Shown: positions 1 to 64,000, counted from the stretch's first letter. The stretch: DNA of 64,000 nt from Cryomorphaceae bacterium (GCA_047632755.1 JBLIDT010000009.1:17424-81423); one strand, 5' to 3'. Program-made: numbers and translations. The notes: generated by a model from the sequence alone, not told the origin.

Positions 1-1282
1 AGAGCTGCTCAGGTTCACAAGAAATAGTTTGAATCCCCTGTTTTCTTAGCTTATTAGCGATCTCTTCACGCTCGCTCGCTTGCTTCGCGGCCAAAGTGAC
101 ACGGTACACATCTTCTACTGATTCTTTGGGCTGGTCGGCCTTATCCATCAGCTCAGAATCTTTAAAGAGAACCATCACTAAGAGGTGCTTACGACTTATT
201 TTTTTGAGAAGAGGCAATGCCCGATCAGCGGTATGTTTGGTTTCAAAATTAGCGAAGAGAAGTATCAAACTTCTATTTCTGGCTAGTCGATTCACCGATT
301 TGAACAATAGCTCAAAATCGGGTTCTAGGGTTCTCTCTTTTTCGTGGTAAAGAGAGTCGAGTATTTTTCTGATTTGTCCTGATCGATTCTCCGCTCGAAG
401 CGCAGTTCCAATTTTATTTGAAAATGTAATTAGGCCAACATTGTCATATTTCTTCAAAGCTACATTTGAGATAGCCAGAGTGGCGTTGATCGCATAATCC
501 AAGTAGGTAACATTGCGAAAAGCCATCTTCATAGCTCGTCCTTTACTGATGACACAATAGAGGTTTTGGCTTCGCTCATCTTGGTAATGATTTACCATGA
601 GTTCGCGAGTCTTACCAGTCGCCTTCCAGTTTATGCTCCGGTAATCATCACCCTCCGTAAATGGAGAAATTTGTTCAAATTCATAACTCTGTCCTATTCG
701 TTTGTGCCGCTTATGGCCCATCGGCGACGCCATTCTACTAAAAGCCAATAGCTCGGTATCATGCATTTGTTTTATGCTAGGATACACGGCGATTTCTCTT
801 TCCAAGGGCAATGATATTCGGCGTTTTATGAAGTGCAAGGGGCCTTCCAACAGTACGTTTAAGGTACCGAACTTGTATATCCCTCGATCGATTGGTCTCA
901 TCTTGTACATGGCTGTGTTTCTGCCAGGTTCAAGAGTTTTTTCAATCCTGAAGTTGCGCTTTTGCAACTGATCGGGCAATTCGTCGATTATAGTCGCCTG
1001 AAGGGGCATCGGGCTGCTGAGCTCAAGAAGTATTTTGACTTCAGTATCATCCGTCAACCCTAAGATCTTTGGCAATTCTCGTTTGCCTTTTAGTTTTACA
1101 TTCTTGCTGAAAAGGATGACCGCATCAGCAGCGCTGAGAACAACCAGCATAGCTGCCACCACCTGCCCAAGCCGAAAGAGCATTGGAAAACTGAAACCGA
1201 ATGCACATAAAAATATAGCAGTGGCTCCCGTCGTAAAAAATAGGGGAGTTAACCAAAGTTTTTGTGCCCAGCCTTTTCTCAT
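1..1282 (-). CDS. DUF58 domain-containing protein (3' end cut by the window edge)
   Basis: Not in the ORF track because it runs off the window. Hand translation of the minus strand from ATG 1282..1280 gives MRKGWAQKLWLTPLFF..., with two N-terminal hydrophobic helices and the DUF58-type motif GDDYRSINWKATGKT. The ATG overlaps the MoxR stop (ATGA). Confidence 0.8.
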   Translation of the reverse strand, partial: MRKGWAQKLWLTPLFFTTGATAIFLCAFGFSFPMLFRLGQVVAAMLVVLSAADAVILFSKNVKLKGKRELPKILGLTDDTEVKILLELSSPMPLQATIIDELPDQLQKRNFRIEKTLEPGRNTAMYKMRPIDRGIYKFGTLNVLLEGPLHFIKRRISLPLEREIAVYPSIKQMHDTELLAFSRMASPMGHKRHKRIGQSYEFEQISPFTEGDDYRSINWKATGKTRELMVNHYQDERSQNLYCVISKGRAMKMAFRNVTYLDYAINATLAISNVALKKYDNVGLITFSNKIGTALRAENRSGQIRKILDSLYHEKERTLEPDFELLFKSVNRLARNRSLILLFANFETKHTADRALPLLKKISRKHLLVMVLFKDSELMDKADQPKESVEDVYRVTLAAKQASEREEIANKLRKQGIQTISCEPEQL

Positions 1283-2331
1283 TTAGGCACCTCTACTTTT
1301 CGGATTAAGCTCTCTATTACTTCTTTGAGTTCTATTCCTTCTATTTCACGCTCGTAGCTTAAGATCAAGCGGTGATTCAAAACAGGGAAAACCGCTTTTT
1401 TGATGTCGTCGGGTGTTACGAAACCGCGTCCGTTCATCAATGCCAATGCTTTCGAAGCTTTGAGGATACCCAAAGAGGCTCTGGGTGACGCGCCCAAATA
1501 AAGGTCGCTATTGTTTCTCGTGCGGTCTACTATTTGGGCAATGTAAGTGATGAGTTCATCCTTGATGAAAATCTGCTCCACCACTTTTCGGAATTTGAGG
1601 AGATCTGCACCACTAAGCACGGGGTTAATCTGGTCTTCACGATTTCCGTAGAAGTCAGATTTGAATCTTCTAAGCATGATTTCCTCCTCTTCGAGACTGG
1701 GGTAGGTAGCCACCAGCTTAAAGATGAAACGGTCGAGCTGTGCTTCGGGCAGTTTATAGGTTCCTTCCTGCTCTACAGGGTTTTGGGTAGCCACTACAAA
1801 AAATGGAGGGTCGAGCTTGTAAGTATGCCCATCCACACTCACCTGCTTCTCTTCCATTACTTCCATAAGGGCGGCCTGGGTCTTGGCTGGAGCTCGGTTT
1901 ATCTCATCTATCAGAACTACATTGCTGAAAATCGGCCCCTTTTTGTAATGAAACTCGGAACGCTTCATGTCAAATACCGTGGTTCCAATAATGTCGGTTG
2001 GCATTAGGTCAGGCGTAAACTGAATACGCGTGAAGTCTACCGCGATACATTTGGCTAAGAGTTTTGAAATCAACGTTTTCGCAACACCAGGAACACCTTC
2101 TAACAGAACGTGTCCATCGGTGAGAAGGGCTGCAATCATGAAGTTGATAATCTCCAACTGACCGACGATCACTTTCTCAATTTCCTTTCGGATTTTGTCA
2201 ATAGCAAGGCCTGTCTCGTATGCTTCCGCGCTGAGCTGACTTTCAGGGATAGACTCCTTTGGTGGCATTTTGGGAACCGCGTTTTCTTCTTTTGGCGTTT
2301 CGCTCTCTTGGCTTTCGTTTTCTAGGGACAT
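1279..2331 (-). CDS. MoxR-family AAA+ ATPase
   Basis: 350 aa. Walker A GVPGVAKT, Walker B VVLIDEINRAPAKTQ, and ATQNPVEQEGTYKLPEAQLDRF, typical of MoxR. Confidence 0.92.
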   Translation of the reverse strand: MSLENESQESETPKEENAVPKMPPKESIPESQLSAEAYETGLAIDKIRKEIEKVIVGQLEIINFMIAALLTDGHVLLEGVPGVAKTLISKLLAKCIAVDFTRIQFTPDLMPTDIIGTTVFDMKRSEFHYKKGPIFSNVVLIDEINRAPAKTQAALMEVMEEKQVSVDGHTYKLDPPFFVVATQNPVEQEGTYKLPEAQLDRFIFKLVATYPSLEEEEIMLRRFKSDFYGNREDQINPVLSGADLLKFRKVVEQIFIKDELITYIAQIVDRTRNNSDLYLGASPRASLGILKASKALALMNGRGFVTPDDIKKAVFPVLNHRLILSYEREIEGIELKEVIESLIRKVEVPK

Positions 2332-3536
2332 CGTAAATAGAATTCAGTTATTTCGCGATCAATTTTAAGTAGTTCGCTATCATTCAAGGTGCTATTGTAT
2401 CGCGAGCGCTCCAGCTGCTTGAAAAATAGCTCAATATAATCCTTATCCAGTTTTAATTTAGCCGAAGCCAACTCATAGAAGTCATCATCGAGCTTGTTTG
2501 CATTAAGGCTGTACCTATTTCGCAAAAATGATTGAAGCAGCTTTACCTGACTCTGCAAGATATCCCGATGGCTTCCCTCTTTGCGAAACAAGCGATAAAC
2601 CATATCTAAGTAGGCCGATGTTTGATTTTCGGGCAATGATACCACAGGAATGGCTCTTTGCTTTCGGCGCATACTGTTGATGATGTAAAGCAACGCCAGG
2701 ACCAAAGTGAGGTACCAAGCCCATTTTAATGATTGATGTGCTAGAATAAACTTGAGTGGGCTTTCGCCAATATTGGGACCTCCGCCGTTTAATGATGATG
2801 ATGCAATTCCTGGTTCGAGATAATAGACGCTTTCGCCTTCCACTTGGCCAATCAATCCATTTACGTAGTTGAACACGCTATCTTCTCTAAAATGGTAATT
2901 GGTAAAAACGAGTGGAGTCGTATGCAGAAGCAGCTTTCCGTTTTCCGTTTTTTTCTCGATCAGGTTGGCGTGTTTTTCTCCGTTAATTTCAATAAACCCC
3001 ATTTCCTCCGAGCACGGCAAATCTTTGAAGTAAATCCATGAATGCAAGCTGGGTTCATTGAACGCATCGAGGGAAAGCTCAAAAGATGCGCTTCCATCCT
3101 CAACCTTGATCGACATGGACTCCTGCTTATCCGATAGGGATTGGCCTGCGTCTGCGCCGCAATCATCTAAGTAGCGCAGGGTCTTTCCCGCCAATGTGGA
3201 GCTGATTAGCAGATTATTGCCCTTGTCTACAAATTGCTTTAGAAGGGAGGCTTCTGTAGAATCTATCCAAGCGTAACCGGCAATATAGACCATGGTCTTC
3301 CCAGTGCTTTCCAAGTAACTGGTATCTGCAAAAAGTCCTTCGAGCACTTCAAATTCAGCGGCTGACTCCGCTAAGACTCCTTTGAATAAACTCAGATCGT
3401 AAGGTTGGAGACCATCATCATTGTACGTTTCATTCCAAGCATACCGTTTATTGGCTTGAGCCAAAAAATAGACTACCCCAAGTAGCACTACTGCGGCAAT
3501 TGCAATCAATATGCTGTTCTTGCGATTCTTATCCAT
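2322..3536 (-). CDS. Membrane protein, DUF4350-like (conserved MoxR-cluster partner)
   Basis: 404 aa. N-terminal TM (ILIAIAAVVLLGVVYFLA) and a second TM near residue 270. It overlaps the MoxR start by 10 nt. The family name is recalled from the usual cluster architecture, not from a diagnostic motif. Confidence 0.6.
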   Translation of the reverse strand: MDKNRKNSILIAIAAVVLLGVVYFLAQANKRYAWNETYNDDGLQPYDLSLFKGVLAESAAEFEVLEGLFADTSYLESTGKTMVYIAGYAWIDSTEASLLKQFVDKGNNLLISSTLAGKTLRYLDDCGADAGQSLSDKQESMSIKVEDGSASFELSLDAFNEPSLHSWIYFKDLPCSEEMGFIEINGEKHANLIEKKTENGKLLLHTTPLVFTNYHFREDSVFNYVNGLIGQVEGESVYYLEPGIASSSLNGGGPNIGESPLKFILAHQSLKWAWYLTLVLALLYIINSMRRKQRAIPVVSLPENQTSAYLDMVYRLFRKEGSHRDILQSQVKLLQSFLRNRYSLNANKLDDDFYELASAKLKLDKDYIELFFKQLERSRYNSTLNDSELLKIDREITEFYLRCP

Positions 3537-4158
3537 TTTTTATGGATTCGATGAATGCTAAAAATCGAGGCTCGGCTCGGTCAAAATCAAGTTGATTCAC
3601 CTCATTCGCTCCGTACCAAGTGAATTCATGGAGAAGTGTCAGCTGGAAGAAATCTTGGGCTTTTTCCTGCCACGACATTTCTTGAGTGTACTCGCGGTTG
3701 GTCTTGTCGGCTGCGGCTTTGAGCTTGCCTTGAGAGTCAAGGTGCTTAATTATAATCTGATAGAGTATTCTCGTCGCTTCGCGAAAGTTCTTCTCTTCTT
3801 TTGCTTTTTTGTGCGCAGCCCACAGCTCTGCGAGCGGCGATAAAGCAGTTGGACCTTCTTCAGCAGAATCTACCTCTAACGCATTTTCTTTCTTTCCTTC
3901 AGATTTGACTCGATTACTCGTGACTAGGCGCACCACGATGAATATCAGTAAAGCCGCCAAAATCGCAATTGCGATGTATCGGAAAGCCACCACCCAGTCT
4001 AGGGTATTGATACCCGGTGCGTCGAAACCAAGTTCCTGCACTTCGGGCGGAGCTTCATTGAACTCCATTCCTTCTTTGTCATCCAGCCACGTTTTGCGGT
4101 CGAGTGGGGCTTGTATGTAGTGAAATTGCCCTGCCAGATATGTGATTCGCTCCATCAT
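3529..4158 (-). CDS. Membrane-anchored protein, DUF4129-like
   Basis: 209 aa. One TM (IAIAILAALLIFIVVRLV) followed by a helical C-terminal domain. It overlaps the next gene by 8 nt and the previous one by 4 nt. Confidence 0.6.
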   Translation of the reverse strand: MMERITYLAGQFHYIQAPLDRKTWLDDKEGMEFNEAPPEVQELGFDAPGINTLDWVVAFRYIAIAILAALLIFIVVRLVTSNRVKSEGKKENALEVDSAEEGPTALSPLAELWAAHKKAKEEKNFREATRILYQIIIKHLDSQGKLKAAADKTNREYTQEMSWQEKAQDFFQLTLLHEFTWYGANEVNQLDFDRAEPRFLAFIESIKNG

Positions 4159-5993
4159 TCTTGTTCCATTCCGTAAGCCCTGCGCTTGTTTCCGATAGCC
4201 TTAACTCTCTGAGCCAAGCCAATTGCATTTTTTGCTTCTTGCGCTGAGTAGTATTCAAGCAATTGGGAAAAAAGCGTGAGAGGGAGTACCAATGCCAGTC
4301 CAAAATGATCGACAATGATCAAACTCATTATGGCCACTTTTTCCTTGACTTCGTAGTCTGCATCAATATTCCATTGGAGAACCTCCACATAAAACCAAGT
4401 GAATGGCGAAGCCAATAAGACTAAGATCAGCATGGATAAGAGTGCAATGGATAGAAAAGTGACGAATACATGCCTTTTTGTCCCGTTCAAAAGAGCCAGC
4501 ATTGAGCCAAATGCATTTGGAAGTGATAGTTTTTCCGTAGCGGAAACGACTAGCCAGAAAGTGAGAAAAGGAATAGCAATGATGCCCAAGGCCGCCACCA
4601 ATAGTTGATCGCTTAAGATGCTCAATTCAAAAAGCGATACGATGACTAAGATTTTCAAAAAGAGCGATCCATTGACTTTAATGGATACGCTTGGGTATGC
4701 CTTATTAAATTGAAAGAAGCTGAATGCAGCCATAGCCGAGATTAAAACACAATTGAGAAAAAAGCTCAGCGGGAAGATCGAATAGTCGTGAAATTGATAA
4801 AGGCTGAATGGGTCAAACTCGCTTATGGCAATCAATCCGAGACGTTCCGACCCATTCAGTAAATAAAAGATGAATGTATAGATTAGAGCAAAACCCACCG
4901 CCACTCCTAAAATCGAAAAGAAAGATTTGCGATACACCATAAAGGTTGTCGTGAAGATTTCTCTTGTTTTTCGAAGTCCCAATAAATCGGGCAATTCTTG
5001 AATCTCGGGTATCAGTTCTTCTTGGTCGATGCTGCGTTTTGGTCTTCCGCGAAAGCGAAGAAAAGGATACCACCAAAAATAAGCCGCAACGAAAGCAAAG
5101 CACATAAAGATGAAGCTTCCTCTCAGCAGATCGGGCATCTCGGTGAGCCGAGTGAAAAAACCTTCAATAAATCCTGCTGTGATGAAAAACGGCACCAATC
5201 CTACCATGATTTTTATAGCCCTTCTGGCGCCAATTATAAAAGATTGTCGTCTTGGCAGCGTGCCTGGAAACAATAGTCCTCTTCCCATGGTGAGCCCAGC
5301 TGCTCCCGCTATTACAATTGATGAAATCTCGAGTGCGCCATGCATCCAAATGGTCAGGAAGCTTTCCTGAAGCAAGTCACGCTCAATGAAAAAATACTGG
5401 AACGTTCCGACCATGACCCCATTGTAAAGCATAATCACCAAGGTGCCAACTCCGAAAAAGGCCCCGAGAACAAACGTTCTGAAAGCGACCAAAATATTAT
5501 TGATCGTAATCCTGAAAAACATCCCGAATTCCTCGCTGGATTTGTAAACGCCCATAGGGTCGCCGTTTGCGATGTTTTCCTCCGTCATCTCCACGTATTC
5601 TGCGCCGAGAATGACTTGGGCAAAATCAGGATCATGAATAGTTGACAGAATCCCGATGGCCATAGACACTAGAAAAAAGAGGAGTGAAATATTCAATTCT
5701 CTTTTTGCTTCGTAGAGCGCTAAGGGGAGTTCATTGATCCAAAACCAGGTAAATTTTTTCGATTTATCCCCGCGTTGTCGATTGAGCTTGAGATAGATGC
5801 TTTGGGCCAAGCCGTTGAGGTAAACTCTGATACTCCGTTTGGAATAGTGCGTTCGCGAATACGACAGATCTTCAGTAATCTGTGAGAATAAATCGCTGAA
5901 TTCTTCGGGGTTGACTTGTGATTTCGCCTGTGACGCCTTCTCAAATCGTGCCCAATTCTTCTGATTTTGCTCTACAAATCTTTTCTCACGCAT
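4155..5993 (-). CDS. SpoIIM-like (DUF95) membrane protein with an extra C-terminal polytopic domain
   Basis: 612 aa. The N-terminal ~335 aa resemble stage II sporulation protein M / DUF95 (…WMHGALEISSIVIAGAAGL…FIEGFFTR). The C-terminal ~275 aa hold about 6 more hydrophobic helices. Confidence 0.65.
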   Translation of the reverse strand: MREKRFVEQNQKNWARFEKASQAKSQVNPEEFSDLFSQITEDLSYSRTHYSKRSIRVYLNGLAQSIYLKLNRQRGDKSKKFTWFWINELPLALYEAKRELNISLLFFLVSMAIGILSTIHDPDFAQVILGAEYVEMTEENIANGDPMGVYKSSEEFGMFFRITINNILVAFRTFVLGAFFGVGTLVIMLYNGVMVGTFQYFFIERDLLQESFLTIWMHGALEISSIVIAGAAGLTMGRGLLFPGTLPRRQSFIIGARRAIKIMVGLVPFFITAGFIEGFFTRLTEMPDLLRGSFIFMCFAFVAAYFWWYPFLRFRGRPKRSIDQEELIPEIQELPDLLGLRKTREIFTTTFMVYRKSFFSILGVAVGFALIYTFIFYLLNGSERLGLIAISEFDPFSLYQFHDYSIFPLSFFLNCVLISAMAAFSFFQFNKAYPSVSIKVNGSLFLKILVIVSLFELSILSDQLLVAALGIIAIPFLTFWLVVSATEKLSLPNAFGSMLALLNGTKRHVFVTFLSIALLSMLILVLLASPFTWFYVEVLQWNIDADYEVKEKVAIMSLIIVDHFGLALVLPLTLFSQLLEYYSAQEAKNAIGLAQRVKAIGNKRRAYGMEQE

Positions 5994-6103
5994 TTGTCTG
6001 GGTCAAGCACTCGAAGGTATTTAATTTCCTCTTTTTGAAAGAAGAAAATGTCTCTAGGTGCTTGAATCTTATCATTCGAATCAAATTCTCTAATTTCGAC
6101 ACG

Positions 6104-6817
6104 ATGAGGAAGATCAGTATCACAACAGCTCAAAACATTGTTATCGATTTTAGGCTTGCTACAATCGGTCAGAGGTTTTTGGCTTTTGCAATTGATATGA
6201 TCATCGTATCAGCGGCTTCAGCATTTTTGGCTATTTTCCTTTCTATAATTAACACCAATCTTTTGGTGATCAATGGATTGGTTGCCATGCTCTACACATT
6301 GGTCATGGAACTGGTTTTTTCGGGACAAACTCCTGGAAAGATGGCTTTGAAAATTCGGGTTGTATCCCTAGAAGGCAAAGAACCAGACCCTCTCGATTTT
6401 GTCATTCGCTGGTCTTTTCGAATTATTGATATCTGGTTTAGCCTCGGCGCACTGGCCGTTGTCATGATCAGTACATCGCCGAGAGCACAAAGATTGGGAG
6501 GCGTTCTAAGCAACACGATGGTTGTCAACCTTGGCTCTGAGTCGGGTCTCTCCCTGAGCGATATTTTACGAATCGAGGATCGATCAAAATACTCCCCTCA
6601 GTATTTTGACGTGATTCGCTTTAGCGAAGACGAAATGCTCACGGTAAAAGCAGTGCTCGATCGATATGCCAAATACCGAAATACAGCTCACTTAACTCTT
6701 TTGGAGAATACGGCCAACCAGTGCGGCCAAGTCTTGGAGTTAAATGAAATCCCTGAAAACAAGATTGAGTTTTTACGCACCCTCATCAAGGATTACATCG
6801 TTATCACACGCAGCTGA
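6104..6817 (+). CDS. RDD family membrane protein
   Basis: The ORF track entry starts at 5918. The likely start is ATG 6104 (MRKISITTAQNIVIDFRLATIGQRFLAFAIDMIIV), which avoids overlapping the divergent gene. RDD-like N-terminal membrane domain. Confidence 0.7.
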   Translation: MRKISITTAQNIVIDFRLATIGQRFLAFAIDMIIVSAASAFLAIFLSIINTNLLVINGLVAMLYTLVMELVFSGQTPGKMALKIRVVSLEGKEPDPLDFVIRWSFRIIDIWFSLGALAVVMISTSPRAQRLGGVLSNTMVVNLGSESGLSLSDILRIEDRSKYSPQYFDVIRFSEDEMLTVKAVLDRYAKYRNTAHLTLLENTANQCGQVLELNEIPENKIEFLRTLIKDYIVITRS

Positions 6818-7287
6818 TGATCATTAGAAAATATCCACCCCAAGAAACCCGCGACCGCATGAAGGTCTGGTGCGACCTCCAGGAAAGAGCACATTCAGAG
6901 GCGAGAAGGAAGCTCTTTAGCTGGGGTGTGTATGGAGAAGAAGCGGAAAACATTCTTGCAGAACTGATCAGTAGTAACTACCTCAATGAAGAACGCTTTG
7001 CTCGTGCTTTTGCTAGGGGAAAGTCACGGATTAAAGCTTGGGGTTGGAAAAAAATCGAAATGACCTTAAAGGCAAAAGGAGTTTCGGCCTATAGCCTTAA
7101 AGCCGCTCTAGAAGAGATCGATCAAGAAGAGTACTATGCTGGATTGATTCATCTTGCTACAAAAAAGGAACGCTTAATATCAGAATCAAATCCTTTTCAG
7201 CGAAAGCAGAAACTCTTGCGCTTTTTGGTGGGAAAAGGCTATTCCTACGATGAGTCAAAGAAAGCAGTGGAAGAAGTTCTGAATTAG
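6817..7287 (+). CDS. recX: Recombination regulator RecX
   Basis: 156 aa, with RecX-like repeats (ERFARAFARGKSRIKAWGWKKIEMTLKAKGVS). The start overlaps the RDD stop (TGATG). Confidence 0.75.
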   Translation: MIIRKYPPQETRDRMKVWCDLQERAHSEARRKLFSWGVYGEEAENILAELISSNYLNEERFARAFARGKSRIKAWGWKKIEMTLKAKGVSAYSLKAALEEIDQEEYYAGLIHLATKKERLISESNPFQRKQKLLRFLVGKGYSYDESKKAVEEVLN

Positions 7288-7322
7288 TCCTTGGGACTTA
7301 TCATTTCTGTTATTTTTGCGGT

Positions 7323-8412
7323 ATGATCACAATAGACAGTATAGCGCAGCTTGCTGGGCGTCTGGAGGCGCTAAGGGGGTATCTTTGACATACCTGGCAA
7401 GCTAACAGAAATAGAAGAAGAGGAAAAGCACACTTTGGATCCCGACTTTTGGGGCAATTCAAAAAAGGCGGAGCAGATTCTCAAAAAAATTCGAAATAAG
7501 AAAGTCTGGACTGACGCTTACGCCGATGTGGAAACCAAGATAGAAGACCTTCGGGTGCTCTATGATTTCTTCAAAGAGGGCGAGGCTGAAGCCACTGACG
7601 TGACCGAGCAATACGAAGCTACTATGGTTGCTATGGATGAGCTCGAGTTTAAGAATATGCTCTCTGCCGAGGAGGATGGTATGGACGCCGTTATGCAAAT
7701 AACCGCTGGTGCTGGAGGTACAGAAAGTTGCGACTGGGCTGCGATGCTCATGCGCATGTACATCATGTGGGGCGATAAAGGTGGTATGAAGATCAAGGAA
7801 CTTGCCATCCAAGACGGAGATGTTGCTGGGATAAAATCGGTCACCTTAGAATTTGCAGGAGAGTTTGCCTTTGGTTACTTGAAAGGAGAGAATGGGGTGC
7901 ATCGATTGGTGCGCATTAGCCCCTTTGATTCCAATGCCAAGCGGCACACTTCTTTCGTATCGGTATATGTTTATCCTTTGGTAGACGACACCATCGAAAT
8001 CCATGTGAACCCAGCAGATATTACATGGGATACCTTCCGTTCGGGAGGTGCGGGAGGCCAAAACGTGAACAAGGTGGAGACGGGAGTGCGACTTCGTCAC
8101 AAGCCTACGGGTATCATAATCGACAATACTGAAACACGTTCTCAGCTTGGAAACAAGGAGAAAGCCATGCAGCTTTTGAAGTCTCAGCTCTATGAGATGG
8201 AGATTGCGAAGAAATTGGAGGCGAGACAAGAAATTGAAGCCAGTAAGATGAAGATTGAGTGGGGTTCGCAGATCAGAAATTACGTGATGCAGCCTTATCA
8301 ACTCGTGAAAGATGTACGGACAGGACACGAAACATCAAACGTTGATGACGTCTTGAACGGCGATATTGACGGATTTTTGAAGGCCTACCTCATGGAGCAC
8401 GGAAACGCATAA
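7323..8412 (+). CDS. prfB: Peptide chain release factor 2, made through a programmed +1 frameshift
   Basis: Frame 0 runs from ATG 7323 for 21 codons ([21 protein letters not shown]) to an in-frame TGA at 7386-7388. The +1 frame continues from 7387 ([23 protein letters not shown]…) into the 7435..8412 ORF. SPF motif (RISPFDS) and GGQ motif ([18 protein letters not shown]) are present. Confidence 0.93.
7374..7389 (+). promoter_or_regulatory. RF2 autoregulatory +1 frameshift site (SD-like AGGGGG, then TAT CTT TGA C)
   Basis: The sequence agggggtatctttgac matches the classical prfB shift cassette: an internal Shine-Dalgarno-like element, the slippery CTT and the weak stop context TGA C. Confidence 0.9.
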
Positions 8413-8613
8413 TTATGGGTGTCTATAGAATCCATCATCATGCCTGCGGCTTGATCGCAGATCGGCGTTGCACTTGTTTTAAAAACAGTTATTCTCCTGA
8501 GGCGGACTCCTTGGTTTTTAAAACTGCCTGCGCCCCTGCCTTCGACTTGGTTTGGCAATTTGCTAATGAATCCTGTAGTTCATCCATTCGACATTATTGA
8601 CAAACTTCTAATT

Positions 8614-8967
8614 ATGGCTGAGAAATATACCATCTACCACAATCCCAGATGCCGAAAGAGTCGAGAGGCTCTCAACTTTCTAATCGAAGAAAAGGTAGAT
8701 CTCGAGGTAATAAAATACCTGGATGACCCCATTCAGTCCAAAGACTTTAAATTGCTTTTGGCAAGGCTCGATTTGAAAGTGAGCGACATTATCAGAAAGG
8801 AAGAGCAGCTGTTTAAGCAGAAGTACAAAGGCTTCGACTTTACCGACGAAGAATGGTTCATTGTTTTGGAAGAAAACCCAAAACTGCTACAGCGACCTAT
8901 AGTTGTAAAAGGCAGCAAGGCCGTGATTGGTCGACCGCTGGAAAATGTAAAAAACCTATTGAACTAG
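8614..8967 (+). CDS. ArsC/Spx-family protein (YffB-like)
   Basis: The likely start is ATG 8614 (MAEKYTIYHNPRCRKSREALNFL…). N-terminal CxxS/T-type ArsC-family motif; about 117 aa. Confidence 0.8.
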   Translation: MAEKYTIYHNPRCRKSREALNFLIEEKVDLEVIKYLDDPIQSKDFKLLLARLDLKVSDIIRKEEQLFKQKYKGFDFTDEEWFIVLEENPKLLQRPIVVKGSKAVIGRPLENVKNLLN

Positions 8968-8970
8968 ATT

Positions 8971-10365
8971 ATGGAGTATCGAATAGAAAAAGACACGATG
9001 GGCGAGGTAAAAGTACCTGCCGACAAATACTGGGGAGCACAAACTGAGCGCTCTCGGAATAACTTTAAAATTGGCCCCGAGGCGAGTATGCCTCTGGAAG
9101 TGATTTATGGGTTTGCTTATTTGAAAAAAGCTGCTGCAATCACAAATTTCAAAGCGGGTGTTTTGGCCGAAGAGAAAATGAAACTCATTGGCGCTGTATG
9201 CGATGAGATTTTGGAAGGAAAGCACGACGAGCAATTTCCGCTGGTTATATGGCAAACGGGATCGGGAACCCAGAGCAATATGAATTGCAATGAAGTGATT
9301 GCCAATCGCGCGCAAGTATTGAGCGGCGGGCACCTCGGAGAGGGCGAACGAAAAATTCACCCGAACGATGATGTCAACAAGTCTCAATCGAGCAACGATA
9401 CCTACCCGACGGGAATGCACATCGCATCCTACAAGGTCATCGTCGAAAAGACTATTCCAGGAGTGGAGAAGCTCAGAGATGTCATCAAATCGAAGTCTGA
9501 TGAGTTTATGAACGTGGTGAAAATAGGTCGGACACACCTGATGGATGCCACGCCTTTGACTTTAGGTCAAGAGTTTAGCGGATACGTTTCTCAACTCAAC
9601 CACGGCCTTCGTGCATTGAAAAACACGTTGGCCCACCTTAGCGAATTGGCCCTTGGTGGAACGGCCGTTGGAACGGGAATCAATACGCCTAACGGCTACG
9701 CAGAAAATGTAGCGAAGGAGATTGCCGACTTAACGGGATTGCCATTTATAACTGCTGAAAACAAGTTTGAGGCTCTAGCTGCTCACGATGCGATGGTGGA
9801 GACTCATGGTGCTTTGAAGCAATTGGCAATTTCTTTGAATAAGATTGCCAATGATATTCGAATGCTGGCTTCAGGCCCTCGAAGCGGGATTGGTGAAATA
9901 ATTATCCCAGCCAATGAGCCGGGTTCATCCATAATGCCGGGTAAGGTCAATCCTACGCAATGTGAAGCGTTGACTATGGTTTGCGCCCAAGTATTTGGAA
10001 ATGATGCCGCGATAGGATTCGGTGGTGCGCAAGGGCATTACGAGCTCAATGTATTTAAACCCGTAATGGCTTCGAATTTGATTCAATCAGCCAATCTCAT
10101 TGCCGACGCTTGCGTCTCTTTTACTGATAACTGTGCCGTGGGAATAGAACCAAACTACGAAGTGATCAAACGTCACTTGAACAATTCCCTCATGCTAGTT
10201 ACCGCTTTGAATACCCATATCGGCTATGACAAATCGGCTAAGATTGCGAAGGAAGCCCACAAAAACGGCACGACATTAAAAGAAGAAGCCGTGAAGTTGG
10301 AATACCTCACGGCCGAAGAATTTGACGAGTGGGTTGATCCACTCAAAATGACGGGATTGTCTTAA
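8971..10365 (+). CDS. fumC: Class II fumarate hydratase
   Basis: 464 aa with the signature [16 protein letters not shown]. Confidence 0.95.
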
Positions 10366-10369
10366 TGTC

Positions 10370-11461
10370 CTAAGCGAAGTCCGCGTTCTTTCCTGTTTTC
10401 AAATCAGTTACTATTTGCTTGATGCGCTGTTCCTCTTCCTTCGGGCAGAGGAGCAGTACGTCATCAGTATCTACCAAAATGAAGTTTTCAAGGCCGTGAA
10501 TAACGACTAACTTGTGTTCAGGAACGTTGATCATATTGTCGCTGCTGTTGTAGACCACCACGTTCTTTCCAACGATTGCGTTGTGGTTTTTGTCTTTCTT
10601 TACGTGCGTAAAAAGAGAACCCCACGTTCCCAAGTCACTCCATCCAAAGTCGCTCAACACGACGTTTACGTTTTTGGCTTTCTCCATGATTCCGTAATCA
10701 AGAGATACGCTTTCGCAAACTGAATATATTTCAGCAATTTTTTCTTGTTCTTTATCTGAGTTTAACTCGGCGGCACCTTCTTCGAAAAGCTCAGTAACTT
10801 CGGGTAAGTGCTGCTTGAAAGCTTCTGTGATACTATCCAATGTCCAGATAAATATTCCTGAGTTCCAGTAAAAATCTCCGCTTTTAATAAACTCAAGCGC
10901 CAAATCTAAATCGGGCTTCTCCGTAAAGGTTTTCACCTTTTTCACTTGATCATTAACGGCATCTTTGGCATCGGTAAACTGAATGTAGCCATAGCCAGTA
11001 TCAGGTCGCGACGGTTTGATACCAAGTGTCACTAAGTTCCCGGTAGTTTGTGCTTGGTCCAGAGCAGTTTCTATGGTGGAGAAAAAGGCCTGTTCCTTCA
11101 AGATTAGGTGGTCGGATGGAGCCACAATCATTCTTGCGTTTGGATTCTTCGAGCGAATCTTTTCATTGGCATAGGCCACGCAAGGAGCCGTATTTCTGCG
11201 AGATGGCTCGCAAAGAATTTGATCATAATCAATGCCATCAAGCTGCTCTTTTACCAATTCTCGGTACTGCTCGTTGGTTACGATGTAGATGTTCTCCTTT
11301 GGGCAAATGTGAAGAAAGCGCTCAAAAGTTTGCTGAATGAGGGTGCTACCTGTTCCCAAAATATCGTGAAACTGCTTGGGGTAGGAAGTGCGGCTCATTG
11401 GCCAAAATCGGCTACCGATTCCTCCTGCCATTATGACGCAGTAATTGTCTTTGTTTACCAT
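10370..11461 (-). CDS. Mannose-1-phosphate guanylyltransferase (nucleotidyltransferase family)
   Basis: 363 aa. N-terminal VIMAGGIGSRFWPMSR nucleotidyl-transferase motif and overall GMP-like layout. Confidence 0.85.
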   Translation of the reverse strand: MVNKDNYCVIMAGGIGSRFWPMSRTSYPKQFHDILGTGSTLIQQTFERFLHICPKENIYIVTNEQYRELVKEQLDGIDYDQILCEPSRRNTAPCVAYANEKIRSKNPNARMIVAPSDHLILKEQAFFSTIETALDQAQTTGNLVTLGIKPSRPDTGYGYIQFTDAKDAVNDQVKKVKTFTEKPDLDLALEFIKSGDFYWNSGIFIWTLDSITEAFKQHLPEVTELFEEGAAELNSDKEQEKIAEIYSVCESVSLDYGIMEKAKNVNVVLSDFGWSDLGTWGSLFTHVKKDKNHNAIVGKNVVVYNSSDNMINVPEHKLVVIHGLENFILVDTDDVLLLCPKEEEQRIKQIVTDLKTGKNADFA

Positions 11462-11685
11462 GGATTATTCGTTCTAAGTTGTTGACGTAAAATCGTTTCC
11501 CGAGAATAGTTAAGTGCGAGGCTTAAATTTAGCAGTCGCGAAAGTAAGCCATAATTTGAAAAGATGCAGATATCCCGTGTTACTAATATAGAGTCTGTCA
11601 TATAGTCGAGGGTCTGAGCTAGAGAGTTCATAAGCAAGTTTCCAAACCAAGCAAAAGGTGTGATAGCGCACTTTATAGCCAGGCT

Positions 11686-12312
11686 TTAAAGGGTAGCCAA
11701 GGGATTTACCTTAGCCCTGGATGAGATGAGGTATTGCTTGCCATCCGTCACGCGGCGACAAAGTATTCGCGTTCGCCTGAGGAGAGTATATTGGTAAATA
11801 TCACCTCTGAATTCGAATTGATCGTTTGGGGAAAGGGTCCCTAAGAATTCACCTTCTTCCGAATCGTATTCGGCGAGTGCGCGGCTCAAAATGGGGCAAG
11901 AACAACTCGATGCCTTGGGCCGTGAGATGTGGAGGTTAAGTGATTTTGTGAGGTCTGGAGGAAAAATTTGTTTGTCCACAAATAGCTTCAGCATTTTGGT
12001 GTAGATGCCTTTCCATTCCTGGCCATGAGGAGCTGCTTTTTGGCCATGTTTCAAGTAGCATCCTAAATGCGCGAACTCATGAATAGTGGTGATGAGAAAC
12101 GAGTAGGGGTGAAGATCTGCGTTCACCGAAATTCGTGGCGCTTTCCCGTTGAGGCCAGGCCTGAAATCTCCAAGCTTGGTTTGTCTCGGTTTTGAAATGA
12201 CGAACACCACGTTAAGCTCGACGATCCAGTTAGCGATTACCGCAGCAGTCCCTTTCGGTACTTTTGGCGAAAGTTTTTTTTCAAAGTGAAGAATTGCCTC
12301 ATTGGACGCCAT
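11686..12312 (-). CDS. SprT-like zinc metallopeptidase domain protein
   Basis: HEFAH motif (TIHEFAHLGCY) and a Cys-rich C-terminal part. The ORF track start at 12324 is GTG; the first ATG (MASNEAILHF) is at 12312. Confidence 0.75.
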   Translation of the reverse strand: MASNEAILHFEKKLSPKVPKGTAAVIANWIVELNVVFVISKPRQTKLGDFRPGLNGKAPRISVNADLHPYSFLITTIHEFAHLGCYLKHGQKAAPHGQEWKGIYTKMLKLFVDKQIFPPDLTKSLNLHISRPKASSCSCPILSRALAEYDSEEGEFLGTLSPNDQFEFRGDIYQYTLLRRTRILCRRVTDGKQYLISSRAKVNPLATL

Positions 12313-12316
12313 AGTC

Positions 12317-12463
12317 TTAGGCACGGCAGATTATTTGTGCGGAAGCGAGCTCACTCGTCCATTTCGGACAGGTGTCGCATTTCTTCTTTTTATTTGCGGT
12401 ACACGATGATGCTATTGCGGCCATTGCTATTGCAATTGAGGCAATGAGAAGTCTCTTTTTCAT
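12317..12463 (-). CDS. Candidate small lipoprotein (48 aa)
   Basis: Below the ORF-track size cutoff. Hand translation gives MKKRLLIASIAIAMAAIASSCTANKKKKCDTCPKWTSELASAQIICRA. It has a signal peptide with a lipobox-like IASSC, and its stop lies 5 nt before the SprT-like ATG. Confidence 0.35.
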   Translation of the reverse strand: MKKRLLIASIAIAMAAIASSCTANKKKKCDTCPKWTSELASAQIICRA

Positions 12464-12549
12464 TTGAATTCAAAATTAGAAAAAATTGCAGTTAATACTT
12501 TCCGTGATCGCAGGTGTTCCTTATCAACGTCTGAGTCGGAAAATTAATT

Positions 12550-13341
12550 TTGTCCTTTAGCGTTCGATTTGATCGAGCACCTTACCTTTATTCGCAAGAG
12601 TTGAACTTACTTTTTCACATAGGGCAGTACTTTACTTTGATCTGGCGAAGCTTTTCTCGACCCGAGAAATTTTCGATCTATCGAAAACAATTCGTGCAAG
12701 AGATTGACAGTATTGGATTGAGCTCCATTGGTATTGTGGCGCTGATGTCCGTATTTATGGGCGCAGTAATAGCCTTGCAAACGGCTTCGAATATGGACAG
12801 TCCTTTGCTGCCAGCTTACACGGTAGGATTCACCGCAAGACAGTCGATTATCTTGGAGTTTTCTCCCACCATTATTGCACTGATACTAGCGGGTAAGGTG
12901 GGTAGTAATATCGCCTCTGAAATAGGCACAATGCGTGTTACAGAGCAGATTGATGCCTTGGATATAATGGGTGTTAATTCCGCAGCATATCTCATTTTGC
13001 CAAAGGTACTCGCAGGACTTTTCATTTTTCCATTCCTGATTACCATCTCTATGTTTTTAGGGATTTTCGGAGGTTGGTTCGTTTGTATTTCTACTGGGGT
13101 TGTTTCTTCAAATGACTACATCTACGGAATCCAATATGATTTCCAGCCTTTTGATGTGTTCTATGCGCTAATCAAAACAGTGATCTTTGCTTTTATCATT
13201 ACTACCGTTGCTTCGTACCACGGCTATTTCGCCAAAGGAAGTGCCTTGGAGGTAGGTCGAAGTAGCACGAAAGCGGTGGTTTACAGCAGTATCTTGATTC
13301 TGATTTTCAATTATATAGTCACCCAACTTCTACTGATTTGA
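12550..13341 (+). CDS. mlaE: MlaE-family ABC transporter permease
   Basis: 263 aa with the MlaE hallmark EIGTMRVTEQIDALDIMGVN. Only a TTG start is available at 12550, so the start is uncertain. Confidence 0.85.
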   Translation: MSFSVRFDRAPYLYSQELNLLFHIGQYFTLIWRSFSRPEKFSIYRKQFVQEIDSIGLSSIGIVALMSVFMGAVIALQTASNMDSPLLPAYTVGFTARQSIILEFSPTIIALILAGKVGSNIASEIGTMRVTEQIDALDIMGVNSAAYLILPKVLAGLFIFPFLITISMFLGIFGGWFVCISTGVVSSNDYIYGIQYDFQPFDVFYALIKTVIFAFIITTVASYHGYFAKGSALEVGRSSTKAVVYSSILILIFNYIVTQLLLI

Positions 13342-14096
13342 TTGAGGTTAAGAACCTGTATAAGTCCTTTGGAGACACAGAGGTGTTGACCGATATCAGC
13401 TTCACTTTCTTGAAAGGAAAAGTGAATATGATCATTGGCCAAAGTGGAAGCGGTAAGTCCGTATTGACGAAGTGTATAGTGGGTCTCCACCAACCCGATC
13501 AAGGAGAAGTTCTCTTTGATGGACAAAACTTCTTGCAATTACCGCTGGAAGAGAAAAAGGAAATCAGGAAGAACATTGGAATGTTATTCCAAGCCAGTGC
13601 TCTTTTTGATAGTATGACTGTTGAAGAAAATATCAGCTTCCCTTTGAGAATGTTCACGAATAACACAGCGGGAGAAATTAAGAGCCGTGTCGATGAATGT
13701 CTTGAAAGAGTGAACCTTGTTGGTAAGAATGATCTCTATCCCGGCGAAACCAGCGGAGGAATGCAGAAACGAATAGGCATTGCCAGAGCAATCGCTATGA
13801 AGCCCGCTTATCTTTTTTGCGACGAACCGAATTCAGGACTTGATCCTCAAACAGCCATCGTTATTGACAACTTAATTCACGAGATCACCTACGAGATGGA
13901 CATTACGACTATCGTGATCACGCATGACATGAATTCTGTAATCGAGATTGGAGATCATATCATGTTCGTTTACAAAGGAAAGAAGTGGTGGTCGGGTGAT
14001 AAGCAGGATATTCTTCGTTCGAAGAACAATGAACTCAATGACTTTGTGTACGCCTCGAAGTTTATGAAAACTCTTCGCGAGAAACTCAATTCTTAA
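13338..14096 (+). CDS. ABC transporter ATP-binding protein (MlaF-like)
   Basis: Walker A GQSGSGKS, signature SGGMQKRIGIARA, Walker B LFCDEPNSGLD. The TTG start overlaps the mlaE stop (TTGA). Confidence 0.88.
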   Translation: MIEVKNLYKSFGDTEVLTDISFTFLKGKVNMIIGQSGSGKSVLTKCIVGLHQPDQGEVLFDGQNFLQLPLEEKKEIRKNIGMLFQASALFDSMTVEENISFPLRMFTNNTAGEIKSRVDECLERVNLVGKNDLYPGETSGGMQKRIGIARAIAMKPAYLFCDEPNSGLDPQTAIVIDNLIHEITYEMDITTIVITHDMNSVIEIGDHIMFVYKGKKWWSGDKQDILRSKNNELNDFVYASKFMKTLREKLNS

Positions 14097-14231
14097 AAAG
14101 AGGTAAATCCGTTTTTCCCACTTGTTTCTTTGCAGTGCATCATAGTTCTTATTGTCGCAATGTTGACTTCATAGTGGAATGATTAAATTCGTTTGAATTC
14201 GTCTCCTATTTATTCATCTTAATAAATTGCT

Positions 14232-17200
14232 ATGTTAAAAACCGCATTGAATTGCTTGGTTGCTTTTTTAGTCTTTCAGACTATCTCTATTGTTTCCAAT
14301 GCTCAGGAAGTGGGCGATACCATTGTAGTACAAACATTGGATTACAACAGCACAACTCGAGATACAATGGTCGTCTTTCCTGATTTTTCTGGGCTGACCT
14401 TCGAAAAGGTGTTGATGCGCTACAATATGCGCTGTAAGGATGCCGCCGTGAATACAACTGGAGGAAATAACGTAGCATGCGGAGAATGGGATTATAGCTG
14501 CAACACTTACCTAACCGATTCTACCAGAACCGACTCTCTGGGAACTATCCATCCCGATTTTATCATTACTGGATTTAGTGGGAGTACATACGATTATACC
14601 ACAGTGCCCACCTATTCCTATTACCAAGCTACCCAAGAAGAAGTCACTTATACGGAGGTAATGTCTGAAGTTGTTTCAGAAATAGGCAGCGGAAGTATGT
14701 CAGATGAAACCCCCTTGAACAACGACTTGGGAGACGCCAAGTCTCAGTATCTCTACACGGCCGACGAATTAACGCAGGGTGGTCTTTCGGCTGGGATGAT
14801 CACTGGTTTGAGCATGGACATCGGCTCTATAGGAAATGAAATTGCCAATCTTCGCATTGCCATTAAAGAAACCAGTGCCGCTGAGCTCGATCCCCTTAGT
14901 CCTGAATTGGAAGGATTTGCGAATGTGTATTACCTCAATACCACATTTGAGGCTATTGGCGAGCATCAGTTCAATCTCAGTACTGAATTTGATTGGGACG
15001 GAATCAGCAACTTGATCGTCCAATTTTCCTACGAAGATGCCGTGGGCACTGGATCTGAGGTGCTTTCTGAAAGCATAGAAAACCTCGGGATAGCGTCTTC
15101 ATCCGATGATTATTACCTCGATTTCAACGGTGACTCTTACGTGGAAATAGCCAACGACTTTCCAACGGTAGCAGATCAAATTACGATCTCTTGCTGGGTG
15201 TATGGAAACGAAGATATTATGCCGACCAGCTCTACTCTCTTTGAAGGAAGAGACCTGGATAATAATCGCCAAGTAAATGCACACCTTCCTTGGAGCAATA
15301 GCCGGGTTTACTGGGATTGTGGAAACGATGGAAGTGGGTATGATCGGATTGACAAAGAGGCCTCAGTGGAGAACTTTGCAGGTAAATGGAACCATTGGGC
15401 ATTTACCAAGAATGCCACGACTGGAAGCATGAAGATGTACCTCAATGGATCTTTGTGGCATTCGGGAAACGGAAAAACAAAACTCATCGATCTTCAAGAG
15501 TTGAGAATCGGGCGATCCATTACTTGGACCAATACCTACTTTGGAAAAGTTGATGAATTTCGTGTTTGGAATACTGAATTGTCGGCAAGTGAAATTGCTG
15601 ATTACATGTATACTTCAGTAACAGAGGCTCACCCTAGTTACAATCACCTCTTGGCCTATTATACGTTTGATGAGGGTGCGGGAGTCATCGCTGGTGACTT
15701 AACAGAAGGTCATGAAGGTACTTTGGTAGCTGCGCCACTTTGGCGGCAAAATGAAGGGCGGGAGATTAAGAAGGACTTCTCCGCTTTGGCCGAGAGGCCA
15801 AATATGAAAGTGATTCAAGGAGAATACGTCACCTCCGTTTCTGAAACAGTCGTTTTAGACTCTATAGTCAATGCGGTAAATACGGTTACGGGCTTCGGTC
15901 TTGATGGGACTGATCTAGAAGAGATCAGTGTGAACACTTATTATGAAGCAGGCGAGATGCCAATCGTCGATGAATCTGGAGAACAAGTAGGAACGGTTAA
16001 TGCACCTGCGGAGAACTCTATTGAGATTGGTGAATTGTTCTACTACCGCAAGTTCCCTATGAAGTACGAGATCATGTCTTTCGTAACGCCTTACGGAATT
16101 GGTCTGGATATGACGCCTGTCGGCAAAACCTGGACTTTTGATTTGACGGATTTCGTTCCTATTCTGAACGGATCAAAACGAATGACCATGGAAAGGGGAG
16201 GACAATGGCAGGAAGAAATGGATATCCAATTCCTTTTTATAGTAGGCACGCCGCCAAGAGAGGTGATAGATGTTCAGCAGATTTGGAAAGTTGACCAGCG
16301 AAGCTACGCCTCCATTTCTGACGATACATACTTCCCGCCAAGAGATGTGATGACTAATGCCGAAGGGTCTCAGTTTAAAATAAGATCTTCCATTACTGGA
16401 CATGGTCAGCAAGGGGAGTTCATTCCACGAACCCATTACGTCGATATAGCAGGTGGAAGCAATGAATTCTCATGGCAAGTTTGGAAAGAGTGTGCCGCAA
16501 ATCCTCTTTATCCCCAAGGAGGTACTTGGATTTATGACCGAGCTGGGTGGTGTCCTGGAATGGCCACTGATGTTCAGGAATTTGACATTACCTCTATGGT
16601 CACTCCTGGCCAGGCTGTTAATATTGAGTATGGTATGAACAGCGCTACGGGAGATTCTAGATACATCGTAAATCATCAATTGGTGACGTACGGTGAAAAT
16701 AATTTTGACCTGGATGCTACTCTTGTAGAAGTGAGAAAACCTTCGGATAACTTTGAGTTTGATCGCTTCGGAACGATTTGTCACTCTCCTGAAGTAGTCA
16801 TTCGCAATACTGGAAATGAGACCTTGACTTCTATCACCATTACTTACTGGGTGAACAGTGCTCCGACGCCTGAAACATTTATTTGGACGGGTTCTCTTGA
16901 TTTCCTTGAATCGGAGACAGTGGTGTTGCCCGCTCCAGCCACGCTCTGGGAGAGTGTGACGCCAGCTGACAACGTTTTTCATGCTTCCTTATCCTTACCG
17001 AATGGGGGTGCTGACGAGTACGCGTTCAATAACTCCTATCAATCTTCTTTCCGAATTCCCGAAGTTGTACCAAATCACTTTCTCATTTTATTCGTTACAA
17101 ACAGCCAACCAAACGAGAATGACTACCAACTAAAAGACGACAATGGAAATGTGATTTTCGAACGCGACAATATGGACCCGAATTCTTTATACCGCGACAC

Positions 17201-17660
17201 GCTTCAACTCGGCATTGGTTGTTACAGCCTGCAAGTGAACGACTCTGATGATGATGGGGTTAATTTCTGGGCAAACAGTGATGGAAACGGTTCAGTAAGG
17301 CTAAAAGAAGTTGGAGGGCCTACTTTCAAATACTTTGAGGGAGATTTTGGAGACGATATCTACTACGAGTTTACCATTGACTATCCGCTTACTTTCGATG
17401 AGGTAGCTGGAAAACATGAATTCGAAGTTTTTCCCAACCCGACTAATGATCAGCTGAGTTTATTGCTCGAGGGCTTTGATACTGCTGTTTTAATTCGTGT
17501 TTACAATTCTCTGGGGCAATTGGTGCTTTCGAAAAATGTCGGTACAGGAGCAATTGCAGCGCCAAGCAATTTGTCAATGAAAAGTCTGGAATCAGGGGTA
17601 TATGTGATCCAAGCTACGGACGGATCGAGAATGGCCACCCAAAGAGTAGTGAAAGAATAA
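14232..17660 (+). CDS. Secreted PNGase F-like protein with an inserted LamG/ConA-like domain and a T9SS C-terminal sorting domain
   Basis: 1142 aa with a signal peptide. PNGase F-like motifs: CGEWDYSCNTYL (cf. CDEWDRYANVYV), FVTPYGIG…TFDLTDF, SSITGHGQQGEF, CAANPLYPQGGTWIYDRAGWCPGMA (cf. NWAPDRAGWCPGMA). LamG-like block: ITISCWVYG…WNHWAFTK…MYLNGSL…GKVDEFRVWN. CTD: VFPNPTNDQLSLLL…GVYVIQATDG. Confidence 0.8.
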   Translation: MLKTALNCLVAFLVFQTISIVSNAQEVGDTIVVQTLDYNSTTRDTMVVFPDFSGLTFEKVLMRYNMRCKDAAVNTTGGNNVACGEWDYSCNTYLTDSTRTDSLGTIHPDFIITGFSGSTYDYTTVPTYSYYQATQEEVTYTEVMSEVVSEIGSGSMSDETPLNNDLGDAKSQYLYTADELTQGGLSAGMITGLSMDIGSIGNEIANLRIAIKETSAAELDPLSPELEGFANVYYLNTTFEAIGEHQFNLSTEFDWDGISNLIVQFSYEDAVGTGSEVLSESIENLGIASSSDDYYLDFNGDSYVEIANDFPTVADQITISCWVYGNEDIMPTSSTLFEGRDLDNNRQVNAHLPWSNSRVYWDCGNDGSGYDRIDKEASVENFAGKWNHWAFTKNATTGSMKMYLNGSLWHSGNGKTKLIDLQELRIGRSITWTNTYFGKVDEFRVWNTELSASEIADYMYTSVTEAHPSYNHLLAYYTFDEGAGVIAGDLTEGHEGTLVAAPLWRQNEGREIKKDFSALAERPNMKVIQGEYVTSVSETVVLDSIVNAVNTVTGFGLDGTDLEEISVNTYYEAGEMPIVDESGEQVGTVNAPAENSIEIGELFYYRKFPMKYEIMSFVTPYGIGLDMTPVGKTWTFDLTDFVPILNGSKRMTMERGGQWQEEMDIQFLFIVGTPPREVIDVQQIWKVDQRSYASISDDTYFPPRDVMTNAEGSQFKIRSSITGHGQQGEFIPRTHYVDIAGGSNEFSWQVWKECAANPLYPQGGTWIYDRAGWCPGMATDVQEFDITSMVTPGQAVNIEYGMNSATGDSRYIVNHQLVTYGENNFDLDATLVEVRKPSDNFEFDRFGTICHSPEVVIRNTGNETLTSITITYWVNSAPTPETFIWTGSLDFLESETVVLPAPATLWESVTPADNVFHASLSLPNGGADEYAFNNSYQSSFRIPEVVPNHFLILFVTNSQPNENDYQLKDDNGNVIFERDNMDPNSLYRDTLQLGIGCYSLQVNDSDDDGVNFWANSDGNGSVRLKEVGGPTFKYFEGDFGDDIYYEFTIDYPLTFDEVAGKHEFEVFPNPTNDQLSLLLEGFDTAVLIRVYNSLGQLVLSKNVGTGAIAAPSNLSMKSLESGVYVIQATDGSRMATQRVVKE

Positions 17661-17690
17661 GTTTCTAAGGAAGCCTGATTTTTATTCAAA

Positions 17691-17723
17691 GGGAACTATC
17701 GACATCAGGTAGTTCCCTTTTTT
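17691..17723 (+). terminator. Rho-independent terminator after the PNGase F-like gene
   Basis: Stem gggaacta / tagttccc (8 bp), an 11-nt loop, then tttttt. Confidence 0.75.
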
Positions 17724-17904
17724 ATGTGCTGACGGTTGCTGCTTCGGTTTTTCTTTCGACACGACCTCATTTTGATTGGCTCAGTTCTTTCTACTTTCTT
17801 GATGTGAATACCCCCGTTTGGCAGACAGCTAAGCCTGTGTGAGTAGGACCTTACCCCACACTTCAAACCATTTGGGAGAATACTTTCAGGACAATTTATA
17901 GCAC

Positions 17905-17936
17905 AAAAAAACCCCGATGCAGCGCATCGGGGTTTT
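17905..17936 (-). terminator. Rho-independent terminator of T9SS paralog 1 (A-tract/T-tract on both sides)
   Basis: aaaaaaa ccccgatgc agc gcatcgggg tttt. On the minus strand the 9-bp GC-rich stem is followed by ttttttt. Confidence 0.8.
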
Positions 17937-17958
17937 GATTGAAACAAGTTTCAACTGA

Positions 17959-20007
17959 CTATAGAATAATCATTTTTCTCGTTAGTCTTTCGCTTTCAGT
18001 TGCTACACCGTAAGTGTAAGTTCCAGCAGCTAAACCAGCACGGTTGAAATCAACCATTTGGTTAGTCAAAGCAGGCACATTACCACGGTCTTCGCTGTAT
18101 ACAAGTTTACCTGTAATATCGAATACTTCAAAAGTAACAGCAGCAGCCTCATCAAGTTGGAATTGAATTCTAGTATTGTCAACTACCGGGTTAGGGAAGT
18201 TTTGAGTCAACTTAATTCCACTTTCGTAGCTGATGTCAGAAACGCTGGTAATTAATTCAGTACCAAAGGCCAAATTGTAAACTGAACCTCCGAAGAAGTA
18301 CCATCCTTGAGGACCTGTAGATAAATCATCAAAGTCGAGAAGCACAGAAGAAGATGCCTTACGTGTCGAGGTAGTCCCTAGAAACACCAACTCTTCTCCG
18401 AAAAGTGGAAGACGCATCTCTGCTTGATAGATCAATCCTGGCTCAATAAGAACAGCACTAGGAAGAGTTACTTCAATCCAAACAGGAGTAGAAGTAGGTG
18501 ACAGTTCATCTTCATCCACTTCGTAGATTACTGCATCGTCGTCATCTTCGTTGTAACTGAAGAAAAGGTTCATTGGGTTGTCCTCATTTTCTTCTTCAAG
18601 TACAGAACCTGTTCGAACGTTCAAGAAGATTTGCTCACCTACACCATCAATTGATTCGTCGTTGAGAGCGAATCGAACCTTTGTGATAGCTCTGTTGGCA
18701 TCTCCAGCGCTAAAAGAATAACGAGTACCTGAAATGATGTCTTGACCGTCAGCACCAAGCTGTGTTAATGAGTTTTCGTGTTGAATGATGGCTCCACCTT
18801 CGGTAGCATCATCTGAGATTCTTGTGAAAAGAGAAACGCCAACATTGTTACCTGGAAACTCATCTTCTTGATCTTGCACTACTGTAAATCCAACTTCGTA
18901 AAGACCGTTTGGAAGGTCAGCTTCTCCGTTTATTGCCCAGTTCGCAGGAACTTGACCGTAGAAACGAATGGTGTCTGTAACACCTGGAGCAAGTGTAATA
19001 GGATCACTTGAAAGAGTTTCTGCAGTGCCATCAGGATCAGTTAGGGTAACGACGAGTGTAACACCTGTCTGCTCTAATGCACCACCGTTTGTTACACCAC
19101 AAGCAAAGTTGAATTCTCTTGTAGAATAATCAGGCTGAGTGTGGTATTCGAAAGAAGTGACTTGATCAAGATCAGTCGTCTCCTCACTAGCGTAGAAGTA
19201 GCTTCCACCAAGTTCGAAGAACGTTTCGTAGTGATCATCATAGAAAGTCTCTCCAATAATAACTTCGTTCTCAGGAAGAGAAGAAACAACCAAGTCATCA
19301 ATCATCCATCCGTAACCTGAACCGAAGCTGTTAACCTGATCCTGAGTAAGGTCAGGATTGCCAGCAAGAGCGTCAGAAGCCCAACGAAAACGGACTCTTA
19401 TGTCCGCTTGTCCTGCGGCAACACTTGTGACATCAATAGTCAACTCGCCTTGAATTGCAGGTTCATTGGTTACCAAATCATCATTTACAAGGAAAGGCAC
19501 CCAAGAATTTCCACCATTATTGGATACTTCAAGGTAGTTTTCATCGTAGTTGAATGCTCTTGCGCGCTGGTTGAAAGTGATGGCTACATCCGCCAATTCA
19601 CTGCAGTCAATGACATCATTCAATTCTAGAATTGAATTTTGGGGAAGAACATCATCCGAGTTCAACAGAAAAGAAATACCATCAAATTCACCGAATCCGT
19701 TTTCTGGAGTTACCGATTGCATAGCACCCATGAAGTCAAGTACATTTGGACTTGCTTCAGTCACTATATTCCATGTGCCCTGTTCTCCTTCATTCGTAAA
19801 AGTCCAATCCGTTTCATCATCAAACTCATTTGTATAGACGGTGTTTTTCGCGCCCGAAGTTGAGTAATCAATCTTTGCGTCTTGCTGCATTTCTGGAGCT
19901 TGGATGTAAGAATGCAGAGTCTTATTTGCCTCTTGGCTGCTCTGAGCCATAGATTGAAGACCAAATACTGAGGCTAGGGCACCTAAAATGTAAGTTTTTA
20001 ATTTCAT
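17959..20007 (-). CDS. T9SS-sorted secreted protein, paralog 1 of 3
   Basis: 682 aa. Signal peptide MKLKTYILGALASVFGLQSMAQ and C-terminal QNFPNPVVDNTRIQFQL…GTYTYGVATESERLTRKMIIL sorting domain. It shares the blocks STGPQGW, NVRTGSVLEEE and GGALEQTGVTLVVT with the next two genes. Confidence 0.85.
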   Translation of the reverse strand: MKLKTYILGALASVFGLQSMAQSSQEANKTLHSYIQAPEMQQDAKIDYSTSGAKNTVYTNEFDDETDWTFTNEGEQGTWNIVTEASPNVLDFMGAMQSVTPENGFGEFDGISFLLNSDDVLPQNSILELNDVIDCSELADVAITFNQRARAFNYDENYLEVSNNGGNSWVPFLVNDDLVTNEPAIQGELTIDVTSVAAGQADIRVRFRWASDALAGNPDLTQDQVNSFGSGYGWMIDDLVVSSLPENEVIIGETFYDDHYETFFELGGSYFYASEETTDLDQVTSFEYHTQPDYSTREFNFACGVTNGGALEQTGVTLVVTLTDPDGTAETLSSDPITLAPGVTDTIRFYGQVPANWAINGEADLPNGLYEVGFTVVQDQEDEFPGNNVGVSLFTRISDDATEGGAIIQHENSLTQLGADGQDIISGTRYSFSAGDANRAITKVRFALNDESIDGVGEQIFLNVRTGSVLEEENEDNPMNLFFSYNEDDDDAVIYEVDEDELSPTSTPVWIEVTLPSAVLIEPGLIYQAEMRLPLFGEELVFLGTTSTRKASSSVLLDFDDLSTGPQGWYFFGGSVYNLAFGTELITSVSDISYESGIKLTQNFPNPVVDNTRIQFQLDEAAAVTFEVFDITGKLVYSEDRGNVPALTNQMVDFNRAGLAAGTYTYGVATESERLTRKMIIL

Positions 20008-20190
20008 GAGGTTTTGGTGATAGGTGTAACTAATTACGTTTTAGTGGTCGAATCTACTAAAAATAATGGCTGATTCGTTTTACTAATCCATTAGCATATA
20101 ATACATAGCCGCTGTATGGGACCTTACTAGTTCCTTTCTTCATTCTTCTAGAGTTGTTCGACGGGATTTATTCGAGACAATTTAAAGCAC

Positions 20191-20222
20191 AAAAAAACCC
20201 CGCTGCAGCGCAGCGGGGTTTT
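20191..20222 (-). terminator. Rho-independent terminator of T9SS paralog 2
   Basis: aaaaaaa ccccgctgc agc gcagcgggg tttt. It is a duplicate of the 17905 terminator, with one compensatory base-pair change in the stem. Confidence 0.8.
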
Positions 20223-20244
20223 GATTGAAACAAGTTTCAGTTGA

Positions 20245-22362
20245 TTATTCGATAATCATTTTTCTTGTTACGCGTTCGTTTTCAGTCACGATACTGTAGG
20301 TGTACGTGCCTGCCGCCAAAGCTCTGCTGTTGAAACTAACAACCTGCGCTGACATAGCTGGTACATTCCCATAGTCCTTTTGATAAACGATTCTACCTGT
20401 AATGTCAAACACTTCAAAAGTCACTTGGCTTGCGTTGTCCAGTTGAAATTGAATCATAGTGTTGTCAACAACTGGGTTGGGGTAGTTTTGAGTCAACTTA
20501 ATTCCACTTTCGTAAGTCACGTCATTCGTGCTAACTAAGGCATCAACCGCTGTACGGAATCGAATAAGGGGAGCTAAATCACCTAACGTAAACCATCCTT
20601 GTGGACCAGTTGAAGGCTCTGCAAAGTCATAGAGTACTCCTGCGCCTGCTTCTTGTAAGTTTGACTGCGCGTGGATAACGGCTGCAAACCCAATAGGCGG
20701 TACTTGTGCTTCTGCTTGGTAAATTACATTTGGACTTATCAAGATGGGAGTTGGTAGCTCGACTGAAATCCAATTGGTGGTTCCAGCAGAAAGATCTTCT
20801 TCTAACAACACATATTCGATTTCATCTTCTTCAAAATACCTAAAATCGGGATTATCTTCCGATTCTTCCGTGAGTACTGATCCAGTTCTCACGTTAATAT
20901 TCATAATCTCACCAGGAGTTGAGGGTGCATTTGTACTTGCTGATAACACAAATTCTACATGAGTTATGTAGGCTGCGTTGCCTTCTGCCACGTCGGCTTC
21001 AGTAAAAACAAAACGGTTAGCCCAAATCACATCGTCTCCTAGAGTTGGATAGAAGTTGGTAAATGCATTTCTGTCATTCTGCATGAATGCAAATCCATCA
21101 TTGTCCGCATCCGTGCTAATTCTAGTTGATCGAATAGCTCCAATGTTGTCGTCTGGTCTTTCGTCTGGTGCAGCTTGCACTATTTCATACTCAAACGTAT
21201 AAACTCCTGCCGCAGGAGTTTCCCACCACGTAGGTGTCTGATCATATACGCGCAATGTATCTGTTTGTCCTACGCCCAGAGTAATCGGGTCAGAAGTTGG
21301 TAATTCGGCCAAAGGTTCACCATCTAAAAAGGCTGTCACTATTAGCGTAACGTCAGTTTGTTCTAGAGCTCCATTGTTTGAAACGGCAGCAGCAAAGTTG
21401 AATGGACGGGTAATATATTCGGGTTGATTCCAGTATTCAAACTTGCGGACGTAATCTAGATCTGACTCTTCTAAAGGAGATTCGAAGTGATTATTGAAAT
21501 ACGTATCGCCAATAGCGACATCGTTTTGTGGAACCGCAACGATTTGTATGTCATCGAACATACTGTAGTAATGTGTTGCTCCACCTAACAATAGAGGGTC
21601 CCAAATGAACCTAACTTTACAATCTGTCAAGTCGGATGCACCAGCCAATACCTCGGTAATGTTTATACCCAGATTGGTTGAAGTTGTAATGTTTCCTTCT
21701 CCACCACTGATGATAAATAGATCGAAGTTAGCCCATGTAGTACCACCGTTTGTAGAGAATTGAACTGTGAGGGCATAGTCGCTGCAGCACATGCGCCATT
21801 GTTGCCAGAACGAAAGAAGTCCACCAGTTACTCCTGTGAGATCCATACTCGGAGAAATTAGAATGGCATCCACCACGTTGCTTGTTAAACTTTCAATTCC
21901 TTGATCAGCCACTTCAGTAGCTATAGAATTGAAGCGATCAGCATCTAGCATCATAAAACCATTATCAGCAGTTGTAGATGGTATGGTAACCGTATTTCCC
22001 ATGAAGTTTGGAAGGATATCGCCATACGCAGTAGTAGTCGTAAGTGGCGATGATGGATCATATCCATCTGTAGCTCCTATTGGGTATGATACGAACCAGT
22101 AGTCTCCTTGTGCGCCTTCAGTTGTCCATTCTCCATTGTCACCCTGACCCGCAAATCCGTTTGAAAAGTCTTCTGACCAGAATACCTCTGGTTCTGTGCC
22201 TCCGCCTTTCTCGTTATTACTCGAAACAATGGCTTTGGTGTCTTGCATAAGCAGGGCTTTGCTGGTTGCCGGTGTTTCGAACTTTGTGATGTCCGAATTT
22301 TGGGCGATACCTGAAAGCGCAAACATGCTTAGCGCACTTGCTAAGTAAAATTTTAATTTCAT
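20245..22362 (-). CDS. T9SS-sorted secreted protein, paralog 2 of 3
   Basis: 705 aa. Signal peptide MKLKFYLASALSMFALSGIAQ; CTD QNYPNPVVDNTMIQFQL…GTYTYSIVTENERVTRKMIIE. Confidence 0.85.
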   Translation of the reverse strand: MKLKFYLASALSMFALSGIAQNSDITKFETPATSKALLMQDTKAIVSSNNEKGGGTEPEVFWSEDFSNGFAGQGDNGEWTTEGAQGDYWFVSYPIGATDGYDPSSPLTTTTAYGDILPNFMGNTVTIPSTTADNGFMMLDADRFNSIATEVADQGIESLTSNVVDAILISPSMDLTGVTGGLLSFWQQWRMCCSDYALTVQFSTNGGTTWANFDLFIISGGEGNITTSTNLGINITEVLAGASDLTDCKVRFIWDPLLLGGATHYYSMFDDIQIVAVPQNDVAIGDTYFNNHFESPLEESDLDYVRKFEYWNQPEYITRPFNFAAAVSNNGALEQTDVTLIVTAFLDGEPLAELPTSDPITLGVGQTDTLRVYDQTPTWWETPAAGVYTFEYEIVQAAPDERPDDNIGAIRSTRISTDADNDGFAFMQNDRNAFTNFYPTLGDDVIWANRFVFTEADVAEGNAAYITHVEFVLSASTNAPSTPGEIMNINVRTGSVLTEESEDNPDFRYFEEDEIEYVLLEEDLSAGTTNWISVELPTPILISPNVIYQAEAQVPPIGFAAVIHAQSNLQEAGAGVLYDFAEPSTGPQGWFTLGDLAPLIRFRTAVDALVSTNDVTYESGIKLTQNYPNPVVDNTMIQFQLDNASQVTFEVFDITGRIVYQKDYGNVPAMSAQVVSFNSRALAAGTYTYSIVTENERVTRKMIIE

Positions 22363-22510
22363 AAGGATTGGTGTTAGTTATACTTTAGTTAAGGTCGTAA
22401 AAATAGTCAAAATAGTTATTCGTCCACCGTATTTCCGAAGCTCAATCTACCGACAAATAGGGTAATTGAATTCCAATATTGACGGTTTTTTTGAATTTCA
22501 AAAGTTTCCC

Positions 22511-22550
22511 AAAAAAAAAAGAAGGGGCTGCCTATTGTGGCAGCCCCTTC
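22511..22550 (-). terminator. Rho-independent terminator of T9SS paralog 3
   Basis: aaaaaaaaaa gaaggggctgcc tattgt ggcagccccttc. A 12-bp stem followed by T10 on the minus strand. Confidence 0.85.
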
Positions 22551-22579
22551 AAATTATTAGTAAATCGCTTTTAGTCTTC

Positions 22580-24508
22580 TTACTTAGTAATAACCATTTT
22601 GCGAACTATTCTATTGTTTCCAACTTTAAGACCGTATTGGTATACTCCAGCGGCAAGTTTAAGGTTGTCAAGAACAATTTCTTCCTGAACTCCTGCAGGA
22701 CGATCTCCCAAGTCTTTCTGGTAGATTGTTTTACCCGTATTATCACTAATTGCAAAAGTGACATTCTCGGCAGCAACTTTCAATTCCCAAGAAATTCTTG
22801 TCGAACCGTTTGAAACAGGGTTAGGGTAGTTTTGACCCATTGAGAAGTCTAAGCTTCCAACGTCATTGGTACTAGTTGGACCATCGAATCCTGCTCTTAC
22901 GTTTGGTGTGTTGGCACCCAACGTGAACCATCCTTGAGGTCCAGTTGATGGATCAGTAAAGTCATAAAGTACTCCTGCACCACCTTCCTGGCCATTAGAA
23001 ACTGGAATGGTAGCAATAGGTGATCCCACCTCAGGTACTTCAAATTCTGCTTGGTACAAAACTCCAGGTGATAAATCAATGGAAGAATCGTCTGGGAAGA
23101 AAACCGTAATGTAGATTGCTTCTCCACCTGTCGAAACATCACCTTCTGAAATCACATAAGACAAATCATCCTCTCCGAAAAATCTGTTCATTACGTTTTC
23201 AGCGCTCTCGTCTTCAAGGACAGAACCTTGTCGAAGATTCACAAATACTTCCTCTCCGATTACTGTAGGATCGTCTGTTGCGTCAACTAGTGCGAACTGA
23301 ATGTAATTCACTTCCGTTTCTTCTTCAACCGTAAACTGATTTCCCCAAATAGCTGCTTGAGAGATATTGTACCAACCAGTATATCCTGCTCCGCCGTCAT
23401 TTGTCATTTTTTCAGTTCCCACTGAGAATGATTTTGTAGGTGCCGTATTGTTGCCTGGTAGGGCATCTTCTTCGTTAATCAAAACTTCGAAGTCTACAGT
23501 ATAATCACCTAGTGCTCCACCATCGGTCATAAAGGCTACCAACATTTCGTCATCGATTGTGATCACGGTGTCTTCACCTGAAAGCAGCTCGTCAATTGAA
23601 GCGTTAAAAGTCTCCGTTCCGTTGGGAGTAGTTACAGTAGCAACAAAGGTAATTCCTGTTGATGCTTCTGCTCCTTGGTTTGTTATATCACCTACAAATG
23701 TGAATGGACGCACGTGATTTTGACGGTATTCGCTGTACTCAATGTTTTCAATGTAGTCTAAATCGAGGTAGTCAGTTTGACCGATCAATATAAACTCGTC
23801 ATAATATGCAGAGTTAAGAACAACATCGTTAGCGGGTGTTTCTATTATTTGCATGTCGTCAACAGCCCAGTGCCATCCCCAGTTTGCAACAAAATGAAAG
23901 CGAACTCGGACGTTTGGCTCATTGCCAATTTCATCACCAACATTTATGGTAACAATCCCTGGGTTTTCTGTATTGGTATTTGTCTCTAGATCGAGATTTA
24001 CTGGAATGGGAATCCATGAATTACCAAAATCAATGCTGAAATCAACAAAGTACGTAGTCGCAAAGTTCCGTGAATTTTGTTCGAAAATAAAAGACACATT
24101 TTGAGCACCTAAAAGACTGAAGTCTTCATTGTACTCAATAAAACAGTCTTGTACGGAACCGTCTCCCGCAGGATCTCCGTTAACGAAGGCAAACCCATTG
24201 TCTGCAGTAGTAAACGAGATAGGGCTCAGTGCTGCAACTGGACTGGCAAGCACATCAGTGATGATCTCCCAATCTAGATCCGGGGTACTTTCGTTGTATA
24301 CATCCCATTTAGAAGGATCGGAAAAATCATCTTCCCAGAGTACGATCTCGCTTCCTTTTTGCGTGTTTACAGCATTGGCCTTGTTTGGCTTAGCCAACTC
24401 AACGAACCCCTTTTTGGTGATAAGTTGATTTTGCTCTCTGCTAGTCTGTGCTAGAACTACGCCTGCACTTAGACTTAGAGCCGTTAGTAAGTAGAATTGT
24501 TTTTTCAT
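22580..24508 (-). CDS. T9SS-sorted secreted protein, paralog 3 of 3 (most divergent)
   Basis: The likely start is ATG 24508 (MKKQFYLLTALSLSAGVVLAQ) rather than the track start at 24562. CTD: QNYPNPVSNGSTRISWEL…GVYQYGLKVGNNRIVRKMVITK. Confidence 0.85.
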   Translation of the reverse strand: MKKQFYLLTALSLSAGVVLAQTSREQNQLITKKGFVELAKPNKANAVNTQKGSEIVLWEDDFSDPSKWDVYNESTPDLDWEIITDVLASPVAALSPISFTTADNGFAFVNGDPAGDGSVQDCFIEYNEDFSLLGAQNVSFIFEQNSRNFATTYFVDFSIDFGNSWIPIPVNLDLETNTNTENPGIVTINVGDEIGNEPNVRVRFHFVANWGWHWAVDDMQIIETPANDVVLNSAYYDEFILIGQTDYLDLDYIENIEYSEYRQNHVRPFTFVGDITNQGAEASTGITFVATVTTPNGTETFNASIDELLSGEDTVITIDDEMLVAFMTDGGALGDYTVDFEVLINEEDALPGNNTAPTKSFSVGTEKMTNDGGAGYTGWYNISQAAIWGNQFTVEEETEVNYIQFALVDATDDPTVIGEEVFVNLRQGSVLEDESAENVMNRFFGEDDLSYVISEGDVSTGGEAIYITVFFPDDSSIDLSPGVLYQAEFEVPEVGSPIATIPVSNGQEGGAGVLYDFTDPSTGPQGWFTLGANTPNVRAGFDGPTSTNDVGSLDFSMGQNYPNPVSNGSTRISWELKVAAENVTFAISDNTGKTIYQKDLGDRPAGVQEEIVLDNLKLAAGVYQYGLKVGNNRIVRKMVITK

Positions 24509-24524
24509 AGGATTAATTTGTTTC

Positions 24525-24532
24525 CAAATATA
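24525..24532 (-). promoter_or_regulatory. Candidate Bacteroidota -7 box TATATTTG for paralog 3
   Basis: The minus strand reads TATATTTG, matching the TAnnTTTG consensus, 17 nt upstream of ATG 24508. Confidence 0.35.
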
Positions 24533-24613
24533 CAAACTAAACATTGCGGTAGCATTATTCAATTAATAAACAAGTTGAACTCCCACGTTAAAGGTCCAGT
24601 TAGGAACTATTAA

Positions 24614-27505
24614 CTATTGATCAAGAAATTCAACTTCGCTCTCTTCATAATTCGACAAAGGCGGGCAAGAGCACATTAGGTTTCTATCCCCCAAAGCATT
24701 GTCTACTCTTCCGACAGGTGCCCAAAACTTCGCATTCCTTAAGTAACCCAGCGGGTAGGCCGCTTTTTCGCGAGAGTAGGCGTGTTCCCATTTATCGGCA
24801 GTAACTTCCAATGCCGTGTGCGGTGCATTCTTTAGTACGTTATCGTCTTTGGGATAAATTTCCTTTTCGATCTCTTCAATCTCTTTTCTGATTTGAAGCA
24901 TCGCATCGCAAAAACGATCCAATTCGCCTTTGGATTCACTCTCGGTGGGCTCAATCATCAAGGTTCCAGCTACTGGCCAAGAGACCGTTGGAGCATGGAA
25001 CCCAAAATCAATTAAGCGTTTTGCGATATCAGCTACTTCCACATTGGCCATGGCTTTAAATGGACGGCAGTCTACCACCATTTCGTGCGCCACTGTATCG
25101 TTCTTTCCCTTATAAAGAATGTTGTATGAGCCGCTCAATCTAGCTTTGATATAATTGGCATTGAGTATCGCGTATTTGGAGGCATCCGTTACCCCATCTC
25201 TTCCCAGCATCTTTATGTATCCATAAGAGATCAAAAGAATCAATGCACTTCCGAAAGGAGCTGCTGAAACAGCGCTGATGTTGCTGCTTCCTCCCGTTTC
25301 GCCTGCCGAGTGTCCTGGTAGAAATGGTACCAAATGAGAGGCAACGCAGATTGGTCCCATTCCTGGACCACCACCACCGTGAGGAATGGCGAAAGTTTTG
25401 TGAAGATTGAGGTGGCATACGTCTGCACCAATAATTCCAGGATTTGTTAATCCTACCTGAGCGTTCATATTGGCGCCGTCCATATAAACCTGACCGCCAT
25501 TCTCGTGAATGATTTGATTGATTTCCACGACGCCTTCTTCAAATACACCATGGGTAGATGGGTAGGTAATCATCAATGCTGAAAGGTTCTCTGTATTTGC
25601 CTCCGCCTTTTGACGCAAGTCTTCCACATCAATATTTCCTTGATCGTCGCACTTGATCACCACTACCTTCATTCCAGCCATCACTGCACTTGCTGGGTTT
25701 GTGCCGTGGGCGCTTTCTGGAATCAGGGCTATGTTTCTATGGTATTCTCCTCGGCTGTGGTGGTAATTTCTGATTACCATCAAACCAGAGTACTCTCCTT
25801 GTGCGCCGCTGTTTGGCTGAAGTGACACACCTGAAAAACCTGTTATTTCACAAAGCTGACGCTTCAGCTCTTCAAACATTTCACGGTAACCCGAAGTCTG
25901 GGTAGAAGGTGCAAATGGATGAATATTTGCCCACTCAGGCCAAGTGATTGGCATCAGCTCGCTTGCTGCATTGAGCTTCATCGTGCACGAACCTAAAGCG
26001 ATCATGCTGTGGGTTAGTGAAAGGTCTTTGTTTTCAAGTCTTTTGATGTAACGCATCAACTCCGTTTCGCTGTGGTACATGTTGAACACAGGATGTTCTA
26101 AAAAAGCACTTTCCCGGCTGAAGAATTCTTGAATGGGAGACTCTGCCGTAGCGGGAATATCATTTGGTTCAAGTCCTGATACTTCCAGGAATACCTCGTA
26201 GATATCTTGAAAGTCGTGGCGAGAAATGGTCTCGTCCATACTGATTCCTATGTGGTTCGAGTTGAAAAAGCGAAGGTTTATTTCCTTTTCATTCGCTATT
26301 TCTTCAATCCTCACTTTGGTCACTCCTTTAGGCAATTCGATAAATAAGGTATCGAAGTAGACCTTGTTTAAGACAGTAAACCCTAGATTTCCCAGTCCTG
26401 CTGCTAGTCGTGTAGTCTTGAGGTGAATGTTTTCTGCGATGGTTTTTAATCCTACAGGTCCGTGGTATACGGCATACATGGAAGCCATAACTGCCAGCAG
26501 CGCTTGTGCGGTGCAAATGTTTGAAGTGGCTTTGTCTCTTCTGATGTGCTGCTCCCTGGTCTGCAATGCCAGCCTAAAAGCTGGTTGACCATGGCTATCT
26601 TCAGAAACACCAATTATTCTACCTGGGATGTGTCTTTTGAACTCTTCTTTCGTTGCAAAGAATGCCGCATGAGGCCCACCGAATCCCATTGGGACGCCAA
26701 AACGTTGTGTGTTTCCCACTACCACGTCAGCTCCCCACTCACCTGGAGGTGTTAAAAGAGTTAAGCTCATTAAATCTGAAGCTACGGCTACTTTGGCGCC
26801 TGCCTCATGTGCTTCATCGACGAATTCGCGGTAGTCATCTACACTTCCAATTCCATCAGGGTACTGAAGAAGAATACCAAAGAAGGAATCTGTTATATTG
26901 AAATCTTCATGATTTCCAATGATCAAATCAATGTCGAGCGGTACGGCTCTGGTTTTGAGTACGTCAATGGTTTGCGGAAAGCATTTTTCAGAAACGAAAA
27001 AACGATTTGCTCCTGCCTTAACAGCCTGTCTTTGACGTGTGGAGAAGAACATGCTCATTGCTTCAGCAGCAGCGGTGGCTTCATCCAAAAGTGAGGCATT
27101 GGCGATTTCCATCGAGGTAAGATCCATCACCATGGTTTGGAAATTGATCAAAGCCTCTAGCCTCCCTTGTGCTATTTCACTTTGGTAAGGAGTATAGGCG
27201 GTATACCAACCTGGATTTTCCAAAACATTTCTCTGGATTGCAGGCGGGACGATAGTATTGTAGTACCCCATCCCGATGTAGCTGCGAAAAACATCATTCT
27301 TTTTAGCCAACACTTCCAATTCTCTCAAATACCAGTGTTCGCTTCGAGAGGACGGTAGATTTAGTGGTGCCTTCAAACGAATCTCTGAGGGAACCGTTTT
27401 GTCAATCAGCTCATCCAATGAATCATAACCGATGGTGGCCATCATCTCTTTAACTTGAGCATCTCTTGGGCCAATGTGTCTTTTTGGGAAATTTCGTAAA
27501 GGCAT
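24614..27505 (-). CDS. gcvP: Glycine dehydrogenase (decarboxylating), glycine cleavage P protein
   Basis: 963 aa single-chain GcvP. Typical N-terminus (FPKRHIGP…) and PLP region ([18 protein letters not shown]). Confidence 0.95.
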
Positions 27506-27610
27506 TTTCAGTAGGGTTTTTGGTAATTTCAGCGTGTAAATATAGTATGAATTGACTCAGAACGGTTTTGGTACCTTCGCGGTTTAAATCTTCTGGTAAT
27601 TTTTTTGTTT

Positions 27611-28357
27611 ATGTTTTTCAGTAGTCTGGAACACAGCTTTTTGAGGCTGATATTTGTTATGGTTGGATGCGTCGGATTCTCCTCCATCCACGCCCAAGAA
27701 AAAGGCGAATTGCTTCTCATGAATGGCAAGTTGATTGAAGTTGAAAATTTAAACGATACTTCTTTCACAAATCTTCAGTATCGCCTAGACAAAAACCAAT
27801 TCAAAAGGAAGCAAATTGATTTGCGTTCAGCGCGAAAACAGAATGAAAGTGAGAGGATAGGTTTCCAATCGCAGAAGGGATTGGAAGTTCCCATCGTGCT
27901 CCGAGATGGAGCAATGGATAGAGATGCTGTGTTTTCTTTCCAGCCCACGGCAGGCGAAGAAAGGGTGTACTATTTCTACGATGAGCCTTTGGGCAATGTC
28001 GCTTCGGTAGAAGAAATGCGCGCTTTCGTCGTAGGAGAGCGTGATGCTCGTTTTGGCCTTACCGGAAATGCATGGCTCTATGGTGGGATGGCTGTCGGAT
28101 TAATGACCGGATATGCCGCTAGAGGAAGTGTTTTGGCATTGGCCGTTCCTCCTTTAGTGGCCTTAACGGCGCGAATTCCTGTGGTGAGGATCAAAGAAAA
28201 AAATATTCAGGATCTCAGTTATAAGTTTAACGAGGACTATGCCGCAGGTTATGAAACCTATGCGCGTAGCAAATACGCTAGAAAAGCTTTACTGGGTAGC
28301 GCCATAGGTACCGCAATTGGCCTCCTCACTTATGCCATTGTAGACAACAATCTTTGA
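27611..28357 (+). CDS. Hypothetical exported/membrane protein
   Basis: The first ATG is at 27611 (MFFSSLEHSFLRLIFVMVGCVGFSSIHAQ). There are three C-terminal hydrophobic segments and no motif I recognise. Confidence 0.5.
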   Translation: MFFSSLEHSFLRLIFVMVGCVGFSSIHAQEKGELLLMNGKLIEVENLNDTSFTNLQYRLDKNQFKRKQIDLRSARKQNESERIGFQSQKGLEVPIVLRDGAMDRDAVFSFQPTAGEERVYYFYDEPLGNVASVEEMRAFVVGERDARFGLTGNAWLYGGMAVGLMTGYAARGSVLALAVPPLVALTARIPVVRIKEKNIQDLSYKFNEDYAAGYETYARSKYARKALLGSAIGTAIGLLTYAIVDNNL

Positions 28358-28358
28358 T

Positions 28359-29180
28359 TTGAAAAACGCCTTGCTCGGTCCACTAAGGTTTTTAGGGAAC
28401 ACCAATCTCTTCATTTCACTAGGTTCTCTTTCCTCTGTTTTGGGCGCTGCTGCTTTCATCGGCGCAGAGCTCGACTATTCTCTGGCCTGTTTCGCTTTTT
28501 TCGCAGCTCTCTTCACGTATAATTTTCAAAGACGAATAGGAGACTTAACGCAAGATCAATCTTATTCGAAAACGGGCTCGACGATGATGATCTTCGGAAT
28601 CATTGGAATGGGTTATTTTGTTTTTAAGTTGGCCAATTATCAATTGGTCCTTATGGGTTTTGCTGGTTTTATTTCAATGGCTTATGCCTACCCATTTATT
28701 CCATCTGCTCGCGGAAAGATTAGTCTGAGGCTGGTGCCTGGAATGAAATTGTGGACCATCGTTCTTGTTTGGACCCTGTCGTGCGTTATTCTCCCCATCC
28801 TTGGATCAGAAATAGATACGAGAGTGTTGGTGCTCTTTATCCTCCAGCAAGCGCTATTTGTGACCGCCCTGACCATCCCTTTTGATATACGAGATCTGCC
28901 AGTCGATTGGCCCGAACAGAGAACCATACCGCAAGTATTTGGCGTAAGCAAGGCGCGCAACCTTGCCCTTGTCTTTCTCTTATTTTCCGCTGTTGCAAGC
29001 CTCTCTTTATTTCTTTTGAAAGAAATTGAGCTTAACCTCATCCTGATCCATATGGGTGTTCTTCTCCTTTCTGGGGGGCTTATTTCCAAAGTAAAGTCCA
29101 AGCGCGGCGAACTTTATTTTTCGATTGGGATAGATGGCATGCTGATCCTTCAAGGAGTTGGATTTTTCTTAGCCAGATAA
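28359..29180 (+). CDS. Polytopic membrane protein, possibly UbiA-type prenyltransferase-like
   Basis: 273 aa with about 8 hydrophobic helices. FDIRDLPVD resembles the second Asp-rich UbiA motif; the first motif is weak. TTG start. Confidence 0.4.
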   Translation: MKNALLGPLRFLGNTNLFISLGSLSSVLGAAAFIGAELDYSLACFAFFAALFTYNFQRRIGDLTQDQSYSKTGSTMMIFGIIGMGYFVFKLANYQLVLMGFAGFISMAYAYPFIPSARGKISLRLVPGMKLWTIVLVWTLSCVILPILGSEIDTRVLVLFILQQALFVTALTIPFDIRDLPVDWPEQRTIPQVFGVSKARNLALVFLLFSAVASLSLFLLKEIELNLILIHMGVLLLSGGLISKVKSKRGELYFSIGIDGMLILQGVGFFLAR

Positions 29181-29352
29181 AATTTGCCCATTTAGCCAAG
29201 TATTTGAGCTAACGAGTTCGTTAGCAAGTTGCCAAGCCAAGGCGAAGTCATGGGCGCACGTATTTTTAATAAATCAGGGAATCTGCCTCGGGCGGATGAC
29301 TGATTTTAAAACAAGTGGAACGCAGATCAAGCCGCAGGCATGACAATGGACG

Positions 29353-30654
29353 TTATGGACGGGCACTAAATATGGCGTCTAAGGCTTCCTTCATTGCCGC
29401 GGCTCCTTTCTCAAGGTCTTCTTGGCTATGCGCTCTGGAAACAAACCCTACCTCAAAACCAGATGGCCCTATGTACACACCACGCTCAAGTAACTCTCCA
29501 TGAAAGGCTTTGAAGTAGCTCATTTCTGATTTTTCTACTTCTTCACTTGAGGCTATTTCTTCCTCATTGGTAAAGGCCACCCAGAAAATCGAACCGATAT
29601 GGAAAATCTTGAAAGGGTAGTTTTTTGAAGCAGAAAATTGATTGACATCCTGAGCAAAGGAGGTCGTTTTTTCTTCTAGTTTTTTATAAAAATCGGGTTC
29701 TAGACAAGCTTGAATTTGTGCTTTTCCTGCCGCCATCGCTACAGGGTTTCCGCTCAAAGTTCCAGCTTGGTAAACAGGACCATCTGGAGCAACGCAGCTC
29801 ATTATCTTGTCCGAGGCACCGTAAGCTCCTACGGGCAGACCACCGCCTATTATTTTTCCGAAAGCAATCAAGTCTGGCTGTATATCGTAAAGCCCAGCCG
29901 CTCCTTCAAATCCCACTCGGAACCCCGATATCACTTCGTCGAAAAACAAGGGAATATCCTCTCGATCGCAAACATCGCGCAAGAATTGCAAGAAGTCCTT
30001 GCCTTGAATCAACAGTCCGTTATTCGCAGGGATTGGCTCTATAGCGATGCAAGCTATGTCGCCCCTAAATTTTATTACTGCCTCCTCAATCGCTTCTTTA
30101 TTGTGAAGAGGTAAAACGATGGTTTCTTTGGTGTAAGCCTCAGGAATTCCGGCGGAAGTAGACGTTCCGAGAGTGGCCAATCCACTTCCTGCTTTTACTA
30201 AAAGGGCATCGACATGACCGTGGTAGCAACCTTCGAATTTTATGATCTTGTTGCGCCCCGTGTATCCGCGTGCCAGTCTGATCGCAGACATGGCGGCCTC
30301 TGTTCCCGAATTAACAAAACGGATTTTTTCGATGTAGCGGTGGTTGCTGATGATCAATTCGGCCAATTCGTTTTCGAGGCGTGTCGGTGCTCCAAAAGAA
30401 GTCCCATGTTTTACCGTTTCCGAAACAGCGTTTATGACTTCATCGGGGGCATGTCCGAGAATCAAGGGTCCGTAGGAGCAACAAAAGTCTAAGAACACAT
30501 TTCCATCGGCGTCAGTAATTTTACTTCCCTTAGCGCTTTCGATAAAAAGTGGATTTCCTCCAACGGCTTTAAAGGCTCTCACAGGGCTATTTACTCCTCC
30601 TGGAAATAGTGTTTTTGCTTTCTTAAATAATTTAGCGGATTCTTCCCTTTGCAT
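29353..30654 (-). CDS. hemL: Glutamate-1-semialdehyde 2,1-aminomutase
   Basis: The likely start is ATG 30654 (MQREESAKLFKKAKTLFPGGVNSPVRAFK), giving 433 aa. Class III aminotransferase. The track start at 30729 would overlap kynU. Confidence 0.92.
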   Translation of the reverse strand: MQREESAKLFKKAKTLFPGGVNSPVRAFKAVGGNPLFIESAKGSKITDADGNVFLDFCCSYGPLILGHAPDEVINAVSETVKHGTSFGAPTRLENELAELIISNHRYIEKIRFVNSGTEAAMSAIRLARGYTGRNKIIKFEGCYHGHVDALLVKAGSGLATLGTSTSAGIPEAYTKETIVLPLHNKEAIEEAVIKFRGDIACIAIEPIPANNGLLIQGKDFLQFLRDVCDREDIPLFFDEVISGFRVGFEGAAGLYDIQPDLIAFGKIIGGGLPVGAYGASDKIMSCVAPDGPVYQAGTLSGNPVAMAAGKAQIQACLEPDFYKKLEEKTTSFAQDVNQFSASKNYPFKIFHIGSIFWVAFTNEEEIASSEEVEKSEMSYFKAFHGELLERGVYIGPSGFEVGFVSRAHSQEDLEKGAAAMKEALDAIFSARP

Positions 30655-30727
30655 ATCAGTTACTCTCTTTTCTTGGTCGGTTTGTCGAATGACCTTAATT
30701 TGCAGCAAATTTAATGCTTCACGCGAC

Positions 30728-32008
30728 ATGAAATATCTTCAGGAAAAAGCGCGAAAACTTGATGCCGATGATGAGTTGGCATCCTTTCGCGACGCCTTCC
30801 ACATACCAAAACACCATTCGGGTAATACTGTTTACTTCACAGGAAACAGTTTGGGCCTTCAGCCAAAAAAGGCAAAAGAAATACTAATCGAAGAGCTCGA
30901 TGACTGGGCGGAATTTGGGGTTGAAGGGCATTTCGAAGCACGAAGGCCTTGGGTGAACTACCACGAGCAGCTGATGAAGCCCGCAGCTGACTTGGTTGGC
31001 GCAAAGCCGCACGAAGTGGTGCATATGAACGGTCTTACCGTAAATCTTCACCTGTTGATGGTGAGCTTTTATAGACCTTCTGGTAAGCGGTACAAGATTA
31101 TCTGCGAGGCCAAAGCCTTTCCCAGTGACCAATATGCGCTGGAATCTCAAGTGAAATTTCATGGCTATCAACCCGATGATGCCATCATCGAAGTGGAACC
31201 CAGAGAAGGCGAACACATTATCCGAGAAGAAGATATTATCTCTGCCATTGAAGAAAATTCCGACGAACTTGCTTTGGTATTCTGGGGCGGCGTGAATTAT
31301 TACACCGGTCAGTATTTCGACTTGAAATCGATTGCAGAAGCGGGTCACAAAGCAGGTGCCGTAGTTGGTTACGATTTGGCTCATGCCGCTGGAAATGTTC
31401 CTATGAAATTGCACGATTGGAATGTGGACTTCGCCGCGTGGTGCACCTATAAGTATCTCAACTCTGGTCCAGGTTCCGTGTCGGGAATATTCATTCACGA
31501 AAAACATGCAAACAATTTTGACCTACCGCGATTTGCGGGCTGGTGGGGCCACGATAAGGATGCTCGATTTAAAATGGACAAAGGCTTTAAACCCATTTCG
31601 GGCGCAGAAGGATGGCAATTGAGCAATGCGCCGATCTTCGTCATGGCTCCGCATTTGGCTTCACTGGAGTTGTTTCATCAAGCGGGATTTGACCGAATGC
31701 GTAAAAAAAGCATAGCTCTAACGGCATTCCTTCAGGAGGTCATTGAGGCTGTAGCTAACGAGCACGGCGCTCACATTGAGATTATTACGCCTTCCGATCC
31801 GAGCCGAAGAGGTTGTCAGTTGAGTCTCTTGGCCCACGGTCGTGGAAAAGAACTTTTCAACTTTTTGCAGGATCACGGTGTTCTTGCTGATTGGAGGGAG
31901 CCAAACGTAATTCGAATTGCGCCAGTCCCACTTTACAATAGCTTTACCGATGCCTTGGAGTTTGGAAAAATTCTAAGCTCGGCTTACTCAAAAGAACACA
32001 CAGCATGA
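30728..32008 (+). CDS. kynU: Kynureninase
   Basis: The likely start is ATG 30728 (MKYLQEKARKLDADDELASFRDAFHIP). PLP-lysine context WCTYKYLNSGPG; 426 aa. Confidence 0.88.
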   Translation: MKYLQEKARKLDADDELASFRDAFHIPKHHSGNTVYFTGNSLGLQPKKAKEILIEELDDWAEFGVEGHFEARRPWVNYHEQLMKPAADLVGAKPHEVVHMNGLTVNLHLLMVSFYRPSGKRYKIICEAKAFPSDQYALESQVKFHGYQPDDAIIEVEPREGEHIIREEDIISAIEENSDELALVFWGGVNYYTGQYFDLKSIAEAGHKAGAVVGYDLAHAAGNVPMKLHDWNVDFAAWCTYKYLNSGPGSVSGIFIHEKHANNFDLPRFAGWWGHDKDARFKMDKGFKPISGAEGWQLSNAPIFVMAPHLASLELFHQAGFDRMRKKSIALTAFLQEVIEAVANEHGAHIEIITPSDPSRRGCQLSLLAHGRGKELFNFLQDHGVLADWREPNVIRIAPVPLYNSFTDALEFGKILSSAYSKEHTA

Positions 32009-33345
32009 AAACAGCATTGGTCATAGGTGGTGGTCTCGTAGGATCACTCCACGCAGCAAATCTTGCCCGTAGAGGCCTAAAAGTAAGAGTAATAGAGCGC
32101 CGCCCCGATTTACGAGGGGTTAAGCTTCAGGCAGGAAAGTCGATTAACCTTGCGTTAAGCACCCGTGGCTGGAAGGCTTTGGATATGATTGGCGTTTCTG
32201 ACAAGGTGAGAGAAGTGGCCATACCGATGCACGGGAGAAGAATTCACGATCCTGAGGGAAATGTGAGTTTTCAGCCTTACGGCAAAGAAGGTCAGGCCAT
32301 CTACTCAGTGTCTCGTGGCGAACTAAATTGCGTTTTGCTCGATGAGGCGGAATCATACGATGCTGTGGAAATGCGCTTTAATTGCAAGTGCACAGGTGTC
32401 GATTTCGAAAAAAGCATTGCCTATTTCCAAGATTACAAAACGGGAGAGGAGTTTGAAGAAAAAGCAGATCTGATCTTTGGAACGGATGGTGCCTTCTCGG
32501 CGGTGCGTGGGGATATGCAAAAAACTCAAAGATTCAATTACCAACAGGAATTTATTCCACATGGCTACCGTGAGCTTTTGCTGCCTGCAAAAGAGGATGG
32601 AAGTTACCTGATGGATAAAAACGCCTTGCACATTTGGCCACGAGGCGGCTATATGCTGATTGCACTCCCCAATCCCGATGGTAGTTTTACGTGCACGCTC
32701 TTCATGCCTTATGAGGGAGAAAACTCGTTCAATAATCTGGACAGCGATGAGGCAATTGATACTTTCTTTAAGAAGAAATTTCCCGATTTTTATGACATGA
32801 TGCCCGATTTAGTTGGTGATTATAAAAGTCATCAGCTCTCCGATTTGGTGATCATTCGCTGCTACCCATGGGTAAAAGAAAATACGTGCCTCATGGGAGA
32901 CTCGAGTCACGCCATTGTGCCGTTTTACGGGCAAGGAATGAATTCAGGTTTTGAAGATTGCTCGGTAATGAACGAGCTTTTCGATGAAAACCAGGAAGAT
33001 TGGGATGCAACCCTCGATGCGTTTCAAAAGAAGCGCAAGCCCGACGCAGATGCCATTGCTGAGTTAGCTATGCGCAATTATGTGGAAATGCGCGACTCTG
33101 TTGCCGATCCTAATTTCATTCTTCGGAAGAAAATTGAAGCCAACATTCATGAGCACCACGGCGAGAAATGGATACCGCTTTATTCTCAAGTCACTTTTAG
33201 CAATATTCGATACAGCGAAGCGCTGAAAGAAGGAAAGAGACACGACCGCATTATGGAGAAGGTGATGGATAAATCTGATATTTCTTCTCAATGGGATTCG
33301 CCTGAAATTGAAAGGGAAGCCTTGGAGCTGGCAGGTATTAAATAG
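32005..33345 (+). CDS. kmo: Kynurenine 3-monooxygenase (FAD-dependent)
   Basis: 446 aa. GxGxxG (VIGGGLVGSL) and the KMO-like blocks IALPNPDGSFTCTLF and GDSSHAIVPFYGQGMN. The ATG overlaps the kynU stop (ATGA). Confidence 0.85.
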   Translation: MKTALVIGGGLVGSLHAANLARRGLKVRVIERRPDLRGVKLQAGKSINLALSTRGWKALDMIGVSDKVREVAIPMHGRRIHDPEGNVSFQPYGKEGQAIYSVSRGELNCVLLDEAESYDAVEMRFNCKCTGVDFEKSIAYFQDYKTGEEFEEKADLIFGTDGAFSAVRGDMQKTQRFNYQQEFIPHGYRELLLPAKEDGSYLMDKNALHIWPRGGYMLIALPNPDGSFTCTLFMPYEGENSFNNLDSDEAIDTFFKKKFPDFYDMMPDLVGDYKSHQLSDLVIIRCYPWVKENTCLMGDSSHAIVPFYGQGMNSGFEDCSVMNELFDENQEDWDATLDAFQKKRKPDADAIAELAMRNYVEMRDSVADPNFILRKKIEANIHEHHGEKWIPLYSQVTFSNIRYSEALKEGKRHDRIMEKVMDKSDISSQWDSPEIEREALELAGIK

Positions 33346-33579
33346 ATTCTGGAGAAGTAGCCAATAATCTGAATAAAAAAGGTGCACGAGCAAGTCCATT
33401 GATCAATTCTATGGCGTGGGCGCAGGTAGTTTTAGCAGTCAGGGAGTTGACTAGTTCCAAGGCCTGTATTTAAAATAGGAAGAACGCAGATATCAAAACT
33501 TATAGACGGTCTTTCAGTAACTTTCGTGACGCACGCTCCGTAAGGGTCACATCCCTTAAAGCGTAAAAAATTGCACCAA

Positions 33580-34413
33580 ATGTTAAGACTGTTTATAATA
33601 CTCGTTTTCACCACTTTTCTGAGCGTTGATGGCTTTTGTCAAAACACGCACCTTCAGTATCATGGTGTTTTTCCTGCCCATGGAAATTTTGAGCGCAGAG
33701 GATGGATAGTAAGTCCAATGGTCACATACATGTTACCTCACTTAAAAAAATCTTCTCAGAGAATTTCCCTGCCAGGAGGTACCGCATACGATGTAGCGTA
33801 CAATCCTTCAGGTCGTCTGGGTTTAGGTATGGAAATAGGACGCTTTCATGTCATTGATAACTCAAGGTTGATTTCGCATGTGCAGCTTAATGTGGGAATA
33901 AAGGTCCTTCATGGAATTGAGAGATTCGAAGCGACACTAGACGAAGAAACCAACCCAGGAGGAACCGCTTTCATCAGCAATGAAGGGGTGTTTAGTCACG
34001 CATATACCACAATGAGTTTTGCGGCTACTAACATTCAGCAATTGAGCCGAAAAGGATTTTTGCAAAATTCGATAGGTATAAATGGTGATTACCGCATCGC
34101 GTCGTCAGTCGCTTATGATAGAGGTGGTTTACCAATTGAATTGGCAGATCCAACGAGGTTTATTTTCCAAGCTCACTACAGTTTGGGAATAGGTTTTAAA
34201 CTGGCATCGAACATTTTAGTGGTGCCATCTGTGGAAACACCTATTCTAAATATCTATGAGTATGACGACTTGAAGTCGACACTCAATGTTTTCAATACCC
34301 GCTACAGGCCACTTATTTTTAGCATCCACGTATACGTTCTGGATAAAAAAGCGGACAGGAAATGTCTGAAAAAGAAATCTGGGCGCAGATCAGTCGAACA
34401 GCTGTTTAAATAG
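33580..34413 (+). CDS. Hypothetical exported protein (possible small outer-membrane barrel)
   Basis: ATG 33580 gives the signal peptide MLRLFIILVFTTFLSVDGFCQ. The sequence shows an alternating beta-like pattern and a basic C-terminal tail. No family recognised. Confidence 0.5.
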   Translation: MLRLFIILVFTTFLSVDGFCQNTHLQYHGVFPAHGNFERRGWIVSPMVTYMLPHLKKSSQRISLPGGTAYDVAYNPSGRLGLGMEIGRFHVIDNSRLISHVQLNVGIKVLHGIERFEATLDEETNPGGTAFISNEGVFSHAYTTMSFAATNIQQLSRKGFLQNSIGINGDYRIASSVAYDRGGLPIELADPTRFIFQAHYSLGIGFKLASNILVVPSVETPILNIYEYDDLKSTLNVFNTRYRPLIFSIHVYVLDKKADRKCLKKKSGRRSVEQLFK

Positions 34414-34425
34414 AATAATCTTAGA

Positions 34426-35064
34426 TTACATTCCGCGAAGAAAAGGATTTAATCTTTTTTCTTTCCCTATGGTGGTGTCCTCCATATGACCTGCATAAAC
34501 CTTCGTTTCTTCCGGTAAAGGAAGAAGCTCTTCCCCAATAGATCGCATCAATAAATCCATGCTTCCACCCGGCAAATCGGTTCTCCCGATACTTTGCTCG
34601 AAAAGCACATCGCCGGATAAAAGGATATGGTGTGCCTCGCTGTAAAAAGCCACGTGACCAGGGGAATGCCCAGGCACAAACAAGATTTTTAATTTCTCAT
34701 CTCCTAGTGATATTTCTTCACCTTCGAAGAACAAAGGATGGGGTGATGTAGTATAGTTTAGCCCATACATCTCTGCCACCCTTGGCACTGAAGCTAAAAC
34801 GATCTCTTCCTTTGGATGAATCATAGGTTTGAGACCATAGGTTCGATGAACGAATTCGTTGCCAAAAACATGATCAATGTGGCAATGAGTATTCAACAGA
34901 ATAGTCGGGTTAAGACCTTTCTCATCAATGGTTTTTCGCAGAATATCTTCCTCACTTTTTTCATAGCAGCCTGGATCAATTATTGCGCACTGCCCGTCTT
35001 TGGTAAACAACAGGTAGGTGTTTTCTTGAAACGGACCAAATGTGAATTTATGAACTTGAAGCAT
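34426..35064 (-). CDS. MBL-fold metallo-hydrolase (glyoxalase II-like)
   Basis: 212 aa with the HCHIDH motif, later His/Asp ligands (GHSPGH, SGDVLF) and a terminal His (YAGHMEDT). Confidence 0.85.
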   Translation of the reverse strand: MLQVHKFTFGPFQENTYLLFTKDGQCAIIDPGCYEKSEEDILRKTIDEKGLNPTILLNTHCHIDHVFGNEFVHRTYGLKPMIHPKEEIVLASVPRVAEMYGLNYTTSPHPLFFEGEEISLGDEKLKILFVPGHSPGHVAFYSEAHHILLSGDVLFEQSIGRTDLPGGSMDLLMRSIGEELLPLPEETKVYAGHMEDTTIGKEKRLNPFLRGM

Positions 35065-35176
35065 GAATCGATGTTTACGTGCGAATGTAGGGAATTCGTG
35101 TTGTTGGCTGTTTTAAATGGGTAGTGATATTTGCTATTCCAAAGAAAAAATTCACCCGCGGTTTTAGTTATCTTTA

Positions 35177-38100
35177 ATGCCTCTAATGCAAATTTCTACC
35201 CGTCATCTGATTCTTCTTGTTTCGTCGCTCTTGTGGGCACTTAGCACTAATGGTCAGTTTTATCAAGGGTCTTACCAGGAATTTGGAAAAAACAGAGTTC
35301 AGTACAAAGATTTTTTGTGGCAACAATTCCGCTTCCAAGAGTTTGATACTTATTTCTACGAAGGAGGTCAAGAGCTTGCGGAATTTACGAGTAGGGTAGC
35401 TTCTAAAAATATCCACTCACTGGAAGAAGTGTTTGATTATCCAGTGCGAGATAAGATCCAATTCATTGTATACAACTCTCATTCTGACTTCAAAATGAGT
35501 AACGTTGGAATCAACGGAGACGATGAGGGGAATATTGGTGGAACCACGCAGATTGTTGGCTCCAAAGTCTTTATTTATTTCGAAGGGGACTACATCAAAT
35601 TTGAGCAGAACCTGCGAAAAGGTATTGCGCGAGTGTTGATCAACAAGAGACTATACGGGGGTAATTGGCGCGATGTAATTAAATCATCGACCTTGTTGAA
35701 CTTGCCAGATTGGTACATCGAAGGATTGATTCTTTACGCTTCTCAAGCCGTTGATGATGACGCCCAAAACATCATCAGAAACGATGTCATGACGGGAGCA
35801 TATGAGAAGCTCAACCGACTGGAGGGCAGAAATGCAGCTTTTGCTGGTTATGCTCTATGGTCATACATAGCTAGGACCTACGGCGAAAATATTATCCCCA
35901 ACATTTTGTATATGAGTGGCGTGAGCAGGAATGTAGAGAGTGGATTCCTCTTCGTTTTGGGCAAATCTCTTGATACGATTACAAAAGAATTTATCGCTTA
36001 CTACAGAGGTGAATACGGTTCCATGTCCATGGATAAAACAGCTATATCATTGGACAAACTTGATATAAAGACAAAGGGCGACCGTGTTTTGACCACCTTC
36101 AAAATCAGCCCAGACGGCAGGCATGCGATTTATGTCGATAACATATTGGGCCAATACCGACTTTACCTTTACGATGTCCTTAGCGGAAAGAGAAAAAAAA
36201 TCTTGAAAGCGGAGCACAAGCTGCTTCGAATCCCTGATTTTAGTTTCCCCGTAATTGCGTGGCATCCTTCTTCAGGAGCCTTCACCTACGCAAAGGAGTG
36301 GAGAGGGAAATTGATGCTTTGCACTTACAACCTTGACGATGGGAAAACGACCGAAAGGGAGGTTTTTACTTTGGATGAAATCCTCTCAATGAAGTACAGC
36401 CCCAACGGACAGCAGCTCGTTCTCTCGGCTGTGGATAATGGTCAGACAGATATTTATCTCTACTACAACATTGGCAATAGGCAAGAAAGATTGACCGATG
36501 ATGTCTTTGGAGATTTTGACCCTAGTTTCTCGAAAGATGGAAACAGAATTGTTTTCACTTCAAATCGACCAGACGATACCCTCAGAACAAAGCCTGAGCC
36601 TATAGTATTAGGTCAGAACAGAGATGTTTTTGCCTATGATCTTAAATCGAGATCACCCTATTTAGAGCGGATAACAGATACTCCTGATTTGATCGAAAAA
36701 GATCCGTATCAATATGAAGGGAGACAGTATACTTTTCTGGCCGATTATAAAGGAACCACGAATAGGTATGTCGCCGTTTACGATAGTGCGATCAGTCGGA
36801 TTGATACAACGATTCACTATCGATTCTTTACAGTGGCAGAACCCCTCACCAATTACAATTCTGACCTCCTTGACTACACCGTCCACCCGAATACCGGAGA
36901 GTTCAGTGTACTTACCTATGCGGACAATGACTATCAGTTCTATCACGGGAATACCTCAAACGATGGCGCAGCTACTAGGGTCGCAACCGAAGAAGGTGAA
37001 GGCGGTCTTAGTGAAGAGCCTATAACAAATAGGCCCATTAGGAGAGAATCACTTGAAGAGGCGGAATTGACTTTTCTCCCCGATAAAGAAGAGGAACATT
37101 CAGATCAAGAAATTAATATCAATAATTATAAATTCGAAGGGGAGCCCGATTATACTTACGAGCGTGAGACCATCACCCTCATGGAAGTGCCTTCTGATAA
37201 TGAGGGGTATAGGCCTTCCGAACAAGGTTATACGGTCTTAGACACTTTGCCTCTTCCAGGGGCAAGAAATTACAATGTCAACTTCACTACTGATAAAATT
37301 TTAGCGCAGCTCGACAACACCTTTATGGGTGAGTTCTATCAGCCCTTGTCAGGTCCAGATGGCTTGAACCCTGGTTTGGGTGGTTTGGTTAAATTGGGGG
37401 TTAGTGACTTATTTGAAGACTATAAAATTGTTGGTGGTTTTGGCTTAGCTGGAAGCTTTGACAACAATACCTTCATGGTGATGGCTGAAGACTTGACACG
37501 GAGAACGGATAGACGAATTCAACTTTTCAGACAGCAAAGCAGGTTTTCTCCCAATGGTTTTAACCTTGCTGAAAATGTGACTTATCAAGCGGCTTACAGG
37601 TTGAGTTATCCTTTAAATGAAGTTTTCAGCATTCGTGGCTCAGGGATGTACCGATTCGATGAGTTGATTCTTCTCGCTACCGATCAGTTCAATGCCCCTA
37701 CGCCGAATGAAATTTCAAACTATGCAGGAGTAAAAGGTGAATTGGTCTTTGACAATACGCTACCCATGGGTTTGAATTTGCGCCGTGGAATGAGATGGAA
37801 AGTATGGGGTGAATACTATATGGACCCAACCAATACCGATAGAACTTTCATGACCGTTGGTTTGGATTGGAGAAACTACTACCGAATCCACCGCAATTTG
37901 ATCCTGGCGAGCCGTGTGGGATGGAGCGCTTCCTTTGGGGCTGAGCGGTTGGCGTTCTTCCTCGGCTCGGTAGATAACGCTATGAACCCTCGCGAGGACA
38001 ATTCGCTTCCTTTGGATCCAGAACAGAATTACCAATTTCAAACGCGAGGTGCACCCATGCGTGGTTTCTTTGCCAATGCAAGAAATGGAAACAGCTTTGC

Positions 38101-38449
38101 GGTGATAAACAACGAGCTGAGATGGCCCGTTTTTAGCTACTTTTTCCAAAAGCCTTTGAAGAGTGATTTTTTAGAAAACTTTCAGGTCTTGGGCTTTTTC
38201 GACGTGGGTTCAGCTTGGACAGGTCCAACGCCATATTCTGAAGAAAATAGCTTCAACAGTACTATTCTTCAATCTGGAAATGTGACCATCGAAATTGAGA
38301 ACAACCGCGACCCAGTGATTTATGGATATGGTTTTGGCCTCCGAAGTAAATTATTGGGGTATTTCATCAGAACAGATTGGGCTTGGGGAGTGGATGACGG
38401 CATTACCCTCGACCGCGTATTTTACATATCTTTAGCCATGGACTTCTAG
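35177..38449 (+). CDS. Large outer-membrane protein: TolB-type (PD40) beta-propeller repeats plus an Omp85-like C-terminal barrel
   Basis: 1090 aa with a signal peptide. PD40-like repeats: ISPDGRHAIYVDN, YSPNGQQLVLSAVDNGQTDIYLY, FSKDGNRIVFTSNRPDD. C-terminal barrel-like motifs are VLGFFDVGSAWTG and FGLRSKLLGYFIRTDWAW, and the protein ends in Phe (AMDF). Confidence 0.6.
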   Translation: MPLMQISTRHLILLVSSLLWALSTNGQFYQGSYQEFGKNRVQYKDFLWQQFRFQEFDTYFYEGGQELAEFTSRVASKNIHSLEEVFDYPVRDKIQFIVYNSHSDFKMSNVGINGDDEGNIGGTTQIVGSKVFIYFEGDYIKFEQNLRKGIARVLINKRLYGGNWRDVIKSSTLLNLPDWYIEGLILYASQAVDDDAQNIIRNDVMTGAYEKLNRLEGRNAAFAGYALWSYIARTYGENIIPNILYMSGVSRNVESGFLFVLGKSLDTITKEFIAYYRGEYGSMSMDKTAISLDKLDIKTKGDRVLTTFKISPDGRHAIYVDNILGQYRLYLYDVLSGKRKKILKAEHKLLRIPDFSFPVIAWHPSSGAFTYAKEWRGKLMLCTYNLDDGKTTEREVFTLDEILSMKYSPNGQQLVLSAVDNGQTDIYLYYNIGNRQERLTDDVFGDFDPSFSKDGNRIVFTSNRPDDTLRTKPEPIVLGQNRDVFAYDLKSRSPYLERITDTPDLIEKDPYQYEGRQYTFLADYKGTTNRYVAVYDSAISRIDTTIHYRFFTVAEPLTNYNSDLLDYTVHPNTGEFSVLTYADNDYQFYHGNTSNDGAATRVATEEGEGGLSEEPITNRPIRRESLEEAELTFLPDKEEEHSDQEININNYKFEGEPDYTYERETITLMEVPSDNEGYRPSEQGYTVLDTLPLPGARNYNVNFTTDKILAQLDNTFMGEFYQPLSGPDGLNPGLGGLVKLGVSDLFEDYKIVGGFGLAGSFDNNTFMVMAEDLTRRTDRRIQLFRQQSRFSPNGFNLAENVTYQAAYRLSYPLNEVFSIRGSGMYRFDELILLATDQFNAPTPNEISNYAGVKGELVFDNTLPMGLNLRRGMRWKVWGEYYMDPTNTDRTFMTVGLDWRNYYRIHRNLILASRVGWSASFGAERLAFFLGSVDNAMNPREDNSLPLDPEQNYQFQTRGAPMRGFFANARNGNSFAVINNELRWPVFSYFFQKPLKSDFLENFQVLGFFDVGSAWTGPTPYSEENSFNSTILQSGNVTIEIENNRDPVIYGYGFGLRSKLLGYFIRTDWAWGVDDGITLDRVFYISLAMDF

Positions 38450-38466
38450 GCCACTGATCTGCCTGA

Positions 38467-39681
38467 ATGTCTTTCAAAAAAGTTCCAAACATGATCCTTC
38501 TTGACGACTTAGCTTCATCGGCAGATGCTGCCTTGGAAGACCTTATTGAGATTCGTAGACACCTACATGCCAACCCGGAACTTTCGTTCCATGAAGAAAA
38601 AACGGCGGCATACGTTTCCAATAGATTAACAGAGCTTGGTATTCCGCATAAGTCGGGCATCGGTGGTCACGGAATTGTCGCTGACATTGTAGGAGAGATG
38701 GACGGTAAAGTGGTAGCCATAAGAGGCGATATGGACGCTTTGCCAATCACAGAATTAAATGAAGTTTCTTACGCTTCCAGAAACAAAGGAATCATGCACG
38801 CTTGCGGACACGATGTCCACACCACGTGTATTCTTGGCGCCGCAAGACTATTGCAAGAAAGAAAGTCATCACTGCAAGGAACGGTCAGATTAATTTTCCA
38901 ACCAGCAGAAGAACGAATTCCTGGAGGTGCGTCCTTAATGATTAAGGATGGAGCATTGAAAAATCCAGACGTGCAACTCATTTTTGGCCAGCATGTTTAC
39001 CCTGATATGGAAGTGGGAAATGTAGGTTTTAGGCCAGGTATGTACATGGCCTCCGCCGATGAGATTTACATCACTATTAAGGGCAAAGGCGGTCATGCAG
39101 GGCTACCGCATAAATGCATAGACACCATTCTAATGGCCTCACAAGTCGTAACGTCTATTCAGCAGCTTGTTAGCAGAAGAGCCAATGCGAGCACACCCAC
39201 TGTCGTGTCTATCGGAAAATTCATAGGGAATGGCGCCACCAATGTGATACCCGATGAGGTAAAGCTGGAGGGGACGATTCGAACGATGAATGAAAAATGG
39301 AGATATGAATTGCATGATTTGCTCAAAGACCTCGTTTCAGGAATTTGCAAGTCAATGGGTGGTTCAGCTGAAATTGAAGTTAGAAATGGATATCCCGCTT
39401 TGATCAATGACAATGACCTTACCGCTTGGGCAAAACAAAAAGCCATTGAGTTACTTGGAGAAGAGAATGTGCACGATCTCGATTTGAGAATGACCGCAGA
39501 AGATTTTTCTTATTTCGCCCAAGAGATTCCTGCTTGTTTTTACCGGTTGGGAACTTCTAATGCCAGCAAAGGACTGGGTGCTCCGCTTCACACGGGGAAA
39601 TTCGATATAGACGAAGATGCCCTGCGGATAGGTTCATCGCTTATGGCTACGCTTGCCGCGAAGGCTTTGGAAGAAAGGTAG
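38467..39681 (+). CDS. M20-family amidohydrolase (N-acyl-amino-acid amidohydrolase-like)
   Basis: 404 aa. Motifs: HANPELSFHE, MHACGHDVH, FQPAEE. Confidence 0.85.
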   Translation: MSFKKVPNMILLDDLASSADAALEDLIEIRRHLHANPELSFHEEKTAAYVSNRLTELGIPHKSGIGGHGIVADIVGEMDGKVVAIRGDMDALPITELNEVSYASRNKGIMHACGHDVHTTCILGAARLLQERKSSLQGTVRLIFQPAEERIPGGASLMIKDGALKNPDVQLIFGQHVYPDMEVGNVGFRPGMYMASADEIYITIKGKGGHAGLPHKCIDTILMASQVVTSIQQLVSRRANASTPTVVSIGKFIGNGATNVIPDEVKLEGTIRTMNEKWRYELHDLLKDLVSGICKSMGGSAEIEVRNGYPALINDNDLTAWAKQKAIELLGEENVHDLDLRMTAEDFSYFAQEIPACFYRLGTSNASKGLGAPLHTGKFDIDEDALRIGSSLMATLAAKALEER

Positions 39682-39687
39682 GCAGCG

Positions 39688-39713
39688 AAACATCCTTCCT
39701 TAAGGATGTTTTT
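39688..39713 (+). terminator. Rho-independent terminator after the M20 gene
   Basis: Stem aaacatcctt / aaggatgttt (10 bp), a 4-nt loop, running into ttttt. Confidence 0.7.
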
Positions 39714-39807
39714 CAATTTCCAAGCGAGAATTATTTGATAAGACAAATAATTCCAAAATAGCTTTCAGAGAACTAAGGACTATTTATTAGAGTCTAGCTA
39801 CCATAAA

Positions 39808-41985
39808 CTAGTTCGCTACTTCGCTCATGAATTTAATCCGTATCAAGCGAAGCTGCTCTTCGGTATAATCGCCATCAAACTCGTCGTATGCCGCTCCGAT
39901 GTTGTCCGATTCGGCTTCCAAGAAATAGTCGTAAACCTCCTGCTGCTCCTCTTCATCAAACATATCGTTCAGGTAGTAATCAATATTGATTTTTGTTCCT
40001 GAACCTACGATCGCTTCAATTTCGTCGATCACGTCGTTCATTTCTTTTCCCTTGGCTCTCGCGATGTCCTCGAGAGGTAGTTTGCGGTCAATGTTTTGGA
40101 TGATGTGCACTTTCAGCCCCGACTTGTTGACGATCGACTTCACGACCAAATCTTGAGCTCTGTCTATCTCATTTTCATCAACATAACGTTTGATGAGGTC
40201 TAAGAATGGAGCCCCGAATTTGCGAGCTTTCCCTGCACCTACACCTACTATATTGGTAAGTTCTTCGGTGGTGATGGGATATTGACCCGCCATTTCCTGC
40301 AAAGAGGGTTCTTGAAAAAGCACATATTCGGGCAGCTCTTTTTTCTTGCTAATCTCTTTTCTAAGAGAGATCAACATTTTGTAAAGTCTGTCGTCCATGG
40401 CACCTTTTCCGCCGCCATCTGAAACATCATCCACACCGCTGTAGTCATTTTCCTTAATCAGCTCAATGGAATACGGCTTCTTGATAAAATCTTCACCTTT
40501 CTCGGTGAGTTTCAGAATTCCGTAAGTCTCTATTTCCTTCGATAGCAGACTTCGAATAGTGGATTGTCTGATGACAGCATTCCAGAATTTCTCATCTTGG
40601 TCTTGTCCAGTACCGAAACACTCAAGTCCATCGTCCTTGTATGTTTTTACCTCTACCGTTTCATTTCCCACCATAATATTGATGAGATGGCTGGCCTTAT
40701 GGCGCTGTTTTGATTCTCTGACGCATTCCAATAGTTGTTTGATCTGATCTTTTCCCTCAAAGCGTTCTTTTGGATGGCGACAGTTATCGCACATTTCCTC
40801 GCATCCATCAGAATCAAACTCTTCACCGAAGTAGTGAAGCACGAATTTTCTACGACAGAGACTAGTTTCGGAATAGGAGACAATTTCTTGCAAAAGCTGT
40901 TTCCCGATTTCCATCTCTGAAACGTGTTTCCCCTGGAGAAACTTCTCCAGTTTTTCAATATCCTTATAGCTATAAAAAGCTAGACAATGACCTTCGCCAC
41001 CATCACGACCAGCGCGTCCTGTCTCTTGGTAATAACTCTCGATGCTCTTCGGAATATCGTGATGAATAACGAAACGCACATCGGGTTTGTCAATACCCAT
41101 CCCAAAGGCGATGGTTGCTACAATCACATCGGCATTGCCATTTAGAAAGGAATCTTGGTGCCTGGATCGCATGCCTGCATCCATACCCGCATGATAGGGA
41201 AGGGCGTTGATGCCGTTCACTTTTAAGGATTCAGCAACTTCCTCAACTTTTTTTCGGCTTAGGCAGTACACAATTCCGGACTTTCCAGGTCTGGATTTCA
41301 CAAACTTGATGATTTCTCGAACGACGTCCTTTTTGGGTCGTACCTCATAGTACAGGTTCGGCCTGTTGAAAGAATCTAAGAAGACCTTTGTATCAATCAT
41401 CCCAAGATTCTTCTGAATATCTTGCTGTACTTTCGGTGTGGCAGTGGCCGTAAGTGCAATAATCGGAACGTCGGTAATTTCTTCAATGATCGCCCTTAAC
41501 CTTCTGTATTCTGGACGAAAGTCGTGGCCCCATTCTGAAATGCAATGGGCCTCATCAATGGCAAAGAAGGAGACATTAGCCCCTTGCAAGAACTCAATGT
41601 AGTCGGCCTTGGTCAAACTTTCAGGAGCCATGTAGAGGAGCTTAGTGGCACCGCTCATTACATCTTCCTTCACTTTCAGAATATCTGATTTGTTCAAAGA
41701 TGAATTCAAAAAGTGAGCAATGCCCTCATTCTCGCTTGTACCACGAATGGCATCTACCTGATTCTTCATTAGGGCTATTAGAGGTGAGACGACAATGGCT
41801 GTTCCTTCTTTCATCAATGCTGGGAGCTGATAGCAAAGCGATTTGCCTCCGCCCGTCGGCATGATGACGAAGGTGTGATTACCATTTAATACGTTCTCGA
41901 TGATTTTTTCTTGTTGCCCTTTGAAAGACGAGAATCCAAAATATTTGGTCAACGCCTCTTTCGGCGAAATTAATTCTGATAACAT
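39808..41985 (-). CDS. recQ: ATP-dependent DNA helicase RecQ
   Basis: 725 aa. Walker A PTGGGKS, DEAH box (FAIDEAHCISEWGHDFRPEY), a Zn-binding Cys cluster, and RQC and HRDC-like C-terminal parts. Confidence 0.95.
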   Translation of the reverse strand: MLSELISPKEALTKYFGFSSFKGQQEKIIENVLNGNHTFVIMPTGGGKSLCYQLPALMKEGTAIVVSPLIALMKNQVDAIRGTSENEGIAHFLNSSLNKSDILKVKEDVMSGATKLLYMAPESLTKADYIEFLQGANVSFFAIDEAHCISEWGHDFRPEYRRLRAIIEEITDVPIIALTATATPKVQQDIQKNLGMIDTKVFLDSFNRPNLYYEVRPKKDVVREIIKFVKSRPGKSGIVYCLSRKKVEEVAESLKVNGINALPYHAGMDAGMRSRHQDSFLNGNADVIVATIAFGMGIDKPDVRFVIHHDIPKSIESYYQETGRAGRDGGEGHCLAFYSYKDIEKLEKFLQGKHVSEMEIGKQLLQEIVSYSETSLCRRKFVLHYFGEEFDSDGCEEMCDNCRHPKERFEGKDQIKQLLECVRESKQRHKASHLINIMVGNETVEVKTYKDDGLECFGTGQDQDEKFWNAVIRQSTIRSLLSKEIETYGILKLTEKGEDFIKKPYSIELIKENDYSGVDDVSDGGGKGAMDDRLYKMLISLRKEISKKKELPEYVLFQEPSLQEMAGQYPITTEELTNIVGVGAGKARKFGAPFLDLIKRYVDENEIDRAQDLVVKSIVNKSGLKVHIIQNIDRKLPLEDIARAKGKEMNDVIDEIEAIVGSGTKINIDYYLNDMFDEEEQQEVYDYFLEAESDNIGAAYDEFDGDYTEEQLRLIRIKFMSEVAN

Positions 41986-42465
41986 TTCCAGATCTTCAGT
42001 TTACCCTTGAGTACTTCTTTCCGCACTTGTATGTTACAGGGATGTTTATGGATTTTCAATTTACGATAATCGTTCTAATTAGCAACCCCTTGAAGTATAA
42101 TTTTTTGATGAACATTTCAGCACTTGAAAAAGAACTGTTCAATCCAGCTTCGAGAGACTAAAGCTACGAAAAAAGGCATACGCAGGAAGTGAAGTATATG
42201 AGCCTAAATTCTTTTATTATTGGGGATTGAGACCGCTTGTAAATAGTGAGTTTCGTAAAATATAAACCTCATTGTGGGCTATTTAAAGTTATTTCTAGGA
42301 AGTAAACCGCTCTTTAGAAGTTGGATGCTCAAAGGCTCTCTCACAAAATCAGATATCCTGAGTTGACTTAAGCTTGATATAACTCGCTATATCTGAGTAA
42401 AGACAGCCGGGTCATTGAATTTTATGAAAATCTGAATTTCCAAATAATAATCGAATTCAGGTGAT

Positions 42466-42473
42466 TAGCTTTG
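42466..42473 (+). promoter_or_regulatory. Candidate -7 box TAGCTTTG upstream of tatC
   Basis: Matches TAnnTTTG, 29 nt upstream of ATG 42502. No clear -33 TTG seen. Confidence 0.3.
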
Positions 42474-42501
42474 CATTTTAGGTAAAAACTCAATAGAAGG
42501 G

Positions 42502-43314
42502 ATGGCTGACCCCAATCAAATGACATTTCTGCAGCACCTCGAAGAGCTGAGGTGGCGACTTATAAAAGCGTTTGTAGCCATTTTTGCATTTGGCACAATT
42601 GCCTTTGTGTTCAAAAGTTTTGTGTTTGATGTATTGATTTTCGCACCCAAAAGTCCCGACTTTATCACGTATCGCTTCTTTTGTTACATGTCCAATTTGA
42701 TTGGTTTGGACGATAGCCTCTGCCTTGCTTCCTCCTTTGAATTGCAGAATATCACGATGAGCGGGCAATTTACCTCCCACATTTTGGTCTCCATGGTGCT
42801 GGGCTTCATCGTTGCTTTTCCCTACGTTTTCTTTCAAGTTTGGGCTTTTATAATGCCTGGCCTTAGCGGAAACGAAAAATCTACAGCAAGAGGAGCGGTT
42901 GTCGCTACTTCGCTTCTGTTTCTGCTCGGTGTAAGTTTTGGCTATTTTCTCATTTCCCCTCTTTCAGTGCAATTTTTAGGCGGATATACCGTAAGCGATC
43001 AGGTGGATAATATTATAGCCCTAAACTCATTTATAACTACGGTTACCATGACCACTCTTTCAGGTGGGCTAGTATTCCAGTTGCCTGTGGTGATTTTCTT
43101 TTTGGCCAAGCTCGGACTAGTTACTCCCGAGAGCCTCAAAAAATACCGCAAACACGCTTTCGTGGGAGTTCTAGTGTTGAGCGCAATTATCACTCCGCCA
43201 GACGTTACGAGTCAGATATTGGTAACTTTACCTTTGATGGTTCTTTACGAATTAAGTATCCATATAGCCAGAATTGTCGTTAGAAAAAATAAGAAGGAGT
43301 CGGTTGCTTCCTGA
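42502..43314 (+). CDS. tatC: Twin-arginine translocase subunit TatC
   Basis: 270 aa. MTFLQHLEELRWRLIK N-terminus and the six-TM TatC layout. Confidence 0.92.
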   Translation: MADPNQMTFLQHLEELRWRLIKAFVAIFAFGTIAFVFKSFVFDVLIFAPKSPDFITYRFFCYMSNLIGLDDSLCLASSFELQNITMSGQFTSHILVSMVLGFIVAFPYVFFQVWAFIMPGLSGNEKSTARGAVVATSLLFLLGVSFGYFLISPLSVQFLGGYTVSDQVDNIIALNSFITTVTMTTLSGGLVFQLPVVIFFLAKLGLVTPESLKKYRKHAFVGVLVLSAIITPPDVTSQILVTLPLMVLYELSIHIARIVVRKNKKESVAS

Positions 43315-43331
43315 TCAATCGTCCTTTTGTT

Positions 43332-45839
43332 ATGAAGCACTCCATTGCCTCCATACCGTTTTTGAAAAGTAAAAAGGCACTCTTATTCCTCCTCGCCCTT
43401 TTTCTGTTTCCCGTATTTTCCTTTGCCCAAAGGACAATCGTTTATGGAAAGGTGTTCGACGCAGAAACGAAGGAGTCTCTTCCTTTTGTGAATGTAGCAT
43501 TCAAAGGAAGTAAGGTTGGAACCACCACAGATCTAGATGGGAATTACCGTCTCGAAACTTACTATGCCGAAGACTCTTTGATGTCTTCTTTTGTAGGGTA
43601 TAAGCCACTGGCATTTCGGGTTAAGGAAGACGAGAGCCAAAATATAGATTTTCCAATGGCAGAGGGTGCCGTCAGCTTGGGTGAAGTAGTCATTAACGCT
43701 AAGGACTTTGAAAACCCAGCCCATGTCATTCTTAAAAAGATCATTAAAAACAAGAAGGTCAACAACAGAGAGAAACTAGACTCTTATCAATACGAAACTT
43801 ACAACAAAATCGAGTTTGATCTCAACAACCTTTCCGACAAATTCAAAGAACGAAAGCTATTTAAGTCCTTCGATTTCATCTTTGACAATATTGATTCTAC
43901 GGGAGAAAAAGTGACCCTTCCCTTTTTTATGACCGAAACCTTGAGCGATTACTACTACCAAAGAAATCCAAAGGGTAGAAAAGAGATCATTCACGCTACG
44001 AAGGTTTCGGGGATCAACAACGAAAGTATCTCGCAATTTCTCGGTCAGATGTACCAAGATGTAAACATCTATCAAAACTCGCTCGGTATTTTTGGGAAAA
44101 ACTTCGTGAGCCCTATTTCCGATTATGGCTTGGTTTTCTATAAGTACTACTTAGTGGATAGCACATTCATTGATAGTAAGTGGTGCTATCGGTTGGATTT
44201 TCTTCCGAAGAATGAAAGTGAACTCGTCTTCGAAGGACACTTTTGGGTGAATGATACCACCTATGCCATCAAAGAAATTGACGCGACTATTTTGCCTTCG
44301 GCTAATATCAACTTCATCACCGATCTGCAAGTGAGGCATCAATACGATGAGGTAGAGCCCGAAGTTTGGATGTTGAAACGCGAAGAACTCTTGGCTGACT
44401 TTAGCCTGCTAGATTCCGAAATGGGCTTCTATGGAAAGAAGATGACCACCTACAAGGACTTTGTGATCAACAAGCCAAAAGACACTGAATTTTACAGTGG
44501 TGCCGAGAATGTCATTGTAGAAACGGAGATCAATGCTTTAGAAGAGTCTTACTGGAAAGAAAACAGACACGAGCAAATATCGGATGACCAGCAAGCCATT
44601 TACGACATGGTAGATAGCCTCAAGACCAATAGAGTCTTCATGACTTACGTGGATATTATAAATTTCTTTTTCCAAGGCTATTGGGTAGATGGTAAAGTGG
44701 AATGGGGTCCTGTTTTCACCTTTTTAAGTTACAACTCCGTTGAAGGTTTAAGACCCAAATTTGGGTTGCGAACCTCAAATGAGTTTAGTACTAGGCTGAA
44801 ACTGGAAGGCTATGCTGCTTACGGCACCAAAGACGAACGATTTAAGTACATGGTAGGAGGGACGTACTTTTTGAGTAAAAAGCCACGCCAAACTTTGGGG
44901 GCCTATTTTTCCGAAGATTATGAACTCATTGGCCAGGTGCCCAATTATTTTTCAAGAGATCACTTCATTCAAATACTGACCGTACGGAACCCACAGGACA
45001 GACTTATTTTAAACAAGCAGGCGCGTGTTTTCACAGAAAGAGTCTGGTTTAACGGGTTCTCCACTCTCTTGGAATTTCGACGCAGGGAGATGTCCTCAGC
45101 AGGAGCTTGGAATTTTGAGCGGAATGAAGATATAGGGGGAGAGATTCAGCTAGTCGATGTCAACAACATCATTAGTTCAGAGATATCGCTTGGCTTTCGT
45201 TTCGCTTTCCGCGAAAATTTTGTGGAGGGCGAATTCGAGAGGATTTCTCTGGGTAGTAATTGGCCTATTATAAACGCTAGAGTGGATTTTGGCTTGAAGG
45301 GAGTTATAGGAAGCGACTACGAATACCAGAAGCTAACGCTTACTGTCACTGACAAAATCCCCGCTGGGCCTTTCGGGACTATGAGGTACTCTCTGGAAGC
45401 AGGGAAAACTTGGCAAGCTCTTCCTTACCCGCTGCAGTTCGTGCATTCGGGTAACGAAAGTTTCTTTTACAATAGTGAGGCTTTTAACACGATGAACTTC
45501 TTCGAATTTGTTAGCGACCGCTATGTTGCTATGAGGGCTGAACACCATTTCGAGGGTTTTTTCTTCAATAAGATTCCGCTCTTTAAGAAGTTAAAGTGGC
45601 GAGAGATCGTTGGAGTGAATGGTATTTATGGAGCCTTTAACGAGTCAAATGCTGAAGAGTTGGTTCTGCCTGATCTCACCTTTACCTTTGATGATGGTAT
45701 TCCATTTGCCGAAGCTTATGTCGGGGTTGAAAATATCTTTCGGTTTTTTAGAGTGGACGCTGTTTGGAGATTAACCTACCTTGACAATCCCAATGCGCCT
45801 AAATTTGGCTTACTTCTTGGATTCGACATTCAATTCTAG
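43332..45839 (+). CDS. CarboxypepD_reg-like plus DUF5686-type outer-membrane protein
   Basis: 835 aa with a signal peptide. The N-terminal motif is VYGKVFDAETKESLPFVNVAFKGSKVGTTTDLDGNYRL. The C-terminal part is long and beta-rich and ends in Phe (FDIQF). Confidence 0.7.
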   Translation: MKHSIASIPFLKSKKALLFLLALFLFPVFSFAQRTIVYGKVFDAETKESLPFVNVAFKGSKVGTTTDLDGNYRLETYYAEDSLMSSFVGYKPLAFRVKEDESQNIDFPMAEGAVSLGEVVINAKDFENPAHVILKKIIKNKKVNNREKLDSYQYETYNKIEFDLNNLSDKFKERKLFKSFDFIFDNIDSTGEKVTLPFFMTETLSDYYYQRNPKGRKEIIHATKVSGINNESISQFLGQMYQDVNIYQNSLGIFGKNFVSPISDYGLVFYKYYLVDSTFIDSKWCYRLDFLPKNESELVFEGHFWVNDTTYAIKEIDATILPSANINFITDLQVRHQYDEVEPEVWMLKREELLADFSLLDSEMGFYGKKMTTYKDFVINKPKDTEFYSGAENVIVETEINALEESYWKENRHEQISDDQQAIYDMVDSLKTNRVFMTYVDIINFFFQGYWVDGKVEWGPVFTFLSYNSVEGLRPKFGLRTSNEFSTRLKLEGYAAYGTKDERFKYMVGGTYFLSKKPRQTLGAYFSEDYELIGQVPNYFSRDHFIQILTVRNPQDRLILNKQARVFTERVWFNGFSTLLEFRRREMSSAGAWNFERNEDIGGEIQLVDVNNIISSEISLGFRFAFRENFVEGEFERISLGSNWPIINARVDFGLKGVIGSDYEYQKLTLTVTDKIPAGPFGTMRYSLEAGKTWQALPYPLQFVHSGNESFFYNSEAFNTMNFFEFVSDRYVAMRAEHHFEGFFFNKIPLFKKLKWREIVGVNGIYGAFNESNAEELVLPDLTFTFDDGIPFAEAYVGVENIFRFFRVDAVWRLTYLDNPNAPKFGLLLGFDIQF

Positions 45840-45845
45840 ACTATT

Positions 45846-46580
45846 ATGATCCTTCGAGCTGAAAACCTGGTTAAGAAATACAAAAGTCGCGTAGTTGTGA
45901 AAGGCGTTTCCGTGCAGGTAGAACAAGGTGAAATCGTTGGTCTACTCGGGCCAAACGGAGCGGGAAAAACCACCACATTTTATATGACCGTGGGTTTGGT
46001 TCAGCCCAACTCAGGGAAGATTTATCTCGACGACGAAGACATTACTGACCGGGCGATGTATGAGCGTGCGAAGCTTGGAGTCGGCTACCTGCCTCAGGAG
46101 CCAAGTGTTTTTAGAAAGCTAAGTGTCGAAGACAACGTCAAAGCCGTTTTGGAAATGACCAAGCTCACCAAGAAAGAGCAGTCGGATAAATTGGAAACGC
46201 TGATAGACGAATTGGGCCTTGGTCATGTGCGCACCAACCGTGGAGACTTTCTCTCGGGAGGCGAGCGCCGCCGAACCGAAATCGCTCGAGCTTTGGCCAC
46301 CGACCCAAAGTTTATTTTGTTGGACGAACCCTTTGCGGGGGTCGACCCCATTGCTGTAGAAGACATCCAATCCATCGTAGCCCAACTTAAAACGAAGAAC
46401 ATCGGTATCCTCATTACCGACCACAACGTTCAGGAAACCCTTTCCATCACCGACAGGGCTTATCTCCTTTTTGAGGGAAATATCCTCAAATCAGGTACCG
46501 CCGAAGAACTGGCTTCAGACGAGCAGGTCAGAAAAGTGTATTTGGGCAAGAACTTTGAGTTGAGGAGGAAAGTGCTTTAA
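45846..46580 (+). CDS. lptB: LPS export ABC transporter ATP-binding protein LptB
   Basis: 244 aa. Walker [10 protein letters not shown], signature [15 protein letters not shown], Walker [15 protein letters not shown]-loop ITDHNV. Confidence 0.92.
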
Positions 46581-46585
46581 GCCAT
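46407..46585 (+). repeat. Direct repeat copy 1 (functional lptB 3' end plus 5 nt past the stop)
   Basis: 179 nt, with 162/179 positions identical to 49942..50120 in a hand alignment. Confidence 0.9.
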
Positions 46586-46803
46586 TATCTGTTACGAGGG
46601 CTAAGGCAGGAGTAAACTCGCCTTATTCACACAAGAGGTATACAGGAGGAAGGACGGATGATTCGCTCCCGATGGCTGAGTGTAATTACAATTTGAAATG
46701 GGTGTTCTTGTCGAAGTTTCGGAGCTTATTTACTTGAGATATTTACTGATTCATCAGCTTTCAAAGTCTTACTAAATGCTGAAAAGCAGGTTCATTATTC
46801 TGA

Positions 46804-46811
46804 TATATTTG
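46804..46811 (+). promoter_or_regulatory. Candidate -7 box TATATTTG upstream of the FG-GAP gene
   Basis: Matches TAnnTTTG, 68 nt upstream of ATG 46879. Confidence 0.3.
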
Positions 46812-46878
46812 TTTAAAATTTCTCTATAGATTGTAAGATAAATTTCTCTATTTTTACTCAACCAAAAAACAACCAATC

Positions 46879-49698
46879 ATGCAGACTCGCTATATTTCAA
46901 TCATCATTTTCATTTTTATTTCTGCCACAGGCTTTGCTCAATTGTTTAGCCAAGAGAAGGAGCTTACAAGTCAAACGCGCGGTGCACTTGACGTCAATAA
47001 AGGGGACCTGGACGGAGATGGAGATATGGATCTCATAGCGGCTTCTTCAATTGACGGACGCATTGGATGGTACGAGAATAGAGGGATAGAAGGTGTTGGC
47101 CCGCAGCAGACCATAAGTAGGGAAGCTGTTGGCGCTAGTTCGGTCTTTGCAGCTGATTTGGACGGGGATGGATCTGTAGATGTGCTCTCCAGTTCCTTTG
47201 ATGATGATAAGATAGCATGGTATAGAAATCTTGGACAAGGACTGTTCGGTCTTCAGCAGCTTATAGCTATAGATGCTGATGGGGCTTTATCGGTCATCGC
47301 AGCAGACCTAGATGGTGATGGCGATATGGATGTTATTACCGCTTCTGAACTGGACAACAACATAAGGTCTTATTACAATGACGGAGCTGGAAATTTCGGG
47401 GCAGCCGTCATCATCAATTCCTTAGCTGATGGCGCGCAGTCGGTTTTCACTGCTGACATAGATGGCGATGGCGATTTAGATGTGCTATCTGCATCTATTT
47501 ATGATGATACCGTTGCCTGGTATGCCAATGACGGAAATGGCAATTTCAGCGCCTCTCAAATTATCACATCACTAGCCAATGGAGCCACCTCAGTTTGGGC
47601 GGCAGACCTAGACGGAGATGGCGATCAGGATGTTCTTTCTAGTTCTAGAAATGACAATACAATTGCCTGGTATCAAAACAGTGGGTCAGGAGTTTTTGGA
47701 GTGAAGCAGGTCTTGTCTTCCAATTCCGTGGGTGCCCAATCAGTGCAGACTGCTGATTTCGATAATGATGGCGACCTGGATGTCTTTGCTGCTTCAAGAG
47801 GTGATAGTAAAACAGCCTTTTTCATCAATCAAGGTGCTGGGATCTTTAGCACAGAGCAAATTGTTAGTACTGAAACTATAGGGATGCGCGAATTGGTGCT
47901 GCTAGATCTCCTTGCTGATGGTGATTTAGACTTGGTGTGCGCTTCTTTCGGAGATGATATGCTCTCGTGGTTCGAGAACAGAGGTCCAGCAGGAATAGGG
48001 CCTAGACAATTGCTATCAAACTATGCAACCACTGCCAAGTGTGTGATAGCTGCCGATGTAGATGGTGATGGGGACAATGATGTTCTCTTTTCCTCCTTTG
48101 GGGATAATAGAGTAGGGTGGTATGAAAATCTGGGTTCGGGGAATTTTAGCCGACAGAATATCATCACCAACAATGCTGGTCAAGTAGGAACGATTGACGC
48201 AGTTGACATGGATCTTGATGGCGATATCGATGTGCTTTCCGCTTCGCGCAGTGATAGCAAGATAGCTTGGTATGAAAATGATGGCACAGGGAATTTCGGG
48301 CCTCAGTTGATCATTTCTTCGGAAGCGTCAGGAGCGCGTTCGGCCAGAGCGGCTGACTTCGACGGTGATGGAGACTTGGATGTTGTCTCGGCATTGCGGT
48401 TAAGTAATGGAGTGGCATGGCACGAGAATCTTGGAGGTCAAGTCTTTGCTCCTCAAGTTGTCATCACCGATCAGACAATTGGTATTCGATGCGTCTTTCC
48501 ATCAGATCTGGATGGCGACGGTGATATAGATATAATATCTGCTTCCTCCTTTGATGATAAGATAGCTTGGTATGCCAATGATGGTGCAGGGAATTTCGGT
48601 CCTCCACAAATGGTTAGTCTTTTGGCTAATAGTCCGCCGTCAGTGCGCACGGCCGATTTGGATGGAGATGGCGACTTGGATATCATCTCGGCCTCTGATA
48701 GAGATGCAAAAATAGCTTGGTATCAGAATAATGGACTCGGAGTTTTCGGTGTTCAACAAGTGATCTCCCTAGAAGCTGATGCCGCTCAATCTGTTCACCC
48801 TGCTGATGTAGACGGCGATGGTGATATCGATGTTCTTTCTGCTTCTTATTTTGACAACAAGATTGCTTGGTATGAAAACGATGGTTTGGGGAATTTTGGA
48901 CCTCAGCAGATTATTTCGACCCAAGCAGAAGGAGCTCTTTTTGTCTCCGCTGCCGATTTGGACGGCGATGGAGATTTAGATGCTATGTCGGCCTCGCTTT
49001 TGGATAATAAGATCGCTTGGTATGAGAATCTCTCACAATCGGTTTGCAATGCACCTCTTAACTTGGATGTAATAGAGATAGGATTCAGCGGGTCCAATCC
49101 TGAAGTGAACCTTTCATGGGATAATACAAACGGGACTGCTAATTGCGAAGTGAAAGCAGGGCGTATCAATACGGCTTCAGCTGCCACTGCGACACCTGTA
49201 TTTGCAAACCTGAATAACACACAGATATTGACTCAGACTACTGGGGCAGGACTCCTGTTCAATATAGGCCTCTATGATAATCCCACAGCCTTGATCATTC
49301 CTGGCGCTTGGTATGGATTTGAGGTGCGCTGTACTTGTCAAAATGGATCAGGTTATTCTCCTTGGTCAGGATTGATGCCTTCATCAGTGGTTCAGATCCC
49401 AGTATTGAATCCTGTATTTGCTCCTGAAAACACCCAGAATACTTCACTGGAAACAGGGAAAAGTATCCGCTTATATCCCAATCCATTTTCGGCAACAGCC
49501 ACACTAGATCTAGGAGGCAGTGCAGGATGGCTTGGAATGGAGATCTATGACCTACAAGGCCGATTGATCAGACATGATAAGGTTTATTCGCAGGAGGGCA
49601 TTGTGCGTATAGACAGGGCTGACTTGGTGAGCGGGAGTTATATCCTTAGGCTCAAAACCGCATCAAAGAGCAGGGAGCTTCTTTTCATTGTGGAGTAG
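46879..49698 (+). CDS. FG-GAP/VCBS-repeat protein (14 blades) with a T9SS C-terminal sorting domain
   Basis: 939 aa with a signal peptide. It has 14 repeats of about 59-63 aa, each with the Ca-binding-like loop ADLDGDGDxDV and KIAWYxNxGxGNFG. CTD: IRLYPNPFSATATLDL…GSYILRLKTASKSRELLFIVE. Confidence 0.9.
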   Translation: MQTRYISIIIFIFISATGFAQLFSQEKELTSQTRGALDVNKGDLDGDGDMDLIAASSIDGRIGWYENRGIEGVGPQQTISREAVGASSVFAADLDGDGSVDVLSSSFDDDKIAWYRNLGQGLFGLQQLIAIDADGALSVIAADLDGDGDMDVITASELDNNIRSYYNDGAGNFGAAVIINSLADGAQSVFTADIDGDGDLDVLSASIYDDTVAWYANDGNGNFSASQIITSLANGATSVWAADLDGDGDQDVLSSSRNDNTIAWYQNSGSGVFGVKQVLSSNSVGAQSVQTADFDNDGDLDVFAASRGDSKTAFFINQGAGIFSTEQIVSTETIGMRELVLLDLLADGDLDLVCASFGDDMLSWFENRGPAGIGPRQLLSNYATTAKCVIAADVDGDGDNDVLFSSFGDNRVGWYENLGSGNFSRQNIITNNAGQVGTIDAVDMDLDGDIDVLSASRSDSKIAWYENDGTGNFGPQLIISSEASGARSARAADFDGDGDLDVVSALRLSNGVAWHENLGGQVFAPQVVITDQTIGIRCVFPSDLDGDGDIDIISASSFDDKIAWYANDGAGNFGPPQMVSLLANSPPSVRTADLDGDGDLDIISASDRDAKIAWYQNNGLGVFGVQQVISLEADAAQSVHPADVDGDGDIDVLSASYFDNKIAWYENDGLGNFGPQQIISTQAEGALFVSAADLDGDGDLDAMSASLLDNKIAWYENLSQSVCNAPLNLDVIEIGFSGSNPEVNLSWDNTNGTANCEVKAGRINTASAATATPVFANLNNTQILTQTTGAGLLFNIGLYDNPTALIIPGAWYGFEVRCTCQNGSGYSPWSGLMPSSVVQIPVLNPVFAPENTQNTSLETGKSIRLYPNPFSATATLDLGGSAGWLGMEIYDLQGRLIRHDKVYSQEGIVRIDRADLVSGSYILRLKTASKSRELLFIVE
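46969..49024 (+). repeat. Intragenic tandem array of 14 FG-GAP repeat units (about 180 nt period)
   Basis: Read from the translated repeats. The units are divergent at nucleotide level. Confidence 0.8.
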
Positions 49699-49814
49699 AA
49701 AGGGTCCATTTCCTTATTCTTCTTTACTATTGAACCAGAGTTCCTTTGCCTAAGGAGTGTTTGTTATTCAATTCTTATTTATTTGATCAGCTCTGCACAG
49801 TTTTTCAGTCTTGT

Positions 49815-50115
49815 GAAATCCCGAGACGTGGCTGCCCACCTGAAGTATGTTTTTTAAATAAACCCTCCACTGGAGTTGATCCCACAATAGTTGAAGCGCC
49901 GCAATCCGGCGATGCTCAACTCAAAATCAACCAATAACGAGATCCTCATCACCGACCACAACGTTCAGGAAACCCTCTCCATCACTGACAGGGCTTATCT
50001 CCTCTTCGAAGGAAATATCCTCAAGTCAGGCACCGCCGAAGAGTTGGCTTCTGATGAGCAGGTGAGAAAGGTGTATTTGGGTAAGAATTTTGAGTTGAGG
50101 AGGAAAGTGCTTTAG
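49815..50115 (+). pseudogene. lptB remnant: decayed middle part plus an intact 3' end
   Basis: 49815-49941 translates to [40 protein letters not shown], compared with Lpt[42 protein letters not shown]. Walker B is destroyed and there is a stop and a 1-nt frameshift. 49942-50112 encodes 57 aa identical to the LptB C-terminus. Confidence 0.85.
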
Positions 50116-50120
50116 GCCAT
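49942..50120 (+). repeat. Direct repeat copy 2 (displaced lptB 3' end abutting purS)
   Basis: The 179-nt counterpart of 46407..46585. Its stop TAG (50113-50115) overlaps the purS stop on the opposite strand. Confidence 0.9.
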
Positions 50121-50372
50121 CTCCCGCTCTGCCAACTGAAAAGAGTACTTCTCCATAATCTGATTGGCCAACAGCTTCTTGCAAGCAGCCTCTACTTTTT
50201 CTTCAGCTTCTTCCTTGCTAGCTGCAATTACGTGCAGAGACATGTGCTTGCCGATTCTCACGTTGGTGATTTCTTCCAAGCCTAAGTTTTTCATGCTCGC
50301 GGTTACAGCTTTTCCTTGTGGGTCTAACAATGCGTCGAGGGGCATAATGTCAATTTCGGCAGTAAATTCCAT
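50112..50372 (-). CDS. purS: Phosphoribosylformylglycinamidine synthase subunit PurS
   Basis: The likely start is ATG 50372 ([23 protein letters not shown]…), giving 86 aa. The longer track ORF has a hydrophobic extension that overlaps pssA. Confidence 0.85.
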
Positions 50373-50376
50373 GGCT

Positions 50377-51111
50377 TTATTTCCTAATGAGTGAGATAAT
50401 AAAATACAAAAGTAAAACAATCGGAATGGATGAAAACCCAAATAGGATAAATAAGCCGAGACCAATTACAATCAAAGTAATTTTGGACTTGTTTCCTCCT
50501 GCTTCACTTGAGAATTTCAACGCCAAAAAAGGAATTTCGGAAACCAATAGAATCCCAAGAAGAATTGTCGCAAAATCGACTAGGCCTGTAGATTCCTTGA
50601 AGTAATTCAAACCTTGATTGAGCGGCTCCAATTCAAAGAGTCCTCCTGTGCTCGCTAAGGCGATACTCACCCAAAAAAGTGCGTTAGCTGGAGTCGGTAA
50701 GCCGATAAAACCAGTCGATTGTCGGGTATCAATATTGAATTTCCCGAGTCGGTAAGCCGAAAAAGCGGCCATTAAGAGAGGAACAAATAGCAACAAAGCC
50801 TTCCAACCAAGAACGAATTCTGACCCGAACACGCCGTTAAACTGAAGCGCCAAAAAGACGGGTGCCACTCCAAAGCTCACCATATCAGCCAAGGAGTCAA
50901 GCTGCTTTCCTAGCTCGCCGCTCACGCCTAATGATCTGGCAGCTAACCCATCAAAGAAATCGAATCCCGCTCCAGCGAGGATTAACCAAGCGGCTATTTC
51001 AGGCTGATTTTGGGAACAAAAAAACAAAGACAAGACGCCTGACAATAAATTGCTCAGCGTAAGTAAATTGGGAATTTGAGATTTCAAATACATCGACTCA
51101 AAATTAACCAT
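50377..51111 (-). CDS. pssA: CDP-diacylglycerol--serine O-phosphatidyltransferase (CDP-alcohol phosphatidyltransferase family)
   Basis: Motif DGLAARSLGVSGELGKQLDSLAD (DGx2ARx8Gx3Dx3D). The likely start is ATG 51111 or 51093; the track start at 51315 overlaps the divergent gene. Confidence 0.8.
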   Translation of the reverse strand: MVNFESMYLKSQIPNLLTLSNLLSGVLSLFFCSQNQPEIAAWLILAGAGFDFFDGLAARSLGVSGELGKQLDSLADMVSFGVAPVFLALQFNGVFGSEFVLGWKALLLFVPLLMAAFSAYRLGKFNIDTRQSTGFIGLPTPANALFWVSIALASTGGLFELEPLNQGLNYFKESTGLVDFATILLGILLVSEIPFLALKFSSEAGGNKSKITLIVIGLGLFILFGFSSIPIVLLLYFIISLIRK

Positions 51112-51157
51112 TGAAAGTGCAATTTTTTTAGTTGTTTCGTGTTTTACCACGGAATTG

Positions 51158-52267
51158 ATGTTTATTTTTCGAATTATGGTTTCTCCCAAGTGGACGCTTC
51201 TGGCTTCTTGCTCTTTTCTGTTGTGTGTATTGGTGCAATTGGATTCGCATGCCCAGACGCGAAAATACAGTAATGAATTCCTGAATATTGGGGTAGGAGC
51301 TCGATCACTTGCCATGTCCGGGGCTGGAATTGCCTCTGTCGGAGATGTGACCGCTGGTTATTGGAACCCTGCAGGACTTACCGACATCGACGCAGATCTC
51401 GACGTGGCGGGTATGCACGCCGAATACTTCGCGGGAATAGCTCAATACGATTACGGTGCAATTGCCAAAAAAATTGACAGCACTTCCGTCATCGCCCTCT
51501 CCGTTATTCGTTTTGGAGTCGATGATATTCCAAATACCACTCAGCTAATCAATGCTGACGGCACCTTGAATTATGACAACATTACCTCTTTTTCAGCAGT
51601 TGATTACGGCTTTTTAGTGTCTTACGCCAAAGAGCTAAAGGTTCCTGGATTATCTCTCGGAGCAAATGTAAAAGTCGTTCACCGAATCATCGGAGATTTT
51701 GCCAGCAGCTGGGGCTTCGGTCTCGATGCAGGCGTGATTTACCGAAGGGGAAATTGGCGCTTTGCCGCTATGGCACGCGATATTACTTCCACCTACAATG
51801 CGTGGAATTACAGTCTTGACGAAGAAACCCAAGAAGTCTTTATCGCCACCGGAAATGAACTTCCCGAGAACGGCTTGGAAATCACTCTGCCGCGATTCAT
51901 CTTCGGCGCTTCTTATAAAAAAGAGCTAGGCAAGTTTGCGCTTCTGGGAGAAATCAATGCGGCCCTCACCACTGATGGTCAGAGAAATGTCCTGATTAGC
52001 GCCGATCCTTTGAGCATCGACCCTGTTATGGGAATCGAAGCGAGCTACTTGAATATGATCTTTTTAAGAGCGGGAATCGGTAACATCCAAAAGATAAAAA
52101 CGTTTCAAGGTGCTGAGGAATACAGTGTTCAACCCAATATGGGTGTGGGGCTTAGGTTGGGGAATTTCTTCCTTGATTACGCCATCACCGATATAGGGAA
52201 TACTTCAGAGGCGCTGTATTCTAATGTGTTTAGTTTACGCTTTAGGATATTTAAGCAAGCTCAGTGA
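51158..52267 (+). CDS. PorV/PorQ-family outer-membrane beta-barrel protein
   Basis: Signal peptide, then NEFLNIGVGARSLAMSGAGIASVGDVTAGYWNPAGL, which resembles the conserved N-terminal block of PorV/PorQ proteins. The start may be ATG 51158 or 51176. Confidence 0.6.
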   Translation: MFIFRIMVSPKWTLLASCSFLLCVLVQLDSHAQTRKYSNEFLNIGVGARSLAMSGAGIASVGDVTAGYWNPAGLTDIDADLDVAGMHAEYFAGIAQYDYGAIAKKIDSTSVIALSVIRFGVDDIPNTTQLINADGTLNYDNITSFSAVDYGFLVSYAKELKVPGLSLGANVKVVHRIIGDFASSWGFGLDAGVIYRRGNWRFAAMARDITSTYNAWNYSLDEETQEVFIATGNELPENGLEITLPRFIFGASYKKELGKFALLGEINAALTTDGQRNVLISADPLSIDPVMGIEASYLNMIFLRAGIGNIQKIKTFQGAEEYSVQPNMGVGLRLGNFFLDYAITDIGNTSEALYSNVFSLRFRIFKQAQ

Positions 52268-55200
52268 AAAAACTCTACCTACTAGGTTTTGTACTCATTT
52301 CGTCCATCCTTCAAGCTCAGCCTTTTGGCAATGAGTGGATCAACTACAGCCAGAAGTATTACAAGTTTTCCATCGCTGAAGATGGCGTCTACCAAATCAC
52401 TTTCAATGACCTAGCCAACGCGGGAATTCCCATCTCTGGAATTGCCCCAGAGAACATTCAACTTTTTGCGGCCAACGAAGAAGTTCCCATATACATCGAA
52501 GGCGGAGAAGATGGCTTTTTTAACTCGACGGATTTTATAGAGTTCATCGGTCGCAAGAATGACGGATCGCTTGATGCTCCACTCTACGATACCGCCGATG
52601 ATCAACCGAACCCTTTCTACAGCCTTTACAATGATACATTGAGCTATTTCTTGACTTGGAATAGCGCAGGAAACAATCTCCGTTTTCAAGAAAACGACGT
52701 CTCGGATCTGGATTCATACATACCGCGTCAGTATATCTGGAAGCGGTTGAGGCGGGTATACAGCAATGGTTACTACCAAGGTCAGCTGGATGCCATCGGT
52801 ATTTCAGTTCCTTATTATACCAAAGGTGAAGGCTGGATGAGCCCTCGATTTGGGATACCTCAAGGAAGTTCTTCAATCACCACAGAATTTAGTACTTCAG
52901 GTGTTTATCAAGAAGAGGGTGCACCTTCAGCGGAGGCTTTTTCTGTTTCGGCAGGGGTTTCCAATGCCGCATCAGGGAGCGGAAACAACCACTTTCTTCA
53001 GATCCGATACGGTGACGAAAATGCTTTAGCCGTCAATTTTCAATTTCAAGGCTATGAAGTCAATCGATTTGACTTTGAAATACCCAACAGTTCACTGGGT
53101 GATGAATCGACGTTAATTCGACACGAAGTTTCGAATTCCCTCGGAGTGGCGAGCGACTATCAGGCCTTGGCCACTTTAGAGTTGAACTTTCCGCACACCA
53201 CGAATTTATCGGGTGCAAATTCTTTCGAATTCTTTTATCGATTGAATACGGCTCAAAGTAAGACCCGTTTTGATTTGCTAAATGTGGGTGGAACGTCACC
53301 TCGAGTTTATGCTGACGCGGCTGAGCCCCAAAGATCCGAATTCGTTCAAGATGGAATTTCTTTCCAAACCCTTTTGGAAAATAGCTTTGGAGACGATACC
53401 TACGATTGCCTTTTGGTAACGAATGAGACGGTAAAGTCTGTCGGTGTGATCACGTCGGTAGCCAACAATGGTTTCTTTACCAATTACGGTTTGGCAGAAG
53501 TCGATTCGGCATTTCTAATCATAACGCACGAGTCCCTTCTGGAAACAGCTCAGGCCTATGCCAATTACCGTCAACAAAGATTCAATACTGTCCTTACAGA
53601 GGTGGGAGAGATCTACGATCAATTTGGTGGCGGAGTAGATAATAGTGGGCTTTCGCTCAGGAATTTTTCAAACTTCCTGATCAATACTTGGCCTACACCT
53701 CCTCAGTATTTGCTGCTACTCGGAAAGAGCGTTAGAGGCGTGCCCGAAGCTTTCTCTGTGGGCTCTCGAAAAGATTCAACGCATTACGCACGAAACCTGG
53801 TGCCAACTCTTGGCAATCCTTCAGCTGATAATTTGATTACTTCAGGCCTAGGGTCAACTATCCTCGAACCAGCTATTAGGACGGGACGAATAAGTGCCAA
53901 CAACCAAGAAGAGTTGCAGTGGTATCTGGAAAAGCTTCAAGTATTTGAAGCCCAGCCACAAGCCGCTTGGATGAAAAATGTTCTACACTTCGGTGGTGGA
54001 AGAGACAGCCAAGAACAGAATCGATTCGCCTCCTATCTTTTCAACTACGAGCAAATCGTGTCAGACTCTGCCTTCGGTGCCGATGTCCATACTTTTTTAA
54101 AGACCTCTTCCATCCCTATTGAAATTAATCTTTCTGAAGAGGTTGGAATTCTCATCAATGGTGGCTGCTCGGTTATGACATTTTTTGGACACGCCAGTTC
54201 CGACGGGTTCGATCAAACCATTGACAATCCCAATAACTACGAATGGAATGGGAAGTTTCCTTTCCTTTTGGGGAATGGATGCTATACAGGAGATTACCAC
54301 GGGCTTGGCTCGGGAAGCACGTCAGAACAATATACTATCCTCCAAGAAAAAGGAGTGATCGGATTTTTAGCATCTACAGAGCTAGGGTTCGAGGCTTCTC
54401 TAAATGATTACAGCAGAAAATTTTACCGAAACCTTTCCATTGAAAATTATGGAGGAACGGTGGGTGAACACATTCGCCGAACCATTCGCGAGATTCAAGC
54501 CCAGAACAGCCCCGATAATCTCTTTGTGATCAATACCACTTTGGGAATGTCCCTTCAAGGTGACCCATCCGTTGTGATCAATTCTTGGCCAAAGCCTGAT
54601 TTGAGCATAGGTGCTCAAGATATTTTCTTCACACCGTCAGAGATTACCGCCGAGACAGACAGTTTTACTGTAAATATGGTGGTGACCAATATCGGGAAAG
54701 GCACGTACCAGCCTTTCTCAGTGACACTCGAACATGAAACTCCCGAAGGCGTTGGTGATTCCATTTACGTAAGAACCTTGGAAGGACTTCTCTACAAAGA
54801 CACGGTGAAGATTAATTTGCCAGTCGATGTGCAGTTTGGTCTTGGCTTACACCGATTCAATGTGTTGGTAGACATTCCTAGTAGTGATGTGGAAGAGCTG
54901 GAGGGATTTGAAACGGTGAACAACCAAGTTTTTGATCGGCAACTCTTCATCTCAAATGGTGGTGTAGTCCCTGTTTATCCCTATCGTTTTGCAGTAGTAG
55001 ACGAAAACCCAGTGAAGCTGCGCGCCTCCACGGGTGATCCTTTAGCGGAAGCGGCGACCTACCGAATAGAAGTAGATACTACAGATACTTTTAACAGTCC
55101 AGGATTTCTTTTCACCGAAATCACTCAAACGGGTGGTGTTCTGGAGTGGGAGCCTTCGCTTAATTACTCGGATAGTTTGGTGGTGTATTGGCGTTGTGCC

Positions 55201-57324
55201 ACATTGGGCGATGACGAAATCAACTGGCGCGAAAGTTCCTTTCAATACATTCCAGAGAGACGTGGCTGGGGCCAGGCGCATATTTTCCAATTTGAGAACA
55301 ATAGCCTGTCTCAAAAAGAATTCAATCGAGCTGAGCGCCAAATTGATTTCTCCTCTGGATCAGCGCGAATCACAAACAACGTTTTGGGAAATTCGACCTC
55401 CTTTCAGAACGAAGTATTGCTAAATACCAGTGTCGTGGAATACGGGCTTTGTTTCGGAACTCCATCCGTTCATTTGGTGGTTTTCGATCCCATTACTTTT
55501 GATGCTTGGGGTACGAACTACAACAATCAAAATCCTCAAAATGTATTTGGCAATGCCAATGAAACTAGCTGTCGGCAGAGGGTAGAATACTTCTTCATTT
55601 TCAGGCAGAATGACATTGACCAGATGCAAGCTCTCGCGGACCTGCTGCTTTCTGATGTTATCCCCGATGGTCATATCGTAGTGCTCTATTCGGCCCGGTA
55701 TATCAGCTATGATGATTGGGATCAAACTCCAGATGTTTACGAAGCGTTCTCCTCTATGGGAGCTGGTATTATCGGTTCGGAGATGGCTCAGGACAGTGTT
55801 CCATATTCGCTCATTGCCCGAAAGGGAGACCCCGACTTTGCTTTTGAACTCTATGGAAATGCCATAGATGATGTGCTTAGTAATATTGTCGATGTTCCCG
55901 CATCGGGAAATTCGGGTTTAATGGTGTCACCACGCATTGGACCTACGAGTGATTGGGGTACTTTAAGCTGGCAAAACTCTAGTCTCGAGTCCACTCCAGG
56001 TGATACTTCGAGGGTCTCCATAATTGGAATAAAACTAAACGGTGTGAAGGAGGAAATCCTTGAAAGCCCTTACGCTGAAGTCGCCAACTCGCTCAGCAAT
56101 ATCGGGACTGTTATTTCTCCTCAAGAGTATCCTTATCTGGAACTTCAGATCTTCTCGAAAGATGAAGAAACTCAAACCCCACGTCAGGTAGATCGCTGGC
56201 ATGTCTTGTATGATGAGGTAACAGAATTGGCCGTGAACCCCAATCGGTTTTTTGCTTTCTCAGGCAATGAAGTGGCTCAAGGTGCCGAGGGGTTTTTGTC
56301 CGTGGCCATTGAAAATGTTTCGATGACCAATTCTGATAGTCTCTTGATTCGGTATTGGGTTGAAGACTCAGAGCGAAACGAGATTGAAATTCCTTATTCC
56401 CTCCAAGATTCACTTCTAATCGGAGAAGTTTTGATTGACACGGTTTTTTTTGATACGCGATTCCTTCAAGGCGAGAATACGCTTTGGGTAGAAGTCAATC
56501 CGCTTGATACTGAGACTGGAATGACGCATCAATCCGAACAGACGCGTTTCAACAACATACTTCGAATTCCATTCACAGTCACCAGCGATGAGGAGAATCC
56601 GATTCTCGATGTCACCTTCGACGGAATTCACATTATCAATGGAGAAGTGGTTTCGCCCAATCCCGAAGTGCTGATAGCGCTCAAAGATGAGAACCCCTTC
56701 CTCATCATGGATGAGCCTGCCGACACTTCCCTCTTTAAAGTATTCATAGCCGCTCCAGGCACGAATCTAAGGCGTGTATACTTCACCAATCAGCTCGGTG
56801 AGGAGGAGATGCAATTTATTCCAGCTGAGAATGAACAAAATCGGGCGAAGATTTTTTATCGACCAGATTTGAAGCTAAACGGGGAGTACAAAATGCTTGT
56901 CCAAGCCAGCGATAAGTCTGGAAATTCCTCGGGTAATGCCGATTTCGAAATTGACTTTGAAGTGGTGAAAGAGTCGACCATTACCGAAGTCCTCAATTAT
57001 CCGAATCCATTTTCGACAAGTACTCAATTCATATTTACCCTCACTGGAGACGAGGTTCCAGATGAGTTCAAGATTCAGATCATGACGATCTCTGGGAGAG
57101 TTGTCAGAGAAATCATGCAAGACGAATTCGGCCCGATTCGAATAGGGCGAAACCGATCGGCCTACCGCTGGGATGCCCGAGACGAATATGGTGACCGTCT
57201 GGCGAATGGTGTTTATCTCTACCGCGTTATTGCCAAAATAAACGGCGAAGACATCATGCTGCGCGACGGCGGCGGCGCCCAGTATTTTGAGCAGGGGTTT
57301 GGGAAGATGGTTCTCTTCCGGTAG
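52264..57324 (+). CDS. C25-family (gingipain-like) cysteine peptidase, PorU-like, with a T9SS C-terminal domain
   Basis: 1686 aa. The start GTG at 52264 overlaps the upstream stop (GTGA, 4 nt). Candidate catalytic His and Cys contexts are MTFFGHASSDGF and FLLGNGCYTGDYH. The N-terminus (WINYSQKYYKFSIAEDGVYQITFNDL) is PorU-like. CTD: LNYPNPFSTSTQFIFTL…GVYLYRVIAK. Confidence 0.7.
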   Translation: MKKLYLLGFVLISSILQAQPFGNEWINYSQKYYKFSIAEDGVYQITFNDLANAGIPISGIAPENIQLFAANEEVPIYIEGGEDGFFNSTDFIEFIGRKNDGSLDAPLYDTADDQPNPFYSLYNDTLSYFLTWNSAGNNLRFQENDVSDLDSYIPRQYIWKRLRRVYSNGYYQGQLDAIGISVPYYTKGEGWMSPRFGIPQGSSSITTEFSTSGVYQEEGAPSAEAFSVSAGVSNAASGSGNNHFLQIRYGDENALAVNFQFQGYEVNRFDFEIPNSSLGDESTLIRHEVSNSLGVASDYQALATLELNFPHTTNLSGANSFEFFYRLNTAQSKTRFDLLNVGGTSPRVYADAAEPQRSEFVQDGISFQTLLENSFGDDTYDCLLVTNETVKSVGVITSVANNGFFTNYGLAEVDSAFLIITHESLLETAQAYANYRQQRFNTVLTEVGEIYDQFGGGVDNSGLSLRNFSNFLINTWPTPPQYLLLLGKSVRGVPEAFSVGSRKDSTHYARNLVPTLGNPSADNLITSGLGSTILEPAIRTGRISANNQEELQWYLEKLQVFEAQPQAAWMKNVLHFGGGRDSQEQNRFASYLFNYEQIVSDSAFGADVHTFLKTSSIPIEINLSEEVGILINGGCSVMTFFGHASSDGFDQTIDNPNNYEWNGKFPFLLGNGCYTGDYHGLGSGSTSEQYTILQEKGVIGFLASTELGFEASLNDYSRKFYRNLSIENYGGTVGEHIRRTIREIQAQNSPDNLFVINTTLGMSLQGDPSVVINSWPKPDLSIGAQDIFFTPSEITAETDSFTVNMVVTNIGKGTYQPFSVTLEHETPEGVGDSIYVRTLEGLLYKDTVKINLPVDVQFGLGLHRFNVLVDIPSSDVEELEGFETVNNQVFDRQLFISNGGVVPVYPYRFAVVDENPVKLRASTGDPLAEAATYRIEVDTTDTFNSPGFLFTEITQTGGVLEWEPSLNYSDSLVVYWRCATLGDDEINWRESSFQYIPERRGWGQAHIFQFENNSLSQKEFNRAERQIDFSSGSARITNNVLGNSTSFQNEVLLNTSVVEYGLCFGTPSVHLVVFDPITFDAWGTNYNNQNPQNVFGNANETSCRQRVEYFFIFRQNDIDQMQALADLLLSDVIPDGHIVVLYSARYISYDDWDQTPDVYEAFSSMGAGIIGSEMAQDSVPYSLIARKGDPDFAFELYGNAIDDVLSNIVDVPASGNSGLMVSPRIGPTSDWGTLSWQNSSLESTPGDTSRVSIIGIKLNGVKEEILESPYAEVANSLSNIGTVISPQEYPYLELQIFSKDEETQTPRQVDRWHVLYDEVTELAVNPNRFFAFSGNEVAQGAEGFLSVAIENVSMTNSDSLLIRYWVEDSERNEIEIPYSLQDSLLIGEVLIDTVFFDTRFLQGENTLWVEVNPLDTETGMTHQSEQTRFNNILRIPFTVTSDEENPILDVTFDGIHIINGEVVSPNPEVLIALKDENPFLIMDEPADTSLFKVFIAAPGTNLRRVYFTNQLGEEEMQFIPAENEQNRAKIFYRPDLKLNGEYKMLVQASDKSGNSSGNADFEIDFEVVKESTITEVLNYPNPFSTSTQFIFTLTGDEVPDEFKIQIMTISGRVVREIMQDEFGPIRIGRNRSAYRWDARDEYGDRLANGVYLYRVIAKINGEDIMLRDGGGAQYFEQGFGKMVLFR

Positions 57325-57395
57325 TTCATAATTCTTGTCGATGAGCTCTTCGCTCTAAACCATCTGAATTCGGGGAAATCGACGCCAAACTTTCC

Positions 57396-57403
57396 TATTT
57401 TTG
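57396..57403 (+). promoter_or_regulatory. Candidate -7 box TATTTTTG upstream of lpdA
   Basis: Matches TAnnTTTG, 23 nt upstream of ATG 57426. Confidence 0.3.
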
Positions 57404-57425
57404 CCCAACGAAAAAAACACCATTC

Positions 57426-58826
57426 ATGGATCAATACGATGTGGTAATTATTGGCTCCGGCCCCGGAGGTTATGTTTGTGCCATTCGCTGTGCTCAATTG
57501 GGCATGAAGACGGCAATCATTGAAAAATATTCTACCCTTGGCGGGACATGCCTAAATGTAGGCTGTATTCCCTCCAAGGCGCTTTTGGACTCATCTGAGC
57601 ATTACTTCAAAGCGCTTCACGAATTTGCAGAGCACGGTATCGAGTTGAAAGATCTGAAGGTCAACTTGCCTCAGATGATAAAGCGCAAGGCCGAAGTAGT
57701 GGATCAAACTACTAAAGGAATCGACTTCTTGATGAAGAAGAACGACATTACCGTTTTGCACGGAATGGGATCCTTCATCGATAAAGAGACAATTAAGGTA
57801 TCTTCCGACGAAGGCGATAAAGAGATTAAAGCAAAGCGAATTGTGATTGCCACGGGTTCGAAGCCAAACTTCTTTCCAGGCATGGAGCCCGACAAAGACC
57901 GTATCATCACAAGCACAGAGGCTTTGGAACTTCTGGAAGTGCCAAAGAAAATGGTAGTCGTGGGCGGTGGAGTAATCGGTCTCGAGCTTGGATCAGTTTA
58001 CGCCCGATTAGGTTCGGAGGTGACTGTAGTGGAATTCACTGACGGTATTATTTCGACCATGGATCGCACCCTTGGAAAAGAGTTGGCCAAGGTTCTGAAA
58101 AAAGAAGGAGTCAAATTCAACTTTAATCACAAGGTTCAGAAAGTTGAGAATACTGGCAAAGGAGTAAAAGTAATGGCTCTCGATAAGAAGGGCGCCGAAG
58201 TGACTTTCGAAGCAGATTACTGCTTGGTTTCCGTTGGTCGAAAGCCGTACACACAAGGATTAGGTTTGAAGAATGCAGGTTTAACAACCGACGAGAGAGG
58301 AAGAATCGATGTGAATGACCAGCTCAGAACCAAAGTCGACAATATTTACGCCATTGGTGATGTGGTGCGTGGAGCAATGCTGGCTCACAAAGCCGAGGAA
58401 GAAGGCGTTTTGGTAGCCGAAGTAATGGCTGGTCAAAAACCACATATCAATTACAAGCTCATTCCGAATGTGGTCTACACATGGCCAGAAGTGGCGGGGG
58501 TAGGCTATACCGAAGAAGAACTTAAAGCCGACGGAAAAGAATACAAAACAGGTACTTTCCCCATGCGTGCCTTAGGAAGAGCGAGAGCGAGCGGAGACAC
58601 TCATGGATTGGTTAAAATCTTAGCCGATAAAGAAACCGATGAAATTTTGGGTGTCCATATGATCGGCCCTCGTGTGGCCGATTTGATATCAGAAGGAGTA
58701 GTGGCGATGGAATACCGAGCCAGTGCTGAGGACATCGCTCGCATGAGCCATGCCCACCCGACTTATTCTGAAGCGGTGAAGGAAGCTGCACTCGCGGCTA
58801 CCGAAGACCGTGCGATGCACATTTAA
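57426..58826 (+). CDS. lpdA: Dihydrolipoyl dehydrogenase
   Basis: 466 aa. GSGPGGY FAD motif, redox-active disulfide GGTCLNVGCIPSK, C-terminal HAHPTYSE. Confidence 0.95.
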   Translation: MDQYDVVIIGSGPGGYVCAIRCAQLGMKTAIIEKYSTLGGTCLNVGCIPSKALLDSSEHYFKALHEFAEHGIELKDLKVNLPQMIKRKAEVVDQTTKGIDFLMKKNDITVLHGMGSFIDKETIKVSSDEGDKEIKAKRIVIATGSKPNFFPGMEPDKDRIITSTEALELLEVPKKMVVVGGGVIGLELGSVYARLGSEVTVVEFTDGIISTMDRTLGKELAKVLKKEGVKFNFNHKVQKVENTGKGVKVMALDKKGAEVTFEADYCLVSVGRKPYTQGLGLKNAGLTTDERGRIDVNDQLRTKVDNIYAIGDVVRGAMLAHKAEEEGVLVAEVMAGQKPHINYKLIPNVVYTWPEVAGVGYTEEELKADGKEYKTGTFPMRALGRARASGDTHGLVKILADKETDEILGVHMIGPRVADLISEGVVAMEYRASAEDIARMSHAHPTYSEAVKEAALAATEDRAMHI

Positions 58827-58862
58827 AGGAAACATGTACTTCCGATTCTTGTTAAAGTCCAT

Positions 58863-59882
58863 ATGAAAAAGAAAGTAGGCGTTTTGTTGATTAACCTTGG
58901 GACTCCCGATAGTCCAAAGGTGGGTGACGTGAGAAGGTACCTCACGGAATTTCTTAATGACCCTCGGGTAATTGATATTCCTACAGTGCTCAGAGCCATA
59001 TTGGTAAATGGGATTATCGTTCCGTTTCGAGCGCCGAAATCTGCCAAGATCTACAAACAGCTTTTTGATTTGAATGGCGGTAAATCACCGCTATTGGAAT
59101 ACGGCTACAAAGTGAGAGACATCTTGCGCGAGCGACTGGCAGGTCATGCCGACGTGGAGCTTGCCATGCGTTATGGAAAGCCGAGCCTAGACGAAGTAGC
59201 TGAGAAAATGAACAAGGCTGGTTACGATCGAATCATCGTTTTCCCGCTTTTTCCTCAATACGCTTCTGCCTCTACTGGCTCTGCTTTAGAGAAAGCCATG
59301 AAACTTATCCGAAAGTGGTATGTCATTCCCGAAATAGAAATTATTTCTCAGTTTTACGACCACCCTGGATACATCAATACGGTAGTTGACCAAGCCAAAA
59401 AGCACGATTTAAAAGAGTATGACCATATCCTCTTTTCTTATCATGGTTTGCCAGTAAGGCAAGTCAACAAAATCTACGAGGACAAAAAATGCTCCAACCA
59501 CAGCTGCGAGGACGAAATCAATGATGAGAATCGCTTTTGCTATAAAGCGACTTGTTACGCTACTACCCGTTTGATAGCCGAGAAGATGGGAATCACCGAA
59601 AAGGATTACACGGTTTGTTTTCAATCCAGGCTCGATAAGAAATGGCTTGAGCCATTTTCTGACAGTGTGGTCGAAGAATGGGGAAAGAAAGGTGCAAAAA
59701 AGCTATTGGCTTTTTCTCCAGCTTTTGTGGCTGATTGCTTGGAAACCAGTATCGAGATTGGAGATGAATACCAAGAGATTTTCGAAGAGCACGGCGGAGA
59801 AAAGGTTCAACTGGTGGAGAGTCTCAACGACCACCCGATGTGGATTGAGACGATGGAATCTATGATAAAAGAACGACTCTGA
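58863..59882 (+). CDS. hemH: Ferrochelatase
   Basis: 339 aa. N-terminal GVLLINLGTPDSP and typical ferrochelatase blocks (FPLFPQYASASTGS, SYHGLP). Confidence 0.92.
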   Translation: MKKKVGVLLINLGTPDSPKVGDVRRYLTEFLNDPRVIDIPTVLRAILVNGIIVPFRAPKSAKIYKQLFDLNGGKSPLLEYGYKVRDILRERLAGHADVELAMRYGKPSLDEVAEKMNKAGYDRIIVFPLFPQYASASTGSALEKAMKLIRKWYVIPEIEIISQFYDHPGYINTVVDQAKKHDLKEYDHILFSYHGLPVRQVNKIYEDKKCSNHSCEDEINDENRFCYKATCYATTRLIAEKMGITEKDYTVCFQSRLDKKWLEPFSDSVVEEWGKKGAKKLLAFSPAFVADCLETSIEIGDEYQEIFEEHGGEKVQLVESLNDHPMWIETMESMIKERL

Positions 59883-61187
59883 TTGGCGTATAGCTGGCAT
59901 AAAGAAATTCTGACTCAAGGTGAGAACGATCAAACTTTGAGAAGAATTATTACGCTTTCGTCTCATTACAACCACTTCGCTCTTTACCTCACCGAATCGG
60001 CTGATTTCACATTTTATGCAGGAGCGAAAAGAACAATCATCCTCACGCAATCTGCGGGTGCCTTTGAGGCTCTTAAAGTTTTTCAAGGAGAATCTGTCCG
60101 CGAAGTTTGTGGATTCTTGGGGTACGACCTCAAAAACGATTTAGAAAAACTTACATCAGAAAATTCCGATTGCTTAGATACTCCTGCAGCTTCTTTTTTC
60201 GAAGCCGAATTAAGGGTGAAATTCCAAAATGGTATTCTGTCTTGTGATGCCGCCGATGCTCAGAAGGGAGAACAGTTCGTAGCGTTTTTAGATAAATCAG
60301 AGCCCGTTGGCAACGAACAATTCGAGGTATTTCCAAAGCCCTCCACTTCGGAGCAAGAATACCTCGCTGCTGCCAATTCGTTCAAGGCCCACCTGCAACG
60401 GGGAGATATTTACGAGGCAAACTACTGCATTCAATTTACAGCAGATTGTCCCGCTTTCAATCCTTATTCTGGATTTTATGCCCTTTGGCAAAAGACGGAA
60501 GCTCCCTTATCAGTCTTTGCCAAACTGGGAGATTTCTTCGTCATGTCTGGTTCGCCTGAACGCTACTTGAAAAGAGAGGGAGACCGACTTATTTCTCAGC
60601 CCATCAAGGGAACAGCTAAGCGATCTATCGACCCGATATTGGACGAAAAGTCCAAAGCCGAACTTCCGCTCGACCCGAAGGAGCAGAGCGAAAACGTAAT
60701 GATCGTCGATCTGGTTAGAAACGATCTATCGAAGGTTGCCGCTCGCGGATCAGTCCATGTCTCGGAGTTATTTGGGGTTTATTCCTTCAAAACCGTTCAC
60801 CACTTGATCAGCACTGTCGAGGCTGAGCTTAGAGAGGGCTTAGATTCTTGGGATGCCATCAAGGCTACCTTCCCAATGGGGTCGATGACGGGCGCGCCGA
60901 AAATCAGCGCGATGAAACTGATCGATAAGTACGAGAATTTTAAACGAGGAGCTTATTCAGGGGGCTTCGGTGTAATGCACCCCAACGGAGATTTTGATTT
61001 TAACGTTTTGATTCGCACCTTGTTTTTTGAAAATAACACCGAGAAATTGGCCTTTGGAGTGGGGAGTGCCATCACAATTCAGGCTGACCCCATGAAGGAA
61101 TACCGAGAATGCTTACTTAAAGCTGAAGCCTTGATGCAGAGTCTTCGAAAACCACAAAATGAACTTAGAGGAGAAATTCAAATCTAA
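59883..61187 (+). CDS. pabB: Chorismate-binding enzyme, aminodeoxychorismate synthase component I-like
   Basis: 434 aa. Blocks: SGSPERYLKREGDRLISQPIKGT, ENVMIVDLVRNDLS, PMGSMTGAPK. A TTG start directly after the hemH stop is the only start codon I identified near the N-terminus (there is no in-frame ATG there). Confidence 0.75.
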   Translation: MAYSWHKEILTQGENDQTLRRIITLSSHYNHFALYLTESADFTFYAGAKRTIILTQSAGAFEALKVFQGESVREVCGFLGYDLKNDLEKLTSENSDCLDTPAASFFEAELRVKFQNGILSCDAADAQKGEQFVAFLDKSEPVGNEQFEVFPKPSTSEQEYLAAANSFKAHLQRGDIYEANYCIQFTADCPAFNPYSGFYALWQKTEAPLSVFAKLGDFFVMSGSPERYLKREGDRLISQPIKGTAKRSIDPILDEKSKAELPLDPKEQSENVMIVDLVRNDLSKVAARGSVHVSELFGVYSFKTVHHLISTVEAELREGLDSWDAIKATFPMGSMTGAPKISAMKLIDKYENFKRGAYSGGFGVMHPNGDFDFNVLIRTLFFENNTEKLAFGVGSAITIQADPMKEYRECLLKAEALMQSLRKPQNELRGEIQI

Positions 61188-62466
61188 TCTTGATCGACTG
61201 GGTATTCCAGAAGGGGAGTCTGTTCTGATTGCAGTAAGCGGGGGTGTAGATTCTGTAGTGCTCTTGAATCTCTGTCAGAAAGCTGGCTTAAAGCCAATGG
61301 CTGCCCACGCCAATTTTGAGCTTCGGGATCAGGAGAGTGAGGCAGATGAAACTTTTGTAAAAGCCAGTTGTCAAGCCTTGAATGTCCCTGTTTTCACCAA
61401 AACGCTTTCACTCAAGGAACAGTCAAGTGATATTCAAGGTCAAGCCAGAAAGCTTCGTTACCATTGGTTTTCGGAACTCATGGAAGAAAATATCATTCGA
61501 TTTATTTTCACCGCTCACCATTTGGACGATCGATTGGAAACCTTCTTTATCAATTTTCTACGCGGCACAGGTTTAAAAGGATTAAAGTCTATTCCCGAAC
61601 AGAATTTCCGCATTTACCGGCCGCTTCTTCCTTATCGAAAGGCAGAACTGATTGCCTACGCCAAAGAAAATAGAATCGAATGGAGGGACGATGCGTCAAA
61701 CGAGAAGGACGTATATCTCCGAAACCGAATCAGACAGCAAATGATTCCTGTTATGGAAAGTTTAGGTGAGAACGCCGCAGAACTAGCCAGTCGATCATTG
61801 GAGTTTTTGGCGGAAGCCGACACCTACTTTAAAAGAGCCGCAGGAAAGTTCATGGCCAAACTCGAATCGGATGGTTTCGTTTGCAAAATTTGTGACGCCG
61901 ATTGGGATTCCCTTTTTGACCACCCTCCTTTGCACAAATACGTTTTCGGAGAATTGGGTTTTGATTCGGGGCAATTGGTACAATTGGAAAATCTCAAGAC
62001 GAGCGCTTCGGGAAGAAAAGTCATCGGAAAAAGATTCACGGCGTTTCGAGATCGCGGAGGATATGTCCTTAAGGTAAATGTGAATGAAGTGACCGATTCC
62101 GTGTTTATCGAAGATACTTTAGGAGGGGAAATGATGCAGCCCATCGCCTTGAGCTGGAGAAAAGAGGACGCACCCGTTGAGTTCAAAGTCGGTCCATCCG
62201 AGGCTTGGTTATCTGCCGAAAAACTTCGATTTCCATTGGAAATAAGATTGTGGAAAAGCGGAGATAGATTTGTTCCATTTGGGATGAAGGGCAGCAAAAA
62301 AGTGAGCGATTACTTAATTGATGCCAAGGTGTCCGTTCCCGAAAAGGAGCGGACATATGTTCTGGTGTCTGGGGGCGATATTTGTTGGCTAATAGGCCAC
62401 CGAATCGACGATCGATTTAAGGCGGACTCTACGAAATCGGAGATCATTCATTTCAAGATCCAGTGA
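61159..62466 (+). CDS. tilS: tRNA(Ile)-lysidine synthase
   Basis: 435 aa with the PP-loop SGGVDS. It overlaps the pabB end by 29 nt if ATG 61159 is used. Confidence 0.9.
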   Translation: MNLEEKFKSNLDRLGIPEGESVLIAVSGGVDSVVLLNLCQKAGLKPMAAHANFELRDQESEADETFVKASCQALNVPVFTKTLSLKEQSSDIQGQARKLRYHWFSELMEENIIRFIFTAHHLDDRLETFFINFLRGTGLKGLKSIPEQNFRIYRPLLPYRKAELIAYAKENRIEWRDDASNEKDVYLRNRIRQQMIPVMESLGENAAELASRSLEFLAEADTYFKRAAGKFMAKLESDGFVCKICDADWDSLFDHPPLHKYVFGELGFDSGQLVQLENLKTSASGRKVIGKRFTAFRDRGGYVLKVNVNEVTDSVFIEDTLGGEMMQPIALSWRKEDAPVEFKVGPSEAWLSAEKLRFPLEIRLWKSGDRFVPFGMKGSKKVSDYLIDAKVSVPEKERTYVLVSGGDICWLIGHRIDDRFKADSTKSEIIHFKIQ

Positions 62467-63152
62467 ATACCACAAAAAGAAACAACGAAGCTTTTGGCTT
62501 GTATCTCCTTCTGGGTGGGTTGTTCATTACCGCGCTCATCACTTGTAATTTGATAGCCAATAAGTTTGTGACTGTTGATCTCGGCTTCAAAGTATTTACT
62601 ATTTCAGCGGGAGTTCTGCCTTATCCCATTACATTTCTACTCACCGATATTCTCTCGGAGATCTATGGTCGAAAGAAAACAAACGCCGTTGTTTATACTG
62701 GTTTTGCCGCTTCGCTTTTCGTATTGATGATGCTTTATCTTGGTAGCCTTTTCCCTTCCATTGAAGAGTCTCCCGTAAACGATGATTATTACAATACGGT
62801 ATTTCAAAATTCATGGAGAATCATCTTAGCTTCTATGGTAGCATACCTTACCGCTCAGCTGGTTGATGTGCGTCTTTTTCACTTTTGGAAAAAGTTGACA
62901 AAGGGCAAAAAACTTTGGCTCAGAAATAATGCGTCTACTATACTTTCACAATTTGTCGATACTACTTTGGTCGTTTTGGTGTTGTTTATAGGGGTACTTC
63001 CTTTTGGAACTATTGGAGACTTTATCTTCGATGGTTGGCTTTTTAAAGTCCTTGTGGCTCTAGTCGATACCGTTTTTATTTACTTTTTCATTTGGTTGAT
63101 CAGGAGCCGTTTTAAACTAAAAGAGGGAGAAGAAATAGATTTTCTATCATAG
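62463..63152 (+). CDS. yhhQ: Queuosine-precursor transporter (YhhQ/VUT family)
   Basis: 229 aa, polytopic. The block LPYPITFLLTDILSEIYGRKKTN is typical of YhhQ/DUF165. 4-nt overlap with tilS. Confidence 0.8.
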   Translation: MNTTKRNNEAFGLYLLLGGLFITALITCNLIANKFVTVDLGFKVFTISAGVLPYPITFLLTDILSEIYGRKKTNAVVYTGFAASLFVLMMLYLGSLFPSIEESPVNDDYYNTVFQNSWRIILASMVAYLTAQLVDVRLFHFWKKLTKGKKLWLRNNASTILSQFVDTTLVVLVLFIGVLPFGTIGDFIFDGWLFKVLVALVDTVFIYFFIWLIRSRFKLKEGEEIDFLS

Positions 63153-63234
63153 GATTCAAACAATGATTTCGGATAGATTGAACAAAAAATCAAAAAAAGG
63201 TAGCTTTGACTCTGCTAAAATCACACCTTCACGC

Positions 63235-64000
63235 ATGTTGAAAATCAAAGCATCGATAGTACTTTTCTTTTTCGTGGCCTTTTCGGTTCACGCACAGATT
63301 TACGATCCTGTCAAGTGGATTTTTGAGGTAGAAAGCACAGGAGACAACACGGCTGACTTGGTCTTCTCTGCTACTATAGAAGAAGGCTGGCATGTATATG
63401 CCACTGAGCTTCCTTCAGATATGGGGCCAATCCCGACATCGGTTACATTCGATGAAAGTTCCAATTTCAAAACGGTCGGAGCGTTAAAGGGAGGAAAGTT
63501 CAAGACGGAGTTCGATCCGAATTTCGATATGGATTTGAATTATTACGACAGCGAAGCCGTTTTCCGACTGCCCATTGAGCGAATTTCTGGTGCTGATTTC
63601 GTCGCTACTGGTTACCTCACCTTCATGGTGTGCAACGACGAAATGTGTCTTCCACCTGATGACATAGATCTCGCTATGAAAGTGGAAGGGGTGAAGGCAG
63701 CGCGAGAAGGAGAGGTGAAGTCAAGGCCTGCTTTGGCACCCATTTCGATTCAACCCATTACAGAATCCGAAATTCTCGAGCCGGTTAAATGGAGTTTTTT
63801 CGTGGAAGACGAAACGGATTCTACCGCTGTATTAGTTGTTGAGGCCAACATAGAAGTGCCTTGGCATTTATACTCAATCAATATTGAAATTGACGACGAC
63901 GGCCCGATGCCTACTGAATTGGTTTTTGAAGAGATGGAAGGATACTCCTTGATCGGAAAGCCAACCGAGACTAAGCCAAAGACAGAGTATGATGCGGTAT
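63235..64000 (+). CDS. DsbD-N-terminal-domain-like thiol:disulfide interchange protein (5' part; runs off the window)
   Basis: Not in the track because it is open at the window end. Hand translation gives MLKIKASIVLFFFVAFSVHAQIYDPVKWIFEVE…EEGWHVYATELPSDMGPIPTSVTF…FMVCNDEMCLPP. A second similar module starts near 63780. An in-frame ATG also exists at 63163. Confidence 0.6.
   Translation, partial: MLKIKASIVLFFFVAFSVHAQIYDPVKWIFEVESTGDNTADLVFSATIEEGWHVYATELPSDMGPIPTSVTFDESSNFKTVGALKGGKFKTEFDPNFDMDLNYYDSEAVFRLPIERISGADFVATGYLTFMVCNDEMCLPPDDIDLAMKVEGVKAAREGEVKSRPALAPISIQPITESEILEPVKWSFFVEDETDSTAVLVVEANIEVPWHLYSINIEIDDDGPMPTELVFEEMEGYSLIGKPTETKPKTEYDAV

Follow-up and report, generated by a model that had tools for sequence, protein, structure and literature searches.

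A strain-specific insertion at the lptB/purS overlap of an uncultured Cryomorphaceae bacterium carries a substitute lptB 3' end and a secreted FG-GAP protein gene

Results

A single-gene cassette lies between lptB and purS

The window analysed here is a 64,000-nt stretch of the genome of a Cryomorphaceae bacterium (GCA_047632755.1 JBLIDT010000009.1:17424-81423) in which lptB and the convergent purS gene are separated by a cassette (Table 1). The host is an uncultured marine-type Cryomorphaceae species and the insertion is restricted to one strain lineage. The upstream lptB gene is functional by profile score (375.3 bits to TIGR04406 LPS_export_lptB, above the equivalog cutoff of 240) and mosaic in composition: its 5' part is approximately 97% identical to conspecifics, and its 3' end is a cassette-linked allele, termed allele A. 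The purS gene is 99.2% identical to those of relatives L088 and L089.

Table 1 Features of the lptB–insert–purS locus, in window coordinates.
Feature	Position	Strand	Evidence or remark
Functional lptB, 244 aa, mosaic	45846..46580	+	TIGR04406 profile score and variable-site tables
Divergent patch within lptB	46190..46220	+	6-7 SNPs, E121D among them, that no conspecific has
Donor-type SNP pair 46388 T, 46397 G	46388..46406	+	Just upstream of repeat boundary
Copy 1: final 57 codons of working lptB (allele A), stop, GCCAT	46407..46585	+	
Cassette leader, AT-rich, unique sequence	46586..46878	+	
Cargo gene, FG-GAP/T9SS, 939-aa secreted protein	46879..49698	+	Pfam and TIGRFAM domains
Spacer 3' of cargo gene	49699..49814	+	No match to lptB or other sequences compared
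Old relic: decayed lptB fragment, codons 146-187	49815..49941	+	60-62% nt identity
Copy 2: orphaned lptB 3' end (allele B), stop, purS overlap	49942..50120	+	
purS, 86 aa	50112..50372	-	PF02700 and NF004630; stop overlaps copy 2 stop

The cargo gene is the sole ORF longer than 105 aa within 46586-49941, and ORF and Pfam scans agreed with the first-pass annotation of this DNA that an FG-GAP T9SS gene, with no integrase, is the one real gene between the two lptB ends. Its product comprises 13 FG-GAP_3 repeats (PF13517 x13), a stretch of 150 aa that lacks homologues and, at residues 865-934, a T9SS type A sorting domain (PF18962, 30.7 bits, cutoff 27; TIGR04183, 34 bits, cutoff 23). The N-terminus is hydrophobic by eye, as is expected of the signal peptide of a T9SS type A cargo. 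The best database homologues are approximately 50% identical across the repeats only. For the C-terminal 224 aa, no homologue was recovered in a metagenome scan or from the protein collection, the latter a weak negative given that the collection lacks the cargo protein itself. Within the leader, where GC falls to 0.37, a Bacteroidota-type -7 motif (TAnnTTTG, 46804-46811) was recognised by eye, together with a 13-nt tandem duplication (approximately 46727-46739) that is absent from L081. Rfam and tRNA scans of the leader returned no match, and no repeat copies of it were found elsewhere. Searches of the locus as a whole for mobility functions detected no recombinase, att core, tRNA, Rfam match, inverted repeat or repeated flank.

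The two lptB 3' ends differ only at silent sites

Copy 1 and copy 2 form a direct repeat (46407-46585 and 49942-50120) with an offset of 3535 nt. A codon-by-codon comparison reproduced exactly the 17 differences in 179 nt that had been counted by hand in the first-pass annotation. Of these, 16 affect sense codons without altering the amino acid (15 third-position changes and one CTG/TTG); the remaining difference is TAA versus TAG, which is silent for the opposite-strand purS too (Ala GCT versus GCC). The 57-aa peptide is identical between the copies. The Ka/Ks comparison proposed at that earlier stage, carried out by the Nei-Gojobori method (S = 38.3, N = 132.7), gave pS = 0.42, dS of approximately 0.61 and dN = 0, and the chance of 16 of 16 changes being synonymous under neutrality is approximately 4e-11. 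The dN of zero is in itself unremarkable, however, since the 57 residues are almost invariant among relatives down to 93% LptB identity.

The sharp upstream boundary of copy 2 was evident here also, identity falling from approximately 90% to 50-57% upstream of 46407/49942; beyond 46585/50120 it is at chance level. The GCCAT that follows copy 1 matches the purS tail, in agreement with its earlier assignment to purS, and a search for further purS homology after it found none. Only 8 identical nt (ATCCTCAT) stand at the repeat boundary before the first mismatch, and the longest exact runs within the repeat (26 nt each) are internal rather than at the boundary.

The relic downstream of the cargo gene is of two ages

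A degenerate lptB fragment with a stop, a frameshift and a lost Walker B motif had been described immediately upstream of copy 2, and this description was borne out. Positions 49815-49941 match 46280-46406 at 76-78 of 126 nt, a weak but real homology (74%, 67% and 40% identity at codon positions 1, 2 and 3; tblastn, 15 of 29 aa identical, E = 1e-4), and are interrupted by a TAA stop and a 1-nt insertion, with the Walker B motif destroyed. This old relic is only 60-62% identical to any lptB, is present at this junction alone and is absent from every empty-site relative. Were it as young as copy 2, divergence of this extent would have a probability of approximately 1e-39. The relic as a whole is a composite of two ages, a decayed old fragment and a fresh copy 2, and the old fragment was carried in with the cassette.

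Barring the 1-nt insertion inside the old relic, it is joined to copy 2 in register, which argues for homology-guided rather than illegitimate joining. The left junction lies within lptB homology, and at the right junction (49942) the older lptB fragment continues in register. The junctions at 46585/46586 (GCCAT and leader) and 49814/49815 (cargo side and old relic) show no informative homology.

Relatives retain the empty site and supply the allele of copy 2

The locus is a strain-specific 3535-bp insertion polymorphism at the tail-to-tail overlap of lptB and purS, both of them essential core genes. The 3.5-kb segment is missing from every other genome retrieved from the species and its nearest sister lineages, and the indel relative to empty-site relatives is precisely the cassette segment, 3535 bp. 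Empty sites were found in conspecifics (L089, L090-L095, L096-L101 and L102), among which L096 has flanks 99-100% identical to the window, and in sister lineages (L107-L115, L085 and L002). The question of whether lptB converges directly on purS where the FG-GAP gene is absent can be answered in the affirmative for every close relative checked, with a 4-nt overlap of the two genes in L089-L102 and L107-L115. In L085 and L002 the genes are directly convergent and 6 nt apart.

In L090-L095 and L102, conspecifics with an empty site, the functional lptB 3' end is identical to copy 2 at 169 of 171 nt (two differences, plus the stop) and overlaps purS in the same way; the three changes specific to copy 2 relative to L090 are all silent. 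Copy 2 is therefore a recently orphaned working allele, allele B. Copy 1, by contrast, lies 12-16 of 171 nt from every sampled functional allele; it represents another allele, roughly as distant as that of a sister species, and it arrived with the cassette. The first-pass annotation had suggested that the two ends diverged as parts of working lptB genes in different lineages or alleles and that an event had supplied a substitute end, and the identity of copy 2 upholds this suggestion.

The two donor-type SNPs, T at 46388 and G at 46397, precede the repeat boundary. Every conspecific has C and A instead; the T recurs in L107 and L111 and the G in L107, L111 and L112. The left exchange is accordingly placed upstream of 46407, as opposed to a single reciprocal point. 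The two SNPs could instead be later mutations (roughly p = 0.04), in which case one reciprocal crossover, at 46407, would be possible. Several SNPs of the 46190-46220 patch are common to the more distant lineages L107 and L111, and the patch may be either part of the imported tract or separate from it. A further mosaic patch is present at 45098-45195.

Three lptB 3' alleles occur in the population, where diversity within lptB is 2.5-3 times higher at the 3' end than in the 5' part (Fisher p = 0.007-0.02) and short mosaic imports are common. The closest relatives of the window (L096 and L088/L089) carry allele C, not B.

A comparable arrangement was seen in an unrelated Flavobacteriales MAG (L017), in which three serial lptB 3' relics (3426-3631, 5392-5509 and 6313-6392) start at codons 174, 211 and 218, are separated by single-gene cargos and become more decayed with growing distance from lptB. 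The process thus recurs independently.

Discussion

Probable transfer of a pre-formed structure by homologous recombination

The lptB and purS genes share their stop codons, so that no neutral intergenic DNA exists between them. An insert is tolerated only where it leaves the ends of the two genes intact, for which the lptB 3' end has to be duplicated. We consider the best explanation of the locus to be the transfer, by homologous recombination, of a structure that had formed beforehand, and assign it a probability of about 0.6. The empty sites of relatives, the allelic identity of copy 2, the double age of the relic and the lack of a recombinase are observed directly, whereas the sequence of events, the donor lineage and the way in which the cargo first inserted are inferred. 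In another, unsampled lineage, at roughly sister-species distance, the FG-GAP/T9SS gene would have inserted 5 nt past the lptB stop, duplicating codons 146-244, of which the downstream copy would have decayed there as a pseudogene. The whole structure would subsequently have entered the present species through ordinary RecA-type homologous recombination, with a left exchange inside lptB, at or upstream of 46388, and a right exchange at codon 188 that joined the old relic of the donor to the working lptB 3' end of the recipient. Such exchanges would leave, in order, the recipient lptB 5' part, the donor 3' end (copy 1, now functional), the cargo, the donor relic and the displaced 3' end of the recipient (copy 2).

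The two-age relic fits the movement of a pre-existing assembly of lptB end, cargo and old relic. Under the same history, the differences between the copies would be exclusively synonymous because both were inherited from working alleles, and the boundary at 49942 would be sharp because it is a recombination junction. Two observations sit less comfortably with it. Past codon 188 the donor relic must still have been homologous although its left part was approximately 60% identical, which calls for either a recent earlier refresh (the 'ratchet' idea considered below) or luck. The recipient background is not a simple match either, allele C being found in the closest relatives; either the composite came wholly from an allele-B host or allele C came later. 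No donor lineage was found.

Alternative origins

The first-pass annotation proposed an integration or allelic replacement like that of islands which target gene 3' ends. As a site-specific element, such a cassette would be of the e14/phage 21-icd type, one arm of its attP bearing a substitute lptB 3' end (copy 1) and the other an old, never-selected lptB-like piece (49815-49941), with the recombinase encoded elsewhere or lost since and the crossover at codon 188, where the sharp boundary would mark the att core. The layout is indeed that of icd-e14-icdC, namely an element-borne working 3' end, the element and an orphaned resident end (PMC13626634); an attP of this kind would yield both the sharp boundary and the two-age relic, and relatives have the empty site. 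We nonetheless judge it unlikely. The 3535-bp indel has no recombinase, its only real ORF being the FG-GAP gene and its only Pfam matches FG-GAP_3 and Por_Secre_tail; the donor-type SNPs fall upstream of the supposed core, which is not exact, comprising 8 nt at the boundary against internal runs of 26 nt; the relic starts in L017 vary, so there is no fixed crossover site; and the cassette is known from a single context. We find no support for an integrase-driven island; together with the in-register right join to the old relic, the missing recombinase and the upstream SNPs, with their separate patch at 46190-46220, turn the interpretation to homologous recombination. A one-step primary insertion in this lineage, by homology-facilitated illegitimate recombination (HFIR) or a long target duplication, would make 49815-50120 in its entirety the displaced end of the resident gene. 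HFIR has been suggested for comparable 'displacement' arrays (PMC5361080), and the duplication forms one continuous block from codon 146 to 5 nt past the stop. A relic produced in a single step must have one age, however, and here the left 127 nt are approximately 60% identical, with stops and an indel, whereas the right 174 nt share 98.3% identity with an allele that is working in conspecifics; we regard this origin as quite improbable.

Selection on the relic, the alternative offered in the first-pass annotation, would explain the preservation of copy 2 if the 67/74-aa ORF (49912 or 49891 to 50115) encoded a useful LptB C-terminal peptide. The ORF is intact and annotated by gene callers, appearing in public records as a 67-aa 'LptB', and the three copy 2-specific changes are silent. 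Equal age with the decayed part (neutral d of approximately 0.4) nevertheless predicts distant synonymous sites, and only 2 of approximately 38 differ from allele B, while the silent changes fit the ordinary 2-3% divergence of a working gene, as in the flanks. A 57-residue piece beginning at the H-loop strand is, moreover, presumably unlikely to fold alone, judging by the structure of ABC ATPases. We have set this alternative aside as highly improbable. Judged from assemblies rather than reads, misassembly is very unlikely. An artefact would involve two strains, with alleles A and B, joined via the 179-nt repeat, the FG-GAP gene truly residing elsewhere. All of the data are short-read metagenome assemblies and the population does hold several lptB 3' alleles, yet the structure is 99.8-100% identical across four independent assemblies made by different pipelines. 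The cargo protein is found on contigs of 40 sample blocks, always in the same context, and these contigs reach 124 kb among those read (152 kb on record for the flanking genes). The decayed relic occurs solely at this junction, and copies that are 9.5% divergent are easy to assemble through. Such an origin is scarcely credible.

A possible mobile unit, and comparison with known systems

It is conceivable, although we think it doubtful, that the cassette is an unrecognised integrase-free mobile unit which takes along, as its homology arm, the 3' end of an essential and highly conserved gene. Such a unit would loop out and re-integrate by host RecA in any relative, each integration donating its own 3' end and orphaning that of the resident. 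The right part of the relic would then be refreshed constantly while the left part decayed, in the manner of a ratchet; repeated events would build arrays such as the three serial relics of L017, and would seed excess synonymous diversity at the lptB 3' end.

The locus has counterparts among described systems. In icd-e14-icdC, an essential or central metabolic gene is kept working by an inserted substitute 3' end, and chimeric alleles arise in the population through excision or recombination (PMC13626634; Hill et al. 1989 cited there). As with e14 or phage 21 in Escherichia coli icd, the target protein at our locus is intact through a substitute end, the resident end is left downstream as an orphaned pseudogene, and the two ends differ mostly at synonymous sites. 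However, the e14 prophage spans 15 kb, encodes an integrase of its own and has a defined att core, whereas one cargo gene without a recombinase is found here, the exchange points do not coincide and the relic is a two-age composite.

In rhs/cdiA C-terminal displacement and in T6SS effector-immunity modules, incoming DNA recombines with a conserved 5' part, bringing in a new 3' end and a downstream gene and pushing the old end downstream, and finished arrays spread by homologous recombination (PMC2935791, PMC5361080). The conserved 5' core, the new 3' end with its linked gene and the displaced old end are all found at lptB, and serial orphans are found in L017. The rhs/cdiA and T6SS tips encode different toxins, the cargo there is the matching immunity gene and selection acts on tip diversity; here, in contrast, both tips encode the same housekeeping ATPase peptide, the cargo is an unrelated secreted repeat protein and the duplication is a by-product that keeps lptB and purS intact. 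HFIR in transformable bacteria, in which a homologous anchor draws in adjacent foreign DNA (PMC5361080; PMC3240628), resembles our locus in that conserved lptB serves as the anchor. In the last step at our locus the right junction is in register and guided by homology, unlike a microhomology join, and any role of HFIR would be confined to the unobserved primary insertion. The insertion at lptB/purS is a neat instance of a kind of event already known and represents no new mechanism.

Repetition of the lptB 3' end and the intervening gene

The last 57 codons of lptB, with the stop codon and 5 nt beyond (copy 1), recur at a constant offset of 3535 nt as an orphaned 3' end beside purS (copy 2). 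Codon-by-codon comparison confirmed the repeat with synonymous-only differences described by the first-pass annotation. The copies differ at 17 of 179 nt (15 silent third-position substitutions, one silent CTG/TTG exchange, and a TAA/TAG difference at the stop), and their 57-aa peptides are identical. Over 38.3 synonymous and 132.7 non-synonymous sites, pS was 0.42, dS approximately 0.61 and dN 0; 16 random substitutions would all be silent with a probability of ~4e-11. Identity drops sharply at either end of the repeat. Since the 57 residues hardly vary among relatives whose overall LptB identity is 93% or more, a dN of zero is unremarkable. A synonymous-only repeat pair need not imply selection on the spare copy, which is a warning for selection tests.

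Features of the lptB-purS region and of related loci
Feature	Location	Strand	Description
lptB	window, 45846-46580		244 aa; TIGR04406, 375 bits (cutoff 240)
Copy 1	window, 46407-46585		3' end of working lptB (allele A)
Copy 2	window, 49942-50120		orphaned 3' end (allele B)
Old relic	window, 49815-49941		decayed lptB fragment abutting copy 2
purS	window, 50112-50372	minus	86 aa; shares two stop-codon bases with the copy 2 stop
Leader duplication	window, 46727-46739		13-nt tandem duplication, TATTTACTTGAGA
Cargo segment	window, 49024-49450		FG-GAP protein residues ~716-860, between repeats and sorting domain
Junction hairpin	window, 49928-49958	minus	14 pairs (3 G-C), then T-rich tail
Divergent patch	window, 45098-45195		~100 nt, in the DUF5686 gene upstream of lptB
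Patch in lptB	window, 46190-46220		bases absent from conspecifics; includes E121D
L017 fragment 1	CAJXOV010000015.1, 3426-3631		codons 174-242; ~85% identical; frameshift, switch histidine lost
L017 fragment 2	CAJXOV010000015.1, 5392-5509		codons 211-244; ~80% identical
L017 fragment 3	CAJXOV010000015.1, 6313-6392		codons 218-244; ~65% identical
L001 junction gene	CAZYWJ010000004.1, 8767-9387		DUF6922 + AbiEii toxin-like C-terminus; partly N-masked
Extended lptB	L086, 8001-9107; L087, 7997-9103		LptB proteins of 365-371 aa (also P0002, P0006, P0244)

Only one real gene lies between the copies; its 939-aa product combines 13 FG-GAP_3 repeats with a T9SS type A sorting domain. There is neither a recombinase nor a transposase, and no tRNA, Rfam family, inverted repeat or repeat of the cassette flanks; promoter and terminator counts did not exceed those of shuffled sequences. 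A short tandem duplication in the cassette leader, missing in the cassette-bearing contig L081, was the only variation seen among cassette-bearing contigs.

A search with the full FG-GAP protein returned repeat-level matches alone (~50% identity). The segment between the repeats and the sorting domain had no homologue in a word-indexed search of 5.8 billion proteins, and the C-terminal 224 aa matched nothing in the protein collection or in the metagenome scan. This failed donor search is a weak negative, as the protein collection also misses the exact 939-aa protein, whose gene is called on many contigs.

The lptB-purS junction in close relatives

The nearest GTDB species representatives (L001, L002 and L085) were at synonymous saturation (third-position identity ~0.4) and thus unable to place the two copies. 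Closer relatives were reached via members of the PurS and LptB protein clusters, giving loci from conspecifics (L089, L090-L095, L096-L101 and L102) and sister lineages (L107-L110, L111 from Cryomorphaceae bacterium 1068, and L112-L115). In all of these, the FG-GAP gene is absent and lptB (244 aa) overlaps purS by 4 nt, so that the expectation that lptB meets purS directly at such empty sites holds in every close relative compared. A DNA pattern scan of metagenome contigs for lptB 3' ends contributed one of these empty sites (L102) and found no donor of allele A, the form carried by copy 1. The window is 99-100% identical to L096 across 8 kb on each side, and 97-98% identical to L090. Given empty sites within near-identical flanks, the 3535-bp segment is a recent, lineage-specific gain within a species.

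Copy 2 matches a working allele of the species

We compared the 171-nt 3' end of working lptB in the empty-site conspecifics, where two forms, B and C, were found. Allele B (L090, L091, L095 and L102) is 2-3 positions away from copy 2, against 14-15 from copy 1; allele C (L089 and L096) is 12 positions away from each copy. All of these differences are synonymous. The near-match to a functional allele indicates that copy 2 is the working allele B of this species, orphaned too recently for detectable decay. This bears out the main proposal of the first-pass annotation, that the two 3' ends diverged inside working lptB genes and that a substitute 3' end was supplied. Allele A was matched by no sampled genome; many of its distinguishing bases are common to the more distant lineages L107, L111 and L112. 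The distance between alleles A and B (9.4%) matches the 9.6% separating the window from the sister species L112 in the 5' part of the gene. The nearest relatives of the window carry allele C, not B; either an allele-B host was the source of the complete composite, or C entered by a later import.

Three synonymous-only lptB 3' alleles circulate within one species (window 46407-46577 compared with L089, L090, L096, L102 and L112). Pairwise they are 6.4-9.4% apart, compared with 2-3% for the 5' part, and they are mosaics of blocks common to each other and to L112. Diversity among conspecifics is 2.5-3 times higher in the 3' end than in the 5' part (Fisher p = 0.007-0.02).

The relic has halves of two ages

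The old relic lies in register with lptB codons 146-187 but matches poorly, with 76-78 of 126 nt identical and identities of 74%, 67% and 40% at codon positions 1, 2 and 3. A TAA stop and a 1-nt insertion interrupt it, and its Walker B motif is ruined. No lptB homology above shuffled controls was detected upstream of it, nor any decayed purS remnant after the GCCAT of copy 1. Copy 2 shares 98.3% identity with a working conspecific allele. Identity to any lptB is only ~60% in the adjoining 127 nt, where third positions are close to saturated. The old relic was present in none of the empty-site genomes compared, indicating that it came in with the cassette; that the halves join in register indicates a homology-guided joining. 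Such a relic marks a recombination junction and gives a way of dating these events. A weak terminator-like hairpin spans the junction, ~155 nt downstream of the purS stop; such sites are no commoner than in shuffled sequence.

A one-step origin in this lineage would have orphaned both halves together, for which the probability of the observed contrast is ~1e-39; the difference in age thus argues strongly against it. An old relic residing in situ might instead have been refreshed by conversion from an empty-site conspecific. This is unlikely, as ~60% identity gives no pairing and the cassette would also have to have been lost in all sampled conspecifics. Gene conversion between the two copies is ruled out, since it would have rendered them identical.

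The first-pass annotation had raised selection on the 74-aa reading frame containing copy 2 as an alternative. This is not supported as the keeper of copy 2: under long-standing selection its synonymous sites would have left allele B, and they have not. The 67-aa leftover frame, labelled 'LptB' by NCBI in public MAG records, is a pseudogene fragment, so this label is an annotation error. Misassembly is very unlikely: four assemblies from different samples and pipelines carry the identical structure at 99.8-100% identity, and the exact cargo protein was recovered from 40 sample blocks, invariably in this one context.

Exchange points and a proposed mechanism

Bases absent from every conspecific begin at 46388 and 46397, placing the left exchange upstream of 46407; a further patch of such bases lies within lptB. 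The right exchange was placed at 49942, the counterpart of 46407. Such a layout is consistent with a double crossover and inconsistent with a reciprocal crossover at a single att core. The island- or integrase-type event that had been suggested is accordingly not supported, there being no recombinase and no single core. We propose that a donor piece comprising an lptB 3' part, the cargo and the old relic would have replaced a few resident bases by double crossover. An earlier, primary event would have duplicated codons 146-244 plus 5 nt, and may have been homology-facilitated illegitimate recombination, Campbell-type integration of a circle, or a long target duplication.

Short mosaic patches of strong divergence occur commonly in this population. 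One of them, in the DUF5686 gene, has ~30 differences from L096 in a region elsewhere 99-100% identical, and is apparently a short tract imported from a distant lineage.

Related arrangements at other loci

L017 (CAJXOV010000015.1, 1794-6400), from an uncultured, unrelated Flavobacteriales MAG with 80% LptB identity, possesses an intact lptB followed by three lptB 3' fragments. The fragments are interspersed with cargos of one gene each, among them a PMT_2 glycosyltransferase (minus strand) and a 234-aa membrane protein. The farther a fragment lies from lptB, the more decayed it is, and the 5' boundaries are unequal, so that the array looks like serial displacement without a fixed crossover site. 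The displacement process thus recurs outside the window's lineage.

In L001 (LptB 91% identical), a toxin-like gene lies between lptB and purS, with no lptB relic at the junction. In L086 and L087, the last 57 residues of the LptB part are unusually divergent (13 of 57 differ, versus 14 of 187 upstream) and run in frame into a 124-aa, zinc-ribbon-like extension containing two CxxC pairs; lptB immediately precedes purS without a relic. In Flavobacteriales, genes may have been gained repeatedly at the downstream end of lptB.

Comparison with known systems

Searching the literature for integration at lptB returned nothing relevant. The insertion is a natural example of an accessory gene placed, with no recombinase involved, between two convergent core genes that overlap; it leaves knowledge of LPS transport biology unchanged, and is a variation on an already known kind of event. 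Its architecture equals that of icd-e14-icdC in E. coli, which, unlike the lptB case, has an integrase and an att core (PMC13626634). The process resembles the 'C-terminal displacement' of rhs genes (PMC2935791) and the sequential displacement of T6SS effector-immunity modules (PMC5361080). In those systems, however, selection acts on differing toxin tips, whereas the lptB tips are identical and the duplication merely preserves two overlapping core genes.
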